Virus record (IMG/VR): IMGVR_UViG_3300031972_002122
Location: 64,571 to 128,570 of that record
Source: a virus
Direction: 5' to 3' (one strand)
Length of the DNA: 64,000 bases
This document shows, one piece after another, positions 1 through 64,000 of the stretch (position 1 is the stretch's first letter; every line of letters begins with the position of its first letter). The notes under the pieces were generated by a model that ran no database searches, had not been told where the DNA came from, and worked only from the letters and a program-made list of their open reading frames with translations. A program made the position numbers and the translations under genes.

Positions 1-6
1 ACAGTA

Positions 7-219
7 TTGATGGAGAAGCAAGTAACTGATGAATTTTTGATCATGCTTGGTTATTCTAAAATGATAGGCGGTGAACCGTCTACGTGTTCATGTTTAGTCG
101 TTACACCTAACGCTGATAATACTCGGGCGAGAGTCAGGGGTATAAAATTTGTCAGTGAAGATGACTTAGTTATGGTGGATCGACCAGTGTGGGCAGATTA
201 TATTAATGTTTCTTGGTAA
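7..219 (+). CDS. hypothetical protein
   Basis: ORF track; same strand and packing as neighbours. Confidence 0.5.
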   Translation: MMEKQVTDEFLIMLGYSKMIGGEPSTCSCLVVTPNADNTRARVRGIKFVSEDDLVMVDRPVWADYINVSW

Positions 220-235
220 TTAAAATAGATTATTT

Positions 236-625
236 ATGAGTGTAATTAAAAAAACAGTGGTGCAGTTCACTGATGGTAAGTGCCATAGTTTAAATCTTGA
301 AGTTATGGTAGATGACTCGGATTTATCGTTAGTGAATATACTAACTGATTTGAAGGTAGCGTTACCAATGGGTGATGTAGCAACGCAGCGGATGATTCCT
401 GAATGTGTGGACGGTGATGGTTTAGTATTCCTAACTGAAGTTGCCGATGGTATTTACCGACCGAGTGTAGATGATATTGAGGCGTGTTACTATGATGATG
501 TCGGTCTCCCACCACACGTTAAGAATTATTATGAGGGCGTCGTGGTCTTCGATAAAGAAAATTTCACTGAAGCCCTGTCGGGTGGGTATGAAAGTATTAT
601 ATCAATATCAATTATTTCAAATTAA
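236..625 (+). CDS. hypothetical protein
   Basis: ORF track, 129 aa, tight packing. Confidence 0.6.
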   Translation: MSVIKKTVVQFTDGKCHSLNLEVMVDDSDLSLVNILTDLKVALPMGDVATQRMIPECVDGDGLVFLTEVADGIYRPSVDDIEACYYDDVGLPPHVKNYYEGVVVFDKENFTEALSGGYESIISISIISN

Positions 626-635
626 ATTTTAACAA

Positions 636-836
636 ATGAGTTATTACAACGTGAAAGTGAATGTCACTACTGAAAGTGACAAGGGTCAAATTAAGCAGAA
701 GTCAGAATTGTACTTGGTTGAGGCTGAGAGTGTAACGGAAGCTGAGGCTAAGATGTACAAAGATTTTGAGGGATATAATGACGATTGGGAAGTCGTTTCG
801 ACTGTTAAGACCAAAATTATTAAGGTAGTAGAATGA
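636..836 (+). CDS. DUF4494-like small protein (Bacteroidota-type)
   Basis: YNVKV...ELYLVEAESVTEAEAK resembles the DUF4494 signature YLVDAxSxTEAEA. Confidence 0.65.
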   Translation: MSYYNVKVNVTTESDKGQIKQKSELYLVEAESVTEAEAKMYKDFEGYNDDWEVVSTVKTKIIKVVE

Positions 837-1945
837 TTCATATCATTGATTATATAAACACTGACGCTCGTCATATGGATCATTGGAGGACTGTAGTTCC
901 CCAAGCATTGATAGATGCTGGGCACGAGGTGAATGTAATCAGTGGTACTGATGAGCATCTAGCTGCGTCGGAATGGAATCTCCTCGGGGAAATGTTTTAT
1001 AAAACAACTCAGTTTGCTACATTGCATGATGAAATTGTGACTGGGGGAATTTCTCGAGGAGATATCTTAATAATCGGTGATGCTTGGAATCCTACGATTA
1101 TATCGCTAAAATACATCCAATTGATAATGAATCTTGATGTCGTAGTGATTGGTATGTGGCGGGATGGGTTATTCGATCTTAATAGTAAAATCAGAACTGG
1201 ACTATTGAGAAAGCCTAAGCATTGGGCTAGATCGTTCGAACGAGCCTTATATAAAGCATATGATTATAACTGCTTTATTACCGACAGTCAACATAAACGA
1301 TTCATGAATCGGTATCGATATAACGAAACCAGTGAATCGTTAGTTACTGGTCTACCATATCAGAAGTTAATAGAGTTAAGATCACAATATAGCGTGGTTG
1401 ACAAGGAAAATATAATAGTTCTACCACATGACTCTGCAGATTCTGATCAACGGAAAATATTTGGGGCTTTAAAAAATTACTTAACGGACTTCACGTTTAT
1501 CGACTGTTATGAATTGCAATTGTCTAGTAGTGAGTACTATTCAATACTGAATCGGGCTAAAGCTGTAATGGCTATTAATTTATCAGAGACCGATCCGACT
1601 AATATATACGAAGCTATGTTGTTCGGTTGTGTCCCAATCATACCCGACGCGCTGATTTATTCGGATATATTCCCCGAACAATATTGGTATCCAACACACT
1701 ACACTCAACCACCGTTTATGAACTTTGTTAGGGGTCGAGAATATATGCATAGACATATTAAGGATGTGATGGAGAATTACGATCAACTAAAACCAGAAAA
1801 ATCCGTAGTTGACGCTATTGGGAATACATATTTTAACAATGACGGATTATTACAATTAGTTAATAAAATAAAGAAAGATTATGCTACAAAACCAAGGAAA
1901 CGGGTTAGACCTCAACGTAAATTTAAGCGAAGCCGAAACAATTAA
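833..1945 (+). CDS. GT-B fold glycosyltransferase-like protein, possibly DNA alpha-glucosyltransferase-like
   Basis: C-terminal EYYSILNRAKAV...ETDPTNIYEAMLFGCVPIIPDALIYSDIFP matches the GT-B donor-binding ExxxxxxxEA...G.P pattern. Confidence 0.6.
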   Translation: MIHIIDYINTDARHMDHWRTVVPQALIDAGHEVNVISGTDEHLAASEWNLLGEMFYKTTQFATLHDEIVTGGISRGDILIIGDAWNPTIISLKYIQLIMNLDVVVIGMWRDGLFDLNSKIRTGLLRKPKHWARSFERALYKAYDYNCFITDSQHKRFMNRYRYNETSESLVTGLPYQKLIELRSQYSVVDKENIIVLPHDSADSDQRKIFGALKNYLTDFTFIDCYELQLSSSEYYSILNRAKAVMAINLSETDPTNIYEAMLFGCVPIIPDALIYSDIFPEQYWYPTHYTQPPFMNFVRGREYMHRHIKDVMENYDQLKPEKSVVDAIGNTYFNNDGLLQLVNKIKKDYATKPRKRVRPQRKFKRSRNN

Positions 1946-2156
1946 ATGTGAAAATTGTGACGGTAGACTATTCAGCCAACACTTTATATTGAAAAAGCTA
2001 CCAAAGATAATGGTTGGTGCTCCAACGGACATCCCAGTACCAGTACCGATATGGACATGCGCTGGATGTGGTACTGTTAATTTAGACTTTATTCCTAGAG
2101 GGGTTGGTACCGCTGAAGAATTATTTGACCTTAAAAGCGATGACGACAATGAGTAA
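1881..2156 (+). CDS. small Zn-ribbon protein
   Basis: CENC and CAGC pairs. Confidence 0.6.
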   Translation: MLQNQGNGLDLNVNLSEAETIKCENCDGRLFSQHFILKKLPKIMVGAPTDIPVPVPIWTCAGCGTVNLDFIPRGVGTAEELFDLKSDDDNE

Positions 2157-2439
2157 TGAATTAAGTAATTTCAATTTGATACGTCAGAACGAGAAAAATC
2201 GAGCATTGCGTGCAGTGTCTGGAAAGTTTAATAATGTAGATAACTCAGAACCTGAGCACGGCGGTGATGAAGACGTGTATGATATACTGTCCGATCTAAC
2301 AACGCTAAATTTATCATCTAGAACGTTGCGTCAACTTGTCGGTAGTCGTACAGATATTGAATCTTCGGACGTAATTAAACATCTCCGTGATATACAAGAT
2401 CAATGCCGTGTAATTATCGGTAAGTTGGAGGGGATTTGA
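2149..2439 (+). CDS. hypothetical protein
   Basis: ORF; ATG at 2149 overlaps the upstream gene end. Confidence 0.55.
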   Translation: MSNELSNFNLIRQNEKNRALRAVSGKFNNVDNSEPEHGGDEDVYDILSDLTTLNLSSRTLRQLVGSRTDIESSDVIKHLRDIQDQCRVIIGKLEGI

Positions 2440-3350
2440 GAATATTGGGCGTTGACATACCAGAACGGAAGCGTGAAGACTTAGTAGTTTCTTACACGCA
2501 ATTTTCTGCTTATCAAAAGTGTCCTAAGAGTTGGGAACTTAAATACGCTAAACGTCTGGGTAAGTACGAGCCCAATATTTATCTATTATTTGGAACTGTT
2601 ATACACGATACCATTCAACTTTGGATTAAAAGTATGTTTGATGGTGACGAATCTTACGATTATGTTGATTGTTTTCGAAAAAACATGATGAGTGAATTCG
2701 ATAAGTTGGTAACTCGGTGGGGAACTACTTTCACTGACTTGGATACACTCATGGAATTTCATGACGATGGTATAGAAATATTACATTACCTGAAACATAC
2801 ACTTAGGCGGTATTTTAATCCACGTAAATATAATTTTTTAGGATTTGAGATACCCATCGTATATCAATGTGATGAGAGTAAGCCTAAACTTAAATTTCGT
2901 GGTCACTTGGATTTAGTATTTCAAGAGATCGGGAGTGGTAGATACATGATCATGGATATTAAGACTAGTACTAATGGGTGGGGTTTTTACCAACAGACAG
3001 ACATGAGTAAACAGTCCCAACTTGTTCTATATAAATACTTTTTTTCCAAGATGTTTAACGTTCCAATCGACAACATCGACACGTTATATTTTATAGTTAA
3101 GCGCAAGCTCAAGGACGACACCCCGTGGGGAAATAGTAGAGTTCAGGAATATTCACCAATCCAAAGTACACAGGCGTGTGAGAGTATAGCCAACGAGTTT
3201 GAAACATTTGTTCGGGAGTCGTTTGATCATGATGGAACTCCCAGAACTGATATAGAATACCCAGCGATTTCTGGTGACGATGGTAAGAACTGTAAATTTT
3301 GTGAATTTTCAGATTTCGAGGAGCACTGTCCTAAAAAAAATAGAAAATAG
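2436..3350 (+). CDS. PD-(D/E)XK nuclease (RecB/Cas4-like exonuclease)
   Basis: SYTQFSAYQKCP, FGTVIHDTIQ, GHLDLV..IMDIKTS, QLVLY, C-terminal CKFCEF..C. Confidence 0.85.
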   Translation: MRILGVDIPERKREDLVVSYTQFSAYQKCPKSWELKYAKRLGKYEPNIYLLFGTVIHDTIQLWIKSMFDGDESYDYVDCFRKNMMSEFDKLVTRWGTTFTDLDTLMEFHDDGIEILHYLKHTLRRYFNPRKYNFLGFEIPIVYQCDESKPKLKFRGHLDLVFQEIGSGRYMIMDIKTSTNGWGFYQQTDMSKQSQLVLYKYFFSKMFNVPIDNIDTLYFIVKRKLKDDTPWGNSRVQEYSPIQSTQACESIANEFETFVRESFDHDGTPRTDIEYPAISGDDGKNCKFCEFSDFEEHCPKKNRK

Positions 3351-3418
3351 TGCATATATACCTAGCGTGTATAAATTATTAAAAAGAATTTATATACTTA
3401 TTGTAAACTAGTTATTAT

Positions 3419-4909
3419 ATGCACAAAGTAAACTTACCTAAGTTAAAGCGAGTCGATCAAGACCGTCCTAAAAAGAAAAAAATCTTATTATTATCTGACG
3501 ATTTACGAATGCATTCAGGGATTGCTACAATGTCCCGAGAATTCGTTATCGGTACCTCTGACACATTTGATTGGGTACAATTAGGTGCCGCGTTGAAACA
3601 CCCCGATCATGGTAAAGCTTTCGACGTTTCTGATGATGTTAATTTTAATAAAGGAATAGATCATTCGTCGGTTAAGATATATGCACATACTGGATATGGG
3701 AGTCCTGATGTTTTGCGAGAACTTGTGGAAACTGAAAAACCAGACGCTATATTACATTTCACTGATCCTAGATTTTGGGGGTGGTTGTATGCGATGGAGC
3801 ATGAGATTCGTACAAAAATGCAAATACCGATCATGTACTACAATATATGGGATGCTCCACCAGCACCATTCTGGAATAAACCATTCTATCAGTCATGCGA
3901 TCTTATAATGAACATAAGTAAGCAAACAAACAATCTAGTTAAGTTAGTTTTAGGTGAGGATGGATATAAGGACATTAGTCAAGGCGATGGTGATGGTGAT
4001 ATTATGGTTTGCCATGTTCCACATGGTATAAACAAAACACAATATTTTAAAATCACGGAGGAGCATGCTGAGTGGGAAGAATATAAAGCCTTAGAGAAGA
4101 AATTTAAGGAGAGTCACGACGTAGATTTCATATTCTTTTGGAATAATAGAAACATTCGCCGTAAGATGATGGGGGACTTGATTCTAGCATATAAACAGTT
4201 CTGTGACTCATTACCACCAGAACAGGCTAAGCGTGTAGCATTATTCATGCATACTCAAATGCGCGATCCGAATGGTACAGATATACCAGAAGTGGTTAGA
4301 GTTGTCTGTCCAGATCATAAAGTTATATTTAACGAAGAGAAGCTTCCAGTCAAAGCATTGAACATGTTTTACAACTTATCTGATGTGACCATTAATATAG
4401 CGTCGAATGAAGGATTTGGATTGTCTTCTGCTGAATCAATTATGACTGAAACTCCTGTATTAAATAATACGACAGGTGGGCTCCAAGATCAGGTTAGATT
4501 CGAGGATGAAAATGGTGATTGGCTTACATTTAATAAGCAATTTACTAGTAACCACGCTGGTACATATACGAAACATGGTGCATGGGCTAAGGTAGTATTC
4601 CCGTCCAATCGATCATTGCAAGGATCGGTTGTAACTCCTTACATATTTGATGATCGATGTAATTTTTCTGACGTAGCTGAGCAGATGGCTGCTTGGTATG
4701 CTACTAGTAAATCTGAGCGAGATGAAGCTGGTAGAGCTGGGCGTGAATGGTTACTATCTGAGGAATCTGGAATGTCGGCGGATGAAATGTCGAACCGTAT
4801 GCGGGATGCGATATTAACGTGTCTGGATGGATGGGTTCGTAGAGAACGATTTGAATTGATTAAAGTAACTGATAAAGAAAAGATAACAGAGGCGGGTATC
4901 GTCTGGTAA
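3419..4909 (+). CDS. glycosyltransferase family 4-like (GT-B)
   Basis: ILLLSDDLRMHSG, NRNIRRK, SNEGFGLSSAES, TTGGLQDQV. Confidence 0.85.
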   Translation: MHKVNLPKLKRVDQDRPKKKKILLLSDDLRMHSGIATMSREFVIGTSDTFDWVQLGAALKHPDHGKAFDVSDDVNFNKGIDHSSVKIYAHTGYGSPDVLRELVETEKPDAILHFTDPRFWGWLYAMEHEIRTKMQIPIMYYNIWDAPPAPFWNKPFYQSCDLIMNISKQTNNLVKLVLGEDGYKDISQGDGDGDIMVCHVPHGINKTQYFKITEEHAEWEEYKALEKKFKESHDVDFIFFWNNRNIRRKMMGDLILAYKQFCDSLPPEQAKRVALFMHTQMRDPNGTDIPEVVRVVCPDHKVIFNEEKLPVKALNMFYNLSDVTINIASNEGFGLSSAESIMTETPVLNNTTGGLQDQVRFEDENGDWLTFNKQFTSNHAGTYTKHGAWAKVVFPSNRSLQGSVVTPYIFDDRCNFSDVAEQMAAWYATSKSERDEAGRAGREWLLSEESGMSADEMSNRMRDAILTCLDGWVRRERFELIKVTDKEKITEAGIVW

Positions 4910-4920
4910 AACGAGTATAA

Positions 4921-6300
4921 ATGAGTAAAAAAACAGTAGTAATAGCAGGAAGTGTAACGACTCGGTCGGGTTATGGTGCGCATGCACGTGATATCGCCAG
5001 AGCACTGATACTGTCCGATAAGTATGATGTTAGTATAATTCCCATTAAGTGGGGAAGCACTCCACAGGATGCGCTTGATCCTGATGATGCGGATGATAAA
5101 TTGATACTTGATAGGTTGGTAGCACCACAGCTACAAGCTCAACCTGATGTATTCATACATCTATCCATTCCGAATGAATTCCAAAGGGCTGGAAAATTTA
5201 ATATAGGCATCACGGCTGGTATAGAAACGACTGCGTGTCGAGCTGAATGGATTGAAGGGTGTAACCGGATGGATTTAGTATTAGCAACGTCTGAACATTC
5301 CAAAAAAGTATTTGAGATAACTAGATTTGAGAAGCGAGACACGGCGACTCAACAAATAGTTGATGTTATCCAATTGACTAGACCAGTTGAAGTGTTATTT
5401 GAGGGGATTAGACCAGAAATATACAATAAGAAGATAAACCCAAAATCTCCTATAGTAAAATCCTTGAATGAAATACCAGAAGATTTTTGTTTTCTATTTG
5501 TAGGTCACTGGCTGCAAGGTGATTTGGGTCAGGATCGGAAAGATGTCGGTGGACTTGTTAGGACATTTCTAGAATCATTCAAGCGAAAGAATAGTCGGAA
5601 TATGCCAGCACTGGTCATGAAAACTAGTCAAGCTGGATTTTCTGTAACTGAGCGTAAAGTTATTTTGGATAAGTTATCCGATTTAAGAGCCATGGTTCGG
5701 GGTGCTGGTTGGGAGCGCGAGCTTCCACCGATATATGTATTGCATGGTAACCTTACTGACTCTGAAATGAACGATCTGTATAATCATAAAAAGATTAAGG
5801 CGATGGTTTCATTCACAAAGGGGGAAGGTTTTGGTAGACCACTTCTAGAATTCACAACAACTGGTAAGCCAGTTATAGCGTCTGGGTGGTCAGGTCAACT
5901 AGACTTCTTACATCCAGATTATAGCGTTGTCCTACGTGGACAACTGACGCCTGTACACGAATCGGCTACTAACGAATGGATTGTTGAAGGTTCGCAATGG
6001 TTTACTGTTAATTATCAATTAGCTAGTCAGGTTATGCTAGACCTTCATAAGCGGTATGATGAATACTTGAAGAAATCTAGAAAGCATAGAAAGTACACCA
6101 TGGATAATTTTTCATTTGACAAGATGATTAATAAATTATGTGATTATATTGATCGTGTTGAGGACTATTCTAAACTTGAACGTAAGATACCGAAGGCACC
6201 ACAGCAGACTCAATTGAATCTTCCAAAGTTATCTAAGACTGGCAACATTCAGAAGCCTGTTACTAAGAAAATTAATTTACCGAAATTAAAAAAGGTATAA
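4921..6300 (+). CDS. glycosyltransferase family 4-like (GT-B)
   Basis: SGYGAHAR, FLFVGHW..DRKD, TKGEGFGRPLLE, SGWSGQLDF. Confidence 0.85.
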   Translation: MSKKTVVIAGSVTTRSGYGAHARDIARALILSDKYDVSIIPIKWGSTPQDALDPDDADDKLILDRLVAPQLQAQPDVFIHLSIPNEFQRAGKFNIGITAGIETTACRAEWIEGCNRMDLVLATSEHSKKVFEITRFEKRDTATQQIVDVIQLTRPVEVLFEGIRPEIYNKKINPKSPIVKSLNEIPEDFCFLFVGHWLQGDLGQDRKDVGGLVRTFLESFKRKNSRNMPALVMKTSQAGFSVTERKVILDKLSDLRAMVRGAGWERELPPIYVLHGNLTDSEMNDLYNHKKIKAMVSFTKGEGFGRPLLEFTTTGKPVIASGWSGQLDFLHPDYSVVLRGQLTPVHESATNEWIVEGSQWFTVNYQLASQVMLDLHKRYDEYLKKSRKHRKYTMDNFSFDKMINKLCDYIDRVEDYSKLERKIPKAPQQTQLNLPKLSKTGNIQKPVTKKINLPKLKKV

Positions 6301-6302
6301 AC

Positions 6303-6821
6303 ATGAGAATTACATATGATGAGGTTTCCCCGTTTACTGGGAATCGGCGAGTGATGATTGAACCAGACCCAGAGAAGCAAGATAACATGAAAGTGTGTAT
6401 GGATACTGGTTATCACACATACGCTGAGAGTTGGAAAAAGGAATCGGATGTGATCGATATCATCGAGAACACATTCCCATCTATATTATTAGACACTAAA
6501 CGTGTGATGGATGATGGCAACATCTGGTATAAATTAATGTTAGTTACGCCATTTGTTATGTTGATACCTGAAAGGTTTGGTGATAATGAAAGTGTGTGGG
6601 CTATATATGCGCTCAAAAATGGCAACCCAGAAACTGACGAGATCGTAATGGAAATTGCTGCAGTAGATGGGACACCACTTTATAGGTCGATTGATGTTGA
6701 TACTCGAAAAGAATTCCCAGACGAAAAATTTGAACTTGCCATGGACGCATTTCAAAGCGTCGGGGCTGCAGTGTATGGTAAAATATTTGAAATGGCAAAA
6801 TCTGAAACGGAAGCTGAATGA
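6303..6821 (+). CDS. hypothetical protein
   Basis: ORF track, packed in the operon. Confidence 0.65.
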   Translation: MRITYDEVSPFTGNRRVMIEPDPEKQDNMKVCMDTGYHTYAESWKKESDVIDIIENTFPSILLDTKRVMDDGNIWYKLMLVTPFVMLIPERFGDNESVWAIYALKNGNPETDEIVMEIAAVDGTPLYRSIDVDTRKEFPDEKFELAMDAFQSVGAAVYGKIFEMAKSETEAE

Positions 6822-7594
6822 ATCCAACAATAACTTACGCAATAACTGTGTGTAATGAGGACTGGGAACTGAAGGAGTTACTTAATACATTACATCCATA
6901 CCTGCAGCGAGGGGATCAAATTTTAATACAATCTGATTCGGATAGCGTCACTGATGGTGTTCTGGAGACTATAGATCGACGTATCTCACAATATCGAGGT
7001 TCGGACTTTAAGATAGAACACCAGAGCATTCGTCTGAATAAAGATTTTGGTAGCTTTAAGAATAAATTAAAGGATGGTGCTACTGGTGATTGGATATTTC
7101 AGATAGATGCTGATGAATATCCAACAGAATCATTGTTAACATCGTTATTATATATTCTCAAGGAGAACGATCACGCTGAAGTGATTCTAGTGCCCAGAAT
7201 AAACACCGTAGCTGGGATCACACAAGAACACATCAATAAGTGGGGTTGGAGACACCAGAAGATAGAACATCCACTGTTGAAGGGTGTTATGGATATTGAT
7301 GATAGTACTACGATGGCTGTAGAATTTCTTAAAAACGCAGACGCGGTGTATGAAGATAATGGTTCACGTGTTTATTATCATAAGCCCGTAATAAATTTCC
7401 CAGATTACCAATGGAGATTGTATAAGAACAAGAAATCGATACACTGGGTTAATAAGGTGCATGAACGATTGGTCGGGTATGATTATTATGCGACACTACC
7501 ACCCGATATCTCATGGTGCCTAATGCATAGCAAGGAAATTGTTAGACAAGAATCTCAAAACGAGTTTTACGACGAAATAATTGATAGAAAATGA
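6818..7594 (+). CDS. glycosyltransferase family 2
   Basis: ITYAITVCNE, ATGDWIFQIDADE (DxD), VHE motif. Confidence 0.85.
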   Translation: MNPTITYAITVCNEDWELKELLNTLHPYLQRGDQILIQSDSDSVTDGVLETIDRRISQYRGSDFKIEHQSIRLNKDFGSFKNKLKDGATGDWIFQIDADEYPTESLLTSLLYILKENDHAEVILVPRINTVAGITQEHINKWGWRHQKIEHPLLKGVMDIDDSTTMAVEFLKNADAVYEDNGSRVYYHKPVINFPDYQWRLYKNKKSIHWVNKVHERLVGYDYYATLPPDISWCLMHSKEIVRQESQNEFYDEIIDRK

Positions 7595-7787
7595 TGGTGT
7601 GAAGGTAGAAATTAATTTATTTTATGTAACTTTGATACTAATAATATCGAAGCTACTCGGACTGTTAAGTTGGTCTTGGTGGATTGTCTTCCTACCTGTA
7701 CTTATACCACTAATGATTTACCTTGGGTTGATTATAACAATCGTTGGGCTATTTTTAATTGAAAAGATATTTAGTGATACAGGTTAA
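7581..7787 (+). CDS. small two-helix membrane protein
   Basis: hydrophobic; KLLGLLSWSWWIVFLP motif common in phage membrane proteins. Confidence 0.65.
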   Translation: MIENDGVKVEINLFYVTLILIISKLLGLLSWSWWIVFLPVLIPLMIYLGLIITIVGLFLIEKIFSDTG

Positions 7788-8808
7788 AATATTTGAGTTA
7801 GATAAGCATAGGAATGAAACTACATTCCGACCGTACCTTGCAGCTAGGCATGTACTTGAAGATATTGGTATACAATTTACTGAAGGCGATTCTTACGATT
7901 TCGCATGGATCGGTCAGGCTAGTATAGCTGATAAAAAACTCCCACTTGAACAAAGCGTCGAGATGGGAATTCGTTTTTGTGAGGGTCTGGGTGATTTTAT
8001 GATATTCGATGGGCAGGATTCACATTCATTGATTGGAACCGTCGACGTGTTGAGGGAAACTGATTGTTTACTTTTACTTAAGAACACGTTGTTGCGGGAG
8101 TGGGATATGTACAATGTACCGACACCTAACGGTCGATGGTACTGGCGAGGTTTGGGGGAAGGTAATTACTCAGTACCAGATATACACGAGTTGAAGGATC
8201 GGATAACCCTTAGTGGTACGAATTGGATGAGTACAACTAACGTAAAATTTTTCGGTACAGAATATTTTGATAAAGTACATGACGTGTGTGGGTTATTTGG
8301 ATATCCAGCATCACCAAATAGTGAACATGGGCTGGAGCATTATAAATTGTATAACGCTCATAGGAAGCCCTGTGTAGACATCCTTAAAAAATTACCTAGA
8401 ACTAACACGTTACAAGATGGCGTCAAGATACCTATCCAACGATATTATAAGATAATGTCTGAAAGTAAAATTGTGGTATCACCCACTGGATATGGTGAGA
8501 TGACTCCACGTGATATTGAAGCTATTGGTATGGGTTGTATTGTCATTAAGCCGACGGTGGATCATTTAGTGAGTGAGCCGTGGATTTTCGATGAGGGTCG
8601 AGTGTACATTGGATGTCGACATGATTATGCTGATCTGGAGGAGAAGATAGATTTTGTATTGTCGGATTTCAAAAACTTACAGGCTGAGATGTACGAGTAT
8701 TCATTTAAAAAGTATATGTATATGTACGGTGATCCAACACGATTAGCTATACATTTACACAACATATTTGGAGAAAAATTAAACGGAGTTATAACACATG
8801 AAAATTAG
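7759..8808 (+). CDS. glycosyltransferase-like protein (GT-B C-terminal domain)
   Basis: YYKIMSESKIVVSPTGYGEMTPRDIEAIGMGCIVIKP. Confidence 0.7.
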   Translation: MKRYLVIQVKIFELDKHRNETTFRPYLAARHVLEDIGIQFTEGDSYDFAWIGQASIADKKLPLEQSVEMGIRFCEGLGDFMIFDGQDSHSLIGTVDVLRETDCLLLLKNTLLREWDMYNVPTPNGRWYWRGLGEGNYSVPDIHELKDRITLSGTNWMSTTNVKFFGTEYFDKVHDVCGLFGYPASPNSEHGLEHYKLYNAHRKPCVDILKKLPRTNTLQDGVKIPIQRYYKIMSESKIVVSPTGYGEMTPRDIEAIGMGCIVIKPTVDHLVSEPWIFDEGRVYIGCRHDYADLEEKIDFVLSDFKNLQAEMYEYSFKKYMYMYGDPTRLAIHLHNIFGEKLNGVITHEN

Positions 8809-9931
8809 AGATAAAATGTTGCCAGCCCTCCAACCGCAGGGTGGGGATGAAGAGATCGCAGCACTGTCGGAAGTCATTCGTTCTGGCTGGTGGGGCAAAG
8901 GTGCTAAGGTTAAAGAGTTTGAAGAAAAGTTTGCGAAGATGGTCGGTGCTAAATACGCTATTGCCGTGACTAGTAACTCACACGGAATTGATTTGGTATT
9001 AAAAGCTAACGGAATTGATAGTGGGGATATAATAAATCCAGCAATCTCGTTCGTAGCTACTGCAATGATTCCCGTTTGGAATGGCTGCAAAACAAATATA
9101 GTAGACGTTGATCCCGAGACATTGAATATTGACCCAGAGGATGTAGCGATTCGAATTACGGATGATACGAAAGCAATTATAGCTGTTAACATGGCAGGCG
9201 TACCAGCACCAATATCAGAACTGAGGAAGGTGTTTGATGGGCTGATCATAGAGGATTGCGCACATAGTTGTTATGTCGACGGGGCTGGGCAGGCAGGTGA
9301 TGTTGCGGTGTGGTCTTTCCAAGCAGTAAAAACTATGCCATGTGGTGACGGTGGTATGATTACTACCAATGATAAAGAGATGTATGAGAAGATGAGCTCT
9401 ATGACTTGGTTTGGAGTGTCGAGTACATTCTCTAGAGTTTCAAAACAGGAGGGGGATGGCGTGTCTGGTAAACCGGGCTACTCATGGGACTACGAGATCG
9501 ATACGATAGGTCAAAAATGTTACATGATTGACATCGCTGCTGCTATTTGTTTGGAGCAAATGAAGAAACTACCAGCTAACCTCGAGCGGCGACGATATAT
9601 ACGTGATAGGTATGACGCGGAATTGCATGACATGGTACGACGTCCAGCTAAAAGTGAGACGGTGCAGTATTATTGTATGCGAGTACCACCAGAAGATCGT
9701 GACTCGTTGATAGATTATTTAGCTGATAAGAAGATACATACATCTGTTCACTTTAAACCTCTTTATAAGTATAAGGCATTGCATGAACATTTGGTATTCC
9801 CAAAGAGACCATATAGTGTATCAGATCGGGAGTGGCTTGGATTGGTATCTATCCCATTACATACTGGGATGACTGACGAAGATATTGATTATGTAATTTA
9901 TTGGGTTAATAAATATTTTGATGAAAAGTAA
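8798..9931 (+). CDS. DegT/DnrJ/EryC1/StrS family PLP-dependent sugar aminotransferase
   Basis: EFEEKFA..GAKYAIAVTS, IIEDCAH, WSFQAVKTMPCGDGGMITTND. Confidence 0.92.
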   Translation: MKIRDKMLPALQPQGGDEEIAALSEVIRSGWWGKGAKVKEFEEKFAKMVGAKYAIAVTSNSHGIDLVLKANGIDSGDIINPAISFVATAMIPVWNGCKTNIVDVDPETLNIDPEDVAIRITDDTKAIIAVNMAGVPAPISELRKVFDGLIIEDCAHSCYVDGAGQAGDVAVWSFQAVKTMPCGDGGMITTNDKEMYEKMSSMTWFGVSSTFSRVSKQEGDGVSGKPGYSWDYEIDTIGQKCYMIDIAAAICLEQMKKLPANLERRRYIRDRYDAELHDMVRRPAKSETVQYYCMRVPPEDRDSLIDYLADKKIHTSVHFKPLYKYKALHEHLVFPKRPYSVSDREWLGLVSIPLHTGMTDEDIDYVIYWVNKYFDEK

Positions 9932-10652
9932 GATAGGAATACTGGGGGACGGGCTACTTGCTAAGGAGTTGAATAGGCAGACTGGCTGGGATATGATCAG
10001 TAGACGCATGCACGGTTTTGATATAACTGACCCATCGACATGGAATAGTACACCGTTGTGGAGGTCTGAGCACGGCGTCGCATTCTATACGCAATATACC
10101 ACACTCATAAATTGTATAGCGCATACCGATACGTATTCTGAAGATCGGGATACCCACTGGGATGTTAACTATGTGGGTGTTGCTAATTTAGTAGAGTTTT
10201 GTAATCATCATAACATAAAATTAGTACACATTTCGACGGATTATATCTACAGTAACTCGACATCTAACGCATCTGAAGAAAAAACAGTACCAGTTCACTG
10301 TGAGAACTGGTATGGCTATACTAAATTATTGGGTGATGGGCATGTGCAATTATCTAGTGACGATTATCTACTGATCCGTGCTACACATAAGGCTAAACCA
10401 TTTTCACATCAATCAGCGTGGATAAACCAGATCGGAAATTTTGATTATGTCGACGTGATTAGTGAGAAAATAATCAAACTAGTTGAGGCGGGTGCTGATG
10501 GTGTGTATAATGTTGGTACACAGTTGAAAAGTATGTATAATCTAGCCAAACAGACTAATATGGTAGTCACTCCTGAACATGGGTCGTATCGACCGAGTAC
10601 ACCAACCGACACAAGTATGAATATAACTAAAATGAAGAACAAATTAACATGA
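9918..10652 (+). CDS. RmlD-like dTDP-4-dehydrorhamnose reductase (SDR)
   Basis: GDGLLA, INCIAHTD, VHISTDYIY, YGYTKLLGD. Confidence 0.8.
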   Translation: MMKSKIGILGDGLLAKELNRQTGWDMISRRMHGFDITDPSTWNSTPLWRSEHGVAFYTQYTTLINCIAHTDTYSEDRDTHWDVNYVGVANLVEFCNHHNIKLVHISTDYIYSNSTSNASEEKTVPVHCENWYGYTKLLGDGHVQLSSDDYLLIRATHKAKPFSHQSAWINQIGNFDYVDVISEKIIKLVEAGADGVYNVGTQLKSMYNLAKQTNMVVTPEHGSYRPSTPTDTSMNITKMKNKLT

Positions 10653-11302
10653 TTACAGCCGTAATAACAACACATCAAAGTCATATTAGACCTACAGGTC
10701 ATGCAGAAGCTCTCAAATGTATTGAAACGTTATTAAACGTACTACCAGATGTTAATATAATTGTGGTTAATAATGGTTCCGACTCGTTGTTTTGGTATCC
10801 ACAAGGTATACAGATAGTCGAGCGGAAGGATCAAATCGATGGCTTGACTGGTGCGTGGAATGAGGGTGTTAACTTGGCTTACAAAAACGGAGCCGAACTA
10901 ATAATCCAGATGTCTGATGATATATCATTTAATGATACATTTAAACAATTTGGAGAAATAGTTATGAATCATCCAGATAAAGATATTGGTGTGTTTGGTA
11001 CATTGACGGATTCTATGACGTCATACCCACCGCAGCGTTCCCGAGTAGCTAAATCAGGAGTCAGAGAAATCACTGGGAGTAAATACGCCGTACATGGTTG
11101 GATGTTCGCATTTACGAAAAATTTTTACGAACAGTTTTTATTGCCTAATGGAAATTTATTTGATACGAAGTATCCATTTGGGTATAATGAAGAACATTTC
11201 CAGAGAAGAATCTGGAAGGATGGTGGGAAGAGTTTCATCGTCGATGATTGTTTAGTTCACCATGAGCATTTGAATGCTTGGAAAAAGGTAGACCAATTAT
11301 GA
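10649..11302 (+). CDS. glycosyltransferase family 2
   Basis: IIVVNNGS, GLTGAWNEG, MSDD, VHH. Confidence 0.75.
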   Translation: MITAVITTHQSHIRPTGHAEALKCIETLLNVLPDVNIIVVNNGSDSLFWYPQGIQIVERKDQIDGLTGAWNEGVNLAYKNGAELIIQMSDDISFNDTFKQFGEIVMNHPDKDIGVFGTLTDSMTSYPPQRSRVAKSGVREITGSKYAVHGWMFAFTKNFYEQFLLPNGNLFDTKYPFGYNEEHFQRRIWKDGGKSFIVDDCLVHHEHLNAWKKVDQL

Positions 11303-12264
11303 TCAATCTTCACTTAAGACCAGAGTTTACGTATGAATTAGTTCAGGCTATACCATATGCTAAGTGGCTCCATGACCGTGGAGAATTAGGGACGGTGTAT
11401 GTGTGTAATGGAATGGCACCGTATTATTTCTTCGCGGACAATGTTGTGGAGAAGTATGATCAACGAACGATTGATAATAAGACATCTGGAGTACTCCAGT
11501 TACCAAATACTTGGCTACATCACAACGCTGAGGCGGTCATGGGTAAGGATTATTCATTATTAACTGAAGAAGAAAAAGTAGAAGCTAATGGCGTGTTAGA
11601 TTACACCAAGTGGACACCACCCGATTATAGGGCGGAGTATCAGGAAGACGCCAAGAATCATATTGCGTTTGATAAGCCACTTATAATCATAAACAATCAG
11701 TATAATATCGAGAAGGGTATGATGCCCACCCGATATTTTAGTATCGAATGTTTATATGACATGTTTAGTACTTTAGAAGAAGCTGGTTATCAGGTTGTGT
11801 ATAATCGTCCAAGAAATACTGAGTTTACTATAGACGAAAACGAACATAACACTATTAGAAACGGGTTGAAACTGCAGGCTGACGTTGCTGGCGTGGGTAT
11901 AATGACTGATTATGATCTGTGTAAACACTTTGATAACGTAGTGACGTTTGAATCGTTACACGCCACATATGAACAGTACACATACAACGAATTTCAGTTG
12001 AGGTTGTTTTGTTTAGCTGAGGGGTTTGTAGGATTAGTTGGTGGGGCTGGGACACTATCTTGCTATTACCATAAACCAACAATTATGTACGGCACAGTCA
12101 GTCGAGCGATTGCTGATGGGTATTGGAAACCAACTAGTTACTATCAAAAGTTGAGTGATCGAAATGCATACCCAGTTATAGATAAACGAACAGAACAGAT
12201 CGCTAGAGGTGGTCATGACTATTCAGAATTGCATTATTTAATAAATGACTTATTTGTACAATGA
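11299..12264 (+). CDS. hypothetical protein, probable glycosyltransferase-like
   Basis: ORF within the glycan cluster; EFTYEL and FVGLVGG motifs. Confidence 0.55.
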   Translation: MINLHLRPEFTYELVQAIPYAKWLHDRGELGTVYVCNGMAPYYFFADNVVEKYDQRTIDNKTSGVLQLPNTWLHHNAEAVMGKDYSLLTEEEKVEANGVLDYTKWTPPDYRAEYQEDAKNHIAFDKPLIIINNQYNIEKGMMPTRYFSIECLYDMFSTLEEAGYQVVYNRPRNTEFTIDENEHNTIRNGLKLQADVAGVGIMTDYDLCKHFDNVVTFESLHATYEQYTYNEFQLRLFCLAEGFVGLVGGAGTLSCYYHKPTIMYGTVSRAIADGYWKPTSYYQKLSDRNAYPVIDKRTEQIARGGHDYSELHYLINDLFVQ

Positions 12265-12686
12265 GAATAACAAATGTAGATACACTATCGTCACTGATCG
12301 ATCGGTTGATTACCGAGAATATTAAACTATTCTTTTTTGCGAAGGGTGGGGAATTGGTGAAGGTAGCTCACCAGAAAGAAGTGATAGCTAAGATAAAGGA
12401 TCGGATGAGTAAATTGTTCCTAGAAGCTACAGAACGTGGGTATGAATATACTGGTGAGCGGAGAACTTTTAATAGCGAGTTTAGTGAGCATGTTCAAGAA
12501 CTTATACTCAACGACATACGTATTGGTGAGGCTGATAGAGCTAGACTGGAGGAGGTAACGTCGGAAGAACCAGACTTTTACCGGATGGCGTTTAACGAGA
12601 TTCGTTTAAGGATCGCTAACGAGGGAAGGGCTAAAAATAAAAATAACATTGATGAATCATTTAAGGGGATGACTAGTGAAGAATAA
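12261..12686 (+). CDS. hypothetical helical protein
   Basis: ORF; TLSSLIDRLITENIK motif. Confidence 0.6.
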   Translation: MRITNVDTLSSLIDRLITENIKLFFFAKGGELVKVAHQKEVIAKIKDRMSKLFLEATERGYEYTGERRTFNSEFSEHVQELILNDIRIGEADRARLEEVTSEEPDFYRMAFNEIRLRIANEGRAKNKNNIDESFKGMTSEE

Positions 12687-13281
12687 AATTGTAGTGTTAT
12701 CACAATGTAAGAATGGGACGACCACGATTTGTTCGTCAATTCAAATGGTTTCTAAGATGAAGCTCCATGGGTGGTTAGGTAATAAATTTTATAGAAAAAA
12801 GCATAAGGAGGTGTGGCTACCTGAATTGTTTAAAGAGATAGATAAGTATGATATTCTCCACGACGATCCCATGCCATTCATTTATCAGGAACTACACGAG
12901 CACTATCAAGCTATGGGTATTAGACCTAAATATATTCTGAGTTATCGGAATCCAGAAGACTGGTATAATTCGTTTCATTACGGGTTTTCTAGAGATTGGT
13001 CTGGTAAGTATAGGGGAAAGCGAAAATTATACCCATACGATTTGCGGGATATAACTAAAAAAGAACTATTTATCAATGCCTATATACGGCTAAATGAAAA
13101 AATTATCAAGTATTTTAATGATACATGTCCAGAAGATTTTTTACATTTTGATATCGGTGACTGGAGTGGTCGTAGTGATTATGAAAACTGGAAATTTTTA
13201 CTAGATTTTTGTCAGGTGGAATATGATGATGCGTATATTCGTGAAAAACCTTTTCCTAAATTAAGGGCTAGAAAAAAATAA
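12676..13281 (+). CDS. sulfotransferase-family P-loop protein
   Basis: SQCKNGTTT (PAPS 5'-phosphosulfate loop), KYILSYRNPEDWYNS. Confidence 0.75.
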   Translation: MKNKIVVLSQCKNGTTTICSSIQMVSKMKLHGWLGNKFYRKKHKEVWLPELFKEIDKYDILHDDPMPFIYQELHEHYQAMGIRPKYILSYRNPEDWYNSFHYGFSRDWSGKYRGKRKLYPYDLRDITKKELFINAYIRLNEKIIKYFNDTCPEDFLHFDIGDWSGRSDYENWKFLLDFCQVEYDDAYIREKPFPKLRARKK

Positions 13282-14294
13282 TGAAGAAAATATTAGTTAC
13301 AGGTGCTGCAGGCTTAGTTGGGTCTAATTTCGTAGAATTTTTATCTAAAAAGGATATAAAGGTATGTGCCGTCGACAATCTAACTGGTGGCAATCACGTA
13401 GTACGTAGTCCACATGTGGAATTCCATAAATGTGATGTTGAATCTGACAGATTCGAGCAGATATTCAGTGAATTCAAACCAGACGTAGTATATCATATGG
13501 CAGCGTACGCCGCGGAAGGTCTTAGCCCATTCATACGAAAGTTTAATTACACAAACAATTTAATATCGACCGCTAACGTAGTCAATTGTTGTATACAATA
13601 TGGTGTTAAGAGATTAGTGTTTCTATCGTCGATGGCAGTGTACGGTAATCAGTATGAGCCACCATTTCATGAGGACTTGATACCTAATCCGATTGATCCA
13701 TATGGGATTGCTAAATACGCGTGTGAAATGGATATCCGAGTTGCTGGTGAGCAGCATGGGTTAGACTGGTGTATTATAAGACCCCATAATGTTTATGGTG
13801 AGAAGCAAAATATATGGGACAGGTACAGAAATGTACTTGGAATTTGGATGTGGAAGCATATACAGGGGGAACCCATAACAATTTTCGGAGATGGTCAGCA
13901 AGAGCGAGCATTCTCATATATAGCTGATTGTATGCGACCTTTGTTTTTAGCAGGTATATCTCCATCCGCGAGTAAAGAGATCATAAATCTGGGCGGGAAA
14001 ACATCCATCAGTATTGAGGGAGCTGCAGATACACTTATCGATGTGATGGGCGGTGGTGAAAAAGTATTCCTTGAGGGGCGTCACGAAACTAAATATGCAT
14101 ATTCTACTTGGGATAAGTCGGTGGATATTCTAGAGTACTCAACGAGAACTCCTGAGACTTCATTTAAAGATGGGTTGACGAATATGTGGGCGTGGGCTAA
14201 AGAAGCTAGTCAGGGCGTCGCCAGACAGTGGCATGAGTATGAAATCGATAAAGGATTATATAATTTTTGGAAAAACGAAAACGATGCTGATTAA
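13281..14294 (+). CDS. NAD-dependent epimerase/dehydratase (UDP-glucose 4-epimerase-like)
   Basis: ILVTGAAGLVGS, SSMAVYG, YGIAK, RPHNVYG. Confidence 0.92.
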   Translation: MKKILVTGAAGLVGSNFVEFLSKKDIKVCAVDNLTGGNHVVRSPHVEFHKCDVESDRFEQIFSEFKPDVVYHMAAYAAEGLSPFIRKFNYTNNLISTANVVNCCIQYGVKRLVFLSSMAVYGNQYEPPFHEDLIPNPIDPYGIAKYACEMDIRVAGEQHGLDWCIIRPHNVYGEKQNIWDRYRNVLGIWMWKHIQGEPITIFGDGQQERAFSYIADCMRPLFLAGISPSASKEIINLGGKTSISIEGAADTLIDVMGGGEKVFLEGRHETKYAYSTWDKSVDILEYSTRTPETSFKDGLTNMWAWAKEASQGVARQWHEYEIDKGLYNFWKNENDAD

Positions 14295-14535
14295 AGAAGC
14301 GATGCTTGAAATGTATTCAGATATGGAATGGGTGACTGCCGACGGGTTTGACGACGCGATTATTGGGGTATGTGAAAATCGGGTAGTGTACTCAGTCCAC
14401 AAGTGCATTAAAATTCTTATGAATGATATGTCATTTGATGATGCGGTTGAGTATTTTAATTTTAATGTCAGCGGTTCATACATCGGGGAGCAAACTCCGA
14501 TATGGGTCGATGATTTATTTTATCAAGAAGTTTAA
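14284..14535 (+). CDS. conserved phage hypothetical protein
   Basis: ADGFDDAIIG...AVEYFNFNVSGSYIGEQTP. Confidence 0.7.
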   Translation: MLIKEAMLEMYSDMEWVTADGFDDAIIGVCENRVVYSVHKCIKILMNDMSFDDAVEYFNFNVSGSYIGEQTPIWVDDLFYQEV

Positions 14536-14536
14536 T

Positions 14537-15433
14537 ATGAGTAAACGAATAGTTATAATGCCAACATTTGCGGAGGCACCGATGATACGATGTCAGATTC
14601 CTAACATTGTAGAAACACTTAAACCAGATATCGTCATCTATAACGAGGGGGTTTTTCCACTCGGGCCAGAAAATGGTAGTATAATAAATGATGATTTCAT
14701 TTCTAATTATTGTTCTGATGATGGGTACACTGGATTTGATTTTGATGAAACTAAAGCAATATTAGCAGAAGCTCAGGAAACATACCCAGATATCGAATGG
14801 CACTTGGGTGCGATCAAATACCCAGCGGGTATGCGGGCTGAAGATGCATATACATTTGCCGTTTCTAATTTTGAAGATTACGGTATCGAACTTGAGGTTG
14901 GTGATATTATATTTCCATCTGAAGCTGATGTATTTCATCTTGAAAGTGCGGCGGATGAGATTGATGAACTTGTAAATAGCTTGAAACCCGATGAAGGAAT
15001 TTCAAGTAACTGGTGGGATTTTGGGGCGACCCAAAATTATATCGAACAACGACTTCATCCAGACGTGAACACAGTAACTCGAAGTAGGCGATTCGCCGTA
15101 TGTTACGGTACGATGGGATATTACCAATCCGTAGCTCAGAATTTTGTATCACAAAAATATACGAATACCAGACTCGTCGAGTTGAGAACATATCATTACC
15201 CATGGTTCAGAATCGGTAAATATTTAGACCTACGATGTATTATGTTGCGAAGGCAACGGAACTATTGGAACGATTATATGATAGGACATTGGGAGCAGAT
15301 CGAGGAGACTCGGAATGGAACATTTAAAGAATCTGTAATGATCAGACCAACATTGACTGGAAATTATAGATATGTAAAATATATCGACACCGAACATCCA
15401 AAGTCGATACAAAAACATACTTGTTATATATGA
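14537..15433 (+). CDS. GT-A fold glycosyltransferase-like protein
   Basis: VIMPTFAE, DIIFPSEADVF. Confidence 0.55.
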   Translation: MSKRIVIMPTFAEAPMIRCQIPNIVETLKPDIVIYNEGVFPLGPENGSIINDDFISNYCSDDGYTGFDFDETKAILAEAQETYPDIEWHLGAIKYPAGMRAEDAYTFAVSNFEDYGIELEVGDIIFPSEADVFHLESAADEIDELVNSLKPDEGISSNWWDFGATQNYIEQRLHPDVNTVTRSRRFAVCYGTMGYYQSVAQNFVSQKYTNTRLVELRTYHYPWFRIGKYLDLRCIMLRRQRNYWNDYMIGHWEQIEETRNGTFKESVMIRPTLTGNYRYVKYIDTEHPKSIQKHTCYI

Positions 15434-16284
15434 GATATGTAGCTAGGTGGGATGACGATTTTAATCACATAAATGACGATGAAATGAGCACGAAAAATGT
15501 AGTATTTTGGATCGGTGTAACACCAGACGATCCGAGAGTTGCAGATAAATTTAGATATGGTGATTTTTCATGGATGGAATACTCCAAGAAGACGTGGGAA
15601 TTCTGGTGTGCTAAAAATGGTGTAGAATTTATACACTATGATGCACCAACTAGGGATGATCTGATAAAATATAAAGTAAACTGGCAGCGATGGGTTGATG
15701 TATTTGACTTCGTACCTGAGGATTATGATTCCATTCTGACTGTTGACGCGTCGATCATGGTGAAATGGGATGCACCTAACTTTTTCGATATAGGTGTTGG
15801 GAAAATGTGTGCGATGCGTGCGAATGAGAACTGGAAGTGGACATATGCGAGTGCTAATGGGTATGCTGACCTATTTCCAGATGTAGACTTTGTGCATAAG
15901 GATTATTTTTGTTCTGGTATGGTTATGCTTAGAAAGGAACACGAAGAATTTATCAAGGAATTCGGTCGATTTTATTTAGATAACGTCGACGTGATTGTTG
16001 AGCGGGAAGATGTACTGATCAAGCGTGGTAGAGATCAACCTGTACTTAACTACTTTGTACAACGTGATGAGATACCATTTCATCATTGGGATATCAATGT
16101 CGCGGTCAATCACTTATATAGACGACAGATTTTGAATGGTAACTGGCAACTTAAAGAGGACACCACACCATTCTTCATTAAATATTTTAATGCTTGGCAA
16201 TTCTCAGGATTTCCAGACCGCGGAGATACTAGGACTAAATTGATGAGCCAGACATGGGATTTAATAAAACACAATTATGAGTAA
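15430..16284 (+). CDS. GT8/GT34-like glycosyltransferase
   Basis: YDSILTVDA, YFCSGMVML, DQPVLNYF. Confidence 0.75.
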   Translation: MRYVARWDDDFNHINDDEMSTKNVVFWIGVTPDDPRVADKFRYGDFSWMEYSKKTWEFWCAKNGVEFIHYDAPTRDDLIKYKVNWQRWVDVFDFVPEDYDSILTVDASIMVKWDAPNFFDIGVGKMCAMRANENWKWTYASANGYADLFPDVDFVHKDYFCSGMVMLRKEHEEFIKEFGRFYLDNVDVIVEREDVLIKRGRDQPVLNYFVQRDEIPFHHWDINVAVNHLYRRQILNGNWQLKEDTTPFFIKYFNAWQFSGFPDRGDTRTKLMSQTWDLIKHNYE

Positions 16285-17056
16285 GCACGTAGTATTTATG
16301 GTGAATATGTCCGAGGTAAAGAAGCCGGGACGAAACATGCCCTACGAATATTCAGTTCGTAGTTGGAAGCATTACTGTAAGCGACATGGATTTGAATTCT
16401 TCGTCCTAGATCAGCGAATATATGATGAGGGTTATGCGAATGCGAATTGGCATAAGTTATTTGTATTCGAATTATTAGAATCGAATGGTATCGATTATGA
16501 TAAAGTGTTGATTGTTGACGCTGACACGATCGTCCACCCAGATGCGCCTAGTATCTTCGATGAGTGTGGTGATGGTTTTTGTGCGGCGCATAACGATGGG
16601 AGTTACGACTGGTTACTGCGGAGTATTGAGAACTATTCTAAGTACTTATTCGATGGGTTTACATTCCCATTTTGGCAGTATTTTAACTCGGGGGTTATGG
16701 TAGTGAACAAAAACCACGCACAACTCTTCAGGGATATATTAGAATTTTACAACGAGAATCATGAAGCTGTAAAGCAATTGCAAAATACGTTTCATGTAGG
16801 CACCGATCAGCCAGTGATTAATTTCTTTGTACATAAGACTCGGGATGACTTGGAGTTGTTACCATACGAGTGGAATATGCAAGACCTAACTAGACGAGAA
16901 ATTCTTGATACTGAATTGACGTTTGTTAACTATGGATGGGTATACCATTTCAATGCGATACCATCTAACTATAAATTATCACCTAACCAATTAACAACTC
17001 CAGTTTATCAGTGGATGAAATATACTTACGAAAAATTATACGAGGAATTAATATGA
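16277..17056 (+). CDS. GT8/GT34-like glycosyltransferase
   Basis: VLIVDADT, YFNSGVMV, DQPVINFF, LPYEWN, YHFN. Confidence 0.85.
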   Translation: MSKHVVFMVNMSEVKKPGRNMPYEYSVRSWKHYCKRHGFEFFVLDQRIYDEGYANANWHKLFVFELLESNGIDYDKVLIVDADTIVHPDAPSIFDECGDGFCAAHNDGSYDWLLRSIENYSKYLFDGFTFPFWQYFNSGVMVVNKNHAQLFRDILEFYNENHEAVKQLQNTFHVGTDQPVINFFVHKTRDDLELLPYEWNMQDLTRREILDTELTFVNYGWVYHFNAIPSNYKLSPNQLTTPVYQWMKYTYEKLYEELI

Positions 17057-18081
17057 AAAATATTTTAGTTACAGGAGGATTTGGATTTATAGGAACTACG
17101 TTGGTGGAACTTTTACTCCAACAAGATAGTGAATGTAGAGTTCATATAGTAGATGATTTGTCAACGTCACCAGTTTCCGTACATGATTACCTAGATCAGT
17201 TGAAACATTCAACTCGGTGTACATTTGACATAATGACTGTGGATGAATACTTTAATGGATTGGCAACTGAGAGAGTGTTCGATGAGATATATCACTTGGC
17301 TAGTCCAGTTGGACCAGCCTCTGTAATAAAACAGGGCGGTAAGATGGTTGGGGATGTGGTTAAAGACATATACCTTATTATCGATTATTGTTTAGAACAC
17401 GGTACTAAACTTCTAGACGTATCAACGAGTGAGGTATATGGTGGTGGTGATCGAGACGGTTACTGTTCGGAACTGACCCCTAAAATATTCCCACACAACA
17501 CGAACATGCGGATGGAATATGCCATTGCAAAGTTAGCTGCAGAAACTGCGATAGTGAATACATGTAAAGTGGCTAATTTATTTGCAGTTATAATTAGACC
17601 ATTCAATGTTGCTGGTAAGCGTCAATCCATTGCTGGGGGGTTTGTAGTCCCGAGGTTTGTGCAGCAAGCGATTAACAGTTTACCATATACAGTTTTCAAT
17701 GATGGTGAAGACATTCGAGCATTTACACATGTAGAGGATATTGCAACTGGTATGATTTTAGCCATGAATAAGGGAACTTCTGGCACGGTTTATAATTTAG
17801 GAAACCCTGATAATAAAATTAAAATTAAGGAACTACCAGATAGAATCAATTTCACATTGGATGTGTCGAACCCAACGGCGTTCGTCAATCCGAAAATTTT
17901 ATACGGTGCTTATTATGAGAATGCGAACGACAAATATCCAGACTCGACACGAGCTTTTGATGAGTTGGGATGGAAACCATCGTTGTCGATCGGGACGATC
18001 GTATATGATTACTACACCGAGTACCAGCGTCAAGTTAGCGCAGGTACATTAGTTCATAACATATTAGAAGACTATAAATAA
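17053..18081 (+). CDS. NAD-dependent epimerase/dehydratase (UDP-glucuronate decarboxylase-like)
   Basis: ILVTGGFGFIG, IYHLASP, STSEVYG, YAIAK, RPFNVAG. Confidence 0.9.
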   Translation: MKNILVTGGFGFIGTTLVELLLQQDSECRVHIVDDLSTSPVSVHDYLDQLKHSTRCTFDIMTVDEYFNGLATERVFDEIYHLASPVGPASVIKQGGKMVGDVVKDIYLIIDYCLEHGTKLLDVSTSEVYGGGDRDGYCSELTPKIFPHNTNMRMEYAIAKLAAETAIVNTCKVANLFAVIIRPFNVAGKRQSIAGGFVVPRFVQQAINSLPYTVFNDGEDIRAFTHVEDIATGMILAMNKGTSGTVYNLGNPDNKIKIKELPDRINFTLDVSNPTAFVNPKILYGAYYENANDKYPDSTRAFDELGWKPSLSIGTIVYDYYTEYQRQVSAGTLVHNILEDYK

Positions 18082-19094
18082 TGAAGTTACATAAAAAATA
18101 CGTAATTGGAGCATTAATAATGTTCTACGAGATTGAAATGCTTGGTGAGTACTTCCAATCTATAATTAATATGGTTGACGGGGTTGAAAATCCCGAAAAT
18201 GTCACTGTACATCTATGCTGGAATACTCAGGAGTACTTGGAATCTGTCGATTTGGAAAAAACTTCAAAAGTAGCACTACTCAAAAAATTTGATCGGCTAG
18301 TAAAAAATCTCATAGAGGCCGGGTTATCGGTAATTATCGATTATAAGGACAATGACGACACTTTCTACAACATTGCACAGTACCGACGGGATTTAAACTA
18401 TAATTACTGTGAGAAGGCTGATTTCATCTTCTGGGGGGAAACTGACAGTATGTTCCCAGCGCAAGGATTAGAGATCGTGGAGAACGTATCACAATATGCA
18501 CAGTCGCAGGATATTCATCGATATACCCTTACATTTGGGTACCGTAAGAACTGGGATTCTTCGTGGGACGTATTGACGCATAGTATGTACGAAAGTACTG
18601 AATATGTGGATAACCCAGAGTGGACGATGAATAATGAGGCTAGTTCCAAGTCATACATGACCATGGAACGAATGAACGAGATCAACAATCTTGCTACGGA
18701 GCCAGACGTTCGTATCATAAAGCAGCCTAAATTTGACGGATCGTGTTTGGTCATATCTACTGATTTGATTAAGTCTGGGGTTTTGATTCCACACGCTTTG
18801 ACCCATTGTGCCGAGGATACGAGTTTTGGTGAGATGGCTAAGATCGTATTAGGTGACGAATACGTACAGTTTGTTGTAAAAAACATACTCAGAGTTCATA
18901 ATAGGAGGCATCCACGGAAGCGAAATTATATTCTGGGTGAGAATAATCCGATGGGCTTGGCTGGAGCGTCTAAAGGCGCGTGGTGGGACATATTAGAAAA
19001 AACATCCAAATATAATTTGGCAATTCTTAGAAATAGTCAGAAAAAATTCATTTCTTTGGGTGAAGTGATAAACAAAATAAAGGAAGTTAGATGA
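18081..19094 (+). CDS. GT-A fold glycosyltransferase-like protein
   Basis: DFIFWGETDS, AEDT motifs; cluster context. Confidence 0.55.
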   Translation: MKLHKKYVIGALIMFYEIEMLGEYFQSIINMVDGVENPENVTVHLCWNTQEYLESVDLEKTSKVALLKKFDRLVKNLIEAGLSVIIDYKDNDDTFYNIAQYRRDLNYNYCEKADFIFWGETDSMFPAQGLEIVENVSQYAQSQDIHRYTLTFGYRKNWDSSWDVLTHSMYESTEYVDNPEWTMNNEASSKSYMTMERMNEINNLATEPDVRIIKQPKFDGSCLVISTDLIKSGVLIPHALTHCAEDTSFGEMAKIVLGDEYVQFVVKNILRVHNRRHPRKRNYILGENNPMGLAGASKGAWWDILEKTSKYNLAILRNSQKKFISLGEVINKIKEVR

Positions 19095-19660
19095 GGTTGT
19101 TAGATAAATTACCGTTACCATTACCTAGAAAATTATATTTCTCAGAGCAAGTAGACCAAAAATCTATTGTTAATTTGACTCGGGAAATTATTAAGATTAA
19201 TGATAACGACGAATATTTGAAGGGGTTATATGCCTTACATAATTTAGATTACAATGTACTGCCTATCGAGATATACATAGATTCGTATGGTGGGCAAGTG
19301 TACCAGATATTAGGTCTTATAAGTGTTATCGAGAATTCAGTAACACCAGTTAATACTATTGTGACTGGATGTGCTATGAGTTGTGGGTTCATGTTACTGA
19401 TAAGTGGTCATGAACGATTTGCTCATAAACATTCAACTCCATTATACCATCAAGTGTCTAGTGGTTCGTCTGGAAAGATTAAAGATATCCAAGAGCGATA
19501 TAGAGAGACTAGAAGACTCCAGAAGAAGTTGGAAAAGTTGACGATGGAGAAGACTAATATTCCAAAATCTAAATTGAAGAAAATTTATAGAAGAAAGCAA
19601 GATTGGTATATGACCCCAAAGGAAGCTGTGAAGTATGGGGTTGTAGATCATATTTTATAA
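19091..19660 (+). CDS. clpP: ClpP-like protease
   Basis: PIEIYIDSYGG, GCAMSCG (catalytic Ser), LYHQ, DWYMTPKEAVKYGVVDHI. Confidence 0.85.
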   Translation: MRLLDKLPLPLPRKLYFSEQVDQKSIVNLTREIIKINDNDEYLKGLYALHNLDYNVLPIEIYIDSYGGQVYQILGLISVIENSVTPVNTIVTGCAMSCGFMLLISGHERFAHKHSTPLYHQVSSGSSGKIKDIQERYRETRRLQKKLEKLTMEKTNIPKSKLKKIYRRKQDWYMTPKEAVKYGVVDHIL

Positions 19661-19676
19661 CATAAAATAGTATAAT

Positions 19677-20156
19677 ATGTTTGGTGGACATTCAATAACA
19701 AAGGAATCGTTTGACCTTATCTGCGAATTAATGCCAGAAGGCGGGACTTTATTAGAACTCGGTAGCGGTCGTGTTACTGAATTATTTGCTGAAAAGTATA
19801 CATTGTATTCGGTTGAGAACGATCCCATGTGGGTTGATAACTATGATTGTGAATACATTTATGCTCCACTGGTTGACGATTTGTGGTATGATGTAGAAAT
19901 ACTTAAGGCAAATCTTCCAGTGGACTATGACATGCTGTTAGTGGATGGCCCGAGAACTCAAGAGCGGCGAGCTCATATACTCAATAATTTAGAATTATTT
20001 AGAGACGATCGGGTGTGGTTGTTTGACGATGTGAATCAGCCCGGCAACCTCGAAACATTCAAAAAAGTAGCTGAAGTTACTGGTCGGGATAGTAAGATAG
20101 TTGTAGTAGGAACAAAACATAACGGGATTTTATATCCAAAAAATGAGGAAAAATAA
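19677..20156 (+). CDS. class I SAM-dependent methyltransferase-like protein
   Basis: LLELGSG, YDMLLVDGP, FDD. Confidence 0.75.
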   Translation: MFGGHSITKESFDLICELMPEGGTLLELGSGRVTELFAEKYTLYSVENDPMWVDNYDCEYIYAPLVDDLWYDVEILKANLPVDYDMLLVDGPRTQERRAHILNNLELFRDDRVWLFDDVNQPGNLETFKKVAEVTGRDSKIVVVGTKHNGILYPKNEEK

Positions 20157-20728
20157 TGTCATGTAGAAAACCATTTGTACCAGAGATACATAAACACTTC
20201 GACGGTGAGTATGGGACTGTCGGGATGGAAATCGGATGCGATCGTGGTGGGATGTCGAATGCCATCGTGGAAATAATGAAACCATCAATATTTTATATGG
20301 TCGATCCTTGGGATGAAGTTGACAACCGTCGAAATGGATTGCGAAATTCCAAGGCGATGCGGGAACGGTATGAAGAAGCTATGGAGCAACCAAACATTAA
20401 AGACAACCCAGTCGTGAAAGTTCTAAAAATGAAAAGCGTGGAAGCGTTTGAACACATCCCCGATGAATCGTTGGACTGGGTGTTTATTGATGGTGATCAT
20501 ACTTACTTTGGAACTCGGGATGATTTGGAAGGGGTACTTCCGAAAATGAAACCTGATGGTATTATATTTGGGGATGACTACGTCTGGATGAACACGTACG
20601 GTGATGAGGAAGAAGGAAATACTGGGAAGGTTAAACGTGCTGCTGACGAGTTTTTAGTAAAGTATAGAGATATTATAAAAAAGGATGATTATAAATCTAA
20701 TTGTTTTATATTTGAATTGAATAAATGA
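20156..20728 (+). CDS. class I SAM-dependent methyltransferase (Methyltransf_24-like)
   Basis: GMEIG, VDPW, LDWVFIDGDHTY, KPDGIIFGDDY. Confidence 0.88.
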   Translation: MSCRKPFVPEIHKHFDGEYGTVGMEIGCDRGGMSNAIVEIMKPSIFYMVDPWDEVDNRRNGLRNSKAMRERYEEAMEQPNIKDNPVVKVLKMKSVEAFEHIPDESLDWVFIDGDHTYFGTRDDLEGVLPKMKPDGIIFGDDYVWMNTYGDEEEGNTGKVKRAADEFLVKYRDIIKKDDYKSNCFIFELNK

Positions 20729-21657
20729 ATGTAGCATTTTTTACTGAAGGTGGATGGTCAGGCAAGGTGCCTAGAAATCACCCAAATATGAGAACTGATT
20801 TGGCGTGGGAATGTGCACTAGAAGCAGACCACCATAATATACCAACATTCTACGTGGCGGAGTGGAAGGGTAAGTATGATTTGGGAATAATAATAGTTCC
20901 GAAGAAAAATCCAGAGAATGCATTTGAATGTGTGCAGTTTCTGAGGCATTATTGTAAGAAAATAGCAGTCATGCAGGAGGGGCCAAACTGGTACTGGCAA
21001 GACTGGGATTTACCGACACAGATAGGTTATTATAATTTACTTATCAGTGTAGATCGTATTTATGCCCACAATGAATTAGATAGAAAATACTACGCTGGCT
21101 TACTTGACCATCCTGATGTTAGGGTATTACCAACACTGATGATTGAAGACGCCATTGGTGATGTTGTACAGTCTCACGATCGGGATGGTGTAATGATTGG
21201 TGGTAACTTCGTTTCGTGGTATGGTGGATTTGATAGCTATGCAATCGCTGTGGAATTTAATACACCAATATTTGCACCGTCGATGGGTAGAAAGCAAGAT
21301 GGGGAAGATCAATTAGACGACATATCATATTTGCCATACCTAACGTGGAGGGATTGGATAACTGAACTGTCTAAGCGAAAGTATGCAGTTCATTTAATGC
21401 GAACACACGCCGCGGGAACATTCGCATTAAATTGTGCGTATTTAGGTATACCGTGTATTGGATGGAAGGGGTTGGATACTCAAGAGATTTGCTTCCCCAA
21501 ACTATCATTTGATGTGGGTGACATGGATAGTGCGAGGTCGATGGCGAGGCACTTAGCTACCGATGATGAGTTTTATAAGCATGTAGCCGCAGTCGCTAAG
21601 GATGCTTATGACAAACATTTTAAGGAAGATATATTTTTAATGAAATTTCATGATTGA
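20725..21657 (+). CDS. glycosyltransferase-like protein (GT-B)
   Basis: AAGTFALNCAYLGIPCIG C-terminal motif; cluster context. Confidence 0.6.
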   Translation: MNVAFFTEGGWSGKVPRNHPNMRTDLAWECALEADHHNIPTFYVAEWKGKYDLGIIIVPKKNPENAFECVQFLRHYCKKIAVMQEGPNWYWQDWDLPTQIGYYNLLISVDRIYAHNELDRKYYAGLLDHPDVRVLPTLMIEDAIGDVVQSHDRDGVMIGGNFVSWYGGFDSYAIAVEFNTPIFAPSMGRKQDGEDQLDDISYLPYLTWRDWITELSKRKYAVHLMRTHAAGTFALNCAYLGIPCIGWKGLDTQEICFPKLSFDVGDMDSARSMARHLATDDEFYKHVAAVAKDAYDKHFKEDIFLMKFHD

Positions 21658-22564
21658 TAGGTACGGTAAGTATAGGGATCAGAATGATGTTTGCTGGCAA
21701 TATAAGGTGAAAGAATCTCAGCGGTCGTATGACGCAGATACTTTTGGGTTAGATCGCGGCGAAATTTCAAATATTCGAACGGATGATCTAGAATTTCGAT
21801 ACATAGATCGTGATGATAAAGATGGGTGCCACGCTATAAGAGATTTTATAGAGAGGTACGAGTGGTTAGGTAAGATGCCAGTGTGGGTGACACAACGTTT
21901 TGGTGCTTATTATAATGATATTTTGGTTGGATGTGTGGTGATGGCTACACCATATACTATGAGTAAATATCTGGGTGATGATAAGTATAAAAAGCTAGAG
22001 AAGCTAATAGCTAGGGGAGCTAGTAGTTCCATAGCACCTAAGAATATGGCATCGTGGCTCATTATGAAATCGATTGGGTGGATGGTTGATAACACTGAGT
22101 ATCGACTGTTCAGCGCGTATGCAGACCCTGAAGCACTTGAACTTGGTACTGTGTATCAGGCGTGTAATTTTTACTACATGGGTCAAACATTTGGTGGTGG
22201 GTATGTGTATATCGATCCCGAGAACGAAGAGAATGGCTGGTTTGGAGATTCATATTTCAATCAGCGGTCAGTGATCAAGCGAGTAGCTATAGCATCTGGC
22301 GTAAAGTGGGAGGACGAGTATATCAAATTGAATAAGACTGGTAGGAAGCGTGTAATCGACTGGGATGCTATCGGTGTTGATTTGAAGGCTGAAATCAAAG
22401 CACATGTCCGATCCTACAGGGATAAATTTATAAAATACAAAACTGCTAGGAAGCATAAATACCTATACATTCAGGGGAAGGATAGACGAGAGACTAGAAC
22501 ACTTCGAAAGCTGTTTGAGGCAAATACTAAATTTTATCCATATCCCGTAGAGCGGGGCGAATAA
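21650..22564 (+). CDS. Mom-like DNA adenine-modification protein (GNAT fold)
   Basis: FIERYEWLG, PKNMASWLI, SAYADP...GTVYQACNFYYMG, KHKY match the Mu Mom-like family pattern. Confidence 0.75.
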   Translation: MIDRYGKYRDQNDVCWQYKVKESQRSYDADTFGLDRGEISNIRTDDLEFRYIDRDDKDGCHAIRDFIERYEWLGKMPVWVTQRFGAYYNDILVGCVVMATPYTMSKYLGDDKYKKLEKLIARGASSSIAPKNMASWLIMKSIGWMVDNTEYRLFSAYADPEALELGTVYQACNFYYMGQTFGGGYVYIDPENEENGWFGDSYFNQRSVIKRVAIASGVKWEDEYIKLNKTGRKRVIDWDAIGVDLKAEIKAHVRSYRDKFIKYKTARKHKYLYIQGKDRRETRTLRKLFEANTKFYPYPVERGE

Positions 22565-22607
22565 CCAATTTAAAAAATGATATTTATAAACACAAAGGGA
22601 ACAAGTT

Positions 22608-23876
22608 ATGAAAATATCGATTATACAACCATCTAGGAACAATTTAAAATATCTAAAATGGAGTTATGCAGCGATTAGAAAGAATCAGGGAGATCATGAA
22701 GTCCAAATTTGTATCGCTGACGACGCTTCCACGGACGGAACGCGTGAGTGGTTGGAAGAGATTAGTGTGGATGATCCTAATCTATCTTTTATTGTCAATG
22801 ATAGCGGGAATCGTGTCGGTCATACAATTTTGTATGACAGGTTAGTCAACGAAGTAGCTGAACATGACGTGTGTATGATATTCCATGCTGATATGTATCT
22901 GGCGGAGGGGGCATTGGATTCCATTGAGTATGCGTTATATGACTTGGAAACTACGAAAGAAGATACGCATAAACATCTAAAGGTAGTTGAGCGATATAAA
23001 ACTATCGTGTCGTTGACTAGGATTGAGCCGCCGTTACATCCACCCGGACCCGAAAAGATTGTAAAGAATTTTGGTACTGAACCTGAACAGTTTCTGCCGA
23101 CTGAATTCGATTCATGGGTTCAATGGTATTTACAAAATAACGATAAGTCTAAAACTACAGAGGGAATCTTTGCACCTTGGGCTTTTTTCAAACGAGATTT
23201 TCAGGAGATTGGTGGACATGATCCACTATACGCACCACAGAGTAAAGAGGACAGTGATATATTTAATAGGTTTCATTTAAACGGATGTAAATTCATTCAG
23301 GTGTGGGACGGGTTCGTGTATCATATGACATGTCGTGGGAGTAGATTTAATCCAACATTGACATCTATCGGTAAAAATAGTGATGAGTGGAACGCTCAGA
23401 ACATGAGAAGTTCTAGAAATTTCATTAGGAAGTGGGGACACTTCGTGAAGCATGATCGATTCATGAAGCCAATTGTTCCACCAAAGTATGACGTGGGGTT
23501 GGTTGTACATAATTGTAATTCGAAATTATTGGCAGCGTTGGAGCCGTGGTGTTCAGATATATACGTTGATATGGATGATGATATGGTGTATGTGTATACT
23601 AACAGGGAGCAAAAAAACACCACAATTGATCTAGAATCTAAAATTCATTATATGAAAGACCCAATCACAAACGATGTAGTTGTTGTGATCGATGGTAACC
23701 TCATTAGTGAAGCCGATGCCAACTATATACAAATGTTATCTGAAATACTTGCCGATAGTGGAGAAGCTGGGCAACAAATGGGTATTGGTAATCTTAGAAT
23801 TACTATAAATAAATTAGATACATACGAAAACGATTTGATCGTGTGTGAGGAAAATAAAATAAAGGAATTAGTATGA
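22608..23876 (+). CDS. glycosyltransferase family 2
   Basis: KISIIQPSRN, IADDASTDGT, HADM, IGGHD...EDSD. Confidence 0.88.
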   Translation: MKISIIQPSRNNLKYLKWSYAAIRKNQGDHEVQICIADDASTDGTREWLEEISVDDPNLSFIVNDSGNRVGHTILYDRLVNEVAEHDVCMIFHADMYLAEGALDSIEYALYDLETTKEDTHKHLKVVERYKTIVSLTRIEPPLHPPGPEKIVKNFGTEPEQFLPTEFDSWVQWYLQNNDKSKTTEGIFAPWAFFKRDFQEIGGHDPLYAPQSKEDSDIFNRFHLNGCKFIQVWDGFVYHMTCRGSRFNPTLTSIGKNSDEWNAQNMRSSRNFIRKWGHFVKHDRFMKPIVPPKYDVGLVVHNCNSKLLAALEPWCSDIYVDMDDDMVYVYTNREQKNTTIDLESKIHYMKDPITNDVVVVIDGNLISEADANYIQMLSEILADSGEAGQQMGIGNLRITINKLDTYENDLIVCEENKIKELV

Positions 23877-24727
23877 AAGTAGGAGTAATTGGTAATGGGT
23901 TTGTTGGGAATTCAATATACCACACATTCGCACAGTCGGTCGATGTTTATGTCAACGACATCAATCCAGAAAAATCTACGAACACGTTGTCTGATGTATT
24001 AGAAAACTGCGATGTAGTATTTGTATGCTTACCTACACCCATGCGTTCGGATGGTCGGCAAGATATAAGTTATATCAACTCGGCGTTCCAGAAAATTAAC
24101 GAGACGCTAGCGACGATCAAGCGTGCAGGTGATGATATTGTGTTTGTGGTTAAATCTACGGTTGTACCCGGTACAACTGACCGTTTAATCGAAGAGCACG
24201 GACTTAATATTTCATTCTCACCAGAATTCTTGACAGAGCGGACTGCTGTGTCGGATTCGATATGCAGTAATCATGTTATCATTGGTGGTAGTCAACAATC
24301 AACTGAAATACTGACTAAATTATTCCGAACACGTTTCGGAAGGGCTTATAATATTTTCGTTACTACGAATAAGACTGCAGAGTTTATCAAATACATGCGA
24401 AATACATACTTCGCTACTAAGGTAACGTACATGAATGAAATGTTTAGAGTTGCGGCGAACTGTGAGGTGGATTGGGAAGACGCTGTGAGCGGATTCGCTA
24501 TGGATGGAAGGATTGGTCACTCACATATGAGTGTACCCGGACACGATGGTATGTATGGCTACGGTGGTACATGCTTCCCTAAAGATGTTGGGGCAATAAT
24601 TACACATTCTGAAGACCTAGGATTTACACCACCAGTATTACGAGCAGTGCGTGATGCTAATTTAAAGTACCGTGGTGTGGAGGATTGGAAATCAAGTGTT
24701 GGGCGTGCAGTATCTGAGGACGAGTAG
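23873..24727 (+). CDS. UDP-glucose/GDP-mannose dehydrogenase family protein (short form)
   Basis: GNGFVG, FVCLPTP, KSTVVPGT, PEFL, GYGGTCFPKD. Confidence 0.9.
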   Translation: MKVGVIGNGFVGNSIYHTFAQSVDVYVNDINPEKSTNTLSDVLENCDVVFVCLPTPMRSDGRQDISYINSAFQKINETLATIKRAGDDIVFVVKSTVVPGTTDRLIEEHGLNISFSPEFLTERTAVSDSICSNHVIIGGSQQSTEILTKLFRTRFGRAYNIFVTTNKTAEFIKYMRNTYFATKVTYMNEMFRVAANCEVDWEDAVSGFAMDGRIGHSHMSVPGHDGMYGYGGTCFPKDVGAIITHSEDLGFTPPVLRAVRDANLKYRGVEDWKSSVGRAVSEDE

Positions 24728-24784
24728 ATGAACATTACTCTAAACCAAAAAAATACATATTTATAATAAAGTTGGGACATAATT

Positions 24785-25459
24785 ATGTATTATTTTGACA
24801 ATGATTTTTTAAGTCAATATTTCGATCAGGGGATTGCTGTTAAGGTATTCGTAGATGGTGAGTACTATGATATAGCAGGTAAATCTGATATAGAAGATAC
24901 CGAATTTGGGATCGGTTACACCCTTCAGGGTAGACCGCATACATTTGATTATAGATCAATTGAGCAAATAAAGGCTGGAAACAACATTATAACTAAAGAT
25001 CACTTACAGTCTAAGATTGATGGAGTAGAAGAGCCCGAGGGTGGTGAGGAAGACATGGATGGTGAAGATGGTGGTATGGACGATCTCGGCGGTGCTGACG
25101 GTGGGGGTGAACCTGCACCAGAGGGTGGGGGTGAAGAAGCACCTCCTGAAGAGGATGAAGAACCACCGATGGAAGGTTATACGCCTAGGGAATTGATGGG
25201 TATGATGTTGTCAGAAGCTAAAGCTAAAAAAAATACAGCAAAGACTGGGTTCGTGAAAGGTAACATGGTAGAAAACATAGATATGCTATGTGAGTTTCAT
25301 GGATCGCGTGGATCAGTTACAAATGTCGATATGCCAGACAGTGATGATGGTTTGGTTATGGTCGAATATAGAATTTTTAACTATGGGTATAATTTTAAAC
25401 CGGGTCAAAAAGTTATAAAGTCATCAAAACAGTTACAGAAGATCGATAGCGATGAGTGA
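24785..25459 (+). CDS. hypothetical protein with acidic Gly/Pro linker
   Basis: ORF; preceded by TATTTATA motif. Confidence 0.65.
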   Translation: MYYFDNDFLSQYFDQGIAVKVFVDGEYYDIAGKSDIEDTEFGIGYTLQGRPHTFDYRSIEQIKAGNNIITKDHLQSKIDGVEEPEGGEEDMDGEDGGMDDLGGADGGGEPAPEGGGEEAPPEEDEEPPMEGYTPRELMGMMLSEAKAKKNTAKTGFVKGNMVENIDMLCEFHGSRGSVTNVDMPDSDDGLVMVEYRIFNYGYNFKPGQKVIKSSKQLQKIDSDE

Positions 25460-25763
25460 ATTTATGAAAAATCTTCCAACTGTATTGAAGGGTAACAGTG
25501 ATGGAACTAAATTATCTTCAAAGCGAGTAATTACGTTCATGTTGGCGTTTACTTTAGTTAGTGTAGTTATAGCTAATACGTTTTTTAACTTTGAGGTAGA
25601 TGAGGCAATTTATACTGGTTTAGTTGACGTTCTTATATGGTCGTTGGGATTTATTGGTTCGGAACAATTTGCTGGGGCGTTAAAAAAGCGGTATGGTGGT
25701 AAACCAAATACGGAGGCGCAATTACCTCCGAGACCGGGAGGAGAAGAACATGAGCGATTCTGA
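25452..25763 (+). CDS. two-TM membrane protein, holin-like
   Basis: LSSKRVIT followed by two hydrophobic helices. Confidence 0.55.
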   Translation: MSEFMKNLPTVLKGNSDGTKLSSKRVITFMLAFTLVSVVIANTFFNFEVDEAIYTGLVDVLIWSLGFIGSEQFAGALKKRYGGKPNTEAQLPPRPGGEEHERF

Positions 25764-26010
25764 TATGATGAGTAATGAAGACGGGGATGCGGTTGATTAC
25801 ACTGGATTAGTGGTCAAGGATATGTATGAAATATTAACAACTCAGAGGAACCCGTGGCCGGGTCAATACACAAAACTCAAAAAGCTTGAGTTTCTAGATA
25901 AAATGCTTGTGTATTTAAGAGATAAACAGATGTATGAAATGTGTGATGGAATACATAAGATGAAGGAAGAAATTAAAAATGAACGTATTATTAAAGGTGA
26001 TAACACTTAA
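25750..26010 (+). CDS. hypothetical protein
   Basis: ORF; internal start MSDSD chosen. Confidence 0.5.
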   Translation: MSDSDMMSNEDGDAVDYTGLVVKDMYEILTTQRNPWPGQYTKLKKLEFLDKMLVYLRDKQMYEMCDGIHKMKEEIKNERIIKGDNT

Positions 26011-26158
26011 AGTTGGGGTTGTAGCTTATATCGGACTCGATCATGGTGATCGATTTCAGATAATTGATGCACACGTCGGTGATACATACGAACTGATTAG
26101 ATCAGTAGTTGACGCGTCACTGAAACGATTGGCTAATAATTTACACGAGTTTTAAGTT

Positions 26159-26431
26159 ATGACGGGATGTTGTAAGGGTACTCCGTATATGGATCGCGTG
26201 TCGGTGTATTTACCGAACGTCGGAGAATCTAACCGTGGAAATATATCTAACGCGTTGGTTAATGTGTTGGGATACACCCAGAGACAGGCATCCACGGCAA
26301 TTAATTTTGCAAACAGTCGTGGTGAGTGTTTAGTTTTTGAGGGGAGTCAAACGGAAGCGGTTGATAATATGAAAAAGTTGAGCATGATGGGTGTTCATTG
26401 TAGTGCAAGGTCAAGGAAAAATATCAAATGA
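26159..26431 (+). CDS. ClpS-like adaptor protein (divergent)
   Basis: VYLPN...ALVNVLGYTQRQA...GECLVFEG..EA...L..MG follows the ClpS fold pattern. Confidence 0.6.
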   Translation: MTGCCKGTPYMDRVSVYLPNVGESNRGNISNALVNVLGYTQRQASTAINFANSRGECLVFEGSQTEAVDNMKKLSMMGVHCSARSRKNIK

Positions 26432-26886
26432 TTAGCGTATTTGTAGTTAAGTTTTTTGTGTGGATTTTAGCAGTCTATGGTATGACCCAAATCATAGTCG
26501 ATAGTTATTTATTTGAACGCTGGCGGCTTAAAATATCAAGAGCTAGTCGGTGGGGTGGTGAGCTAGTTAATTGCATGTTATGTACATCCGTTTGGATTTC
26601 TCTATTATTTTCCGTATTATTGTGGTCACCTACACTTGAGATGTTTGTGTATAACTTAGTTGATGCACGACGGCTAGCACATATGCAGGGCGAGATTTCT
26701 CAAGGGGTTGATAATATTTCTGCATTAATGATCTACATAATGTATAAAGCTTATATTTTATGGGCATACGTTAGATTTATTTTTGTGGATATGATGTTGG
26801 GTAGTTGTGTTGTATGGTTTTTGTATGTGCTGGAAAATCGATTAACTAGCTCTAATAAGAATGATACTATTTATAAACAAGAATGA
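26428..26886 (+). CDS. membrane protein (DUF1360-like)
   Basis: LFERWR...ELVNCMLCTSVW plus TM helices. Confidence 0.6.
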   Translation: MISVFVVKFFVWILAVYGMTQIIVDSYLFERWRLKISRASRWGGELVNCMLCTSVWISLLFSVLLWSPTLEMFVYNLVDARRLAHMQGEISQGVDNISALMIYIMYKAYILWAYVRFIFVDMMLGSCVVWFLYVLENRLTSSNKNDTIYKQE

Positions 26887-26896
26887 GTATTGATAT

Positions 26897-27436
26897 ATGC
26901 CGTTATGGAAAAATAGAGCTTATAATTTAACGATGGACGATATCAGGTATGCGATGCGTAATAGTAAATCGAATCGTGGTGCTGCTAGATTTTTAAATAT
27001 ATCACATTTAACGTATAAAAAATACGCAGAATTATACATTGACGACGAGACAGGTAAATCTCTTTATGAGATTCACAAAAATAAATCTGGTGTTGGAATA
27101 CCTAGACGTGGATACACTAAATTCCACGGTAAGAAGGGGTTACGTGCTATTCTAGAGGGCAAACACCCTGAATATCGAGGTTCACTTCTTAAGAAACGGT
27201 TGATAAAGGAGGGGTTTAAGGAAGAATGCTGTGAGGAGTGTGGATTTGAAGAGCGTAGAATAACTGATTATACAGTTCCCCTGATACTAGTTTGGAAAGA
27301 TGGTGACAAGACAAATCATTTAGCAGAGAATTTGTCACTTATTTGCTATAACTGTTTTTACCTAACCCAGAGTGATTTATTCAATCGGCGAGCGGACAGG
27401 ACAGATTTTAAAGGATATAGGGATGACAATAAGTGA
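26897..27436 (+). CDS. HTH plus HNH-like Zn-binding protein
   Basis: SNRGAARFL HTH-like; CEECG..KDGDKTNHLAENLSLICYNC. Confidence 0.7.
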   Translation: MPLWKNRAYNLTMDDIRYAMRNSKSNRGAARFLNISHLTYKKYAELYIDDETGKSLYEIHKNKSGVGIPRRGYTKFHGKKGLRAILEGKHPEYRGSLLKKRLIKEGFKEECCEECGFEERRITDYTVPLILVWKDGDKTNHLAENLSLICYNCFYLTQSDLFNRRADRTDFKGYRDDNK

Positions 27437-27722
27437 AATTTACAACTGGCTGTTAAAAACCGACCCAACTGAAGAAAGTGTTGATGTCCGACATGTGTGG
27501 GCAGATATGGCATCGTACTGTTATTTTGTAAACACAATGGATTTCGATCGGATATATCAGTCAAGACTTAAACAAGTTTTAAAACGGGGTATGGAATTTG
27601 GTATAAACTTACCGACGGATGACCATTCAAAAGTTTTAGAAATAGCCAAGGAAATGGATCAGACAAATTTGAAAACCTATATAAATACGTGTACGTATGA
27701 CGAGCCACAAACAGCAAACTGA
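27423..27722 (+). CDS. hypothetical protein
   Basis: ORF; start MTISE. Confidence 0.5.
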   Translation: MTISEIYNWLLKTDPTEESVDVRHVWADMASYCYFVNTMDFDRIYQSRLKQVLKRGMEFGINLPTDDHSKVLEIAKEMDQTNLKTYINTCTYDEPQTAN

Positions 27723-27897
27723 CTTCGAACGGTTTGGAGAGTTAATAACATATCTAGGTCAACTAGAATATAATATCATAAACAGTAGAGAAGCGTTAAA
27801 TAGTATGGAACGCGAAAAGCATACTACTCTAGAGGAGCTAAGAAACTTAGAGACAAAGATCGGTGCGACCGAAACAGAACCTGATACTGAAAAATAA
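27697..27897 (+). CDS. small coiled-coil hypothetical protein
   Basis: ORF track. Confidence 0.5.
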   Translation: MTSHKQQTDFERFGELITYLGQLEYNIINSREALNSMEREKHTTLEELRNLETKIGATETEPDTEK

Positions 27898-27910
27898 ATA
27901 ATCATTTCCT

Positions 27911-28468
27911 ATGTATTACACACGATTGGTGATAGTTATACTATCCATCATCGTCCACTTTGATATAATGTTCATCGTGGATGACAATAGGGTATATGCT
28001 GGTGGTGAACTGGCAGAGATAAGTGTATGTGCAACGCTGATACTACCAGACTCACTCAAACCAGCTCAGAAGCTCATGGCGAAGCTTATTTACGCTGAGG
28101 CAGGTAACGAGTCACTACTGGGTAAACGTGCTGTAGCGGACGTTATAATGAATCGTGCGCATCATCACGACCTGACCGTAGCACAAATAGTCTATCAGGA
28201 TGGTGAATTCGATGGTATACATTCCGATGGGTTTAATATAAATCCTTACAAACAATATGATGATCCATCAATTAATAAGTCAATTGCCGATTGTATGCTC
28301 TCAGCTAAGTATGCATTAATGGGTAAGCATGTAATACCGCGTGGTGTATTGTTTTATCACAACCCACGGACATCAACGGATCGGGGTTGGATATCTTATA
28401 TAGAACAGTTTATGTATAGAGACATCGATAATCATCGATTTTGCTACCATCCTAAATTTTTTTCTTAG
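27911..28468 (+). CDS. cell wall hydrolase, SleB/Hydrolase_2 family
   Basis: LMAKLIYAEAGNE..GKRAVADVIMNR, LFYHNP, IDNHRF; N-terminal hydrophobic anchor. Confidence 0.9.
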   Translation: MYYTRLVIVILSIIVHFDIMFIVDDNRVYAGGELAEISVCATLILPDSLKPAQKLMAKLIYAEAGNESLLGKRAVADVIMNRAHHHDLTVAQIVYQDGEFDGIHSDGFNINPYKQYDDPSINKSIADCMLSAKYALMGKHVIPRGVLFYHNPRTSTDRGWISYIEQFMYRDIDNHRFCYHPKFFS

Positions 28469-28544
28469 AAATATATAAAAAAGTTTTGTAGTCTATCATA
28501 TAGATGTTATCTTGCAGTATATTTAATAACACAAATACTATAAG

Positions 28545-28772
28545 ATGATCCAGACAACAACATTTAATGAAGAATTGGTTGCAGCATTTTGGAACCAAAC
28601 GAGCGTAGTTTCTAACGGTCAAACAATGACATTACCATCTCGCCAGACTGGTGGGAAGTGGAGCCAGAATAATGCATATGATGTACTTGTTGCTCGTAGT
28701 ATAAGAACTGGCAACTATACCACTACACACCGACCAGACGGGACGTTGGGAGTTATTGTAACTAAATTTTAA
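28545..28772 (+). CDS. hypothetical protein
   Basis: ORF with its own upstream promoter-like motif and downstream terminator. Confidence 0.6.
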   Translation: MIQTTTFNEELVAAFWNQTSVVSNGQTMTLPSRQTGGKWSQNNAYDVLVARSIRTGNYTTTHRPDGTLGVIVTKF

Positions 28773-28809
28773 TCACTACCAGAGTAATATAAAATATTCT
28801 CATTTTTTG

Positions 28810-28841
28810 GGGGATGTCATGAAAATGGCATCCCCTTATTG
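28810..28841 (+). terminator. intrinsic terminator (possibly bidirectional)
   Basis: GGGGATGTCAT-GAAA-ATGGCATCCCC followed by TTATT. Confidence 0.75.
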
Positions 28842-28891
28842 TTTATCATATTTTTTACATATTTATATATGATATCAATTAGGAGAGTTTA

Positions 28892-29488
28892 GTGTACACA
28901 CTTATAGTCGACAAGCCTGACATATTCGAGGCTAAAATTAACATTGAGGGAGCGGAAGCCGATGATGCACAGTGCAGGTTAGTTATAGAATCTGGTGCGA
29001 TGTCATTACTATTTGAGGGTAGTTTAAAGGATGAGAAATGTAGCATCCCTATTAAAAAATTGAAAAAATATATCAAGGCTGGTGACACTGGCACGATGAA
29101 GTTAGAAGTTATTGCAGATGATACGTTTTTTTCACCTTGGGAGTCTGATTTTAAAGCTAAAGCTTCTAGGAAGGTAACTGCTGAGGTAGTCGAACCTGTA
29201 GCAGAAAAAGTACATAAGCCAACTGTTGTGGTGAGTGAAATAACACAAAATGTTGATGGTGTTGATGGTGGAATCCAAAATAAAGATATACTTATTAAGG
29301 AAATGGCTACAGAGTTTTTAATGTTTGGATTGAAACTTGAGGATGTTGGTAAACGAAAGAAAACAATAAATCACGTAGTTAGTAAAATGATTAAGCGGGG
29401 AATTATCACTACTGATATGAAAGATAGTCCCGAATTGATTGACGTTGTGTTAGAATCAATAATATTAAGCGAAAAGTCGAGGAAATAA
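28892..29488 (+). CDS. hypothetical protein
   Basis: ORF with GTG start after a TATTTATA motif. Confidence 0.65.
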   Translation: MYTLIVDKPDIFEAKINIEGAEADDAQCRLVIESGAMSLLFEGSLKDEKCSIPIKKLKKYIKAGDTGTMKLEVIADDTFFSPWESDFKAKASRKVTAEVVEPVAEKVHKPTVVVSEITQNVDGVDGGIQNKDILIKEMATEFLMFGLKLEDVGKRKKTINHVVSKMIKRGIITTDMKDSPELIDVVLESIILSEKSRK

Positions 29489-29491
29489 TAA

Positions 29492-30922
29492 ATGGCAAAA
29501 ATTACTGATCCAGATAATCTGAATCAAAGTGTAGAAGTAGAATTTATCACGGGTAGTAAATTGATAAAATTGAATCCTGCGGGTAATCTAGAACCATATG
29601 ATGGTGTAACGATGCAGGCGTTATATTCATTTACTAAAGAAGAATGGTTAAATGACGATAACTTGATTAAGTTTCCATTCCCATTTATTTCAATTACCGC
29701 CGAACAGTTTGAGTTGTTCAATGGGTGGGACTTGTCTGGATCATTTGAATCTTTACTTGATCCTAGTTCATCTAAGAATATGATTCGGGATGCTGGGTGG
29801 GCTGTTAAGGATGCTGCTGGTAACTCCCGAGAAGAGTATATGAACATTACATCGTTGGGTGCATTCAACGATTCAACCGCGGATCAGGCATATTACCTAC
29901 AATCTGGGTCTCTTGGATATCCACCAACATCTTCAGTATACACAGGTGAGGTGAATATACCAGTTAGAATTTACGCATCAGGTGCTGCTTACGGTGCAGC
30001 CGATGTAATTGATTTCCGAAACTTCTTTAACATTTATCTTCGTGAGCAGGGTAAAGTGTTTGGGTCGTATGATTTGATTACCGAGCAGAATATTACAACA
30101 CTTACGTATAAGAAGTTCGCACTACCACTGGTAAACAGTGAAGACCTTAAAGTGACATCTTCGGATACTGGTTTTACTGGATTACCTTATTCTGGTATGA
30201 GTATTAATTATTACACATCATCACAGAATCAAGATATTGGTGGGACTAATTATCCATATAAAATATTGATCGATGGTAATAGTGGTACTGCGGAGCAGAT
30301 TTACGAGTGGACACAATTCCAGTTGAGACAGACTAGTAGTATCGATTCGAATGATAACTATACAATTATTAGAGGTGATACTGCGGGTGATCTTCTAGCA
30401 TTTATTGGAGACACTTTAAGAACTCAATTAGTAACTATTGGCGGTGCTCCTCACGGGGTATATATCCAAAACTTCTTAGCGGCAGATACCAACCGTCTAG
30501 AATTTACTGATGACTCTGGATCAGTTAGAACGTTCCCGTTCGTTGCTGCAGGTACTATCTTATTTAATGAGAACTTACAGAACGATCCTTCAGCTAGATA
30601 TTTCATGTTCTTTACGAACGATGATTCTGGTGATAACACTGGGAGGGACTTTGGGACTAAGGACGCGATTATTATCAATGATAATGCCGGCCCATTACCG
30701 ATCACGGGTTCCGTGGCAACATCAGCCTCAGTCGCATTTGACTACGATTATGATGGTAACATCCAACGTGGTTCTGATTCATCAGGTTCAGATGCACCAT
30801 TTACTGCAGTTGCTCTTGGACTTTCAACGGCACAGTACGTGGTAACAACTGGTACGATTACGAGATCAACCGTGAACTCGGTAAACTTCGTTGCGGCACT
30901 AGAAAGAAATTACGCGACTTAA
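29492..30922 (+). CDS. putative virion structural protein
   Basis: Ser/Thr/Gly/Asn-rich, beta-rich composition; C-terminal ERNY motif shared with the next gene. Confidence 0.6.
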   Translation: MAKITDPDNLNQSVEVEFITGSKLIKLNPAGNLEPYDGVTMQALYSFTKEEWLNDDNLIKFPFPFISITAEQFELFNGWDLSGSFESLLDPSSSKNMIRDAGWAVKDAAGNSREEYMNITSLGAFNDSTADQAYYLQSGSLGYPPTSSVYTGEVNIPVRIYASGAAYGAADVIDFRNFFNIYLREQGKVFGSYDLITEQNITTLTYKKFALPLVNSEDLKVTSSDTGFTGLPYSGMSINYYTSSQNQDIGGTNYPYKILIDGNSGTAEQIYEWTQFQLRQTSSIDSNDNYTIIRGDTAGDLLAFIGDTLRTQLVTIGGAPHGVYIQNFLAADTNRLEFTDDSGSVRTFPFVAAGTILFNENLQNDPSARYFMFFTNDDSGDNTGRDFGTKDAIIINDNAGPLPITGSVATSASVAFDYDYDGNIQRGSDSSGSDAPFTAVALGLSTAQYVVTTGTITRSTVNSVNFVAALERNYAT

Positions 30923-30941
30923 TAGTTGACTAATAAAATTC

Positions 30942-30975
30942 AAAGGGGATCATCTTTTAGGTGATCCCCTTTTTT
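30942..30975 (+). terminator. intrinsic terminator
   Basis: AAAGGGGATCATC/GGTGATCCCCTTT plus U-run. Confidence 0.85.
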
Positions 30976-31022
30976 ATTGTTATTTTTTTTGATATTTATA
31001 AATAAATAACGGGTAAATATTA

Positions 31023-32624
31023 ATGGCGGCACCGAATTATAACACTGATTTAACGACGATCGATACTGCGGAGACTACTACTGGCTATAATCAGATAAAT
31101 CATGCTGGTGGTGGTGGTGGTTCGTTGGGTGTTGGGGCTGACTTTTCAATGCAAGGAACATTTTGCGTAGATAGGCAGGTGACTAGTAATAACAGGGGTA
31201 TTGCGTTTGATAATGGTACCCCGTTCATTGCTGACGCGACAGTTGGTGACGACCATATATTTGTTTGGATGTATGTGGCGACTTCTGGTCTTGCCGATAC
31301 TCTTCAAAATGAGGGTGGTGCCATTATGGTTGGAAATGCCACGAATCAGCTAGTTAGATATCACGTGGAGGGTAGTGATACGTATGGTGCGGGTGGGCGT
31401 GTGGCTAGGTGTTATCCAGTTAGACACAATCCAACAACTAATGCTTCCCCACCGTATAGAACATTGACTGGTACACCATCCAATGCTGCGCAGGTTGTGG
31501 GATGTTCAATTAATATGACAGGTACTGTAAAGGGTGCGAATCTTGGACTAGATGCTCAGCGATATGGTACGGGTTTATTTGTATCTGGTGGTGAGGCTGG
31601 CAACGCTGGAACATTTTCAGGATCAGCCGCTGTGAATGACAGTATTTCAAATCGTTGGGGTATACTTACACGAATTGGTGGTACATTTGAGCTGCAGGGA
31701 CACTACGGTATCGGTGTAGACATCAACGGAAATCCATCCCCAGCATATTTCGATGACTCGAATGTACTCGTGCAAATCGTTGACACGCCACATACCGACC
31801 CTGACTTTACCAGAATATTGATAGATCATGAGAGTACTACATGTAATTTGACTAACGTTAGTTTTCTATCACTGGGAGTCAACAATCGAGGTTATTTGGA
31901 TGTTCGGAACGCGTCTACAACTGCATCGTTTGTTGGTTGTGTATTTACTGATTTTGGTAATACTTTCCTGAATGCGAATGTTACGGCTAGTGCCTGTACG
32001 TGGAGAAATTCCGAGGTTATATACGGGAGTGGATCACACGTTGAGTCGTGTACTATCTCACACAACCTATCTGCTGGGTCGTCATCATTGGTTATATCAT
32101 CTTTAGATAAGATCATTGGGTGTGAATTCAGTACAGGATCAGGTGTAGTTAACGGTGGACACGCTATAGAAATAACTCAGGGTGGCGTGACTGCATCATT
32201 TTCTGGGAATACCTTCACAAACTTTGATGCGAACGATACGTCAGGGTCAGCGATTTTCAACAATAGTGGTGCTAATATTGTGATTAATATTAGTAATCAG
32301 GGAGATACACCAACCGTCCGTAATGGTGCTGGTTCGACAACACAGATTAACAATCCAACAGCATTCACGATAACTGGTATCATTTCTGGGTCGGAAGTTA
32401 GGATACATGCCGATGATGGTGAGCCTAGAACTGAATTGGCTGGGCAAGAATCCGTCGAAGGGACTTTTATTTATAGTTATAACTACGGTGGTAGTGATGT
32501 AGATGCGTTCCTCACCGTGGGTAATGTTGGTTATGAATGGTTCGAACTTCCAATCACATTAGGTAATGCAGATCAGACTCAAGCAGTACAACAGCGGATA
32601 GATAGAAATTATAGTAATCCATAA
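31023..32624 (+). CDS. putative tail fibre or receptor-binding protein with beta-helix-like region
   Basis: Gly/Thr/Asn-rich, repeated GCxF/GNTF turns, C-terminal DRNY. Confidence 0.55.
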   Translation: MAAPNYNTDLTTIDTAETTTGYNQINHAGGGGGSLGVGADFSMQGTFCVDRQVTSNNRGIAFDNGTPFIADATVGDDHIFVWMYVATSGLADTLQNEGGAIMVGNATNQLVRYHVEGSDTYGAGGRVARCYPVRHNPTTNASPPYRTLTGTPSNAAQVVGCSINMTGTVKGANLGLDAQRYGTGLFVSGGEAGNAGTFSGSAAVNDSISNRWGILTRIGGTFELQGHYGIGVDINGNPSPAYFDDSNVLVQIVDTPHTDPDFTRILIDHESTTCNLTNVSFLSLGVNNRGYLDVRNASTTASFVGCVFTDFGNTFLNANVTASACTWRNSEVIYGSGSHVESCTISHNLSAGSSSLVISSLDKIIGCEFSTGSGVVNGGHAIEITQGGVTASFSGNTFTNFDANDTSGSAIFNNSGANIVINISNQGDTPTVRNGAGSTTQINNPTAFTITGIISGSEVRIHADDGEPRTELAGQESVEGTFIYSYNYGGSDVDAFLTVGNVGYEWFELPITLGNADQTQAVQQRIDRNYSNP

Positions 32625-32793
32625 AAATAAGTTGATATGAAAATAGACGAAGCGATGATCAAACTGCGCACACTACAAGCAGCTATATTTGATCCAGAGA
32701 AAAATAAAAATGATTTGTTTGCAATGACAAATCAGATTATGAATGATCTTGAGCAAGTCTCAAGGGATATTAAAAATAAAGAAGGTGTAGACG

Positions 32794-33006
32794 ATGGGAA
32801 ATAATATTGATATAGTAAGTCTTAAACTTAAGCAACTAAAGCAAGCACTTCGTGATCCTACTAAGTCAGTTAAGGATTTGGAAAAAATGATAGATGACAT
32901 GGGGGAGAATGTTAAACTCGCGTCAAATGAAATCCAGATAAACTACGAACAGATATCTAAACGTCTAACGGACGAGATGAATGGTAAATCTTCAAAGAGA
33001 GAATAA
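32794..33006 (+). CDS. small coiled-coil protein
   Basis: ORF; similar to an unlisted ORF at ~32637 (MKIDEAMIKLRTLQAAIFDP). Confidence 0.5.
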   Translation: MGNNIDIVSLKLKQLKQALRDPTKSVKDLEKMIDDMGENVKLASNEIQINYEQISKRLTDEMNGKSSKRE

Positions 33007-33009
33007 TAT

Positions 33010-34263
33010 ATGGCACAAGTGTTTTTATTTGATGGAGAATCTAGCAGGATTAAGTGTCAAAATACATCGTCATTTACTATGACCGAGGTATACAGTCGTT
33101 GGAAGGACTGGGTACTCACATCGGATAATGCGAAGTTTTTGCGTGCGTTTAGATTTGTGGGGGGTGACCCTACGGTTTCTGGGAGATCGCTAGGGATAAC
33201 ATACTTTTTAATGAACAATTGGAGAATTGTGCCATTTACAGGATCATTAGATTATGATCTAGATGTTGAGGGTAATTTGTTCTTAGATGAGGCAACTAAT
33301 TCAGTGAGTGCGTCGAACCCTTACGAGTTCCCGGGCGTACTGGTACGACAATCCGTATCCAACCTTACCGACGCGCAAGTACTTGAATCAGATATTAATA
33401 AGCGACTAGATTATACAAATGACACGGTGTTCTTAGACCCAATCGGTGGGGTTAGTGGATCGCTACACCCTGTTGGTACGTCGGCATCCCCAGTTAATAA
33501 TGAAGCACAAGCACTTCAATTAATGGGTACGTATGGGCTACAGCACGTGGTGGTTCAAGGTCACTATACACTATCTAAAAATTGGGATGGTAAGGAGATA
33601 ATCGGTGAAACTCAGATGGTTAATTTGACAATCGACTCGGCATCACTTAATAATACTAAGATTTCTAATATCTCACTGACTGGGTATATCGATTCTACTA
33701 GATTTATGGTAGAGAGATCACTCGTGTATGATTTGACATATCAGAATGGGTGGTTTGATACGTGTGGGTTGTCGGGATCGTTATGTATGATCAATACACA
33801 ACCTAATGCTACATTCTTTTCGTGCTTCTCGATGGTGCCCGGTACAGGATCACCATTACTAGATTTCGCGGGATCGTCTAATTCACTCGTCAATATTCGA
33901 ATGTATTCTGGGGGTATACGATTCAAAAATTATGCATCGTCGACAAATATTAGTACCGTTGAATTTACTGCTGGTCGGATGAATATCGATCCAACATGTT
34001 CAGATGGTTTACTATCAGTACGTGGTACTGCATACTTGAACGGTACTGGTAGTGGTGTTAATTTGGAGACTGGATCATTATTTAACCCAGTATTCTTCAG
34101 TCGAAAGATTGATGACATGGCTACTAAAACTAAGGACATACACCTAGTTCACGGACTCGATCCAACAGCACCTATGTATGTGACTAAGACGCAGCGAACG
34201 GCTGGTGATGTGTCGCAAACATTCGTGACAGGTAGTGGTGATGTGACAGTAACGAGGTTGTAG
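33010..34263 (+). CDS. putative virion structural protein
   Basis: EVYSRWKDW...GGDP N-terminal motif; beta-rich. Confidence 0.55.
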   Translation: MAQVFLFDGESSRIKCQNTSSFTMTEVYSRWKDWVLTSDNAKFLRAFRFVGGDPTVSGRSLGITYFLMNNWRIVPFTGSLDYDLDVEGNLFLDEATNSVSASNPYEFPGVLVRQSVSNLTDAQVLESDINKRLDYTNDTVFLDPIGGVSGSLHPVGTSASPVNNEAQALQLMGTYGLQHVVVQGHYTLSKNWDGKEIIGETQMVNLTIDSASLNNTKISNISLTGYIDSTRFMVERSLVYDLTYQNGWFDTCGLSGSLCMINTQPNATFFSCFSMVPGTGSPLLDFAGSSNSLVNIRMYSGGIRFKNYASSTNISTVEFTAGRMNIDPTCSDGLLSVRGTAYLNGTGSGVNLETGSLFNPVFFSRKIDDMATKTKDIHLVHGLDPTAPMYVTKTQRTAGDVSQTFVTGSGDVTVTRL

Positions 34264-34625
34264 TGGAAGCGAACGGTCTTGATCCATTAACTATAGCCAA
34301 CCAAGGGCTACTTTCTAACGATCCATGTCAGGTCGCAGCTCAGGGATTGTTACATGTACGTATAGACATTGTCGATCCCGAGGATGAAATTATCATACCA
34401 GATACTGGTGGTGGGATCGTTGATAATGACATATGGAAGCGTAAGACTAAGGAAGAGAAGAAGAAATTACGTGCTAAAATCACAGTTTCGGCAACTGTTG
34501 ATGGAATTACATACGAAGAAATTAAGTATTCAAATGATTGCAGTATAACTGTACAAGACGTTGACATTCAAGTAGTTGAGTCTACTACTAAGCCTAAAAT
34601 TACCATTGAAGTTAAAAAAAAATAG
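34263..34625 (+). CDS. hypothetical protein
   Basis: ORF overlapping the upstream stop. Confidence 0.55.
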   Translation: MEANGLDPLTIANQGLLSNDPCQVAAQGLLHVRIDIVDPEDEIIIPDTGGGIVDNDIWKRKTKEEKKKLRAKITVSATVDGITYEEIKYSNDCSITVQDVDIQVVESTTKPKITIEVKKK

Positions 34626-34643
34626 TAGAAACTTTGTAAAAAA

Positions 34644-34678
34644 TTTGGTTATGTCTTGATGTTTTATATATATTTGCA
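34644..34678 (+). promoter_or_regulatory. Bacteroidota-type sigma70 promoter for tRNA block A
   Basis: TTTG...TATATTTG, matching -33 TTTG / -7 TAnnTTTG. Confidence 0.7.
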
Positions 34679-34706
34679 CATACTTATGAACGAAGAGATA
34701 CGAAAA

Positions 34707-34814
34707 ATGAAAACATTATTATATACATATAGTCTTTTATCGATGACACTGACAAGTGGCTGGTCGTTTTGCGACGGGACGGATTGTCTTTGTAATCTCC
34801 GCTGTGTGGAATAA
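34707..34814 (+). CDS. putative attenuator leader peptide of tRNA block A (MKTLLYTYSLLSMTLTSGWSFCDGTDCLCNLRCVE)
   Basis: Manual translation (in-frame upstream ATG at 34686); lies between promoter and terminator; composition matches downstream tRNAs. Confidence 0.75.
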   Translation: MKTLLYTYSLLSMTLTSGWSFCDGTDCLCNLRCVE

Positions 34815-34855
34815 AGTATTCATGTAATATGTAAGGGATACATTTTAAACATATA

Positions 34856-34891
34856 GAAGCTCGGAGACATAAAAAATCTTCGGGCTTTTTT
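34856..34891 (+). terminator. attenuator terminator upstream of tRNA block A
   Basis: GAAGCTCGGAGA/TCTTCGGGCTTT plus U-run. Confidence 0.8.
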
Positions 34892-34904
34892 AATTTATAG
34901 TAAT

Positions 34905-34973
34905 ATGGAAAATAGAGAAGACATAGAATATTATTATAGCATTACCAATGGGTGTGCTATCGTTGTGGTGTAA
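34905..34973 (+). CDS. Tyr-run uORF (MENREDIEYYYSITNGCAIVVV) reading into tRNA-Tyr
   Basis: TAT TAT TAT at 34929-34937, 12 nt before the tRNA. Confidence 0.7.
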   Translation: MENREDIEYYYSITNGCAIVVV

Positions 34974-35034
34974 ACAAGGCGGTCTGTAAAACCGTCGCCG
35001 TTGGCTAAGATGGGTTCGAATCCCTCCACACCCA
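34950..35034 (+). tRNA. tRNA-Tyr(GTA)
   Basis: GGGTGTG/CACACCC; GCGGT-CTGTAAA-ACCGT; variable arm; TTCGAAT. Confidence 0.85.
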
Positions 35035-35049
35035 CAAAATTTTTAAACT

Positions 35050-35211
35050 ATGAAATGTCCAAAGTGTACGGGAGAACTAAAAAAAGAATTGTTAAAGGAC
35101 AATTCACAACAGGCTCAAGGATCGTGGACTTGTAAGGATTGTAGAACCATTTGGTTCATAATTGAATGTGGGAACCGCGAACGGGGCAAGTATGGAAAGA
35201 AGGTGACGTAG
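35050..35211 (+). CDS. small Zn-ribbon protein (53 aa)
   Basis: Manual translation MKCPKC...WTCKDC. Confidence 0.6.
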   Translation: MKCPKCTGELKKELLKDNSQQAQGSWTCKDCRTIWFIIECGNRERGKYGKKVT

Positions 35212-35278
35212 CTGAGTTTTGGTTTAGCGCAGGTTTGAAGCATCTGAGACGTAGGTTCGATCCCTACCGTCACCACCA
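35202..35278 (+). tRNA. tRNA-Phe(GAA)
   Basis: GGTGACG/CGTCACC-A-CCA; CAGGT-TTGAAGC-ATCTG. Confidence 0.92.
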
Positions 35279-35298
35279 AAATTTCCATACTTATTAGT

Positions 35299-35877
35299 AT
35301 GGAAAGATTAAAACTTAAAAAGTTATTAGACTCTGGTAAAAGTACTAGAGAGATTGCAGAGTTAATTGGAAGGGGGCAGACGACTGTTAGATATTGGATT
35401 AAGAAGCATGGGTTGCGATGTAAGTATCATGAGATTAATCGTCAACAGCGGATAAGTGATATTTGTGAAGCTGTTGCCAAGTCCACCTCATACTCAGAGG
35501 TATGTAGGAAGTTGAAAATTCCTCGTTCTGGAAATTCATATCAGAATATGAGATCGGTGATTGAGAGATTGAGTTTAGATGTCTCCCATTTTACAGGGCA
35601 GCGAAAATATCTAGAGTCTATAAAATTAACTCCATATGATGTATTAATATATGATCGGTTGGATGGTAGGCGGGAACGTACTATAGTGTTGCGTAACGCG
35701 TTAACTGAACTTGGTGTTGATGTGTGTAGATGTAGCCTGTGTGGGTTAGATTCTTGGTTGGGAAAACCACTTGGAATGCATATTGATCATATAGATGGTG
35801 ATAGATTAAATAATATTCGTGATAATTTGAGAATTTTATGTCCAAATTGTCACAATCAAATAACGTATAACAAATGA
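35299..35877 (+). CDS. HNH homing endonuclease with N-terminal HTH
   Basis: CSLCG, HIDHIDGDRLNN..DNLRILCPNCH. Confidence 0.9.
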   Translation: MERLKLKKLLDSGKSTREIAELIGRGQTTVRYWIKKHGLRCKYHEINRQQRISDICEAVAKSTSYSEVCRKLKIPRSGNSYQNMRSVIERLSLDVSHFTGQRKYLESIKLTPYDVLIYDRLDGRRERTIVLRNALTELGVDVCRCSLCGLDSWLGKPLGMHIDHIDGDRLNNIRDNLRILCPNCHNQITYNK

Positions 35878-35939
35878 AATACAAAATAAAAAACAGCAAA
35901 GTCATGTAAGTATTTTAACTTACAAAATAGGACTTTGAT

Positions 35940-36221
35940 ATGAGTAGATCAAGAAAGAAACACGGTGTTGTTAAAGACCGTGGACTCACCCGTAGAGAAT
36001 GGAACAGAAAATTCAGAAGGGTGAACAGACAACGAGTACGTATGGGTAAAGACCCATACCAAATGAAGGAACTGATAAATCCTTACGATGTGTATGATTG
36101 GATATACATATGGGATGAATCGGATATGCAGCGACGGTGGGCTGAAGATGGACGCCATGATTATTATAAAAGGGTATATAAAACCCTTGATAATATGCGT
36201 CGCTGGTACTTTAGAAAGTGA
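35940..36221 (+). CDS. basic conserved phage protein (MSRSRKK family)
   Basis: ORF track. Confidence 0.65.
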   Translation: MSRSRKKHGVVKDRGLTRREWNRKFRRVNRQRVRMGKDPYQMKELINPYDVYDWIYIWDESDMQRRWAEDGRHDYYKRVYKTLDNMRRWYFRK

Positions 36222-36224
36222 CAT

Positions 36225-36295
36225 GGGGATAAGCGTAGGTTGTGTCAGGTGGTCTCCAAAACCGCTCTGTTAGAGTTCGAATCTCTATATCCTTG
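36225..36295 (+). tRNA. tRNA-Trp(CCA), weak D arm
   Basis: GGGGATA/TATCCTT-G; GTGGT-CTCCAAA-ACCGC; TAGAG-TTCGAAT-CTCTA. Confidence 0.8.
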
Positions 36296-36336
36296 CTATT
36301 CGAGTACGTATAAGCACCGCGTTAAGGGCTTGCTAT

Positions 36337-36425
36337 AGTGCTAAAGCGAATGGAAAGCGATCGCCCTGTCACGGCGACATCAGTCGAAAGATTGTATGCG
36401 GGTTCGAGTCCCGTTAGCACTGCCA
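36337..36425 (+). tRNA. tRNA-Asp(GTC) with long variable arm
   Basis: AGTGCTA/TAGCACT-G-CCA; TCGCC-CTGTCAC-GGCGA. Confidence 0.88.
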
Positions 36426-36576
36426 ATAAGAAGCCGTGTGTAAATCCCTGATGATCCAGAATACTCGAGGTCTGGGGAGGGGGTGGAGCATGTAAAGAAA
36501 GCAGTTAACCTAACGTACATGGGGATGACTCGGTTTAAATCCGACGTGAGTAGCGGGACGATATACGCTACAACTC

Positions 36577-36651
36577 GCGGCACACGCATAAGAGGTGGTG
36601 CACCTGCCTTCCAAGCAGGAATTAGATTCGGTTCGATCCCGAAGTGCCGCA
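36577..36651 (+). tRNA. tRNA-Gly(TCC)
   Basis: GCGGCAC/GTGCCGC; CCTGC-CTTCCAA-GCAGG. Confidence 0.9.
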
Positions 36652-36724
36652 CAAATTGATCATCGCTAGGAGATGCATCGGTTGAGAATCAGTTAGGCTG
36701 CTCGATTTGACTGGCGATGAACTT

Positions 36725-36798
36725 GCGACCAACGCATAAGAGGTGGTGCACCACGTTGCCAACGTGGAATAGAGCGAGTTCGATCCTCGCTGGTCGCC
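36725..36798 (+). tRNA. tRNA-Gly(GCC)
   Basis: GCGACCA/TGGTCGC; CCACG-TTGCCAA-CGTGG. Confidence 0.9.
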
Positions 36799-36875
36799 AA
36801 AATCTAGGTCGCAACTAGATGATGTGAGTTATGAGTTCAGGAATCTCACGAAGAATGACAAAATGTCCTGTCTAT

Positions 36876-36947
36876 GTCTCTAAAGCATTTATGGATGATG
36901 TCCACCTTTGTACCGTGGGGAACGGGATTCGATTTCTCGTAGAGACT
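36876..36947 (+). tRNA. tRNA, probably Thr(TGT)
   Basis: GTCTCTA/TAGAGAC; CCACC-TTTGTAC-CGTGG with one mismatch; anticodon register somewhat ambiguous. Confidence 0.65.
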
Positions 36948-36997
36948 CAACAATTCGATTCCAGTGTTTGATTCGTTTTTTGTATACTTATATATGT

Positions 36998-37654
36998 ATG
37001 AAATGGACAGAAACTGAATTGAACGAAGTGATTAATCTTATCAAAAGTGGTAAGACTTATGGTGAAATATCTAACATTGTGGGTAGAAGTAAATCTTCTA
37101 TCAAAAATAAACTAGGGCGTAGCAACGAAAATTATAAAAAGTATGTTAAGTGCGACGTGCTTTTATGTATTCAGTGTGATAATGTTATTAAAAATTTTGG
37201 TATTAAATTTTGCTCTAGATCATGTGCTACTACTTATAACAATTTACTACGAGGAAAAAATCCACGTAAGTGTAAGTGTTGTGGTGGTGAATATTTCGGA
37301 AGAGCTAAAAAATACTGCAGTATTTATTGCTTTCATAAAAGTCAGTGGATGGCAATCGTGAATTTAATTGAATCTGGTGATACTAGCCTTTCTAATCGAC
37401 GTTATAAAAAATATTTAATTTATAAATATGGTGAACAATGTATGGAATGCGGTTGGGATAAAATCAATCCATATAGTGGAAATATACCAATTGAATTAGA
37501 ACATATCGATGGTAATTCTAATAATAACTCTTTGGATAACTTAAAATTATTATGTCCTAATTGTCATTCACTCACACCAACATACAAAGCATTAAATATT
37601 GGTAATGGTCGACATAACCGCATGGTGAGATATAAATCTGGTAAGAGTTTTTAA
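36998..37654 (+). CDS. HNH endonuclease with HTH and Cys-rich repeats
   Basis: FCSRSC, YCSIYC, ELEHIDGNSNNN..NLKLLCPNCHSLT; start moved to MKWTE because the longer ORF overlaps a tRNA. Confidence 0.9.
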   Translation: MKWTETELNEVINLIKSGKTYGEISNIVGRSKSSIKNKLGRSNENYKKYVKCDVLLCIQCDNVIKNFGIKFCSRSCATTYNNLLRGKNPRKCKCCGGEYFGRAKKYCSIYCFHKSQWMAIVNLIESGDTSLSNRRYKKYLIYKYGEQCMECGWDKINPYSGNIPIELEHIDGNSNNNSLDNLKLLCPNCHSLTPTYKALNIGNGRHNRMVRYKSGKSF

Positions 37655-37750
37655 AAAGAGCCGTTTAGACTGTGAGGCGTACCATAGGGATGGTGAATAT
37701 CCTTACATTTATGTGTTGCGTATATGAAAAAGTTTTTTTATATTTGATGT

Positions 37751-38014
37751 ATGAGAAAATTAGAAGGCACAACAGCATGTAAAATGAGAGATGAACTTTG
37801 GTCTAAGCGGAGTAAAACGTTTACACCTACTGTGATTACCAACAGGTTGACTAAGATTGGAATACCAGCGTGGTTACGGTCACAGATCATTCAAATGGTA
37901 CGGTACAACGAAATGGATCGATGTACAGATGCAATTGAGCAGGCGATGTACCAGTCTGTATGTAATTTGATCGTCAAGGAATTGATGGATGCTGAGAAAA
38001 AGGTATTTGATTAA
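37751..38014 (+). CDS. hypothetical protein
   Basis: ORF after a sigma70-like promoter. Confidence 0.6.
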   Translation: MRKLEGTTACKMRDELWSKRSKTFTPTVITNRLTKIGIPAWLRSQIIQMVRYNEMDRCTDAIEQAMYQSVCNLIVKELMDAEKKVFD

Positions 38015-38022
38015 AACAATAT

Positions 38023-38092
38023 AGCACAAGTGCGCGGGACACAGGACGGACTCATATTCTGTCTTCGCTCGGATCGTTACCGAGTTGTGCTA
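38023..38092 (+). tRNA. tRNA(CAT), Met or Ile2, with non-canonical D and T loops
   Basis: AGCACAA/TTGTGCT; ACGGA-CTCATAT-TCTGT; CTCGG-ATCGTTA-CCGAG. Confidence 0.7.
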
Positions 38093-38107
38093 CTGATTAG
38101 AATAAAA

Positions 38108-38206
38108 ATGAAAGAAAGAACTGAAATATCGAGTAGTAGTTCCAGATACTGGAAGGTGAACCTAGCAGGGTCTAGGACTGGATTGCTAATCCATGGGGTC
38201 GGGTAA
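38108..38206 (+). CDS. Ser-run uORF (MKERTEISSSSSRYW...) reading into tRNA-Ser
   Basis: TCG AGT AGT AGT TCC at 38129-38143, 7 nt before the tRNA. Confidence 0.72.
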   Translation: MKERTEISSSSSRYWKVNLAGSRTGLLIHGVG

Positions 38207-38238
38207 AACTGACTGGGCTTCGATTGCTCCTCCTTCCG
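38151..38238 (+). tRNA. tRNA-Ser(GCT)
   Basis: GGAAGG/CCTTCC-G; TGGA-TTGCTAA-TCCA; long variable arm. Confidence 0.82.
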
Positions 38239-38245
38239 CTTAATT

Positions 38246-38335
38246 GGTAAGTTAAGCAGTCCCATGGAGGGGCGACTAGTCTTGAAAACTAGGTAGCAGG
38301 TCATGCTGCTCGGGGGTCGGTTCCTCAACTTACCG
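38246..38335 (+). tRNA. tRNA-Ser(TGA)
   Basis: GGTAAGT/ACTTACC-G; CTAGT-CTTGAAA-ACTAG; long variable arm. Confidence 0.85.
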
Positions 38336-38343
38336 CAATTTAT

Positions 38344-38417
38344 GGTCAAGTGGCTGAGTGGATGTAGGCATCTGATTGCAAGTCAGGTTTACGGGGGTTC
38401 GAATCCCTCCTTGACCT
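38344..38417 (+). tRNA. tRNA-Cys(GCA)
   Basis: GGTCAAG/CTTGACC-T; TCTGA-TTGCAAG-TCAGG. Confidence 0.92.
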
Positions 38418-38430
38418 CAACGAAAAAATT

Positions 38431-38484
38431 ATGAAAGTAATAAATACATACAATCGATTACGACTGCTACTCTTACCTGAGTAG
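38431..38484 (+). CDS. Leu-run leader peptide (MKVINTYNRLRLLLLPE)
   Basis: TTA CGA CTG CTA CTC TTA; followed by a hairpin and four tRNA-Leu genes. Confidence 0.78.
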   Translation: MKVINTYNRLRLLLLPE

Positions 38485-38521
38485 CCTCACCACTTCAAAA
38501 TTCAGTGGGGGGCAAATCTAT

Positions 38522-38595
38522 GCCCCCATGGTGGAACTGGAATACACGTTTGATTAAGGATCAAAAGCTTGCGAGTTCGAATCTCGCTGGGGGTA
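38522..38595 (+). tRNA. tRNA-Leu(AAG), short variable loop
   Basis: GCCCCCA/TGGGGGT-A; TTTGA-TTAAGGA-TCAAA. Confidence 0.85.
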
Positions 38596-38605
38596 CAAAA
38601 AGAAA

Positions 38606-38666
38606 CCGATCGGGTACACGGTATACCCGATTGGGTACACGGTATACCCGATTGGGTATATCCGAT
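38606..38666. repeat. 21-bp tandem repeat (~2.9 copies), each copy a hairpin
   Basis: CCGATYGGGTACACGGTATAC x2 plus a partial third copy. Confidence 0.85.
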
Positions 38667-38749
38667 GACTCTGTGATGAAATGGAAGACATGCCCGGCTC
38701 AAAATCGGGTGCCTAGCTAGGCGTGTGGGTTCGAATCCCACTAGGGTCA
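38667..38749 (+). tRNA. tRNA-Leu(CAA)
   Basis: GACTCTG/TAGGGTC; CCCGG-CTCAAAA-TCGGG; variable arm. Confidence 0.9.
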
Positions 38750-38754
38750 CAAAT

Positions 38755-38832
38755 ACCTCCGTGGGCAAATGGTAAAGTCCGCAGTCTTAGACACTGTAAT
38801 CGTAGTTGCTGGTTCGACTCCAGTCGGAGGTA
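38755..38832 (+). tRNA. tRNA-Leu(TAG)
   Basis: ACCTCCG/CGGAGGT; GCAGT-CTTAGAC-ACTGT. Confidence 0.9.
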
Positions 38833-38840
38833 CAATTAAT

Positions 38841-38914
38841 AGTCCCGTAGCCCAACCGGAAGAGGCATCAGGTTTAAACTCTGTTCAGTGTGGGTTCGAC
38901 TCCCATCGGGACTA
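38841..38914 (+). tRNA. tRNA-Leu(TAA), short variable loop
   Basis: AGTCCCG/CGGGACT; CAGG-TTTAAAC-TCTG. Confidence 0.85.
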
Positions 38915-38937
38915 CTATTTTTTATATACTTATTAGT

Positions 38938-39669
38938 ATGTGTACATGTATTGATATAAACGAGCTCCAATTGATTGAGGATGGATCACAACCAGACTTC
39001 AATCTGGATAATGAATTTGCCGAAGCTAATAGAAAATACTTCAAGGGCATGCTTAAGAAGATTCCTATGGAATATAAACACCTGACTGGTAAACTAGGGT
39101 TAGTTAAAGCTAAAGTGCGTAGAGATAGCTCTAAACGGATCGTGAAAGCATTCCCAGTAGTACTGCAGATGACTGATCAATTCAATTACACCAGAGAACA
39201 ATTCTTGAGTACATTCTTACATGAACTTTGCCACTTATTCATGCTGCAGGATGCTGGTAAGTATTCGTGGAGTGGTGGGTATCATGGTAGAGAATGGCAG
39301 AAACTAGCTGATACCGTATCTAAGAAATCTGGTGTACCTATAACTAAGGACGAACATACTGGTAAATATGACACTAAAGACCTACCATCACCAGTAGTAG
39401 CGTTTGCCAAATTTAGTGGTGGGCATATTAGTATCGCATATACAACCAAAAGTATATGGAGTCGGCGAGATGATGAGTATATAGATTGGTTAACCGCCAC
39501 CGCTAAAGGGAAGCAGTGGGTGGTCTTCACAACCAGAGATGGTCGAATAACAAACTTCGCTGCAAAATCTATAAAGAGACCCACGTTCTATAAAATCGAT
39601 CAGGACATTGTTACTGACATGATGAAGAACAAATCCGAAGAAGTTATATTAACCAATAATCATGTATAG
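38938..39669 (+). CDS. SprT-like zinc metalloprotease
   Basis: FAEANRKYF, TFLHELCH (HExxH), YHGREW. Confidence 0.8.
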   Translation: MCTCIDINELQLIEDGSQPDFNLDNEFAEANRKYFKGMLKKIPMEYKHLTGKLGLVKAKVRRDSSKRIVKAFPVVLQMTDQFNYTREQFLSTFLHELCHLFMLQDAGKYSWSGGYHGREWQKLADTVSKKSGVPITKDEHTGKYDTKDLPSPVVAFAKFSGGHISIAYTTKSIWSRRDDEYIDWLTATAKGKQWVVFTTRDGRITNFAAKSIKRPTFYKIDQDIVTDMMKNKSEEVILTNNHV

Positions 39670-39745
39670 GACAAAAATGCATCGATTGGGTTTTGTTATA
39701 TGAAAAACTTTTAGTATCTTAGTGTTGCAAACAAATACAGATACT

Positions 39746-40087
39746 ATGAAATCTAAGAAAATCACCAAAGCAGCTCGTAAGGAATTCGTAAGGGCTATGC
39801 TTAAAAACAACAAGACATGGGCACTACGTGCGCTCGTAGTAATCTACGCCCATCAGACAGTTGACGAGCAGTCGACTGGAATCACAAGTCACGAAAATGG
39901 TGTTGGATTCTCAGGATCAGATTCTGAGATATTATCATCATTCGCAGTACAATATCAACGACGTGGATGGCTGACATATAAACAGATGACAATCGTATTC
40001 AGGTTGATACCTAAGTACTGGAGACAGGTTATCGATAACGCTGACCTAGATAAAATCGATTCACTAATCATTAAACACGCTGCATAA
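39746..40087 (+). CDS. conserved phage hypothetical protein
   Basis: RALVVIYAHQTVDEQ...NGVGFSGSD..LSSFA. Confidence 0.7.
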   Translation: MKSKKITKAARKEFVRAMLKNNKTWALRALVVIYAHQTVDEQSTGITSHENGVGFSGSDSEILSSFAVQYQRRGWLTYKQMTIVFRLIPKYWRQVIDNADLDKIDSLIIKHAA

Positions 40088-40926
40088 TGACAAAGGTTAA
40101 AGATTTAATAACTAAGGAGCAGGTTAGTGAAGGTGGATGGGCGGGTGCCATGTACGAATACAAAATGTACGATGGTACTGAAACGGATTTTTATGACCAT
40201 CTTGCACTTAAAGAATTTCTAGAGAAACATCCGAGATTTAAGGACGCCGTGATTATGGAGAGGGGGGCAGTATTCGGTCGATACCCATTCCGTCACCGTT
40301 ATCGTTCGGTCAATAACAATGAAATGTGGAAGGTAAGGATCGGTGATAAATTCACGTATGCGTTAGGTATCAGCCGACCGTGGAGGGGATACGATACAAT
40401 GCCCAAGATCATTCAGCGTAGATTTTATGAGGATGGTGAGAAGCCAATCAAGAGAAAGGTACGTAAGGTAGATGTCGAATATGTAGATCACGGGAAGGGT
40501 CAATCGACGTATGGACGTGATTGTCAATTGAGGACGTTGGCAACCGTGATGGGTCAGGATTATTTTGACGTCCACCGAGAAATGTCAGATCGAGGTTGGA
40601 AACCTAATCATGTTGGAAACGTACACTACACCACAGGGCATAAAAAGAATAGATGGGATGAAGTGATGGAAGTGTTTGGTTATGAGAAGGAGCGAGTCTG
40701 GACTAAGAAGAATTTACTCACATATGGCTGTGAGGTCAAGTCTAAGCTACTCAAACACAAAACTGGTATGACTGTGGCAACTGCCGCGTGTGAGCTTCCT
40801 AGGGGGACTTATATAGTTAGTATGCGATCACACGTATGTGCGGTCATTGACAACAAAATTTTTGACTCGTGGAACTGTCAGAATAAACATGTTCACAGAA
40901 TTTGGAAAGTTAATTCAATTAAGTAG
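40087..40926 (+). CDS. hypothetical protein, C-terminal Cys/His/Asp (papain-like?) domain
   Basis: DCQLRTLA...SHVCAVID..IFDSW. Confidence 0.55.
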   Translation: MTKVKDLITKEQVSEGGWAGAMYEYKMYDGTETDFYDHLALKEFLEKHPRFKDAVIMERGAVFGRYPFRHRYRSVNNNEMWKVRIGDKFTYALGISRPWRGYDTMPKIIQRRFYEDGEKPIKRKVRKVDVEYVDHGKGQSTYGRDCQLRTLATVMGQDYFDVHREMSDRGWKPNHVGNVHYTTGHKKNRWDEVMEVFGYEKERVWTKKNLLTYGCEVKSKLLKHKTGMTVATAACELPRGTYIVSMRSHVCAVIDNKIFDSWNCQNKHVHRIWKVNSIK

Positions 40927-40982
40927 TTGTGTATATGAAAAACTTTCTGTATCTTTATATTGTAATCAAAAGAAAGACAGTT

Positions 40983-41147
40983 ATGACAGCGAATGAAATT
41001 AAAAATACACTTGACGGGTGCGAAGTTAACTCACTAACATACGAGGGAGTTGTTTACGTCAGTAATGGAAAAGCTTATATGGATGGTGATGTAATCCGTG
41101 TGAGTTGGAAGACACTTTGGAATGAATATATTGGTAACGAATTTTAA
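40983..41147 (+). CDS. hypothetical protein
   Basis: ORF after a sigma70-like promoter. Confidence 0.5.
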   Translation: MTANEIKNTLDGCEVNSLTYEGVVYVSNGKAYMDGDVIRVSWKTLWNEYIGNEF

Positions 41148-41156
41148 TTTATACCC

Positions 41157-41399
41157 ATGGCAAACAAGAAGCAAACAATATCAGAAATAGCTGCAGTGAT
41201 CAGGGAGGACTGGAAGAAAGTCAACTACGGTGCAGAACCTTACTTACGTGCAATGTCCTCAATGGAAACTATCGATGACAGCTACGGAATGGAAAGTGGT
41301 CGATTTATCGTGGCATACTTCTTAAGTAACGCAAGTGCGTGGAGAGGTGATGTTGCTAGGGAGACTAAAAAAGAATTGAACAAACGTATAAAATACTAG
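41157..41399 (+). CDS. conserved phage hypothetical protein
   Basis: EIAAVIREDWKKVNYGAEPYL..YFLSNASAWRG. Confidence 0.75.
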   Translation: MANKKQTISEIAAVIREDWKKVNYGAEPYLRAMSSMETIDDSYGMESGRFIVAYFLSNASAWRGDVARETKKELNKRIKY

Positions 41400-41401
41400 A
41401 G

Positions 41402-41962
41402 ATGGAATCAAGAGATGTACTAGAATGTGCAGCATGTGGGTGTGATATCGAGTATGGTAACTCATACATAGATGAGGATGGTGCTGATGTTTGTGAATCG
41501 TGTGAAGCAAACGCGTGGAACTACGCTAATACGGTGGTCGTAATTTCGGATGGTGAGGTTACGAAATTCTTACACTCGTCTATGGGATGGCGCGAGGCTG
41601 AATATTTCGAACAGGAATCACCAGATGCGGTTGAAAAGTTCGAGTACAAGAGTACTGATGGGTGGCGAGGGTATCACCAACCTGTATTGGCGGATGGTTA
41701 CGTTACCTTAGCGGATGGTTGGTCTACTGGCAACTATTCAGACGTTCCGTGGAAGCATAAATTCAACAACTTTGTTAGTGAACTAGCAAGTGGTGAGAAG
41801 GTATGTCCAGTGGACGTTACATTGGCGTATGGGTTGACTTCAAATGTATTTTCAGTATCAACTGATATTATAGTTGCGTCTGGGGATGTTGATGAGTTTA
41901 CGGCGTGGGTGGCTAACGAGATGGGGTATAGTGTTGACGACTTACAGGCAGCTCTGGTGTAA
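41402..41962 (+). CDS. hypothetical protein with N-terminal Zn ribbon
   Basis: CAAC..CESC; STDGWRGY. Confidence 0.7.
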   Translation: MESRDVLECAACGCDIEYGNSYIDEDGADVCESCEANAWNYANTVVVISDGEVTKFLHSSMGWREAEYFEQESPDAVEKFEYKSTDGWRGYHQPVLADGYVTLADGWSTGNYSDVPWKHKFNNFVSELASGEKVCPVDVTLAYGLTSNVFSVSTDIIVASGDVDEFTAWVANEMGYSVDDLQAALV

Positions 41963-42010
41963 ATGAATACTTAAGCAAAATTTCCTATACTTATATATAA
42001 AGGAAATGTT

Positions 42011-42244
42011 ATGGCAAAGGAATTCAAATGTATAAAGGGATGGGCTCGTAATCGTGTTGGTGATGTAGTAGAAAATTATATGTTTTCTAGGTACCCAAAA
42101 GAAATTCAACAAAATCATTTTGTGGAAATTAAGCCGAAGAAAGTTACACCGAAATCTTCTCCGAAATCTTCTCCGAAAGTAGTATCGACCTCGTCGAGTA
42201 AATCATCGACTAAGGGATCATCAACTACAACTAACAAATCGTAG
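42011..42244 (+). CDS. small basic Ser/Lys-rich protein
   Basis: ORF after a TACTTATA motif; PKSS repeats. Confidence 0.6.
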   Translation: MAKEFKCIKGWARNRVGDVVENYMFSRYPKEIQQNHFVEIKPKKVTPKSSPKSSPKVVSTSSSKSSTKGSSTTTNKS

Positions 42245-42255
42245 GGGGATTTGAT

Positions 42256-42516
42256 ATGAAATCATTATTGATTATACTGGGATTGTTATTCGTTATGCCT
42301 ATAGCAACTCAACAAACACAAGAACCGTCGGCAAACGTCGCCGCGGTAGTTTATATAGTGGACGTCACAGATTTTTCATCTGATGGATACCAGTTCACTC
42401 ATACACTGGACGTTAGGCTAGATGATTCGAAGATTTCACCAGAACAAATTGTGGCAATCCTAGACAATTACACAGCATGGTATAAGACAAAATATCTGGG
42501 ATACAAAAAAATATAA
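42256..42516 (+). CDS. small secreted protein
   Basis: N-terminal signal-peptide-like segment. Confidence 0.55.
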   Translation: MKSLLIILGLLFVMPIATQQTQEPSANVAAVVYIVDVTDFSSDGYQFTHTLDVRLDDSKISPEQIVAILDNYTAWYKTKYLGYKKI

Positions 42517-42534
42517 ATATTTTTTAGCAAAATA

Positions 42535-42568
42535 GTTGTTTTTATCCAAAATATTTATATATATTTGT
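42535..42568 (+). promoter_or_regulatory. Bacteroidota-type promoter for tRNA block B
   Basis: TTTATATATATTTG, same motif as at ~34665 and ~48367. Confidence 0.65.
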
Positions 42569-42617
42569 GTCGATGGAAATGTTGAAGCATTTCTTAAAAT
42601 AAAAAAATAGAGTAACG

Positions 42618-42752
42618 ATGAAAGATTTGATGAACATAGAACGTGTGGACGAACCAGCCGAGGAGACATGGCGCGGTCGTCTAAATGGACTAGGACACCA
42701 GACTTTCAATCTGGACGATGCGGGTTCGATCCCCGTCCGCGCTACCAAGTAG
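42618..42752 (+). CDS. Glu-rich uORF (MKDLMNIERVDEPAEET...) reading through tRNA-Glu
   Basis: GAA, GAA, GAG GAG within the last 10 codons before the tRNA. Confidence 0.68.
   Translation: MKDLMNIERVDEPAEETWRGRLNGLGHQTFNLDDAGSIPVRATK
42670..42747 (+). tRNA. tRNA-Glu(TTC)
   Basis: GGCGCGG/CCGCGCT-A-CCA; CCAGA-CTTTCAA-TCTGG. Confidence 0.93.
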
Positions 42753-42784
42753 TCGTTTTATGTACTTTTTACATACTAATTAAA

Positions 42785-42925
42785 ATGACAACTAAAGAAT
42801 TATTAAAGCCAGTATACGATTCGGCACGTATTGTTACACTTAAAAAACTATATGTTCCGAAATCATTGAGAAAATATCTTAAGACTAAAAAAGTAAATGG
42901 CTTGACGGTTATGGATACCAATTAA
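42785..42925 (+). CDS. small hypothetical protein
   Basis: MTTKELLK start downstream of the tRNA. Confidence 0.5.
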   Translation: MTTKELLKPVYDSARIVTLKKLYVPKSLRKYLKTKKVNGLTVMDTN

Positions 42926-42944
42926 CAAAAAACAAAATAACGTA

Positions 42945-43016
42945 ATGAACACATACACAATCATACAACATCAACCGCAGCCCGTAGGGGCTATTCATCA
43001 ACATAGATTGGTGTAG
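42945..43016 (+). CDS. Gln/His/Pro leader peptide (MNTYTIIQHQPQPVGAIHQHRLV)
   Basis: 4 Gln, 3 His, 2 Pro; followed by a hairpin and tRNA-Pro, -His, -Gln. Confidence 0.8.
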   Translation: MNTYTIIQHQPQPVGAIHQHRLV

Positions 43017-43052
43017 GGAATTGATATGTCGTTCCCTTACATCGTAAGATAA

Positions 43053-43127
43053 CGGGGAGCGATCCATTGGTGTGGTTGCGCGGTTTGGAGCCGTGGTTAT
43101 TTGAAGGTTCGAATCCTTTCTCCCCGA
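43053..43127 (+). tRNA. tRNA-Pro(TGG)
   Basis: CGGGGAG/CTCCCCG-A; CGCGG-TTTGGAG-CCGTG. Confidence 0.88.
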
Positions 43128-43141
43128 CTAGTAATACACAT

Positions 43142-43235
43142 GGTGTGCGAGTCGGATATGGTTTTTTGCCGAGGCAGGTTGTGACCCTGTTGTAGAAATT
43201 TCTACATGCGAGTTCGAATCTCGTCGTACACCCCA
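43142..43235 (+). tRNA. tRNA-His(GTG) with long variable arm
   Basis: G-1:C73, CCA; GCAGG-TTGTGAC-CCTGT; TGTAGAAATTTCTACA extra hairpin. Confidence 0.88.
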
Positions 43236-43253
43236 TTAGTAGTTTTTTTATAA

Positions 43254-43326
43254 AGACCTATGGTATAACGGCTCATTACATCGGCTTTTGGCGTCGAGGA
43301 TTCCAGTTCGATTCTGGATAGGTCTT
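43254..43326 (+). tRNA. tRNA-Gln(TTG)
   Basis: AGACCTA/TAGGTCT; TCGGC-TTTTGGC-GTCGA. Confidence 0.87.
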
Positions 43327-43351
43327 CAAGAATAAAATAATAATAGCATAT

Positions 43352-43469
43352 GGGGGAGATTTATCTCACTCTTTTAGGTGATCTCCTTATGGTAGTAGTA
43401 AATAGAGTTACTTCGGTTAACATTTGTACTTGAAATTCAAATTACTTGGTTCGATTCCAAGCTCCCCCA
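43352..43469 (+). ncRNA. 118-nt tRNA-like RNA (TGA loop) with enlarged D region
   Basis: GGGGGAG/CTCCCCC-A, CTTGG-TTCGATT-CCAAG, TTGTA-CTTGAAA-TTCAA. Confidence 0.65.
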
Positions 43470-43496
43470 CATTTTTTAATCTTAAAAAGGATAGTT

Positions 43497-43577
43497 ATGT
43501 TTAAAAGTATTTTTACACGAATGTTTGTTCGTACATACACAGTTCACGCACCTGCAGTGCCATACCACAAAAGATAA
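43497..43577 (+). CDS. 26-aa uORF ending 3 nt before the initiator-like tRNA
   Basis: Manual translation MFKSIFTRMFVRTYTVHAPAVPYHKR. Confidence 0.45.
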   Translation: MFKSIFTRMFVRTYTVHAPAVPYHKR

Positions 43578-43580
43578 TAT

Positions 43581-43667
43581 CGCGGGGATGAAGGCTGTTG
43601 GTATGCCTCCTAAGTCTCATAAGCTCTGAACGTTTAACGTGTGTAGGTTCGATTCCTACCCCCGCTA
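43581..43667 (+). tRNA. tRNA-Met(CAT), initiator-like (C1 unpaired), atypical
   Basis: CGCGGGG/CCCCGCT; CTCATAA loop; long variable region. Confidence 0.75.
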
Positions 43668-43672
43668 CTATC

Positions 43673-43702
43673 AAGGAGATGAAGAAATTCATCTCCTTTT
43701 TT
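43673..43702 (+). terminator. intrinsic terminator closing tRNA block B
   Basis: AAGGAGATGAA-GAAA-TTCATCTCCTT plus U-run. Confidence 0.88.
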
Positions 43703-43762
43703 GTTTATACCAAAAGTTTTTTATATTATTGCATTATTAATTAACTTAAAATACTTAGCAAT

Positions 43763-44119
43763 ATGGAGAAAGATTTAATGACAGGTAAGTTTGGAACGTT
43801 ATTGAAGCGGTCTAATAAACAACTCCGCGAGGATCGGGGTAGGAAGATCGTCAGTACTACTGAAAAACTTTATCGTAGGAAGGTTGAAGACCTTCAGGAC
43901 GAGTTAGAAACTCTACAGATCGATCGGGATAATTTATTGGATATTAACCCAAGTAACACACAATCAATCATCAACCCATCAGATTTCCAATCTCAACAAT
44001 TCGTTGAAAGGGATATGAAACTCGGTTTAGCTATCCGTGAGACTTCGATCAAGTTAGAAGTAGCACGGGAAGCATACACCGCGCTGTTCAGTGTTGATGT
44101 TACTAAAACTGACGCATAA
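43763..44119 (+). CDS. coiled-coil hypothetical protein
   Basis: ORF track. Confidence 0.7.
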   Translation: MEKDLMTGKFGTLLKRSNKQLREDRGRKIVSTTEKLYRRKVEDLQDELETLQIDRDNLLDINPSNTQSIINPSDFQSQQFVERDMKLGLAIRETSIKLEVAREAYTALFSVDVTKTDA

Positions 44120-45030
44120 TGGGAGGTGGAACGTATAATTTTAATGCTAGAGCTACGTCTTCGGTTACTAAAGGTTTTAACAAGGCAACTGTTGATTCGT
44201 TGGATACTGTATTTAAGCAGCAACGACAACGCCGAGTGCATGATAGTCTCGACCCACGCGGTGTGGTTATTCGGGAATCTAGGGATGGTGAGGATCACCC
44301 AGAATCATTAGCTATTTTAGTTGGTATAGATGTCACAACATCAATGGGTAACGTCCCAGTATTGTTAATACGTGACGGACTACCCAATATGATACAGCGT
44401 ATATTCGAGGAGGGTATCGCTGATCCACAGGTGGCGTTCATTGCCATCGGTGATCATGAGTGTGATAACTATCCATTACAGATCGGGCAGTTCGAATCTT
44501 CGGATCAGCTACTAGATGAGTCGTTGACCAACACCTATATTGAAGGTGGTGGTGGTGGCAATGGTGGTGAGAGTTATTTGTTAGCTTGGTACCACGCCGC
44601 GATGCACACGTCAATTGATTGTTTTGAAAAGCGCGGACAGAAAGGGGTTCTTATAACAATTGGTGATGAGCCATGTCTTAATAAGGTTTCTGGATCAGTA
44701 TTAGCTAGGTTGTATAATTTACAATCTGAACTAGATTATTCAGCAGCAGAATTGTTAAAACTTGCTTCGGAGAAGTATGATGTGTATCATATCAATGTCG
44801 GATCGACGTATTCTGGGTATAGATCGAGTACTAAGAATTATTGGAAAGAGTTGCTTAGTGATCATTTCATCGACGCTAAAAGTCATGAAGATATTCCTAG
44901 AATTGTTGCGGAGCTGACGTCTAAGAGTTATAGTGGTACTCGGCAGAAAGTTGAGACTGACTATGCTGAGGCTTATAATGGATCACCTACAGACGTGGAT
45001 GATATTAAAGAACCTAAAATCACATTATAA
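44119..45030 (+). CDS. vWA (MIDAS) domain protein
   Basis: DVTTSMG (DxTxS), AIGDHECD, EGGGGGNGGESY, ITIGDE. Confidence 0.85.
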   Translation: MGGGTYNFNARATSSVTKGFNKATVDSLDTVFKQQRQRRVHDSLDPRGVVIRESRDGEDHPESLAILVGIDVTTSMGNVPVLLIRDGLPNMIQRIFEEGIADPQVAFIAIGDHECDNYPLQIGQFESSDQLLDESLTNTYIEGGGGGNGGESYLLAWYHAAMHTSIDCFEKRGQKGVLITIGDEPCLNKVSGSVLARLYNLQSELDYSAAELLKLASEKYDVYHINVGSTYSGYRSSTKNYWKELLSDHFIDAKSHEDIPRIVAELTSKSYSGTRQKVETDYAEAYNGSPTDVDDIKEPKITL

Positions 45031-46178
45031 TGAATGTAAGTATTGTCACTGGAGTTGGATATGGCGACGAAGGTAAAGGCGTAACCACTAAGTGGCTATG
45101 CGAGCAATTGTTATCTGGGAATGATGATGTACATGTGATGGTAGTCCGATTTGGTGGTGGAAATCAAGTCGGACATACCACCATGGTTGATGATTTCATT
45201 CACACACATCATCACACTGGTGCTGGAACCTTAGTAAATGTACCAACGTTCTATTCTAGATTCTGTACTGTAGACCCAATTAACACGGTATCTGAGATTG
45301 AGTTCTTAACCCAGAAGGGATTTACACCACGTAATATGTATGACCCACGGTGTATGATTGTAACTCCACTCGATGTGATTTACAATCGAATGCGTCATGC
45401 TAAAACACAACACGGAAGTGTTGGGGTGGGGTTTGGTGCAACTATTGCTAGAAATGAATCACACTACCGACTATATGTTGCCGACATTGCAACTCGGGAG
45501 ATATTCATCCAGAAGTGTAAGGGTATCCAGCAATATTATAACAGCCTAGGTGTGGATTTTGATCTAGATTGTGAGGCGTTTTACATCGACTGTATTAACT
45601 TTTTAGATATTGTGGAGGTAAGCAATCTAAATCTGGAGATAACACGTTACATTGGCTCAAAATCGTCCCATATAGTATTTGAGGGGCATCAAGGGGTATT
45701 GCTAGATCAGGAATATGGTGTATTTCCCCATGTTACTAGATCAAAGACTACATGTAAGAATGCATTCACGATACTTGAAGAAGAGAACCTTAACGGGATA
45801 TGTGAGCATATAAATCAATTCATGGTAACGCGAGCATATCATACACGTCATGGTAATGGGTATTTTGAAGAGGAGGATATTTTACTGACAAATACTGAGT
45901 TTGAAACTAATAAATTCAGTGAGCATCAGGGAGCATTTAAAACAGCTCCACTTAACAAAGCATTATTGACTAGGGGAGTACTTTGTAATCTTATGGATGA
46001 GTCTGACTTAGGAAATATTAAAAGACATCTAGTAGTTACGTGTTGTGATCAAGTAGAGTCTTATGAGGACGTCATTGAATATATTTCTGAAACCACCCAA
46101 CTACTGGACACTCTGTGTATTAATGACCATCCATCAGGAAACATTAGACTATATGCCAAGGAAGAAAAAGATAACTAA
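45030..46178 (+). CDS. purA: adenylosuccinate synthetase-like protein (divergent PurA family)
   Basis: GYGDEGKG, RFGGGNQVGHT, HGSVGVG, FEGHQGVLLDQEYGVFPHVTRS, TRHGNG. Confidence 0.85.
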   Translation: MNVSIVTGVGYGDEGKGVTTKWLCEQLLSGNDDVHVMVVRFGGGNQVGHTTMVDDFIHTHHHTGAGTLVNVPTFYSRFCTVDPINTVSEIEFLTQKGFTPRNMYDPRCMIVTPLDVIYNRMRHAKTQHGSVGVGFGATIARNESHYRLYVADIATREIFIQKCKGIQQYYNSLGVDFDLDCEAFYIDCINFLDIVEVSNLNLEITRYIGSKSSHIVFEGHQGVLLDQEYGVFPHVTRSKTTCKNAFTILEEENLNGICEHINQFMVTRAYHTRHGNGYFEEEDILLTNTEFETNKFSEHQGAFKTAPLNKALLTRGVLCNLMDESDLGNIKRHLVVTCCDQVESYEDVIEYISETTQLLDTLCINDHPSGNIRLYAKEEKDN

Positions 46179-46368
46179 ATCCCGATGGAGTCAGCAGCCA
46201 GAATTGAAAACTGTTGATTTTAAAAATAGGGATGGTACTGTTGATGAGTGGGTTTATGATACTTCATATAAGCCGATCCGACCCATCCAAGTTACAACAA
46301 ATATCCGTCGAAGGGCTAAAAAAAATAAATGATTAGTTTTATCTACATAAATTACATATTTATAGTTG

Positions 46369-47034
46369 ATGAAGATGACTAATATAGTAAACGAAATTGT
46401 CTCCGAGAAGATGACAGTTAACAAGGTCAGTGCCAAGGACTACGCTAAACTCGTGGCAGCGGCTTACGATGCTGCACCTGAGCACGACCCAAATGCACTC
46501 CCACATTGGAAGGCACTCAATGAATCAAATTACAAACTCTGGAGGAGACTACTATCTAAGGTGAATGTCGTATTCACTTCAGAAAATCCTCCACGGAAAG
46601 ATACTATTCGTATAGCTGGTAAGGATCATCCACTCATTCATAATGGTGATCCGTATGAAAATCAACCAGAAATGCGTCAGGATGTTAAGGAGAATAATCG
46701 AATTATGATTATGATTGATCATTCCGAACATCCAGTGTTTACTGTCGAGGATAATATTGTATTTAGAACTGTACACGATTACATTGTACATATATTAGGG
46801 AATAAACCATTCGGTTTATTTGGAGAACTTCAATCATATAACTTGCATGCGAAGATGGTGCCAGTTGCGGCACGACCAGCCATATTTACCGAAGTTGTCG
46901 GGCAAGTATGCTATCATTCTATCCATGGCAAGTTTCCAGTGCAAAAAGTAGCTACACTGGATGGGTTTGATTATTTAAGAGTTGGGGATGTAAGCCCCGA
47001 GGCAATAAAGAGGTACGGGAATGAAGTTAATTGA
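46369..47034 (+). CDS. hypothetical protein
   Basis: HPVF...NIVFRTVHDYIVH motif; TATTTATA upstream. Confidence 0.7.
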   Translation: MKMTNIVNEIVSEKMTVNKVSAKDYAKLVAAAYDAAPEHDPNALPHWKALNESNYKLWRRLLSKVNVVFTSENPPRKDTIRIAGKDHPLIHNGDPYENQPEMRQDVKENNRIMIMIDHSEHPVFTVEDNIVFRTVHDYIVHILGNKPFGLFGELQSYNLHAKMVPVAARPAIFTEVVGQVCYHSIHGKFPVQKVATLDGFDYLRVGDVSPEAIKRYGNEVN

Positions 47035-47668
47035 TATATTGAGTGAATCGTTAGACTTTGGCTTAATCAATGAGGCTGGACTAGCCAGAGTTTTATCTAG
47101 GGTCGGTGGTAAGGATTTTATTATAGCATCGGCGTATCGGTACGGGAATTCTAATAAGGAAAATCGAAGACGTAATGGTGAACTTTTAAATTATCTAAAC
47201 ACTAAGAGGATGGGCGGTTACGTTTTAATTGGACACTGGCAAGAAGCACCCGACGGGATAGAGTGGAAGGACGCTGATCAGGATCAGTTGACGGATTCTA
47301 TAGAAGAAGCTATTCTATTTATCAAGCCTGATGATATGAGTCGTGATGAATTTACACAAATTGGGGTAGACATAACCAATCAATATAATCAAGATGCGGT
47401 ATTATTAGGTTTAAACAGTTCTGAACTAGACGCTGAACCTGAAGCTGGAGCTCCGTCGTTAGATAATATGGATGTGTATCTACTCTTTAAGGATGGCGGT
47501 CGTGAGAAAATAGGCACCAGACTGACATTGAATAAAATATCTCAGGCTTATTCTCAATTAAAATCTAAACCAAACATTCCGTTTGTATTTGAAGGTGTGC
47601 TACATCCTACGAATAATCTGGGTAAGCAGCTCTTTAAGATAAAAAATATATTGTATGAAATTAATTGA
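47021..47668 (+). CDS. hypothetical protein (MKLIDIL.E N-terminus)
   Basis: IASAYR..NKENRRRN..L; YNQDAVL. Confidence 0.7.
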   Translation: MKLIDILSESLDFGLINEAGLARVLSRVGGKDFIIASAYRYGNSNKENRRRNGELLNYLNTKRMGGYVLIGHWQEAPDGIEWKDADQDQLTDSIEEAILFIKPDDMSRDEFTQIGVDITNQYNQDAVLLGLNSSELDAEPEAGAPSLDNMDVYLLFKDGGREKIGTRLTLNKISQAYSQLKSKPNIPFVFEGVLHPTNNLGKQLFKIKNILYEIN

Positions 47669-48341
47669 TATGTTAATAGAAACGTTGGTGACTGAAGGCG
47701 TGTATGATCCAGCGATATTTAAAGCAATTTTCATAGTAGGCGGTGCAGGCTCTGGGAAGACATTCGTTAGGAATAAATCGACTAGAGGATTGGGTTATAA
47801 AGTGGTGACGTCGGATGATATGCTTGTTTCGCTAATGAACAAGAATAATCTATCACTAAAAATGCCCCCAGAGGAGGATGATGAGCGTGATGCACTAAGA
47901 ACTATCGCTAAGGATAAAACAGACGATCGATTAGACATGTATCTAGAAAATCGCCTAGGTGTTATTATTGAAGGTACAGGGCATAATTATGAAAATATCA
48001 AAAATACTCAGCGGAGATTAGCTGAACTTGGGTACGACACGTTTATGATCTTTGTGAACGTTCCAATGGATGTAGCATTAGATAGAAATGCTAAACGAGA
48101 TAGATCAGTTCCACCAGATATTGTTAAAGAGAAATGGCTCAACGCTCAGCAAAACTTGGGTAGGTATCAGTCACTATTTGGTCGGAATAATGTTTCTATC
48201 ATAGATAATGATGACCCATCCGAGAATGTATTTGAACGAATGTGGAAAAACGTTATGATTTTTACCAAGATGAAGGTCAAAAATCACCGAGCAGTGGAGT
48301 GGATAAAGCAGCAATTGAAAAAAAAAGACAGAAATAATTAA
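47655..48341 (+). CDS. P-loop kinase, zeta-toxin/AAA_33-like
   Basis: GGAGSGKT, IIEGTG, VALDRNAKRDRSVP. Confidence 0.85.
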   Translation: MKLIDMLIETLVTEGVYDPAIFKAIFIVGGAGSGKTFVRNKSTRGLGYKVVTSDDMLVSLMNKNNLSLKMPPEEDDERDALRTIAKDKTDDRLDMYLENRLGVIIEGTGHNYENIKNTQRRLAELGYDTFMIFVNVPMDVALDRNAKRDRSVPPDIVKEKWLNAQQNLGRYQSLFGRNNVSIIDNDDPSENVFERMWKNVMIFTKMKVKNHRAVEWIKQQLKKKDRNN

Positions 48342-48346
48342 AATAA

Positions 48347-48380
48347 TTTGGTTTATTCGAAATGTTTTATATATATTTAC
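48347..48380 (+). promoter_or_regulatory. Bacteroidota-type promoter for tRNA block C
   Basis: TTTGG...TTTTATATATATTTA, near-copy of the block A promoter. Confidence 0.68.
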
Positions 48381-48397
48381 ACTAATTATAAAAAATC

Positions 48398-48478
48398 ATG
48401 TTAAGAAATATCAACATATCAGCCATTAAAGTGAATCGCATTAAAGCGAAAGGGTCGAAGTATGTCGTGTTGATATAA
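48398..48478 (+). CDS. putative attenuator leader peptide of tRNA block C (MLRNINISAIKVNRIKAKGSKYVVLI)
   Basis: Manual translation; I/K/N/R/A/V-rich; its 3' end is complementary to the terminator 5' arm. Confidence 0.8.
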   Translation: MLRNINISAIKVNRIKAKGSKYVVLI

Positions 48479-48504
48479 ACTAAATTAGAAGTAATTAAGG
48501 ATAT

Positions 48505-48539
48505 AAAGCCAGTACGACAAGATCGCACTGGCTTTTTTT
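48505..48539 (+). terminator. attenuator terminator directly before tRNA block C
   Basis: AAAGCCAGTACGA/TCGCACTGGCTTT plus U-run. Confidence 0.85.
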
Positions 48540-48542
48540 ATT

Positions 48543-48621
48543 GGCGAGTACCAGCCCATCCTGATAAGATGGAGAACTGTAATTGGTTGTTGAAAATGTG
48601 GGTTCAAATCCCATCTCGCCA
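48543..48621 (+). tRNA. atypical tRNA-Ile(GAT) lacking a normal D arm
   Basis: GGCGAG/CTCGCC-A; CCATC-CTGATAA-GATGG; GTGGG-TTCAAAT-CCCAT. Confidence 0.7.
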
Positions 48622-48637
48622 ACTTAACTGTTAAAAT

Positions 48638-48712
48638 ACGCATGTAGGCAAGTAGGTGAAGCCGTGAAGCTTATATCTTCATGACACGTTGGTTCGAACC
48701 CAACCATGCGTA
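48638..48712 (+). tRNA. tRNA-Ile(TAT)
   Basis: ACGCATG/CATGCGT-A; TGAAG-CTTATAT-CTTCA. Confidence 0.88.
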
Positions 48713-48830
48713 CAATAATTACAAATAAAAATATTTGTATTTTTTTTTCAAAAAAGTTTGGAAATACGTGAAAGTTGTTTATCTTAGTGTTGTAATCGGA
48801 GGGGATTATTATTAACCTAAACCTTATATC

Positions 48831-49352
48831 ATGACAACCACCGCAGTATTAAGTCGACCAATTGGCGAGCACAGAATTGAAGAATTGAAAAAAACAATTG
48901 AACACACTCGAGAATTGATGCGAGATCGATCTAGACGAATCGGGGAAGGTCTGACGGATATGGATGATTGCTTCATTTCAGAACGATCCAACCAGCAGAC
49001 TATAACTGGGTGTGAAATGAAGATTAATATTCTTGAAAACAAAGGACTTAGTCAATTTGAAGTACTCGTTGATATTGATACTGATGAGATAGTATCAGAT
49101 GGTGATCGGAGATATGGTGAGTATGGTGGATACTGGGTCATGAACGATGAGTATTATAAGCGAACTGGAAAACGTTACGTCGGAGATGCCAAACGAGAAT
49201 CGACTTTCACCAAGAAGGGTGTACGAAAGGAATATCGAGAATTTCCAGCATGGGTGTATTTTTCGGCAGGAGGTGGTAGTGGTTTGATGGGTGCGTATAC
49301 TGGATCATATCGTGTATTCCGTTCAGATAAAAATTACTACACCGAAAAATAA
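48831..49352 (+). CDS. hypothetical protein
   Basis: ORF after a sigma70-like promoter. Confidence 0.7.
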   Translation: MTTTAVLSRPIGEHRIEELKKTIEHTRELMRDRSRRIGEGLTDMDDCFISERSNQQTITGCEMKINILENKGLSQFEVLVDIDTDEIVSDGDRRYGEYGGYWVMNDEYYKRTGKRYVGDAKRESTFTKKGVRKEYREFPAWVYFSAGGGSGLMGAYTGSYRVFRSDKNYYTEK

Positions 49353-49427
49353 TTGTGTGGATATTTGATTTATATGAAAAAGTTTTTTATATTAGCGTAA
49401 CAATACTTAACCAAAAATACTAATACA

Positions 49428-49739
49428 ATGGATATCAATTTTGAAGAAATTATACTTAGACAGCAACTTTCGAGTCGTGGTGGGGGGATTGAGGTAGATT
49501 TAACAAGTCTTGGATTTCCAGAAGCTAAAATGACAGTGTACCAAAACTATTTGGGTGGTGGAATGCTTGGGAGAGTTTGCAACGATTGTACGATTAGTGA
49601 CTGGCGAGACGACGCGAAACTATCTAAGATTGCTGCAGAGCTTCGACAGTTCATGCATAAAGTTACAAATCCATCAGATGATGCGTGGGAATCTGTGAGT
49701 TATGAGCAGAATCAAAAAATGCCAGTAAGTGCATACTAG
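49428..49739 (+). CDS. hypothetical protein
   Basis: ORF after a sigma70-like promoter. Confidence 0.7.
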   Translation: MDINFEEIILRQQLSSRGGGIEVDLTSLGFPEAKMTVYQNYLGGGMLGRVCNDCTISDWRDDAKLSKIAAELRQFMHKVTNPSDDAWESVSYEQNQKMPVSAY

Positions 49740-49744
49740 TAATC

Positions 49745-50315
49745 CAAAGGGATTACATTAAATTTGACAGAAGAGCATAAACCGCCTCGGGGTGACTAGT
49801 TTGGATTGGCGTCTTAATTAGGTGAACTTAGAGGAAACGATATGTCAAAGCGTGTGGATACTATGAGCTGTAACCTTATCAGGTTAGACGTAAGAACTTT
49901 GGGTAAGACGTACTATGAGGGTGAAGTTATCAGGTTAGATGAAGCGCGTGAGTTGGTTGCCTGTTTGGAAGGGCAGCGAAGTATTGAGCGAGTTCGACAT
50001 ATCTGGGGATTCTGTATGTGGTAGGTCATTGCGATCCGCCAAGATCATATGACTGAGTTATTACTGAGTCCTCATTACCGCTCACGTATAATGATAAAAA
50101 CCTCGTGCGGTGAAATTCCCTCACTTGAATGAATCATATAGGCGTGATACCTATTTTGGAAAAACGTGAGGCGAGGTTTTAAAATAATAGTGCTTTACGT
50201 GGAGACCATTGCACTCGAAATATGTGGGTCTATCCTATCCCTTAAGCTGAGGGCATAGCAGAGAAGCTAGATGTTTAAAAACTCTGTGCTGAGCAAGCAC
50301 GCTAAAAGGCTCATA
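49745..50315 (+). ncRNA. candidate large structured ncRNA
   Basis: ~570 nt without a credible ORF, GC-richer than flanks, many long-range helices. Confidence 0.55.
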
Positions 50316-50337
50316 TTTTTAAAACTAAATATTTAGT

Positions 50338-50565
50338 ATGGATATGATAAATATGATGAATGCGTTTTTGAAGTTGGGTGAAATATCATCTCCAGACGCT
50401 TCATTAGAAGATAAGGTGAAGTATAAGGAGCGCATTGTTTTCGCTACTATGCGAGCATCTATACCTGATTGGAAAGTTCCAGCACATTACAATGAATTAG
50501 ACACTCAGGGGAAATACGATTTGTTGGTTAAACTTGAAAAAATAACAACTGAGGATACTCAGTGA
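50338..50565 (+). CDS. hypothetical protein
   Basis: ORF track. Confidence 0.6.
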   Translation: MDMINMMNAFLKLGEISSPDASLEDKVKYKERIVFATMRASIPDWKVPAHYNELDTQGKYDLLVKLEKITTEDTQ

Positions 50566-50578
50566 AAATAGTTGAATA

Positions 50579-51046
50579 ATGGCAAACCATGCACGGATTG
50601 TAAAAAATAAATTACCGATAACTGTAGCTGGTGTTGATATGATTGTTGATCGAATTATATCTGACCGATTTGGAGATGTTTTATCGGTGACTAAGAATTC
50701 TGAAACTGAGTGGTTGATTAGTGTGTATGGGGATAACACATATGAAGGTATTTTATTTTGGATCAATGAGGTAGGTGAATTAGAATTTAGACACGGTCAC
50801 GGATTTATACATTTTTGGTATTTAGAGGGAGTATTTAGAGAGAATTTGGCAGTGTTTTTTGGAGGAGATGTGAATGACGACGGGGTAGGAGAAGATGAAA
50901 TTCCCAGACCAGAAAAATATGAAAATTTTGATGCTTACTTTAGTAAATTACCAAAAAAATATTTGAAATCTATATACAAAGATTATTTACAACTTTACTC
51001 TAAGGAAATTTATGAAAAGTTAGAAGTTCCAGAATGGTTAAGGTGA
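50579..51046 (+). CDS. hypothetical protein
   Basis: ORF track. Confidence 0.65.
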   Translation: MANHARIVKNKLPITVAGVDMIVDRIISDRFGDVLSVTKNSETEWLISVYGDNTYEGILFWINEVGELEFRHGHGFIHFWYLEGVFRENLAVFFGGDVNDDGVGEDEIPRPEKYENFDAYFSKLPKKYLKSIYKDYLQLYSKEIYEKLEVPEWLR

Positions 51047-51202
51047 CGTAGCTCAGATATCGTTTGAAACGGAAGCTGCCAATTACTAACGAGTAATGTA
51101 GTCCTGAGTAGCACACGCGGAGTGTACATTAAACGTGTGAGATTTGGTTAGAGCATTATTCTGATAGAATAAGGGTCGGTGGTTCGAATCCACCCGTCGC
51201 AA
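51042..51202 (+). tRNA. tRNA-Ile(GAT) with ~85-nt structured insertion in the D loop
   Basis: GGTGACG-TA-GCTC-AG[insert]TTGGTTA-GAGC-A-TTATT-CTGATAG-AATAA...GGTGG-TTCGAAT-CCACC-CGTCGC. Confidence 0.75.
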
Positions 51203-51208
51203 CGAATT

Positions 51209-51281
51209 GGGGGTGTAGCTCAACTGGATGAGCACTTGCTTTGCAAGTAGGGAGATGTGGGTTCGAGTCCCATCACTTCCA
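51209..51281 (+). tRNA. tRNA-Ala(TGC)
   Basis: GGGGGTG/CACTTCC-A (G3:U70); CTTGC-TTTGCAA-GTAGG. Confidence 0.92.
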
Positions 51282-51398
51282 CTAATAATTGAAATATCGT
51301 TCGGTGAACGTCCGAAACACCGAGTAGTAACTGTTCAGAGCGGTCAAACACTTGGGAATGACGTCCCTGACGATAATTCTTTTTAAAATGTAAATAAA

Positions 51399-52577
51399 AT
51401 GAAACAAGTAATAAGTAGTCAGAAGAAGCCAATTAAGATGTGGCTAGATAATCTGGAGCATGGAGCGATCCAGCAAGCTAAGAACTTGGCGAACTTGCCA
51501 TTCTTATTTAAGCATGTTGCGATTATGCCAGACTCACATCAGGGTTATGGTATGCCGATCGGTGGTGTACTAGCTACTGAAGGTGTGGTTATACCGAATG
51601 CTGTCGGTGTTGACATTGGATGTGGGATGTGTAGTGTTAAGACTAGCATCAAAACGGAAGAGATTGATAAAATTGACTTCTCAAAGTTAATGAACTTGAT
51701 CCGTAAGAAGGTTCCAGTGGGATTTAACCATCACCAGCGAAATCAGAATTCCAAGTGGATGCCTGATGGGATGGATGATGTACCAAAGACTGGTAACATT
51801 CGGAAGGAGTTGAGTAGTGCGCTGAAGCAAGTAGGCACACTCGGTGGTGGTAATCACTTTATAGAGATACAAGCTGGTGATGATGGCTATGTGTGGATAA
51901 TGATTCACTCAGGGTCACGTAACTTAGGTTATAAGACAGCTAGACACCATAACACGTTGGCTAAAGAGATCAATAAGAAATATTGGTCTGAGGTTCCACC
52001 ATCGTGGGATTTAGCATTCTTACTGATCGACTCGCAGGAGGGACAGGATTATATAAGTGAGCTTAATTATGCGACGAAGTTTGCGCTAGCAAACCGTGCA
52101 CATATGATGGAAGCTGTTAAAGAATGTTTAATTGATGTAGCGGGATGGGGTGTTACGTTTGATCCGATGATCAACAAGCCACATAACTTTGCGGAGATGG
52201 AACATCACTTTGGTAAGAATGTTATGGTACACCGTAAGGGTGCTTGTCGGGCTAGGAATGGTGAAGTGGGTATGATACCCGGCTCTCAAGGAACGCACTC
52301 GTATATCGTGAAGGGTAAGGGTGAGGAAAACTCATTCCAGTCTTGCTCACACGGTGCTGGTAGAGTGATGGGACGTAAAGCCGCTCAGAGAAGTTTAGAT
52401 TTTGACACTGAGGTTAAGCGGTTGAATGACATGGGAGTGTACCACACATTAGAAACGGTAAAGCAATTAGATGAAGCTGCAGGGGCATATAAAGATATTG
52501 ACCTCGTGATGGAAAACCAATCTGATCTAGTAGAAATATTAGTGAAGCTGAAGCCATTAGCAGTAGTAAAAGCATAA
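51399..52577 (+). CDS. rtcB: RNA ligase RtcB
   Basis: MPDSHQGYGMPIGG, VGVDIGCGM, GTLGGGNHFIE, HSGSR, HN, HRKGA, SCSHGAGR, DEAAGAYKDI. Confidence 0.96.
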   Translation: MKQVISSQKKPIKMWLDNLEHGAIQQAKNLANLPFLFKHVAIMPDSHQGYGMPIGGVLATEGVVIPNAVGVDIGCGMCSVKTSIKTEEIDKIDFSKLMNLIRKKVPVGFNHHQRNQNSKWMPDGMDDVPKTGNIRKELSSALKQVGTLGGGNHFIEIQAGDDGYVWIMIHSGSRNLGYKTARHHNTLAKEINKKYWSEVPPSWDLAFLLIDSQEGQDYISELNYATKFALANRAHMMEAVKECLIDVAGWGVTFDPMINKPHNFAEMEHHFGKNVMVHRKGACRARNGEVGMIPGSQGTHSYIVKGKGEENSFQSCSHGAGRVMGRKAAQRSLDFDTEVKRLNDMGVYHTLETVKQLDEAAGAYKDIDLVMENQSDLVEILVKLKPLAVVKA

Positions 52578-52579
52578 AG

Positions 52580-52674
52580 ATATCCTGACGTCAGGTTCGA
52601 TTCCTGAATTCCACCACGGTACCATTGGGTGGATGTTCTTTGCGCAAAGAATTCCTTGGTGGCAGTTGGGACAT
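52580..52674 (+). ncRNA. permuted tRNA-like RNA (YrlA-like arrangement)
   Basis: outer stem ATATCCTGAC/GTTGGGACAT enclosing a T arm TCAGG-TTCGATT-CCTGA, then a TCCACC/GGTGGA hairpin. Confidence 0.5.
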
Positions 52675-52693
52675 TTTATAACATATTCAATAT

Positions 52694-52948
52694 ATGAAAT
52701 TTATTGTAACCTCAGTAATATATTTGGATGATGTACTCGTCGATAGTCGAGTGTCATTCTGTGAGAATGAATCATTGATGAAAGCAGTTGACGCTGAATG
52801 TCGTAGACGTATGGATTTCTCCGAGGAGAATAATGTACTGACGCCATCACTATCATTTCATATTAGAGAGAATTGTATCATAGTACAAGATACAAGAGCT
52901 CAAGCGGTGCACGTTGTGGCACCATTTATAAATTGCCTCGGGAGCTGA
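52694..52948 (+). CDS. hypothetical protein
   Basis: ORF track. Confidence 0.55.
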   Translation: MKFIVTSVIYLDDVLVDSRVSFCENESLMKAVDAECRRRMDFSEENNVLTPSLSFHIRENCIIVQDTRAQAVHVVAPFINCLGS

Positions 52949-53007
52949 CAAGGCGTAGCGACTGGCTGTTAACCAGAGGGCGGTGGGTTCGATTCCCACC
53001 CGAGGCG
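52935..53007 (+). tRNA. tRNA-Asn(GTT)
   Basis: GCCTCGG/CCGAGGC-G; CTGG-CTGTTAA-CCAG. Confidence 0.9.
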
Positions 53008-53111
53008 CAAAACATACAGGTAGATTGTGAGGTATAAGCAATCTTTTAATCTTGATACTTGCTTTAAATAGCACAGAACGCTTAGTCTAGTATCATCCTA
53101 TGTGTTAATTT

Positions 53112-53185
53112 AGCCTCATGGCGCAATTGGATAGCGCACTTGACTACGAATCAAGAGGTTGAAGGTTCGAATCCTTCTGGGGCTA
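53112..53185 (+). tRNA. tRNA-Arg(ACG)
   Basis: AGCCTCA/TGGGGCT; CTTGA-CTACGAA-TCAAG. Confidence 0.93.
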
Positions 53186-53200
53186 CAAAATATAAATACA

Positions 53201-53716
53201 ATGGATCGTGTTTTTAAAACAATGGATGGTGAAGTAGTTGACGTGATACCATACACGTTCGATTTCATCCGAGACAACAAAGGGACTAAAATCTTTGTTG
53301 GAGCAGACTCACAAGTTCGTAGGTATACTATCAAGTACGCCGTATGTATTGTGTATCGATATGGTACGCTCTTCTCATACACCGAGGGTGGTGTGAAGCG
53401 TGAGATCGGGAAGGGATGTCACGTACTTAAATCGGTCTGGGAGGTACCCAAGCGTGGTGCTGGTACTGGTGAAGCGTTGTTGATTAAGAGGTTGATGGAT
53501 GAAATAACGACATCTATAGTAACTGCAGAGACATTGCGAGAAAACGCGATACACGTTGAACAAATTGATTTTGACTTGAATGATGATGATCAGTGCGCGT
53601 CACATAAAATGGTGAGTACTGCGAGAGGTTGGGCAACTGGTCTTGGATATAAAGTGAGTATAAAACCAGATATGCAGTTCGCTACTAAGGCAGCTAACCA
53701 TATTGTAAACCATTAA
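53201..53716 (+). CDS. RNase H-like YkuK (DUF458) family protein
   Basis: KIFVGADSQ, RLMDEITTS, IDFDLN, IKPD..ATKAAN. Confidence 0.8.
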   Translation: MDRVFKTMDGEVVDVIPYTFDFIRDNKGTKIFVGADSQVRRYTIKYAVCIVYRYGTLFSYTEGGVKREIGKGCHVLKSVWEVPKRGAGTGEALLIKRLMDEITTSIVTAETLRENAIHVEQIDFDLNDDDQCASHKMVSTARGWATGLGYKVSIKPDMQFATKAANHIVNH

Positions 53717-53720
53717 TAAT

Positions 53721-53750
53721 ATGAAGTATAAACGAAAATATAAACAGTAA
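53721..53750 (+). CDS. Lys-rich leader peptide (MKYKRKYKQ)
   Basis: AAG plus 3x AAA in 9 codons; followed by a hairpin and three tRNA-Lys genes. Confidence 0.72.
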   Translation: MKYKRKYKQ

Positions 53751-53783
53751 TTAACTTCACCAGCGAGTCTGGGGGAGTTAAAT

Positions 53784-53856
53784 ACCCCCAATGCTCGTAT
53801 GGTAGAGCACCTGACTTTTAATCAGGGTATAGTGAGTTCGAATCTCACTGGGGGTA
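53784..53856 (+). tRNA. tRNA-Lys(TTT)
   Basis: ACCCCCA/TGGGGGT; CCTGA-CTTTTAA-TCAGG. Confidence 0.92.
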
Positions 53857-53866
53857 CATATGATAT

Positions 53867-53938
53867 CCGCTCGAAGCATTGCTGGCGATGTTCTTGGCTC
53901 TTAACCTTGAGAATTGGGTTCGATTCCCGACGGGCGGA
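53867..53938 (+). tRNA. tRNA-Lys(CTT)
   Basis: CCGCTCG/CGGGCGG; CTCTTAA loop; weak anticodon stem. Confidence 0.78.
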
Positions 53939-53947
53939 CAATTTTAA

Positions 53948-54038
53948 ACCCCCATAGCTGAATTGGAAGCAGTACTGTAAGGGAACAAGCAACGCACTTT
54001 TAATGCGTGGGATGTGAGTTCGAGTCTCACTGGGGGTA
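53948..54038 (+). tRNA. tRNA-Lys(TTT) with enlarged D loop
   Basis: ACCCCCA/TGGGGGT; ACGCA-CTTTTAA-TGCGT; ~17 extra nt in the D loop. Confidence 0.8.
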
Positions 54039-54093
54039 CTAAAATATATTACGTAATTTGTATAATGTTGAGAATTTTTTATATTTGCTTTAT

Positions 54094-54345
54094 ATGAATA
54101 AGAAAGATAAAGAAACGTATAAAAAGATTGTGGAAGGTGAATGGAAAGACATGCCTGAATTCCACCAAGACGATTTAACGTCTAAGCGAAAGATTGTTGT
54201 TCATTTTAGGAACGATGATGATGTAAAAAAGTTTGAGGAGTTGATGGATCAAAAGATAACGCCAAAGCAAAAATCGCTATGGTATCCATACATGCCTCCT
54301 AGACGGTATGCTCATAAACGATATATAGACGAAGATGAATCCTAG
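54094..54345 (+). CDS. small protein of the type found next to GREB1/TAGT-like glycosyltransferases
   Basis: WKDMPEF..IVVHFRN..F..LMDQKITPKQKSLWYP. Confidence 0.65.
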   Translation: MNKKDKETYKKIVEGEWKDMPEFHQDDLTSKRKIVVHFRNDDDVKKFEELMDQKITPKQKSLWYPYMPPRRYAHKRYIDEDES

Positions 54346-55201
54346 ATATCCTATATACATACCATCTAAGGGTCGATACGAGACGCGTAAGACCGTTAAA
54401 GCACTCGATGCTATATCGGTGCCATATCGGATCGTTGTAGAGCCACAGGAGTACGATAAATACGCTGCAGTCATTGACGAGCATAATATATTAGTACTCC
54501 CAGAGGATAACGTGAAGTTAATCGGTGCTCGGAATTGGATAAAGCAACATTCAATATCGGAGGGGTATGAGCGACATTGGCAACTTGATGATAATATAGA
54601 ACAGTTCAATAGGCTTAATAGAAATTACCAAGTCAAGGTATCGTCTGGGACTATATTTAGGTGTGCTGAAGATTTCACGGATAGGTATGACAACATAGCT
54701 TATTCAGGATTTCAATACGATCACTTCGCAAAGGCGAAGACTAAGATGTTACCATTTATATTGAATACACGGGTGTATTCGTGTACGTTAGTCAATAACC
54801 TTGCACCATACGCTTGGCGATCGATTTATAATGATGATACTGATGTGTGTCTTCAAGCTTTGAAAGATGGGTGGTGTACTGTGTTGTTCAACGCATTCCT
54901 CCAGTGTAAAGCTACGACAATGACAGTTAAGGGTGGAAACACTGAAGAGTTATATTTGATCGAGGATGGTCGTAAGAAGATGGCACAGGCGTTAGTAGAC
55001 TTACATCCAGACGTTGCTAAGGTAGCGTGGAGATTTAATCGATGGCAACATGTAGTGGACTATAGCTCATTCAAGTTGAATAATCGATTGCAGAAGAAAG
55101 ATGGTATAACGATCCCAGAAGGGATCAATAATTATGGTATGAAATTAGTCACCGTAGATTCTGATGAATACACACGGTGGGAAGCAAATAAGCTCCTTTA
55201 G
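54335..55201 (+). CDS. GREB1-like / TET-associated glycosyltransferase (putative DNA base modification)
   Basis: YPIYIPSKGR, GARNWI, WQLDDNI, YNDDTD.CLQAL..GWCT, KGGNT. Confidence 0.82.
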   Translation: MNPRYPIYIPSKGRYETRKTVKALDAISVPYRIVVEPQEYDKYAAVIDEHNILVLPEDNVKLIGARNWIKQHSISEGYERHWQLDDNIEQFNRLNRNYQVKVSSGTIFRCAEDFTDRYDNIAYSGFQYDHFAKAKTKMLPFILNTRVYSCTLVNNLAPYAWRSIYNDDTDVCLQALKDGWCTVLFNAFLQCKATTMTVKGGNTEELYLIEDGRKKMAQALVDLHPDVAKVAWRFNRWQHVVDYSSFKLNNRLQKKDGITIPEGINNYGMKLVTVDSDEYTRWEANKLL

Positions 55202-55266
55202 CTCAGTTGGTTTAGAGCACTTGTTTTACATGCATGGGGTCGTAGGTTCGAATCCTACAGGGAGCA
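55192..55266 (+). tRNA. tRNA-Val(TAC)
   Basis: GCTCCTT/AGGGAGC-A; TTTACAT loop. Confidence 0.88.
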
Positions 55267-55278
55267 CAAATTAAATAT

Positions 55279-55728
55279 ATGACAAATTCAGAGATAATAA
55301 GTTTAGGTATTAACATTGGCGTTTTTGACGAAACAGTAACAGATTTTGAATTACAATATATACTATTCACTCATTATATGGAGAGGATGGCTGTTATGGG
55401 CTTATTATCTAGTTCTGGTGGGGAATATGAAATATCAGATACTGGTAAGGCGGTGATTGAATTTCTAGTTAGTAATGAGTATACACTAAATGCTGATGAT
55501 TTGAAAATGTTTATGATGAACGACGTTGAACAATATGTACAATTAATACCTGTTATTGACGCGTTCGTGGAGTCTATTATACTCCTACACACTGACGGTG
55601 AAGATGTCTTAATTAATCGTCTTATAGACTTAGGTGCTAGGCGTGATCCTGATGAGATAGATGCATTGATTGAGATGCATAGCGAGATGGTGGAGCAGGT
55701 AAAGACCAAGTATAATATTACTGAATAA
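55279..55728 (+). CDS. hypothetical protein
   Basis: ORF track. Confidence 0.6.
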   Translation: MTNSEIISLGINIGVFDETVTDFELQYILFTHYMERMAVMGLLSSSGGEYEISDTGKAVIEFLVSNEYTLNADDLKMFMMNDVEQYVQLIPVIDAFVESIILLHTDGEDVLINRLIDLGARRDPDEIDALIEMHSEMVEQVKTKYNITE

Positions 55729-55731
55729 CAT

Positions 55732-55804
55732 GCTCCCTTGGCTCAACGGATAGAGTATCCGACTTCGAATCGGAGGATTATAGGTTCGAATCCTATAGGG
55801 AGTA
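55732..55804 (+). tRNA. tRNA-Arg(TCG)
   Basis: GCTCCCT/AGGGAGT; TCCGA-CTTCGAA-TCGGA. Confidence 0.93.
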
Positions 55805-55941
55805 CAAATAGGTTCTACCACATCCAGACGTGGACGGTAGATTATAAAAATAATTCCATAAAAGTTTGTTAATACCAATATTTTTTATATATTAGTGTTC
55901 TAAAAATTTATTGCATTTTTTATTTCATTTAAAACAACAAT

Positions 55942-56421
55942 ATGAAAGGTTCAATTTTTACGATTATGTTCATGCTATTGATTAGCACATTCATCACCGC
56001 ACAGACTGAAGCTCCAGTGGATGATGATCGTGGGTGGTATCAGGGTGATATACTGGCAGGTGCCAATACGACACTGGACAACACATCACTTTTAAATGTT
56101 CAGTTCTCACCAGTAGTTGGTTACGCCGTAACGGATTATGATATGGTAACGACATCGATCATTTACGCTGACAGTGATGGCTCGGCAAGTTACAGTGTTC
56201 AAGTTGGTTATCAACGAGCTGTATGGCTTGACGGCTTATATGTAGGTGCTGGATTGGGATTAGTTAATTTTACAGGGGAATCCAATACAATTATTAATGC
56301 TAATGTCGGATATTTTGCAAAATTAGGAAACTACTGGTATGTATCGCCAAGGCTTGGATTTGAGACCTCGGATGGGGATTCTAATTTGATGACTCAGCTA
56401 ACCTTTGGATTTGTTTTGTAA
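55942..56421 (+). CDS. outer-membrane beta-barrel protein (8-strand type) with signal peptide
   Basis: signal peptide, alternating beta strands (FSPVVGY, LYVGAGLG, YWYVSPRLGF), C-terminal LTFGFVL. Confidence 0.75.
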   Translation: MKGSIFTIMFMLLISTFITAQTEAPVDDDRGWYQGDILAGANTTLDNTSLLNVQFSPVVGYAVTDYDMVTTSIIYADSDGSASYSVQVGYQRAVWLDGLYVGAGLGLVNFTGESNTIINANVGYFAKLGNYWYVSPRLGFETSDGDSNLMTQLTFGFVL

Positions 56422-56446
56422 TAGTAAATAATAGTTAAACATATAC

Positions 56447-56479
56447 GAGGGAAGTTGATACATGTCAACTTCCCTTTTT
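56447..56479 (+). terminator. intrinsic terminator
   Basis: GAGGGAAGTTGATA/TGTCAACTTCCCTT plus U-run. Confidence 0.85.
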
Positions 56480-56486
56480 AATATAA

Positions 56487-56558
56487 GCTCCTATGGTGTA
56501 ATGGATAGCACAAGAGTTTTCTAAACTTTTAGTTGGGGTTCGAATCCCTGTAGGAGTA
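56487..56558 (+). tRNA. tRNA-Arg(TCT)
   Basis: GCTCCTA/TAGGAGT; AGAGT-TTTCTAA-ACTTT. Confidence 0.9.
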
Positions 56559-56694
56559 CAATCGTTAAGAAATGCCCGCTGATGATCTCGGTGGGTATTC
56601 TTATTAGTGTGGTTGTAATTTTATATCCATTTAATTTTATTTATTGATAAATTACATTTATATTAGCGTAAAATTACGATCACCAACCAAATAC

Positions 56695-56949
56695 ATGTAT
56701 ATGACGCCAATTGTTTTTAAAGATTTACATATTTTCGACTTGACTAGTGATAAGACTTGGGTAATATCTGGGGAGTTTTCATTCGATGATGACGAAGCGT
56801 ATCGAGATTTTATCACACAGATCGAGGACTCGTTCTCGCACACATTCGGATACACGGTAGTTGCACGGGCATTACCATCCAAAGAAGTCGAGGATGCAGA
56901 AAAAGCTATTGACGACGTAATAAATGGTACATTTTATGATCAAAAATGA
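56695..56949 (+). CDS. hypothetical protein
   Basis: ORF track, internal start. Confidence 0.5.
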   Translation: MYMTPIVFKDLHIFDLTSDKTWVISGEFSFDDDEAYRDFITQIEDSFSHTFGYTVVARALPSKEVEDAEKAIDDVINGTFYDQK

Positions 56950-57204
56950 TAGAAATACGCCGACTGCTAGGTTGTCTACTATCGAGTTGGGTGGTAATAC
57001 TTATCAAATTAGTGTGCAAGATGACGGCTCACTACACATCCCAGAAATTTGTGTAGTAATAACTAAACGTAATTTACGAGACCTTGTGGACTTGATTTCT
57101 GACGGTGGATATAATTATGACATATTGTCTGAATTATAGCGGATAATATTATGAAATGATAGAATTTTTTTATATATTGCGGCATAATCAAAAATACAAA
57201 TAGT

Positions 57205-57633
57205 ATGAAAACTGAAGATTTTACAGACAAGTCGTTAGAATTGATCGGTGAGGCACTTGGACTTGCCAAGAATTTCAATAACAAAGACATAACTGAGTTC
57301 CATTTCATCAGTAAAATATGGTCTAAGCTAGAAAATGAGATTAGATCGTCTCAAATTGTGACTCATCGTGAATTCGATGCATTGACTAATTACTGGTTTG
57401 ACAATTTACGTATCAATTCTGACGAGGTGGATAAGTCTATTTTAAGTGGGACGAGTCATCGCATATTATCAGAAGCTAAAAGTATTTCTAAATTTTTAGA
57501 AGCTATTAAGACTAACCCACTCCATATATTACTAGCCATCTTGAAAGTGGACACTAAGGTTAGTGTGATGCTTCGAGATTATGGCTTCACGCCGAGTAAC
57601 ATTCTCCAGATTGACTATGAGGAGGATGTGTAA
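57205..57633 (+). CDS. stand-alone Clp N-terminal (Clp_N repeat) domain protein
   Basis: FTDKSLELIGEALGLA...ITEFHF and LSEAKSIS...PLHILLAIL double repeat. Confidence 0.75.
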   Translation: MKTEDFTDKSLELIGEALGLAKNFNNKDITEFHFISKIWSKLENEIRSSQIVTHREFDALTNYWFDNLRINSDEVDKSILSGTSHRILSEAKSISKFLEAIKTNPLHILLAILKVDTKVSVMLRDYGFTPSNILQIDYEEDV

Positions 57634-57657
57634 TTATGTCACATTAAATTTTACAGG

Positions 57658-57930
57658 ATGAAAACTCATAAAACTAACGACAATTCCATTTGTCTACAAT
57701 GTCTAAAAGTTCTAGACGCCGCCACAGGTGTCGATCACGACGACGTTCCAAAGGTTGGCGATATAACCATCTGTGCATACTGCGCCACTGTTGGTAAATT
57801 TGACGAAAATATGTCACTGCGTGAAATATCGGTCGAAGAACTTGAGGAGATTAACCAGACCAATCCATTAGTTTACGACGAGATTGCTAGGGTTGTTGTT
57901 TTAATTAAACAAACAAATGGATTATTATGA
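57658..57930 (+). CDS. Zn-binding hypothetical protein
   Basis: CLQC..PKVGDITICAYC. Confidence 0.65.
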   Translation: MKTHKTNDNSICLQCLKVLDAATGVDHDDVPKVGDITICAYCATVGKFDENMSLREISVEELEEINQTNPLVYDEIARVVVLIKQTNGLL

Positions 57931-58012
57931 AAAAGTTTACATGTTTTCTATTCCACCGATTTTACTGGAATCGTAATGCTGGATTGAATGGAACTGATAA
58001 GGTTTGTAAAAA

Positions 58013-59510
58013 ATGTGGAATACGATGGAAGTAACCAACTATAAAACTAGAACACTAATCAATATACTATTTGGATTTCTCGGAACATTATTCATTATAT
58101 GTTTACTTGCTATGGACTGTAGTGGATCACATTCAGATGTTGATGAGACCGTGGAGACCAGTGTGCTGTCTATACATGTGCTGGAAAACTTTACAGTTCG
58201 TGGGTACGATAGTAAGTTTAGAACTCAAGTTTCTAGGATAACGTCTCAGGGACATGAATATTTAATCACGTCGAGTGGTGGTATCGTTCACATGGAGCAT
58301 TGCTTACATCGAGACATAAACTTTGGGACTGATGGGGATTGATGATGTACGCTCAACGTTAACGATCCAGTTTCGTAGTAGGAGAAAATGTTTAAAATTT
58401 CTACGCCAAATTGACAGTGGGGTTCTAAAAGAATATATAGCAGACAGTTTTGATAATGTTATTTGGTTGAAATTTCCAGATCAATATACCCGAGACGTCA
58501 TGCTAGATACCATGAAGCGGACAGTACCTAAGTATAAGATTAAAATAAATAACGGACAAGAACAAATATTGATATGAGTAGTAATAATGGTAATGACTTG
58601 GTTAAGGAAGTTAAGGTGATGTTAATTAGATTGCGAGCATTTTATAAGAAAACCATCGAGGTGGAAACTTTGGCGAGGACGTTAGGACATGAAGACTTTG
58701 ACATAGAAAGTTTCGTTAAGGAAAATCCAGAGCTTAGTGCTATATATGATGAAATAGACGTTTTAACCAATACGTTAGCTGATATCGAACATAGCTAGTG
58801 ACAAACTGTTGAATATGGTACATAACTTACTAGAAATTAATAACCTCATCAACATTCACCATGTCGTCGAAATTGATGTGAAACGTCAGGAAGAGCATAG
58901 GGATATTAAGTGGGTTGAACATGTAGGTAATCTATTTACACCTGTTAAGCGTGGTTGGTATTATTCTATACTTGGGGAAGGTAGTTGGATTGATGAAGAG
59001 GAAGTTTCCAATATATCAAAACACGTTTATCTAGATCATGATCTTAGGAAGGCTTTTTACTACCCACATATCGAGTTTGGTATGGTTGATCGCTCGCGAT
59101 GTTATCGATGGTTCGAAACTGTAGATGAGCTAAACGCGTACCTGAAGGATATGGAATTAAGTATGTTCGTTTAGTAAAATATAATTATGTCGGAAGAAAT
59201 AAATAAAGAATATTGGGAAGCTCGTGACAAGTATATGAACGATCTAGTAGAGTTAGCAGAGTATGCAAATCATACTGGGGATGAGTTGGGGGAGTATAGT
59301 GCTAAATTGGTAAACCTAGCTCGGTCTAGTGCCATAGGGAAAACGTTTGAGGATGCTCTAAAGCTTGAAGTGTATGCTGTGCTTAAGATGTTCAGAAGCG
59401 AATTTATATGGGGAGAGCAAGTCATGACTGTGACTACCGAAATTGATGGTGAGGTGACTGTCAAAAAAAGCACTAATAAAGTATTAAAACATCAATCAGA
59501 ATGCAAATAA
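58013..59510 (+). other. run of five small hypothetical ORFs (58013, 58323, 58574, 58809, 59187)
   Basis: ORF track; contiguous on the same strand. Confidence 0.55.
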
Positions 59511-59818
59511 CTGAAATTCCAGACTGGTGGGTAATTGTACAGATACCATATGGGTATAAAGTATTTGCATCGTGGAATGCGAGTGGGTTGAGTGGTGATC
59601 GATGGCGACTGAACAGTGGCATTAAACACGTAACGAGTGATCCAGAGTTTTATTATTTTCATGGATATTCAGGATCAGTTTATCAATGTAACCGACTTGG
59701 GTATGGCGTATCATCTGTCTGGACGGGATCAGTTCTAGATGGAATGGTTGATGCTAGTGGTGGTATGATGGAAGTTCTCGGTGACGATCGTGATTGGACT
59801 GAATTAAACGTAAGATAA
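59501..59818 (+). CDS. conserved phage hypothetical protein
   Basis: PDWWV..YKVFASW...GDRWRLNSGI...FHGYSGSVYQC. Confidence 0.75.
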   Translation: MQITEIPDWWVIVQIPYGYKVFASWNASGLSGDRWRLNSGIKHVTSDPEFYYFHGYSGSVYQCNRLGYGVSSVWTGSVLDGMVDASGGMMEVLGDDRDWTELNVR

Positions 59819-59843
59819 TTTTTTAACATATAAACATAATATT

Positions 59844-60368
59844 ATGGAAGATACCAATAACTCAACTTTCAAAAAATACCTCCAAATGGCAGATGCGATG
59901 TACGTGACTAAGAAAGTAGATACATTGCCTAAGATTCGTAAAGATTTTCGTGTTGATATGGCATTTGTTAATGTCTTAAGAGATTTTAACTACCTAATAG
60001 CTACGGAAGATGATCCAAAAATGTATCGATGGAATCCTGAGTTAGTACCCAACGAACTTTTAATTACATTAGCTAGGGATGAAGTTAGAAAAATTCGTAA
60101 AGCAAGTGTAGATCGAGTTGCCGCGCGTAAAGCCAAGAAGCAAGAGTTAGTCGAACTTGAACGTAAATCTGACGCGAATAAGTCTAGTGCCACTGAAGTT
60201 AATTCTGCTAGTGTTACGTTGGGTGGTGACGTTGCTGATGATGTTGATGATACTAGTGATCAAGTAACTTCTCCCGAAATTACTGTAGATCAGGCACTCG
60301 CTACCTTGAAAGCTAATGGCGGGTATGTTGTATACAAAACTGTTACAACACAAACTCAAGTTGTCTAA
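59844..60368 (+). CDS. hypothetical protein
   Basis: ORF track. Confidence 0.65.
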   Translation: MEDTNNSTFKKYLQMADAMYVTKKVDTLPKIRKDFRVDMAFVNVLRDFNYLIATEDDPKMYRWNPELVPNELLITLARDEVRKIRKASVDRVAARKAKKQELVELERKSDANKSSATEVNSASVTLGGDVADDVDDTSDQVTSPEITVDQALATLKANGGYVVYKTVTTQTQVV

Positions 60369-60370
60369 GA

Positions 60371-60676
60371 ATGGCGATTGATTACACGACATATCAGAGG
60401 GTACATAAACCAAAACTCGGTATTAAATACCACGTGTCATGGGCACCGATGGGAGTCGTCGGTGTCTGTGTCAAAATTCTGGATGGTAAGGTATGGTTGA
60501 TGAGACCAAAGCAAAAAACGCTATTTAAAAATCCTATACCATTTGGTGATCTCGTACATTTAAGGAACACGTCTATAAAGATTTTAAAGCTTGGCTACGA
60601 AGTCGTCGAGCGTAGTTCGATACCCGATAAAAAGTGGCTCAAGTATGTACTGAGATATAACGATGTTAAAATCTAA
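60371..60676 (+). CDS. hypothetical protein
   Basis: ORF track. Confidence 0.55.
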   Translation: MAIDYTTYQRVHKPKLGIKYHVSWAPMGVVGVCVKILDGKVWLMRPKQKTLFKNPIPFGDLVHLRNTSIKILKLGYEVVERSSIPDKKWLKYVLRYNDVKI

Positions 60677-60712
60677 TAATCGACTCCTGAAGGGGTATAA
60701 AAATATAATACG

Positions 60713-61120
60713 ATGCATGTAAGACACGATGATCGAAACGACGACGTAACTCAGTTGGATATAGCACTTCGCATGGTTGGTTTGAATGTGGACTATACGA
60801 CGTCTGATTTAATATACATGATGCTCAAGGCGTTAGCTGAACGTGGGGATGATTTCTCACTACAGGATGCTGCAGCGATACAAACAGAACACGCCAATAA
60901 ATGGGAACGGTATGCGGATGTGTTAGCAACTGAAGAGAATAGTTCGGCGGAATCAGAAATAAATCCAGACGAAGCTCCAGACCTTAACCTATCGGACATT
61001 GAAGAGATCGCAATTAAATCTGCACTAGCTAAATATAATGGTCACCGTGGCAAGGCTGCTAAATCGTTGGGAATGTCTGAGCGGACGTTACATCGTCGAT
61101 TGAACAAACTGAATATGTAG
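60713..61120 (+). CDS. protein with C-terminal Fis-type HTH
   Basis: LSDIEEIAIKSALAKYNGHRGKAAKSLGMSERTLHRRL. Confidence 0.85.
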   Translation: MHVRHDDRNDDVTQLDIALRMVGLNVDYTTSDLIYMMLKALAERGDDFSLQDAAAIQTEHANKWERYADVLATEENSSAESEINPDEAPDLNLSDIEEIAIKSALAKYNGHRGKAAKSLGMSERTLHRRLNKLNM

Positions 61121-61412
61121 TCAACTTGGTAACATAATTTTTCAAAAACTAAATATAGATACGATGGATGGTGGTACTGATGTACTTGAAGAGAGTCTGA
61201 ATGACGTACTAGTAGATACGGTGAATCTTCAGGCGGAACTGATAACTATGCATGCTACGAAGTTAACGACGGATGGGTTACATACGTACTGTGAGATGCT
61301 TAGTAAATTCATAGAAGAAAATTGCGAATAATGATCAGTTGTAATATTGATATAATAACATTTGCCCTTGTTGTCTGGATGACTTACAGGGGCATTACTT
61401 ATAAAATAGACA

Positions 61413-64000
61413 ATGGTAGTAAATAGTCGAGGTAGTGGAGATGGGTATGGATATGGTAGTGGAATTGGAGCTGGGAATGGGAGTGGTGATGGGTATGGTA
61501 GTGGAATTGGAGCTGGAAATGGGTGTGGGCGTGGCGATGTTCGTAGTATATGGTGTGACGAGGTAGATGGTTGTGGTAGTGGTCATTGGTATGAGGTTGG
61601 ACGTGGAAGTGGAGATGGTTGGGGTTATGGAGGTGGCTTTGGTGGTGGGTGTGGATACGGGCGTGGAAATGGCTCTGGGTATAAATATGGAAAGGGAAAG
61701 GGCTAAAATCAGTAAATTATGAGAGTATATAGTTACGGAGATGGTGATGGGCATGGACTTATAACTGCACGTGGCGATGGGGGTGGATGTGGAAGTGGAG
61801 TTGGAACTGTATATGGGTATGGATATGGATATGGATGTGGGGATGGACGTGGAAATGAATATGGTCGTGGAAATGGATATGAACTTGGAAATGGTCGTGG
61901 AAAAGGTCGTAGTCATGGAGATGGCGATGGGTATGGATATGGTTGTGGGGGTGGAGAGGGCTAAAATCAAAAAATATGAGAGTATATAGTTACGGTAGCA
62001 GTGATGGGCATGGATTTGAAAGTGGAGAGGGCTGGGGAGCTGGGGATGGAGACGGACGTGGAAATACATACGGTGGTGGGGGTTCGCTTGGTGGGCGTGG
62101 AGATGGGTGTGGGCGTGGAAATGAATATGGGAGTGGTGATGGGAGTGGTGATGGGCGTGGAAATCGCGGCGGAACTGGAAATGGAAGTGGCGGATGGTGA
62201 TGGTCGTGGATATGAAAATGGTTAAATCAGAAAATTATGAGAGTAGATAGTTACGGGATTGGAACTGGTCGTGGAAATAGTCGTGGTCATGGGGATGGTC
62301 GTGGATATGGAACTGGACGTGGGAATGGTTATGGACACGGACGTGGGTGTGGTCGTAGTCATGGTCGTGGATATGGAAGTGGACATGGAACTGGAAATGG
62401 CTCGGGTATTGGAACTGGAAATGGTCGTGGAACTGGGAATGGCTCGGGTACTGGAACTGGAACTGGAAAGGGTTAAATCAGAAAATTATGAGAGTAGATA
62501 GTCAAGGTGGTAGTGTTCGTGGGGATGGTCATGGATATGGAACTGGAAGTGGGAATGGTTATGGACGTGGATGTGGGGAAGGTTATGGTTTTTCGTATGG
62601 AGATGGAAGTGGTCGTGGGGATGGTTATGGTTTTAATGGAAAAGGGAGTGGACGTGGTCATGGCGATGGATGTGGAGATGGAAATGGAAATGGTTAAATC
62701 AAAAAATTATGAGAATAGATAGTCAAGGTGGTGGTGATGGTCGTTGGTATGGTCATGGGCATGATCGAGGACGTGGGCAAGGACGTGGGAGTGGGTGTGG
62801 GGCTAGATTTGGAACTGGAGGTGGGCGTGGAATAGATCATGGACATGGGATTGGGTATGTTTATGGGGATGGTCGTGGATATGGAACTGGACGTGGGAAT
62901 GGTTATGGACACGGACGTGGGTGTGGGTATGGTCGTGGGGATGGGAGTGGTCGTGGAGATCGTGATGGAACTGGAAAGGGCTAAAATTAAAAATTATGAG
63001 AGTAAATAGTTACGGAGCTGGAGATGGGTATGTGTATAGAGACGGGAGTGGCGATGGCAGTGGAACGTCGAGTGGTTGTAAATATGGAATTGGAAGTGGA
63101 TATGGTGATGGAGATGGACGTGGAGATGGGTATGGAAGGGGGTTTGGGCGTGGAGCTGGAACTGTTCATGGGTATGGACATGGCGATGGCAGTGGGTGTG
63201 GAATTGGGTATGGACGTGGAAGTTGGTATGGAACTGGACTTGGTTAAATCAAAAAATTATGAGAGTATATAGCAGTGGATATGAAGATGGGTATGGACGT
63301 GGAGATGGTTGGGGAAGTGGAAGTGGAAGTGGAGCTGTCTGGGGAAGTGGAAATGGAAGTGGGCATGGAACTGGAAATCGCGATAGATATGAACTTAAAC
63401 GTGGGTATGGACGTGGATATGGACGTGGAGATGGAGATGGGTGTGGAAGTGGAGCTGGATATGGACATGGCGATGGCGATGGAGCTGGAACTGGAAAGGG
63501 CTAAAATCAGAAAATTATGAGAGTATATAGTTACGGGGTTGGACATGGAAGTGGACGTGGAGATGGAAGTGGATATGGATATGGACGTGGAAATGGAAGT
63601 GGATATGGACATGGCGATGGCGATGGAGCTGGACGTGGAGATGGATATGGAACTGGACGTGGGAATGGTTATGGACACGGACGTGGGTGTGGGTATGGTC
63701 GTGGGGATGGGAGTGGTCGTGGAGATCGTGATGGAACTGGAAAGGGCTAAATCAGCAATTATGAGAGTGTATAGTTATGGAGATGGGAATGGATATGGAA
63801 GTGGAAATGGATATGGAAGTGGACGTGGATATGGATATGGAAGTGGACGTGGATATGGAATTGGATATGGACGCGGAGATGGATATGGAAGTAGACATGG
63901 AAATGGACGTGGACATGGAAGTGGATCGGGAAGTGGACGTGGATAATCAAAATCAGCAATTATGAGAGTGTATAGTTATGGATCGGGAAGTGGATATGGA
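61413..64000 (+). repeat. tandem array of at least 11 Gly-X repeat mini-ORFs (starts 61413, 61719, 61976, 62237, 62488, 62709, 62996, 63259, 63517, 63761, 63962), truncated by the window end
   Basis: conserved junction GG(C/T)TAAA(A)TCA(G/A)AAAATTATGAGAGTA(T/G)ATAGT; peptides MRV(Y/D/N)S..(GX)n, often ending GKG. Confidence 0.9.

What the first reader, a model, noticed from the sequence alone, without database searches (positions are those of the whole stretch)
61395..64000. Tandem array of hypervariable Gly-X mini-genes with a conserved junction
Seen: at least 11 units of ~200-305 bp, each an ORF (mostly MRV(Y/D/N)S(Y/Q)G followed by near-strict Gly-X alternation, X = D/Y/S/R/N/H/T/C, often ending GKG). 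Units are joined by a ~30-nt conserved stop-spacer-start block. They differ in sequence but share mosaic blocks (62877-62984 is identical to 63643-63750), which suggests recombinational shuffling. A TACTTATA motif precedes unit 1. Inference: a diversifying family, for example polyglycine-II or low-complexity peptides, decoys for host sensors, or modified-peptide precursors; alternatively a G-rich RNA/DNA structural element or a Gly-tRNA sink.
Basis: partly seen in the sequence, partly recalled or inferred. Interest (0 to 1): 0.72.

Follow-up and report, generated by a model that had tools for sequence, protein, structure and literature searches.

The report
Phage array of glycine-repeat mini-genes
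An uncultured marine phage carries at least eleven back-to-back small genes for floppy proteins with glycine at every second position, an unusually large, arginine-rich version of a widespread phage gene type that nobody has studied.

Summary
Window 61413-64000 contains 10 complete small ORFs and 1 cut ORF on the + strand. Each has a conserved head (M-R-V/I-x-S-x-G) followed by Gly-X alternation, and the units are joined by a conserved TAA / 10-15 nt A-rich spacer / ATG block. A 110-nt block occurs twice.

The array lies at the very end of a 128.6-kb viral contig. Independent contigs of the same and a second sample reproduce the units and show that more units exist.

The DNA is a degenerate hexamer (NNT-GGN). 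Its codon choice is far from the phage norm and keeps the G-rich mRNA unfolded.

The proteins have no family match and are predicted disordered.

This scan has already found the same kind of gene many times on other DNA, usually directly behind a small DUF6948 gene. I confirmed that pairing in 4 of 4 loci examined. This contig has no DUF6948 gene, and its repeats are unusually rich in Arg, His and Cys, with pI from 4.7 to 11.2.

I read it as a real, recombining gene family of disordered "sticker-spacer" proteins. The function is inferred, not shown. No RT or radical SAM gene, Rfam match or consistent predicted G-quadruplex supports the alternatives.

The parts
61348..61356 (+). TGATATAAT, a perfect match to the extended -10 promoter consensus (the consensus is recalled). 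It lies just after the stop of the upstream 55-aa ORF. Candidate promoter only.
   Evidence: Read from the sequence. A second sigma-70-like match, ATGACT-17-TAAAAT, lies at 61379-61407. Promoter-like matches in the region are not above the shuffle expectation (9 found, 11.6 expected).
61363..61394 (+). Stable hairpin between the promoter-like site and the first ATG. It could be a 5'-leader element or the end of the upstream transcript. No U-tract follows it.
   Evidence: MFE -19.2 kcal/mol, z = -2.84, 0 of 200 shuffles fold as well.
61413..61706 (+). Unit 1. 97 aa, head MVVNSRG, with a non-repeat insert in the middle, tail GKGKG, pI 6.5. First gene of the array; it has no junction block upstream.
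61719..61964 (+). Unit 2. 81 aa, head MRVYSYG, pI 5.5.
61976..62200 (+). Unit 3. 74 aa, pI 4.7. A 1-nt frameshift gives a TGA stop. The old tail and its TAA remain out of frame in the 36-nt spacer that follows.
   Evidence: The same sequence is in an independent contig that reaches 62249 (record 1).
62237..62476 (+). Unit 4. 79 aa, head MRVDSYG, pI 11.2, the most basic unit.
62488..62697 (+). Unit 5. 69 aa, head MRVDSQG, pI 6.0.
62709..62984 (+). Unit 6. 91 aa, head MRIDSQG, pI 9.9. Its last 110 nt, stop included, are identical to the end of unit 9.
   Evidence: The Logan piece covering 62897-62985 has depth 136, against 41-73 for the neighbouring pieces, as expected for a two-copy block.
62996..63247 (+). 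Unit 7. 83 aa, head MRVNSYG, pI 6.7.
63259..63504 (+). Unit 8. 81 aa, head MRVYSSG, pI 6.7.
63517..63750 (+). Unit 9. 77 aa, head MRVYSYG, pI 9.2, alternation 0.97.
   Evidence: A contig from a second sample is identical over 63520-63780 and crosses the junction between units 9 and 10 (record 10).
63761..63946 (+). Unit 10. 61 aa, pI 9.9.
   Evidence: An independent contig carries a 12-nt (two-hexamer) insertion behind 63908.
63962..64000 (+). Unit 11. Only 13 codons are present (MRVYSYGSGSGYG); the contig end cuts it off. The array continues beyond this point.
   Evidence: One search shows a contig that runs on from 64000 through 14 new letters into a unit tail like that at 63480.
61704..61739 (+). 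Example of the conserved junction, which recurs 10 times: GG(A/C)AAGGG(C/T)-TAA, then a 10-15 nt A-rich spacer with no Shine-Dalgarno motif, then ATGAGAGTA(T/G/A)ATAGT(T/C)A(C/A)GG.
   Evidence: The A-rich, SD-poor context matches the phage's other genes: only 45 of 140 have an SD-like 4-mer.

Best explanation
What it is. The array is a real family of at least 11 paralogous + strand genes, probably transcribed together, and more units lie beyond the contig end. Each gene makes a 61-97 aa protein. The protein has a 7-residue conserved head and then glycine at every second residue. The other positions are mostly Arg, Tyr, Asp and Ser, with some Asn, His, Thr and Cys.

What the proteins look like. 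They are predicted to be disordered. They have no signal peptide and no hydrophobic stretch longer than 3 residues.

Where it belongs. It is an amplified, Arg-rich version, with no partner gene detected, of a widespread and unstudied class of phage (Gly-X)n genes. Those genes normally sit as 1-3 copies directly behind a small DUF6948 gene.

How it evolves (inferred). At DNA level each gene is a degenerate hexamer microsatellite, NNT-GGN. Slippage in 6-nt steps and unequal recombination or gene conversion between units shuffle a limited alphabet of hexamers. Changes at the first two bases of an NNT codon can never create a stop codon, so the family diversifies without breaking frames.

How it is expressed (inferred). 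The C-poor codon choice keeps a 41%-G mRNA unfolded. Each A-rich junction could then serve a ribosome that does not rely on a Shine-Dalgarno site, by re-initiation or fresh initiation.

What it does (inferred, not shown). The proteins act as multivalent 'sticker-spacer' polymers, with Tyr and Arg as stickers, Gly as spacers and Asp tuning the charge. They bind RNA, ribosomes or each other (acidic paralogs with basic ones) in the infected cell, as part of host takeover.
For: Coding strand and frame:
- 59 of 63 ORFs of 120 aa or more, and 26 of 26 tRNA genes, are on the + strand.
- All 10 complete units run from a conserved ATG head to a stop that lies inside the conserved junction.
- All 9 non-frameshifted units have an odd number of residues, so lengths differ only in 6-nt steps and the Gly register holds from head to tail.
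- The third base of Gly codons varies freely (entropy 1.61 bits) while GG is fixed.
- The other (Gly-X)n genes I examined use quite different nucleotides: (NNC-GGC)n in Ralstonia phage NK-7, Pectobacterium phage Taid and Iodobacter phage PhiPLPE. Of the levels I compared, only the peptide pattern is shared.

Start context: the phage's genes are A-rich upstream and poor in Shine-Dalgarno motifs (45 of 140 have an SD-like 4-mer). The junctions look the same.

mRNA folding:
- Native units fold more weakly than synonymous recodings drawn from the phage's own codon usage in 10 of 10 units (mean z +2.1; 15 control genes, mean z -0.6).
- Swapping T for C at the X codons roughly doubles the folding energy.

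Recombination and slippage: exact shared blocks of 110, 64, 51 and 34 nt; a two-copy depth for the 110-nt block; and a 12-nt insertion variant.

Disorder: AF2 with the paralog alignment gives pLDDT 30.9 and no secondary structure. The Atlas model has pLDDT 0.38.

Class membership:
- A profile of the units finds 163 and 186 proteins that carry (Gly-X)n tracts.
- A DUF6948 gene is directly followed by Gly-X ORFs in L002 and in NK-7, PhiPLPE and Taid, 4 of 4 loci examined.

Sticker content: 48 [G/S]Y[G/S] and 46 GRG motifs in 793 residues.
Against: - There are no expression data. No listed run holding this DNA is on record as RNA.
- A (GGN-NNT)n repeat is open in this frame by construction, so open frames alone prove nothing.
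- T at the third base of the X codon is 91% conserved (entropy 0.57 bits), far more than the amino-acid-changing positions. That is a nucleotide-level constraint which protein function does not explain.
- My explanation for that constraint, avoiding C to keep the mRNA unfolded, cannot be general. The NK-7, Taid and PhiPLPE genes have 38-42% C.
- The defining partner of the class, DUF6948, is absent from the contig. No upstream small protein resembles it.
- Kinship with the class rests on composition and pattern, not on alignable homology. Searching with a single unit found nothing.
- The proposed function has no direct support at all.
Confidence: 0.58

Rival explanations
1. It is a non-coding hexanucleotide satellite, or a G-rich RNA that acts as RNA. 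One example would be a sponge for a protein that binds GGA or UGG motifs. On this reading the ORFs are a by-product of the repeat.
For: TGGA occurs 170 times, against 17.9 per equal length elsewhere in the window. T at hexamer position 3 is 91% conserved although that site is synonymous. The + strand is 41% G and 7% C. Any (GGN-NNT)n repeat is automatically open in this frame.
Against: - Every junction carries a conserved ATG head and a stop codon.
- The Gly register is kept from head to tail in 9 of 9 intact units.
- The third base of Gly codons varies.
- The other genes of this class that I examined use quite different nucleotides: (NNC-GGC)n in three cultured phages, and no frozen third positions in L002.
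- Rfam gives 0 matches at E<=1.
- The RNA is less structured than its synonymous recodings.
- Predicted G-quadruplexes appear in only 4 of 10 units.
Confidence: 0.08
2. The units are precursors of modified peptides (RiPPs), or glycine-rich antimicrobial or bacteriocin-like peptides released at lysis.
For: The layout resembles tandem precursor-gene arrays: a fixed short N-terminus and a hypervariable body. The Gly/Tyr/His/Arg-rich make-up resembles glycine-rich antimicrobial peptides of animals (recalled, not tested).
Against: No radical SAM gene in the 128.6 kb. No Pfam or PHROG match for the five units or for the four nearest upstream proteins that points to a modifying enzyme or exporter. 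The conserved head is only 7 residues long. There is no double-glycine leader, signal peptide or hydrophobic run longer than 3 residues. The contig is only about 73% complete, so a modifying enzyme could lie in the missing part.
Confidence: 0.06
3. The units are folded structural proteins, either polyglycine-II / PPII helical bundles or silk-like beta-sheets, for example a virion or matrix component.
For: Gly-rich PPII bundles exist in phage adhesins, Obg and the snow-flea antifreeze protein (PMC8409303, passages read). A period-2 Gly-X pattern is the silk-fibroin pattern (recalled). NK-7's gene is annotated 'fibroin heavy chain-like protein'.
Against: AF2 gives pLDDT 30.9 with no secondary structure, and the Atlas model pLDDT 0.38. 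PPII bundles need a period of 3 or poly-Gly runs (recalled); here a bulky Tyr or Arg sits at every second residue. The array lies among small genes of unknown function after the tRNA region, and I saw no virion gene next to it.
Confidence: 0.05
4. The array is a codon-specific sink for host tRNA-Gly(UCC). Heavy translation of GGA-rich mRNA would starve host genes, while the phage reads its own GGT/GGC codons with its own tRNA-Gly(GCC).
For: GGA is 54% of Gly codons in the array and 23% in 128 other ORFs, which prefer GGT (49%). The contig's only tRNA-Gly has anticodon GCC.
Against: The cultured-phage genes of this class that I examined use GGC only, so the trait is not shared. The contig is incomplete and may encode other tRNAs. 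There is no expression evidence. A sink would not need conserved heads, tails or varied X residues.
Confidence: 0.04
5. The diversity comes from a diversity-generating retroelement (DGR), through adenine-directed mutagenesis of AAY codons into NNY.
For: X codons are NNT in 91% of hexamers, the same stop-free codon set that DGR variable regions use (the DGR feature is recalled).
Against: No reverse transcriptase gene in the contig. The units differ by hexamer indels and whole shared blocks, which DGRs do not produce. I did not see a mostly-AAT template copy among the units, but I did not search for one specifically.
Confidence: 0.02
6. The array is an assembly artefact or chimera of a short-read repeat, or the real genes lie on the - strand.
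For: The array sits at a contig end. An independent assembly breaks it into pieces of 89-530 nt, with alternative joints. The - strand has open frames of 224 and 144 aa.
Against: - 17 of 19 laid pieces are at least 99% identical to the window, at depths of 41-136 against 88 for the flank.
- A second sample holds an identical 261-nt piece across the junction of units 9 and 10.
- The - strand frames have no conserved start and run through junctions.
- In one search the only other - strand ORFs of 120 aa or more are two that overlap longer + strand ORFs.
Confidence: 0.04

Closest known systems
Phage gene pair of DUF6948 (PF22253) followed by a (Gly-X)n ORF. Examples: Ralstonia phage NK-7, XCO36016.1 followed by XCO36015.1 ('fibroin heavy chain-like protein'); Pectobacterium phage Taid, CDS0033 followed by CDS0032; Iodobacter phage PhiPLPE, gp84 followed by an unannotated ORF; IMG/VR locus L002. 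Found only as database entries; no paper turned up.
   Same: Small ORF with Gly at every second residue. Encoded by a hexanucleotide repeat in which third codon positions are largely frozen while the first two bases of the X codon vary. A short non-repeat head. Tandem duplication also occurs there (3 copies in L002)..
   Different: - No DUF6948 gene here, either next to the array or anywhere in the 128.6 kb.
- At least 11 copies here instead of 1-3.
- X is 17% Arg here against 1% in the 120 profile hits, with more His, Cys and Thr. pI runs from 4.7 to 11.2, whereas X in those hits is mostly Tyr, Asp and Ser.
- Codons are NNT-GGA here instead of NNC-GGC.
C9ORF72 dipeptide-repeat proteins (poly-GR, poly-GA, poly-GP), made from a G4C2 hexanucleotide repeat.
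   Same: A hexanucleotide repeat read as Gly-X dipeptide repeats. The profile of the units weakly matches the GR20 chain of PDB 7too (E 0.0043; a low-complexity match, not homology). GR20 and PR20 inhibit peptidyl transfer on E. coli 70S ribosomes in vitro (PMC9120013, passages read). That gives a concrete way in which Arg-rich Gly-X chains could act on a bacterial host.
   Different: The C9ORF72 products are homopolymeric and pathological. The phage units are ATG-initiated, heteropolymeric (R, Y, D, S and others) and held in a conserved gene family. Only 1 RGG and 46 GRG motifs occur, never as long pure GR runs.
FUS/EWS/TAF15-type low-complexity and RGG domains, and the RG tails of Sm proteins
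   Same: The make-up: Gly spacers with Tyr and Arg. 48 [G/S]Y[G/S] and 46 GRG motifs in 793 residues. Predicted disorder. RGG regions are encoded by G-rich mRNA that they may bind (PMC11789052, abstract read).
   Different: No attached RNA-binding domain. The period is strictly 2. The proteins stand alone at 61-97 aa. Phase separation and RNA binding are untested.
High-glycine-tyrosine keratin-associated proteins of mammals, and the nlp/cnc Gly/Tyr-rich peptide gene clusters of C. elegans (both recalled; PMC8409303 mentions a high Gly-Tyr KAP model).
   Same: Tandem arrays of small, fast-diverging genes for Gly/Tyr(/Cys)-rich proteins of 60-100 aa.
   Different: Those are eukaryotic, and secreted or part of a matrix. 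They are unrelated in sequence and do not have a strict Gly-X period.

Membership tests
Phage (Gly-X)n repeat gene class (usually paired with DUF6948) | Small ORF with Gly at every second residue over most of its length. | tested here: met
   Gly is 40-45% of residues. Alternation is 0.76-0.97 in 10 of 10 units. The profile of the units retrieves (Gly-X)n proteins.
Phage (Gly-X)n repeat gene class (usually paired with DUF6948) | Sits directly behind, overlaps or is fused to a DUF6948 (PF22253) small-protein gene. | tested here: not met
   PF22253 gives 0 matches at E<=10 in the 128.6-kb contig. An HMM built from 5 DUF6948 sequences, run against 934 six-frame ORFs, gives a best E of 2.1. hhalign against the two nearest small upstream proteins gives probabilities of 0.24 and 0.12 (on the program's 0-100 scale). 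The contig is about 73% complete and ends inside the array, so a partner downstream cannot be excluded.
Phage (Gly-X)n repeat gene class (usually paired with DUF6948) | X limited mainly to Tyr, Ser, Asp and Asn (an acidic protein). | tested here: not met
   X in the array: R 17, Y 17, D 15, S 15, N 9, C 5, H 5, T 5 percent. X in the 120 hits: Y 35, D 26, S 20, N 8, R 1 percent. Unit pI runs from 4.7 to 11.2.
Phage (Gly-X)n repeat gene class (usually paired with DUF6948) | Hexanucleotide-repeat DNA with frozen synonymous positions and variable first and second bases of the X codon. | tested here: met
   Position 3 is T in 91% of hexamers (entropy 0.57 bits), against 1.97 and 1.60 bits at positions 1 and 2. 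In NK-7, Taid and PhiPLPE both third positions are 100% C; L002 is not frozen.
Diversity-generating retroelement target | A reverse transcriptase and a template repeat nearby. | tested here: not met
   PF00078 gives 0 matches at E<=1 in the contig. I did not search specifically for a template repeat.
RiPP precursor array | A leader peptide and a cognate modifying enzyme in the locus. | tested here: not met
   No radical SAM gene. The nearest upstream genes are a Fis-type HTH protein and proteins of no known family. The head is only 7 residues. Other enzyme classes were not searched, and the downstream region is missing.
Polyglycine-II / PPII helical bundle proteins | Gly-X-X period or poly-Gly runs, and a confidently predicted packed bundle. 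| tested here: not met
   The period is 2. AF2 gives pLDDT 30.9 and no secondary structure.
RGG / FUS-like low-complexity domains (likeness in how it works, not kinship) | Repeated RGG or RG motifs and [G/S]Y[G/S] motifs in a disordered chain; RNA binding or demixing. | tested here: inconclusive
   The motifs are present: 46 GRG, 1 RGG and 48 [G/S]Y[G/S] in 793 aa, and the chain is predicted disordered. Binding and demixing cannot be tested with these tools.
Known RNA families (Rfam 15) | A match to a covariance model. | tested here: not met
   0 matches at E<=1 over 61100-64000, both strands.

The most novel reading that the evidence does not exclude
The array generates diversity without a reverse transcriptase. 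It is a stop-proof hexamer-microsatellite gene family that slippage and gene conversion keep reshuffling, giving the phage a charge-graded library of Gly-X dipeptide-repeat proteins. The basic, Arg/Tyr-rich members would act like poly-GR, occupying host ribosomes or RNA or condensing with them. The acidic members would temper or partner them. That would make this a natural, selected phage counterpart of the C9ORF72 dipeptide-repeat proteins. It would also work without the DUF6948 partner gene that the rest of the class has.
Probability: 0.12. Interest if true: 0.85.

Novelty: new variant of a known kind. Interest (0 to 1): 0.52.

Why it matters
I found no paper on phage genes that encode strict Gly-X repeats, although they turn up in cultured and uncultured phages of unrelated hosts (Ralstonia, Pectobacterium, Iodobacter and marine samples here). 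This scan has now met the class repeatedly.

This locus is informative for three reasons:
- It is one of the larger amplifications seen.
- No copy of the usual partner gene is detected, so if that holds in the complete genome the repeat protein can work without DUF6948.
- Its paralogs span acidic to strongly basic, with Arg and Tyr together, which is the make-up known to drive RNA binding and demixing in eukaryotic low-complexity domains.

If these proteins do condense with or bind RNA or ribosomes, they would be a simple, natural model of sticker-spacer polymers in bacteria. They would also be a new class of phage host-takeover factor.

The locus also shows how a gene family can evolve quickly and safely. 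Hexamer-step slippage keeps the frame, and NNT codons cannot mutate to stops at their variable positions.

Tried and rejected
Searches for close relatives that found nothing useful:
- Megablast of 59000-64000 against 50,697 phage records: no match.
- tblastn of unit 9 against the same records: no match.
- phmmer-type search with unit 9: 3598 candidates, none at E<=0.001.
- Junction pattern in IMG/VR: 0 hits.
- Junction pattern in metagenome contigs: 3 hits, none with a Gly-rich ORF.
- Junction pattern in species genomes: 1 hit, in Gilliamella, not Gly-X.
- The search for related loci with the HTH gene and with the 174-aa gene: no relatives.
- The glucosyltransferase gene gave 80 loci. 0 of 80 have a Gly-X ORF, and 0 of 9 other neighbouring proteins are shared. 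There is therefore no syntenic relative to compare frames with.
- P0233, one of only 2 of 244 fetched proteins with a similar head, has no IMG/VR locus.

Partner gene:
- The 101-aa upstream protein has no homologues.
- Its Atlas hits are all below 0.9.
- Its AF2 model has pLDDT 44.9, too poor for a fold search, so I ran none.

Motifs and RNA ideas rejected:
- TACTTATA is at chance level.
- AT-rich 11-mers from the upstream region recur at about the number I estimated roughly for chance.
- The E. coli Chi octamer occurs 0 times in the array.
- G-quadruplexes are predicted in only 4 of 10 units.

Expression: no RNA holder is listed for this DNA.

Complex prediction was not used. I claim no specific binding pair, and a disordered chain was unlikely to give a verdict.

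Supplementary files of papers were not consulted.


Full report
**Where it lies.** The window is the second half of a 128,570-base viral contig that is linear by record and about 73% complete. The finding sits at the very end of that contig. The contig is a tRNA-rich phage from seawater runs. 59 of 63 ORFs of 120 aa or more, and all 26 tRNA genes, are on the + strand. A six-frame scan of the whole contig found long Gly-rich frames only in the array; the one other flagged stretch is a single 30-residue window at about 25043-25132 of the window.

**The observation.**
- resolves ten complete ORFs and one cut ORF between 61413 and 64000, of 61-97 aa.
- Nine complete units and the cut one begin with ATG-AGA-GTA/ATA/GTG-xxx-AGT/AGC-xxx-GG, read as M-R-V/I-x-S-x-G. 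Unit 1 begins with the related MVVNSRG.
- Each unit ends in a stop that is part of a conserved junction: TAA in 9 of 10, then 10-15 nt of A-rich spacer, then the next ATG.
- Unit 3 has a one-base frameshift, a TGA stop and a 36-nt spacer. That spacer still contains the old tail and its TAA out of frame.
- Five of ten units end in GKG.
Further exact blocks of 64, 51 and 34 nt link units 4/6, 4/9 and 8/9.
- TACTTATA is not above chance: 6 found, 4.7 expected.

**Is it an assembly artefact?**
- I laid the contigs of three public runs on 60000-64000. In the main run, 17 of 19 laid pieces are at least 99% identical to the window.
- A 123.9-kb contig runs into the array as far as 62249. After that the independent assembly breaks into pieces of 89-530 nt, at depths of 41-136 against 88 for the flank.
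- The piece over the 110-nt block has depth 136, as expected for two copies.
- A second sample holds an identical 261-nt piece that crosses the junction of units 9 and 10.
- There are also alternative joints: a contig that continues from 64000 through 14 new letters into a unit tail, and another that joins a unit head to the middle of unit 10 through 14 new letters.
- One contig has a 12-nt insertion, exactly two hexamers.
- My reading: the units are real, the array is longer than the contig shows, and the exact order and number of units are uncertain.

**Coding or not?** A (GGN-NNT)n repeat is open in this frame by construction, so I looked for other signs.
1. Every junction carries the conserved start and the stop.
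2. All nine non-frameshifted units have an odd number of residues. Lengths therefore differ only in steps of two residues (6 nt), and the Gly register holds from head to tail.
3. In 273 X-Gly hexamers the GG is fixed while the Gly third base varies (A 58, G 19, T 15, C 8 percent).
4. The phage's genes have A-rich upstream regions poor in Shine-Dalgarno motifs (45 of 140 with an SD-like 4-mer), and the junctions look the same.
5. Genes of this kind in three cultured phages are built from quite different nucleotides, (NNC-GGC)n. Only the peptide pattern is shared.
6. Rfam finds nothing, and predicted G-quadruplexes appear in only 4 of 10 units.

I conclude that the + strand Gly-X frame is coding. 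There are no expression data.

**Codon anatomy.**
- Non-Gly codons end in T in 351 of 456 cases (77%), against 36% in 128 other ORFs.
- AGT is 86% of Ser codons (26% elsewhere). CGT is 74% of Arg codons (22%). GGA is 54% of Gly codons (23%; the genome prefers GGT).
- C is only 7.3% of the + strand.
- Within hexamers the third base of the X codon is T in 91% (0.57 bits), while its first two bases carry 1.97 and 1.60 bits. This is the reverse of an ordinary gene.
- Native units fold more weakly than synonymous recodings drawn from the phage's own usage in 10 of 10 units (mean z +2.1; 15 control genes, mean z -0.6).
- A T-to-C swap at the X codons roughly doubles the folding energy, and GGC triples it.
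- So in this array the odd codon choice keeps a 41%-G mRNA unfolded.
- That cannot be the general rule, because the NK-7, Taid and PhiPLPE genes have 38-42% C with both third positions fixed at C. Why the synonymous position is frozen across the class remains unexplained.

**How it diversifies (inferred).** Three observations point to slippage and unequal recombination or gene conversion that reshuffle a limited alphabet of 53 distinct hexamers: the 6-nt length steps, the 12-nt variant and the exact shared blocks. NNT codons cannot become stop codons through changes at their two variable positions. No reverse transcriptase gene is present, so a DGR is unlikely.

**The proteins.**
- No Pfam or PHROG family matches above threshold. 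There is only a sub-threshold hit to a low-complexity part of TrAA12.
- AF2 with the ten paralogs gives pLDDT 30.9 and no secondary structure. The Atlas model has pLDDT 0.38.
- No hydrophobic run is longer than 3 residues.
- X is R 17, Y 17, D 15, S 15, N 9, C 5, H 5, T 5 percent. Unit pI ranges from 4.7 to 11.2.
- The 793 residues contain 48 [G/S]Y[G/S] and 46 GRG motifs.

**The wider class.**
- A profile of the ten units finds 163 proteins at E<=0.01, among the 8000 best word-sharing candidates. It finds 186 at E<=0.001 in 1.84 billion representatives, of which 3 are at 1e-10 or better.
- The sequences I fetched carry (Gly-X)n tracts attached to varied small domains. DUF7666 occurs in 12 of the 120 listed hits and DUF6948 in 1.
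- In those 120 hits X is Y 35, D 26, S 20, N 8 and R 1 percent.
- Notes of this scan say that such genes usually follow a small DUF6948 gene, which those notes call Sm-like, and that arrays of 4, 16 and 18 copies were seen in other phages.
- I tested the pairing myself. In IMG/VR locus L002 a DUF6948 gene (E 1.7e-31) is followed by three Gly-X ORFs.
- 16 cultured-phage records hold a DUF6948 match. I opened three, and all three have a Gly-X ORF directly behind it. It is annotated 'fibroin heavy chain-like protein' in NK-7, 'hypothetical protein' in Taid and not annotated in PhiPLPE. The other 13 records were not opened.
- A further locus, L090, has three Gly-X ORFs with a shared 22-residue head. 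Two of them lie behind a small ORF that resembles DUF6948 only weakly (hhalign E 0.023, probability 2).

**The partner test here fails.**
- PF22253 gives no match at E<=10 in the contig.
- An HMM built from five DUF6948 sequences gives a best E of 2.1 over 934 six-frame ORFs.
- The two nearest small upstream proteins do not resemble DUF6948.
- The 101-aa upstream protein has no homologues and only a poor model.
- Because the contig ends inside the array, a partner downstream remains possible.

**Function.** Nothing here shows it. I commit to the reading that these are multivalent disordered polymers that act through many weak contacts, with Tyr and Arg as stickers and Gly as spacers. They would bind RNA, ribosomes or each other during host takeover. 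I give this specific function about one chance in four.

The likeness to known systems is by make-up only:
- FUS-type low-complexity and RGG domains (recalled).
- The coding link between RGG motifs and G-rich mRNA (PMC11789052, abstract).
- The C9ORF72 Gly-Arg repeats, which inhibit peptidyl transfer on E. coli ribosomes in vitro (PMC9120013, passages). The GR20 chain of PDB 7too is among the few weak PDB matches of the unit profile (E 0.0043).

The alternatives are set out under the rival explanations. They are: a non-coding satellite or RNA sponge, peptide precursors, a folded PPII or silk-like protein, a tRNA sink, a DGR target, and an artefact. Each has at least one test against it.

**Novelty.** I found no paper on these genes. 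'DUF6948' gave 0 papers, 'fibroin heavy chain-like' with 'phage' gave 0, and four broader searches returned nothing on the subject in the listings I read. The class is therefore undescribed in what I could search, but it is already well known to this scan. This locus is a new variant of it: many copies, no detected partner, Arg/His/Cys-rich, and graded in charge.

**Limits.**
- There is no expression evidence.
- There is no complete genome.
- There is no syntenic relative.
- Kinship with the class rests on pattern rather than on alignment.
- Supplementary files were not consulted.

Noticed in passing
window 61976-62236: Unit 3 carries a 1-nt frameshift. It ends early at TGA, and its former last 10 codons and TAA stay readable out of frame in the 36-nt spacer. 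The same sequence is in an independent contig, so this is not an error peculiar to this assembly.
   Followed up: partly
window 61363-61394: A stable hairpin lies just upstream of the first unit (-19.2 kcal/mol, z -2.84, 0 of 200 shuffles as stable). A perfect TGnTATAAT-type motif precedes it at 61348-61356. Its role is unknown; it could be a leader element or a transcript end.
   Followed up: partly
L086 1790-2203 (Ralstonia phage NK-7), L088 1760-2017 (Pectobacterium phage Taid), L087 about 1190-1420 (Iodobacter phage PhiPLPE): The Gly-X genes of these three cultured phages are pure (NNC-GGC)n microsatellites. Both third codon positions are 100% C, although the Taid and PhiPLPE loci are only 45-47% G+C overall. 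Why synonymous positions are frozen in this gene class is unexplained. The PhiPLPE ORF is not annotated in the record.
   Followed up: partly
L090 7419-8243 and 10408-10683 (IMG/VR contig): Another phage has three Gly-X genes that share a 22-residue head (..IFKLTRRLLGLTDGRL..). Two of them lie behind a small ORF that is only weakly DUF6948-like. A DUF2201 metallopeptidase/VWA gene lies between the copies.
   Followed up: partly
window 45030-46178, 54335-55201, 3419-6300: There is a PurZ-like adenylosuccinate-synthetase homologue (phrog_1211, E 1.6e-43), and there are several glycosyltransferases, one matching a beta-glucosyl-HMC-alpha-glucosyltransferase family. The phage probably modifies its DNA bases.
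   Followed up: no
window 51399-52577: An RtcB tRNA-splicing-ligase homologue (E 7e-119) lies inside the tRNA gene region.
   Followed up: no
whole contig (141 + strand ORFs): Gene starts have A-rich upstream regions, and only 45 of 140 carry any SD-like 4-mer. This suggests a host that makes little use of Shine-Dalgarno sites. That could mean a Bacteroidota-type host, but this is my inference and the host was not identified.
   Followed up: no
window 60713-61120: A 135-aa protein with a C-terminal Fis-type HTH (HTH_8, E 5e-11) lies two genes upstream of the array. It might regulate the array.
   Followed up: no
proteins P0233 and P0239 (from the representative search): Only 2 of the 244 fetched Gly-X proteins have a head like this array's (MIIKSYG at the start of P0233; MEINSYG inside P0239). 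Distant relatives of this particular head family may exist, but I could not see their genomic context.
   Followed up: partly
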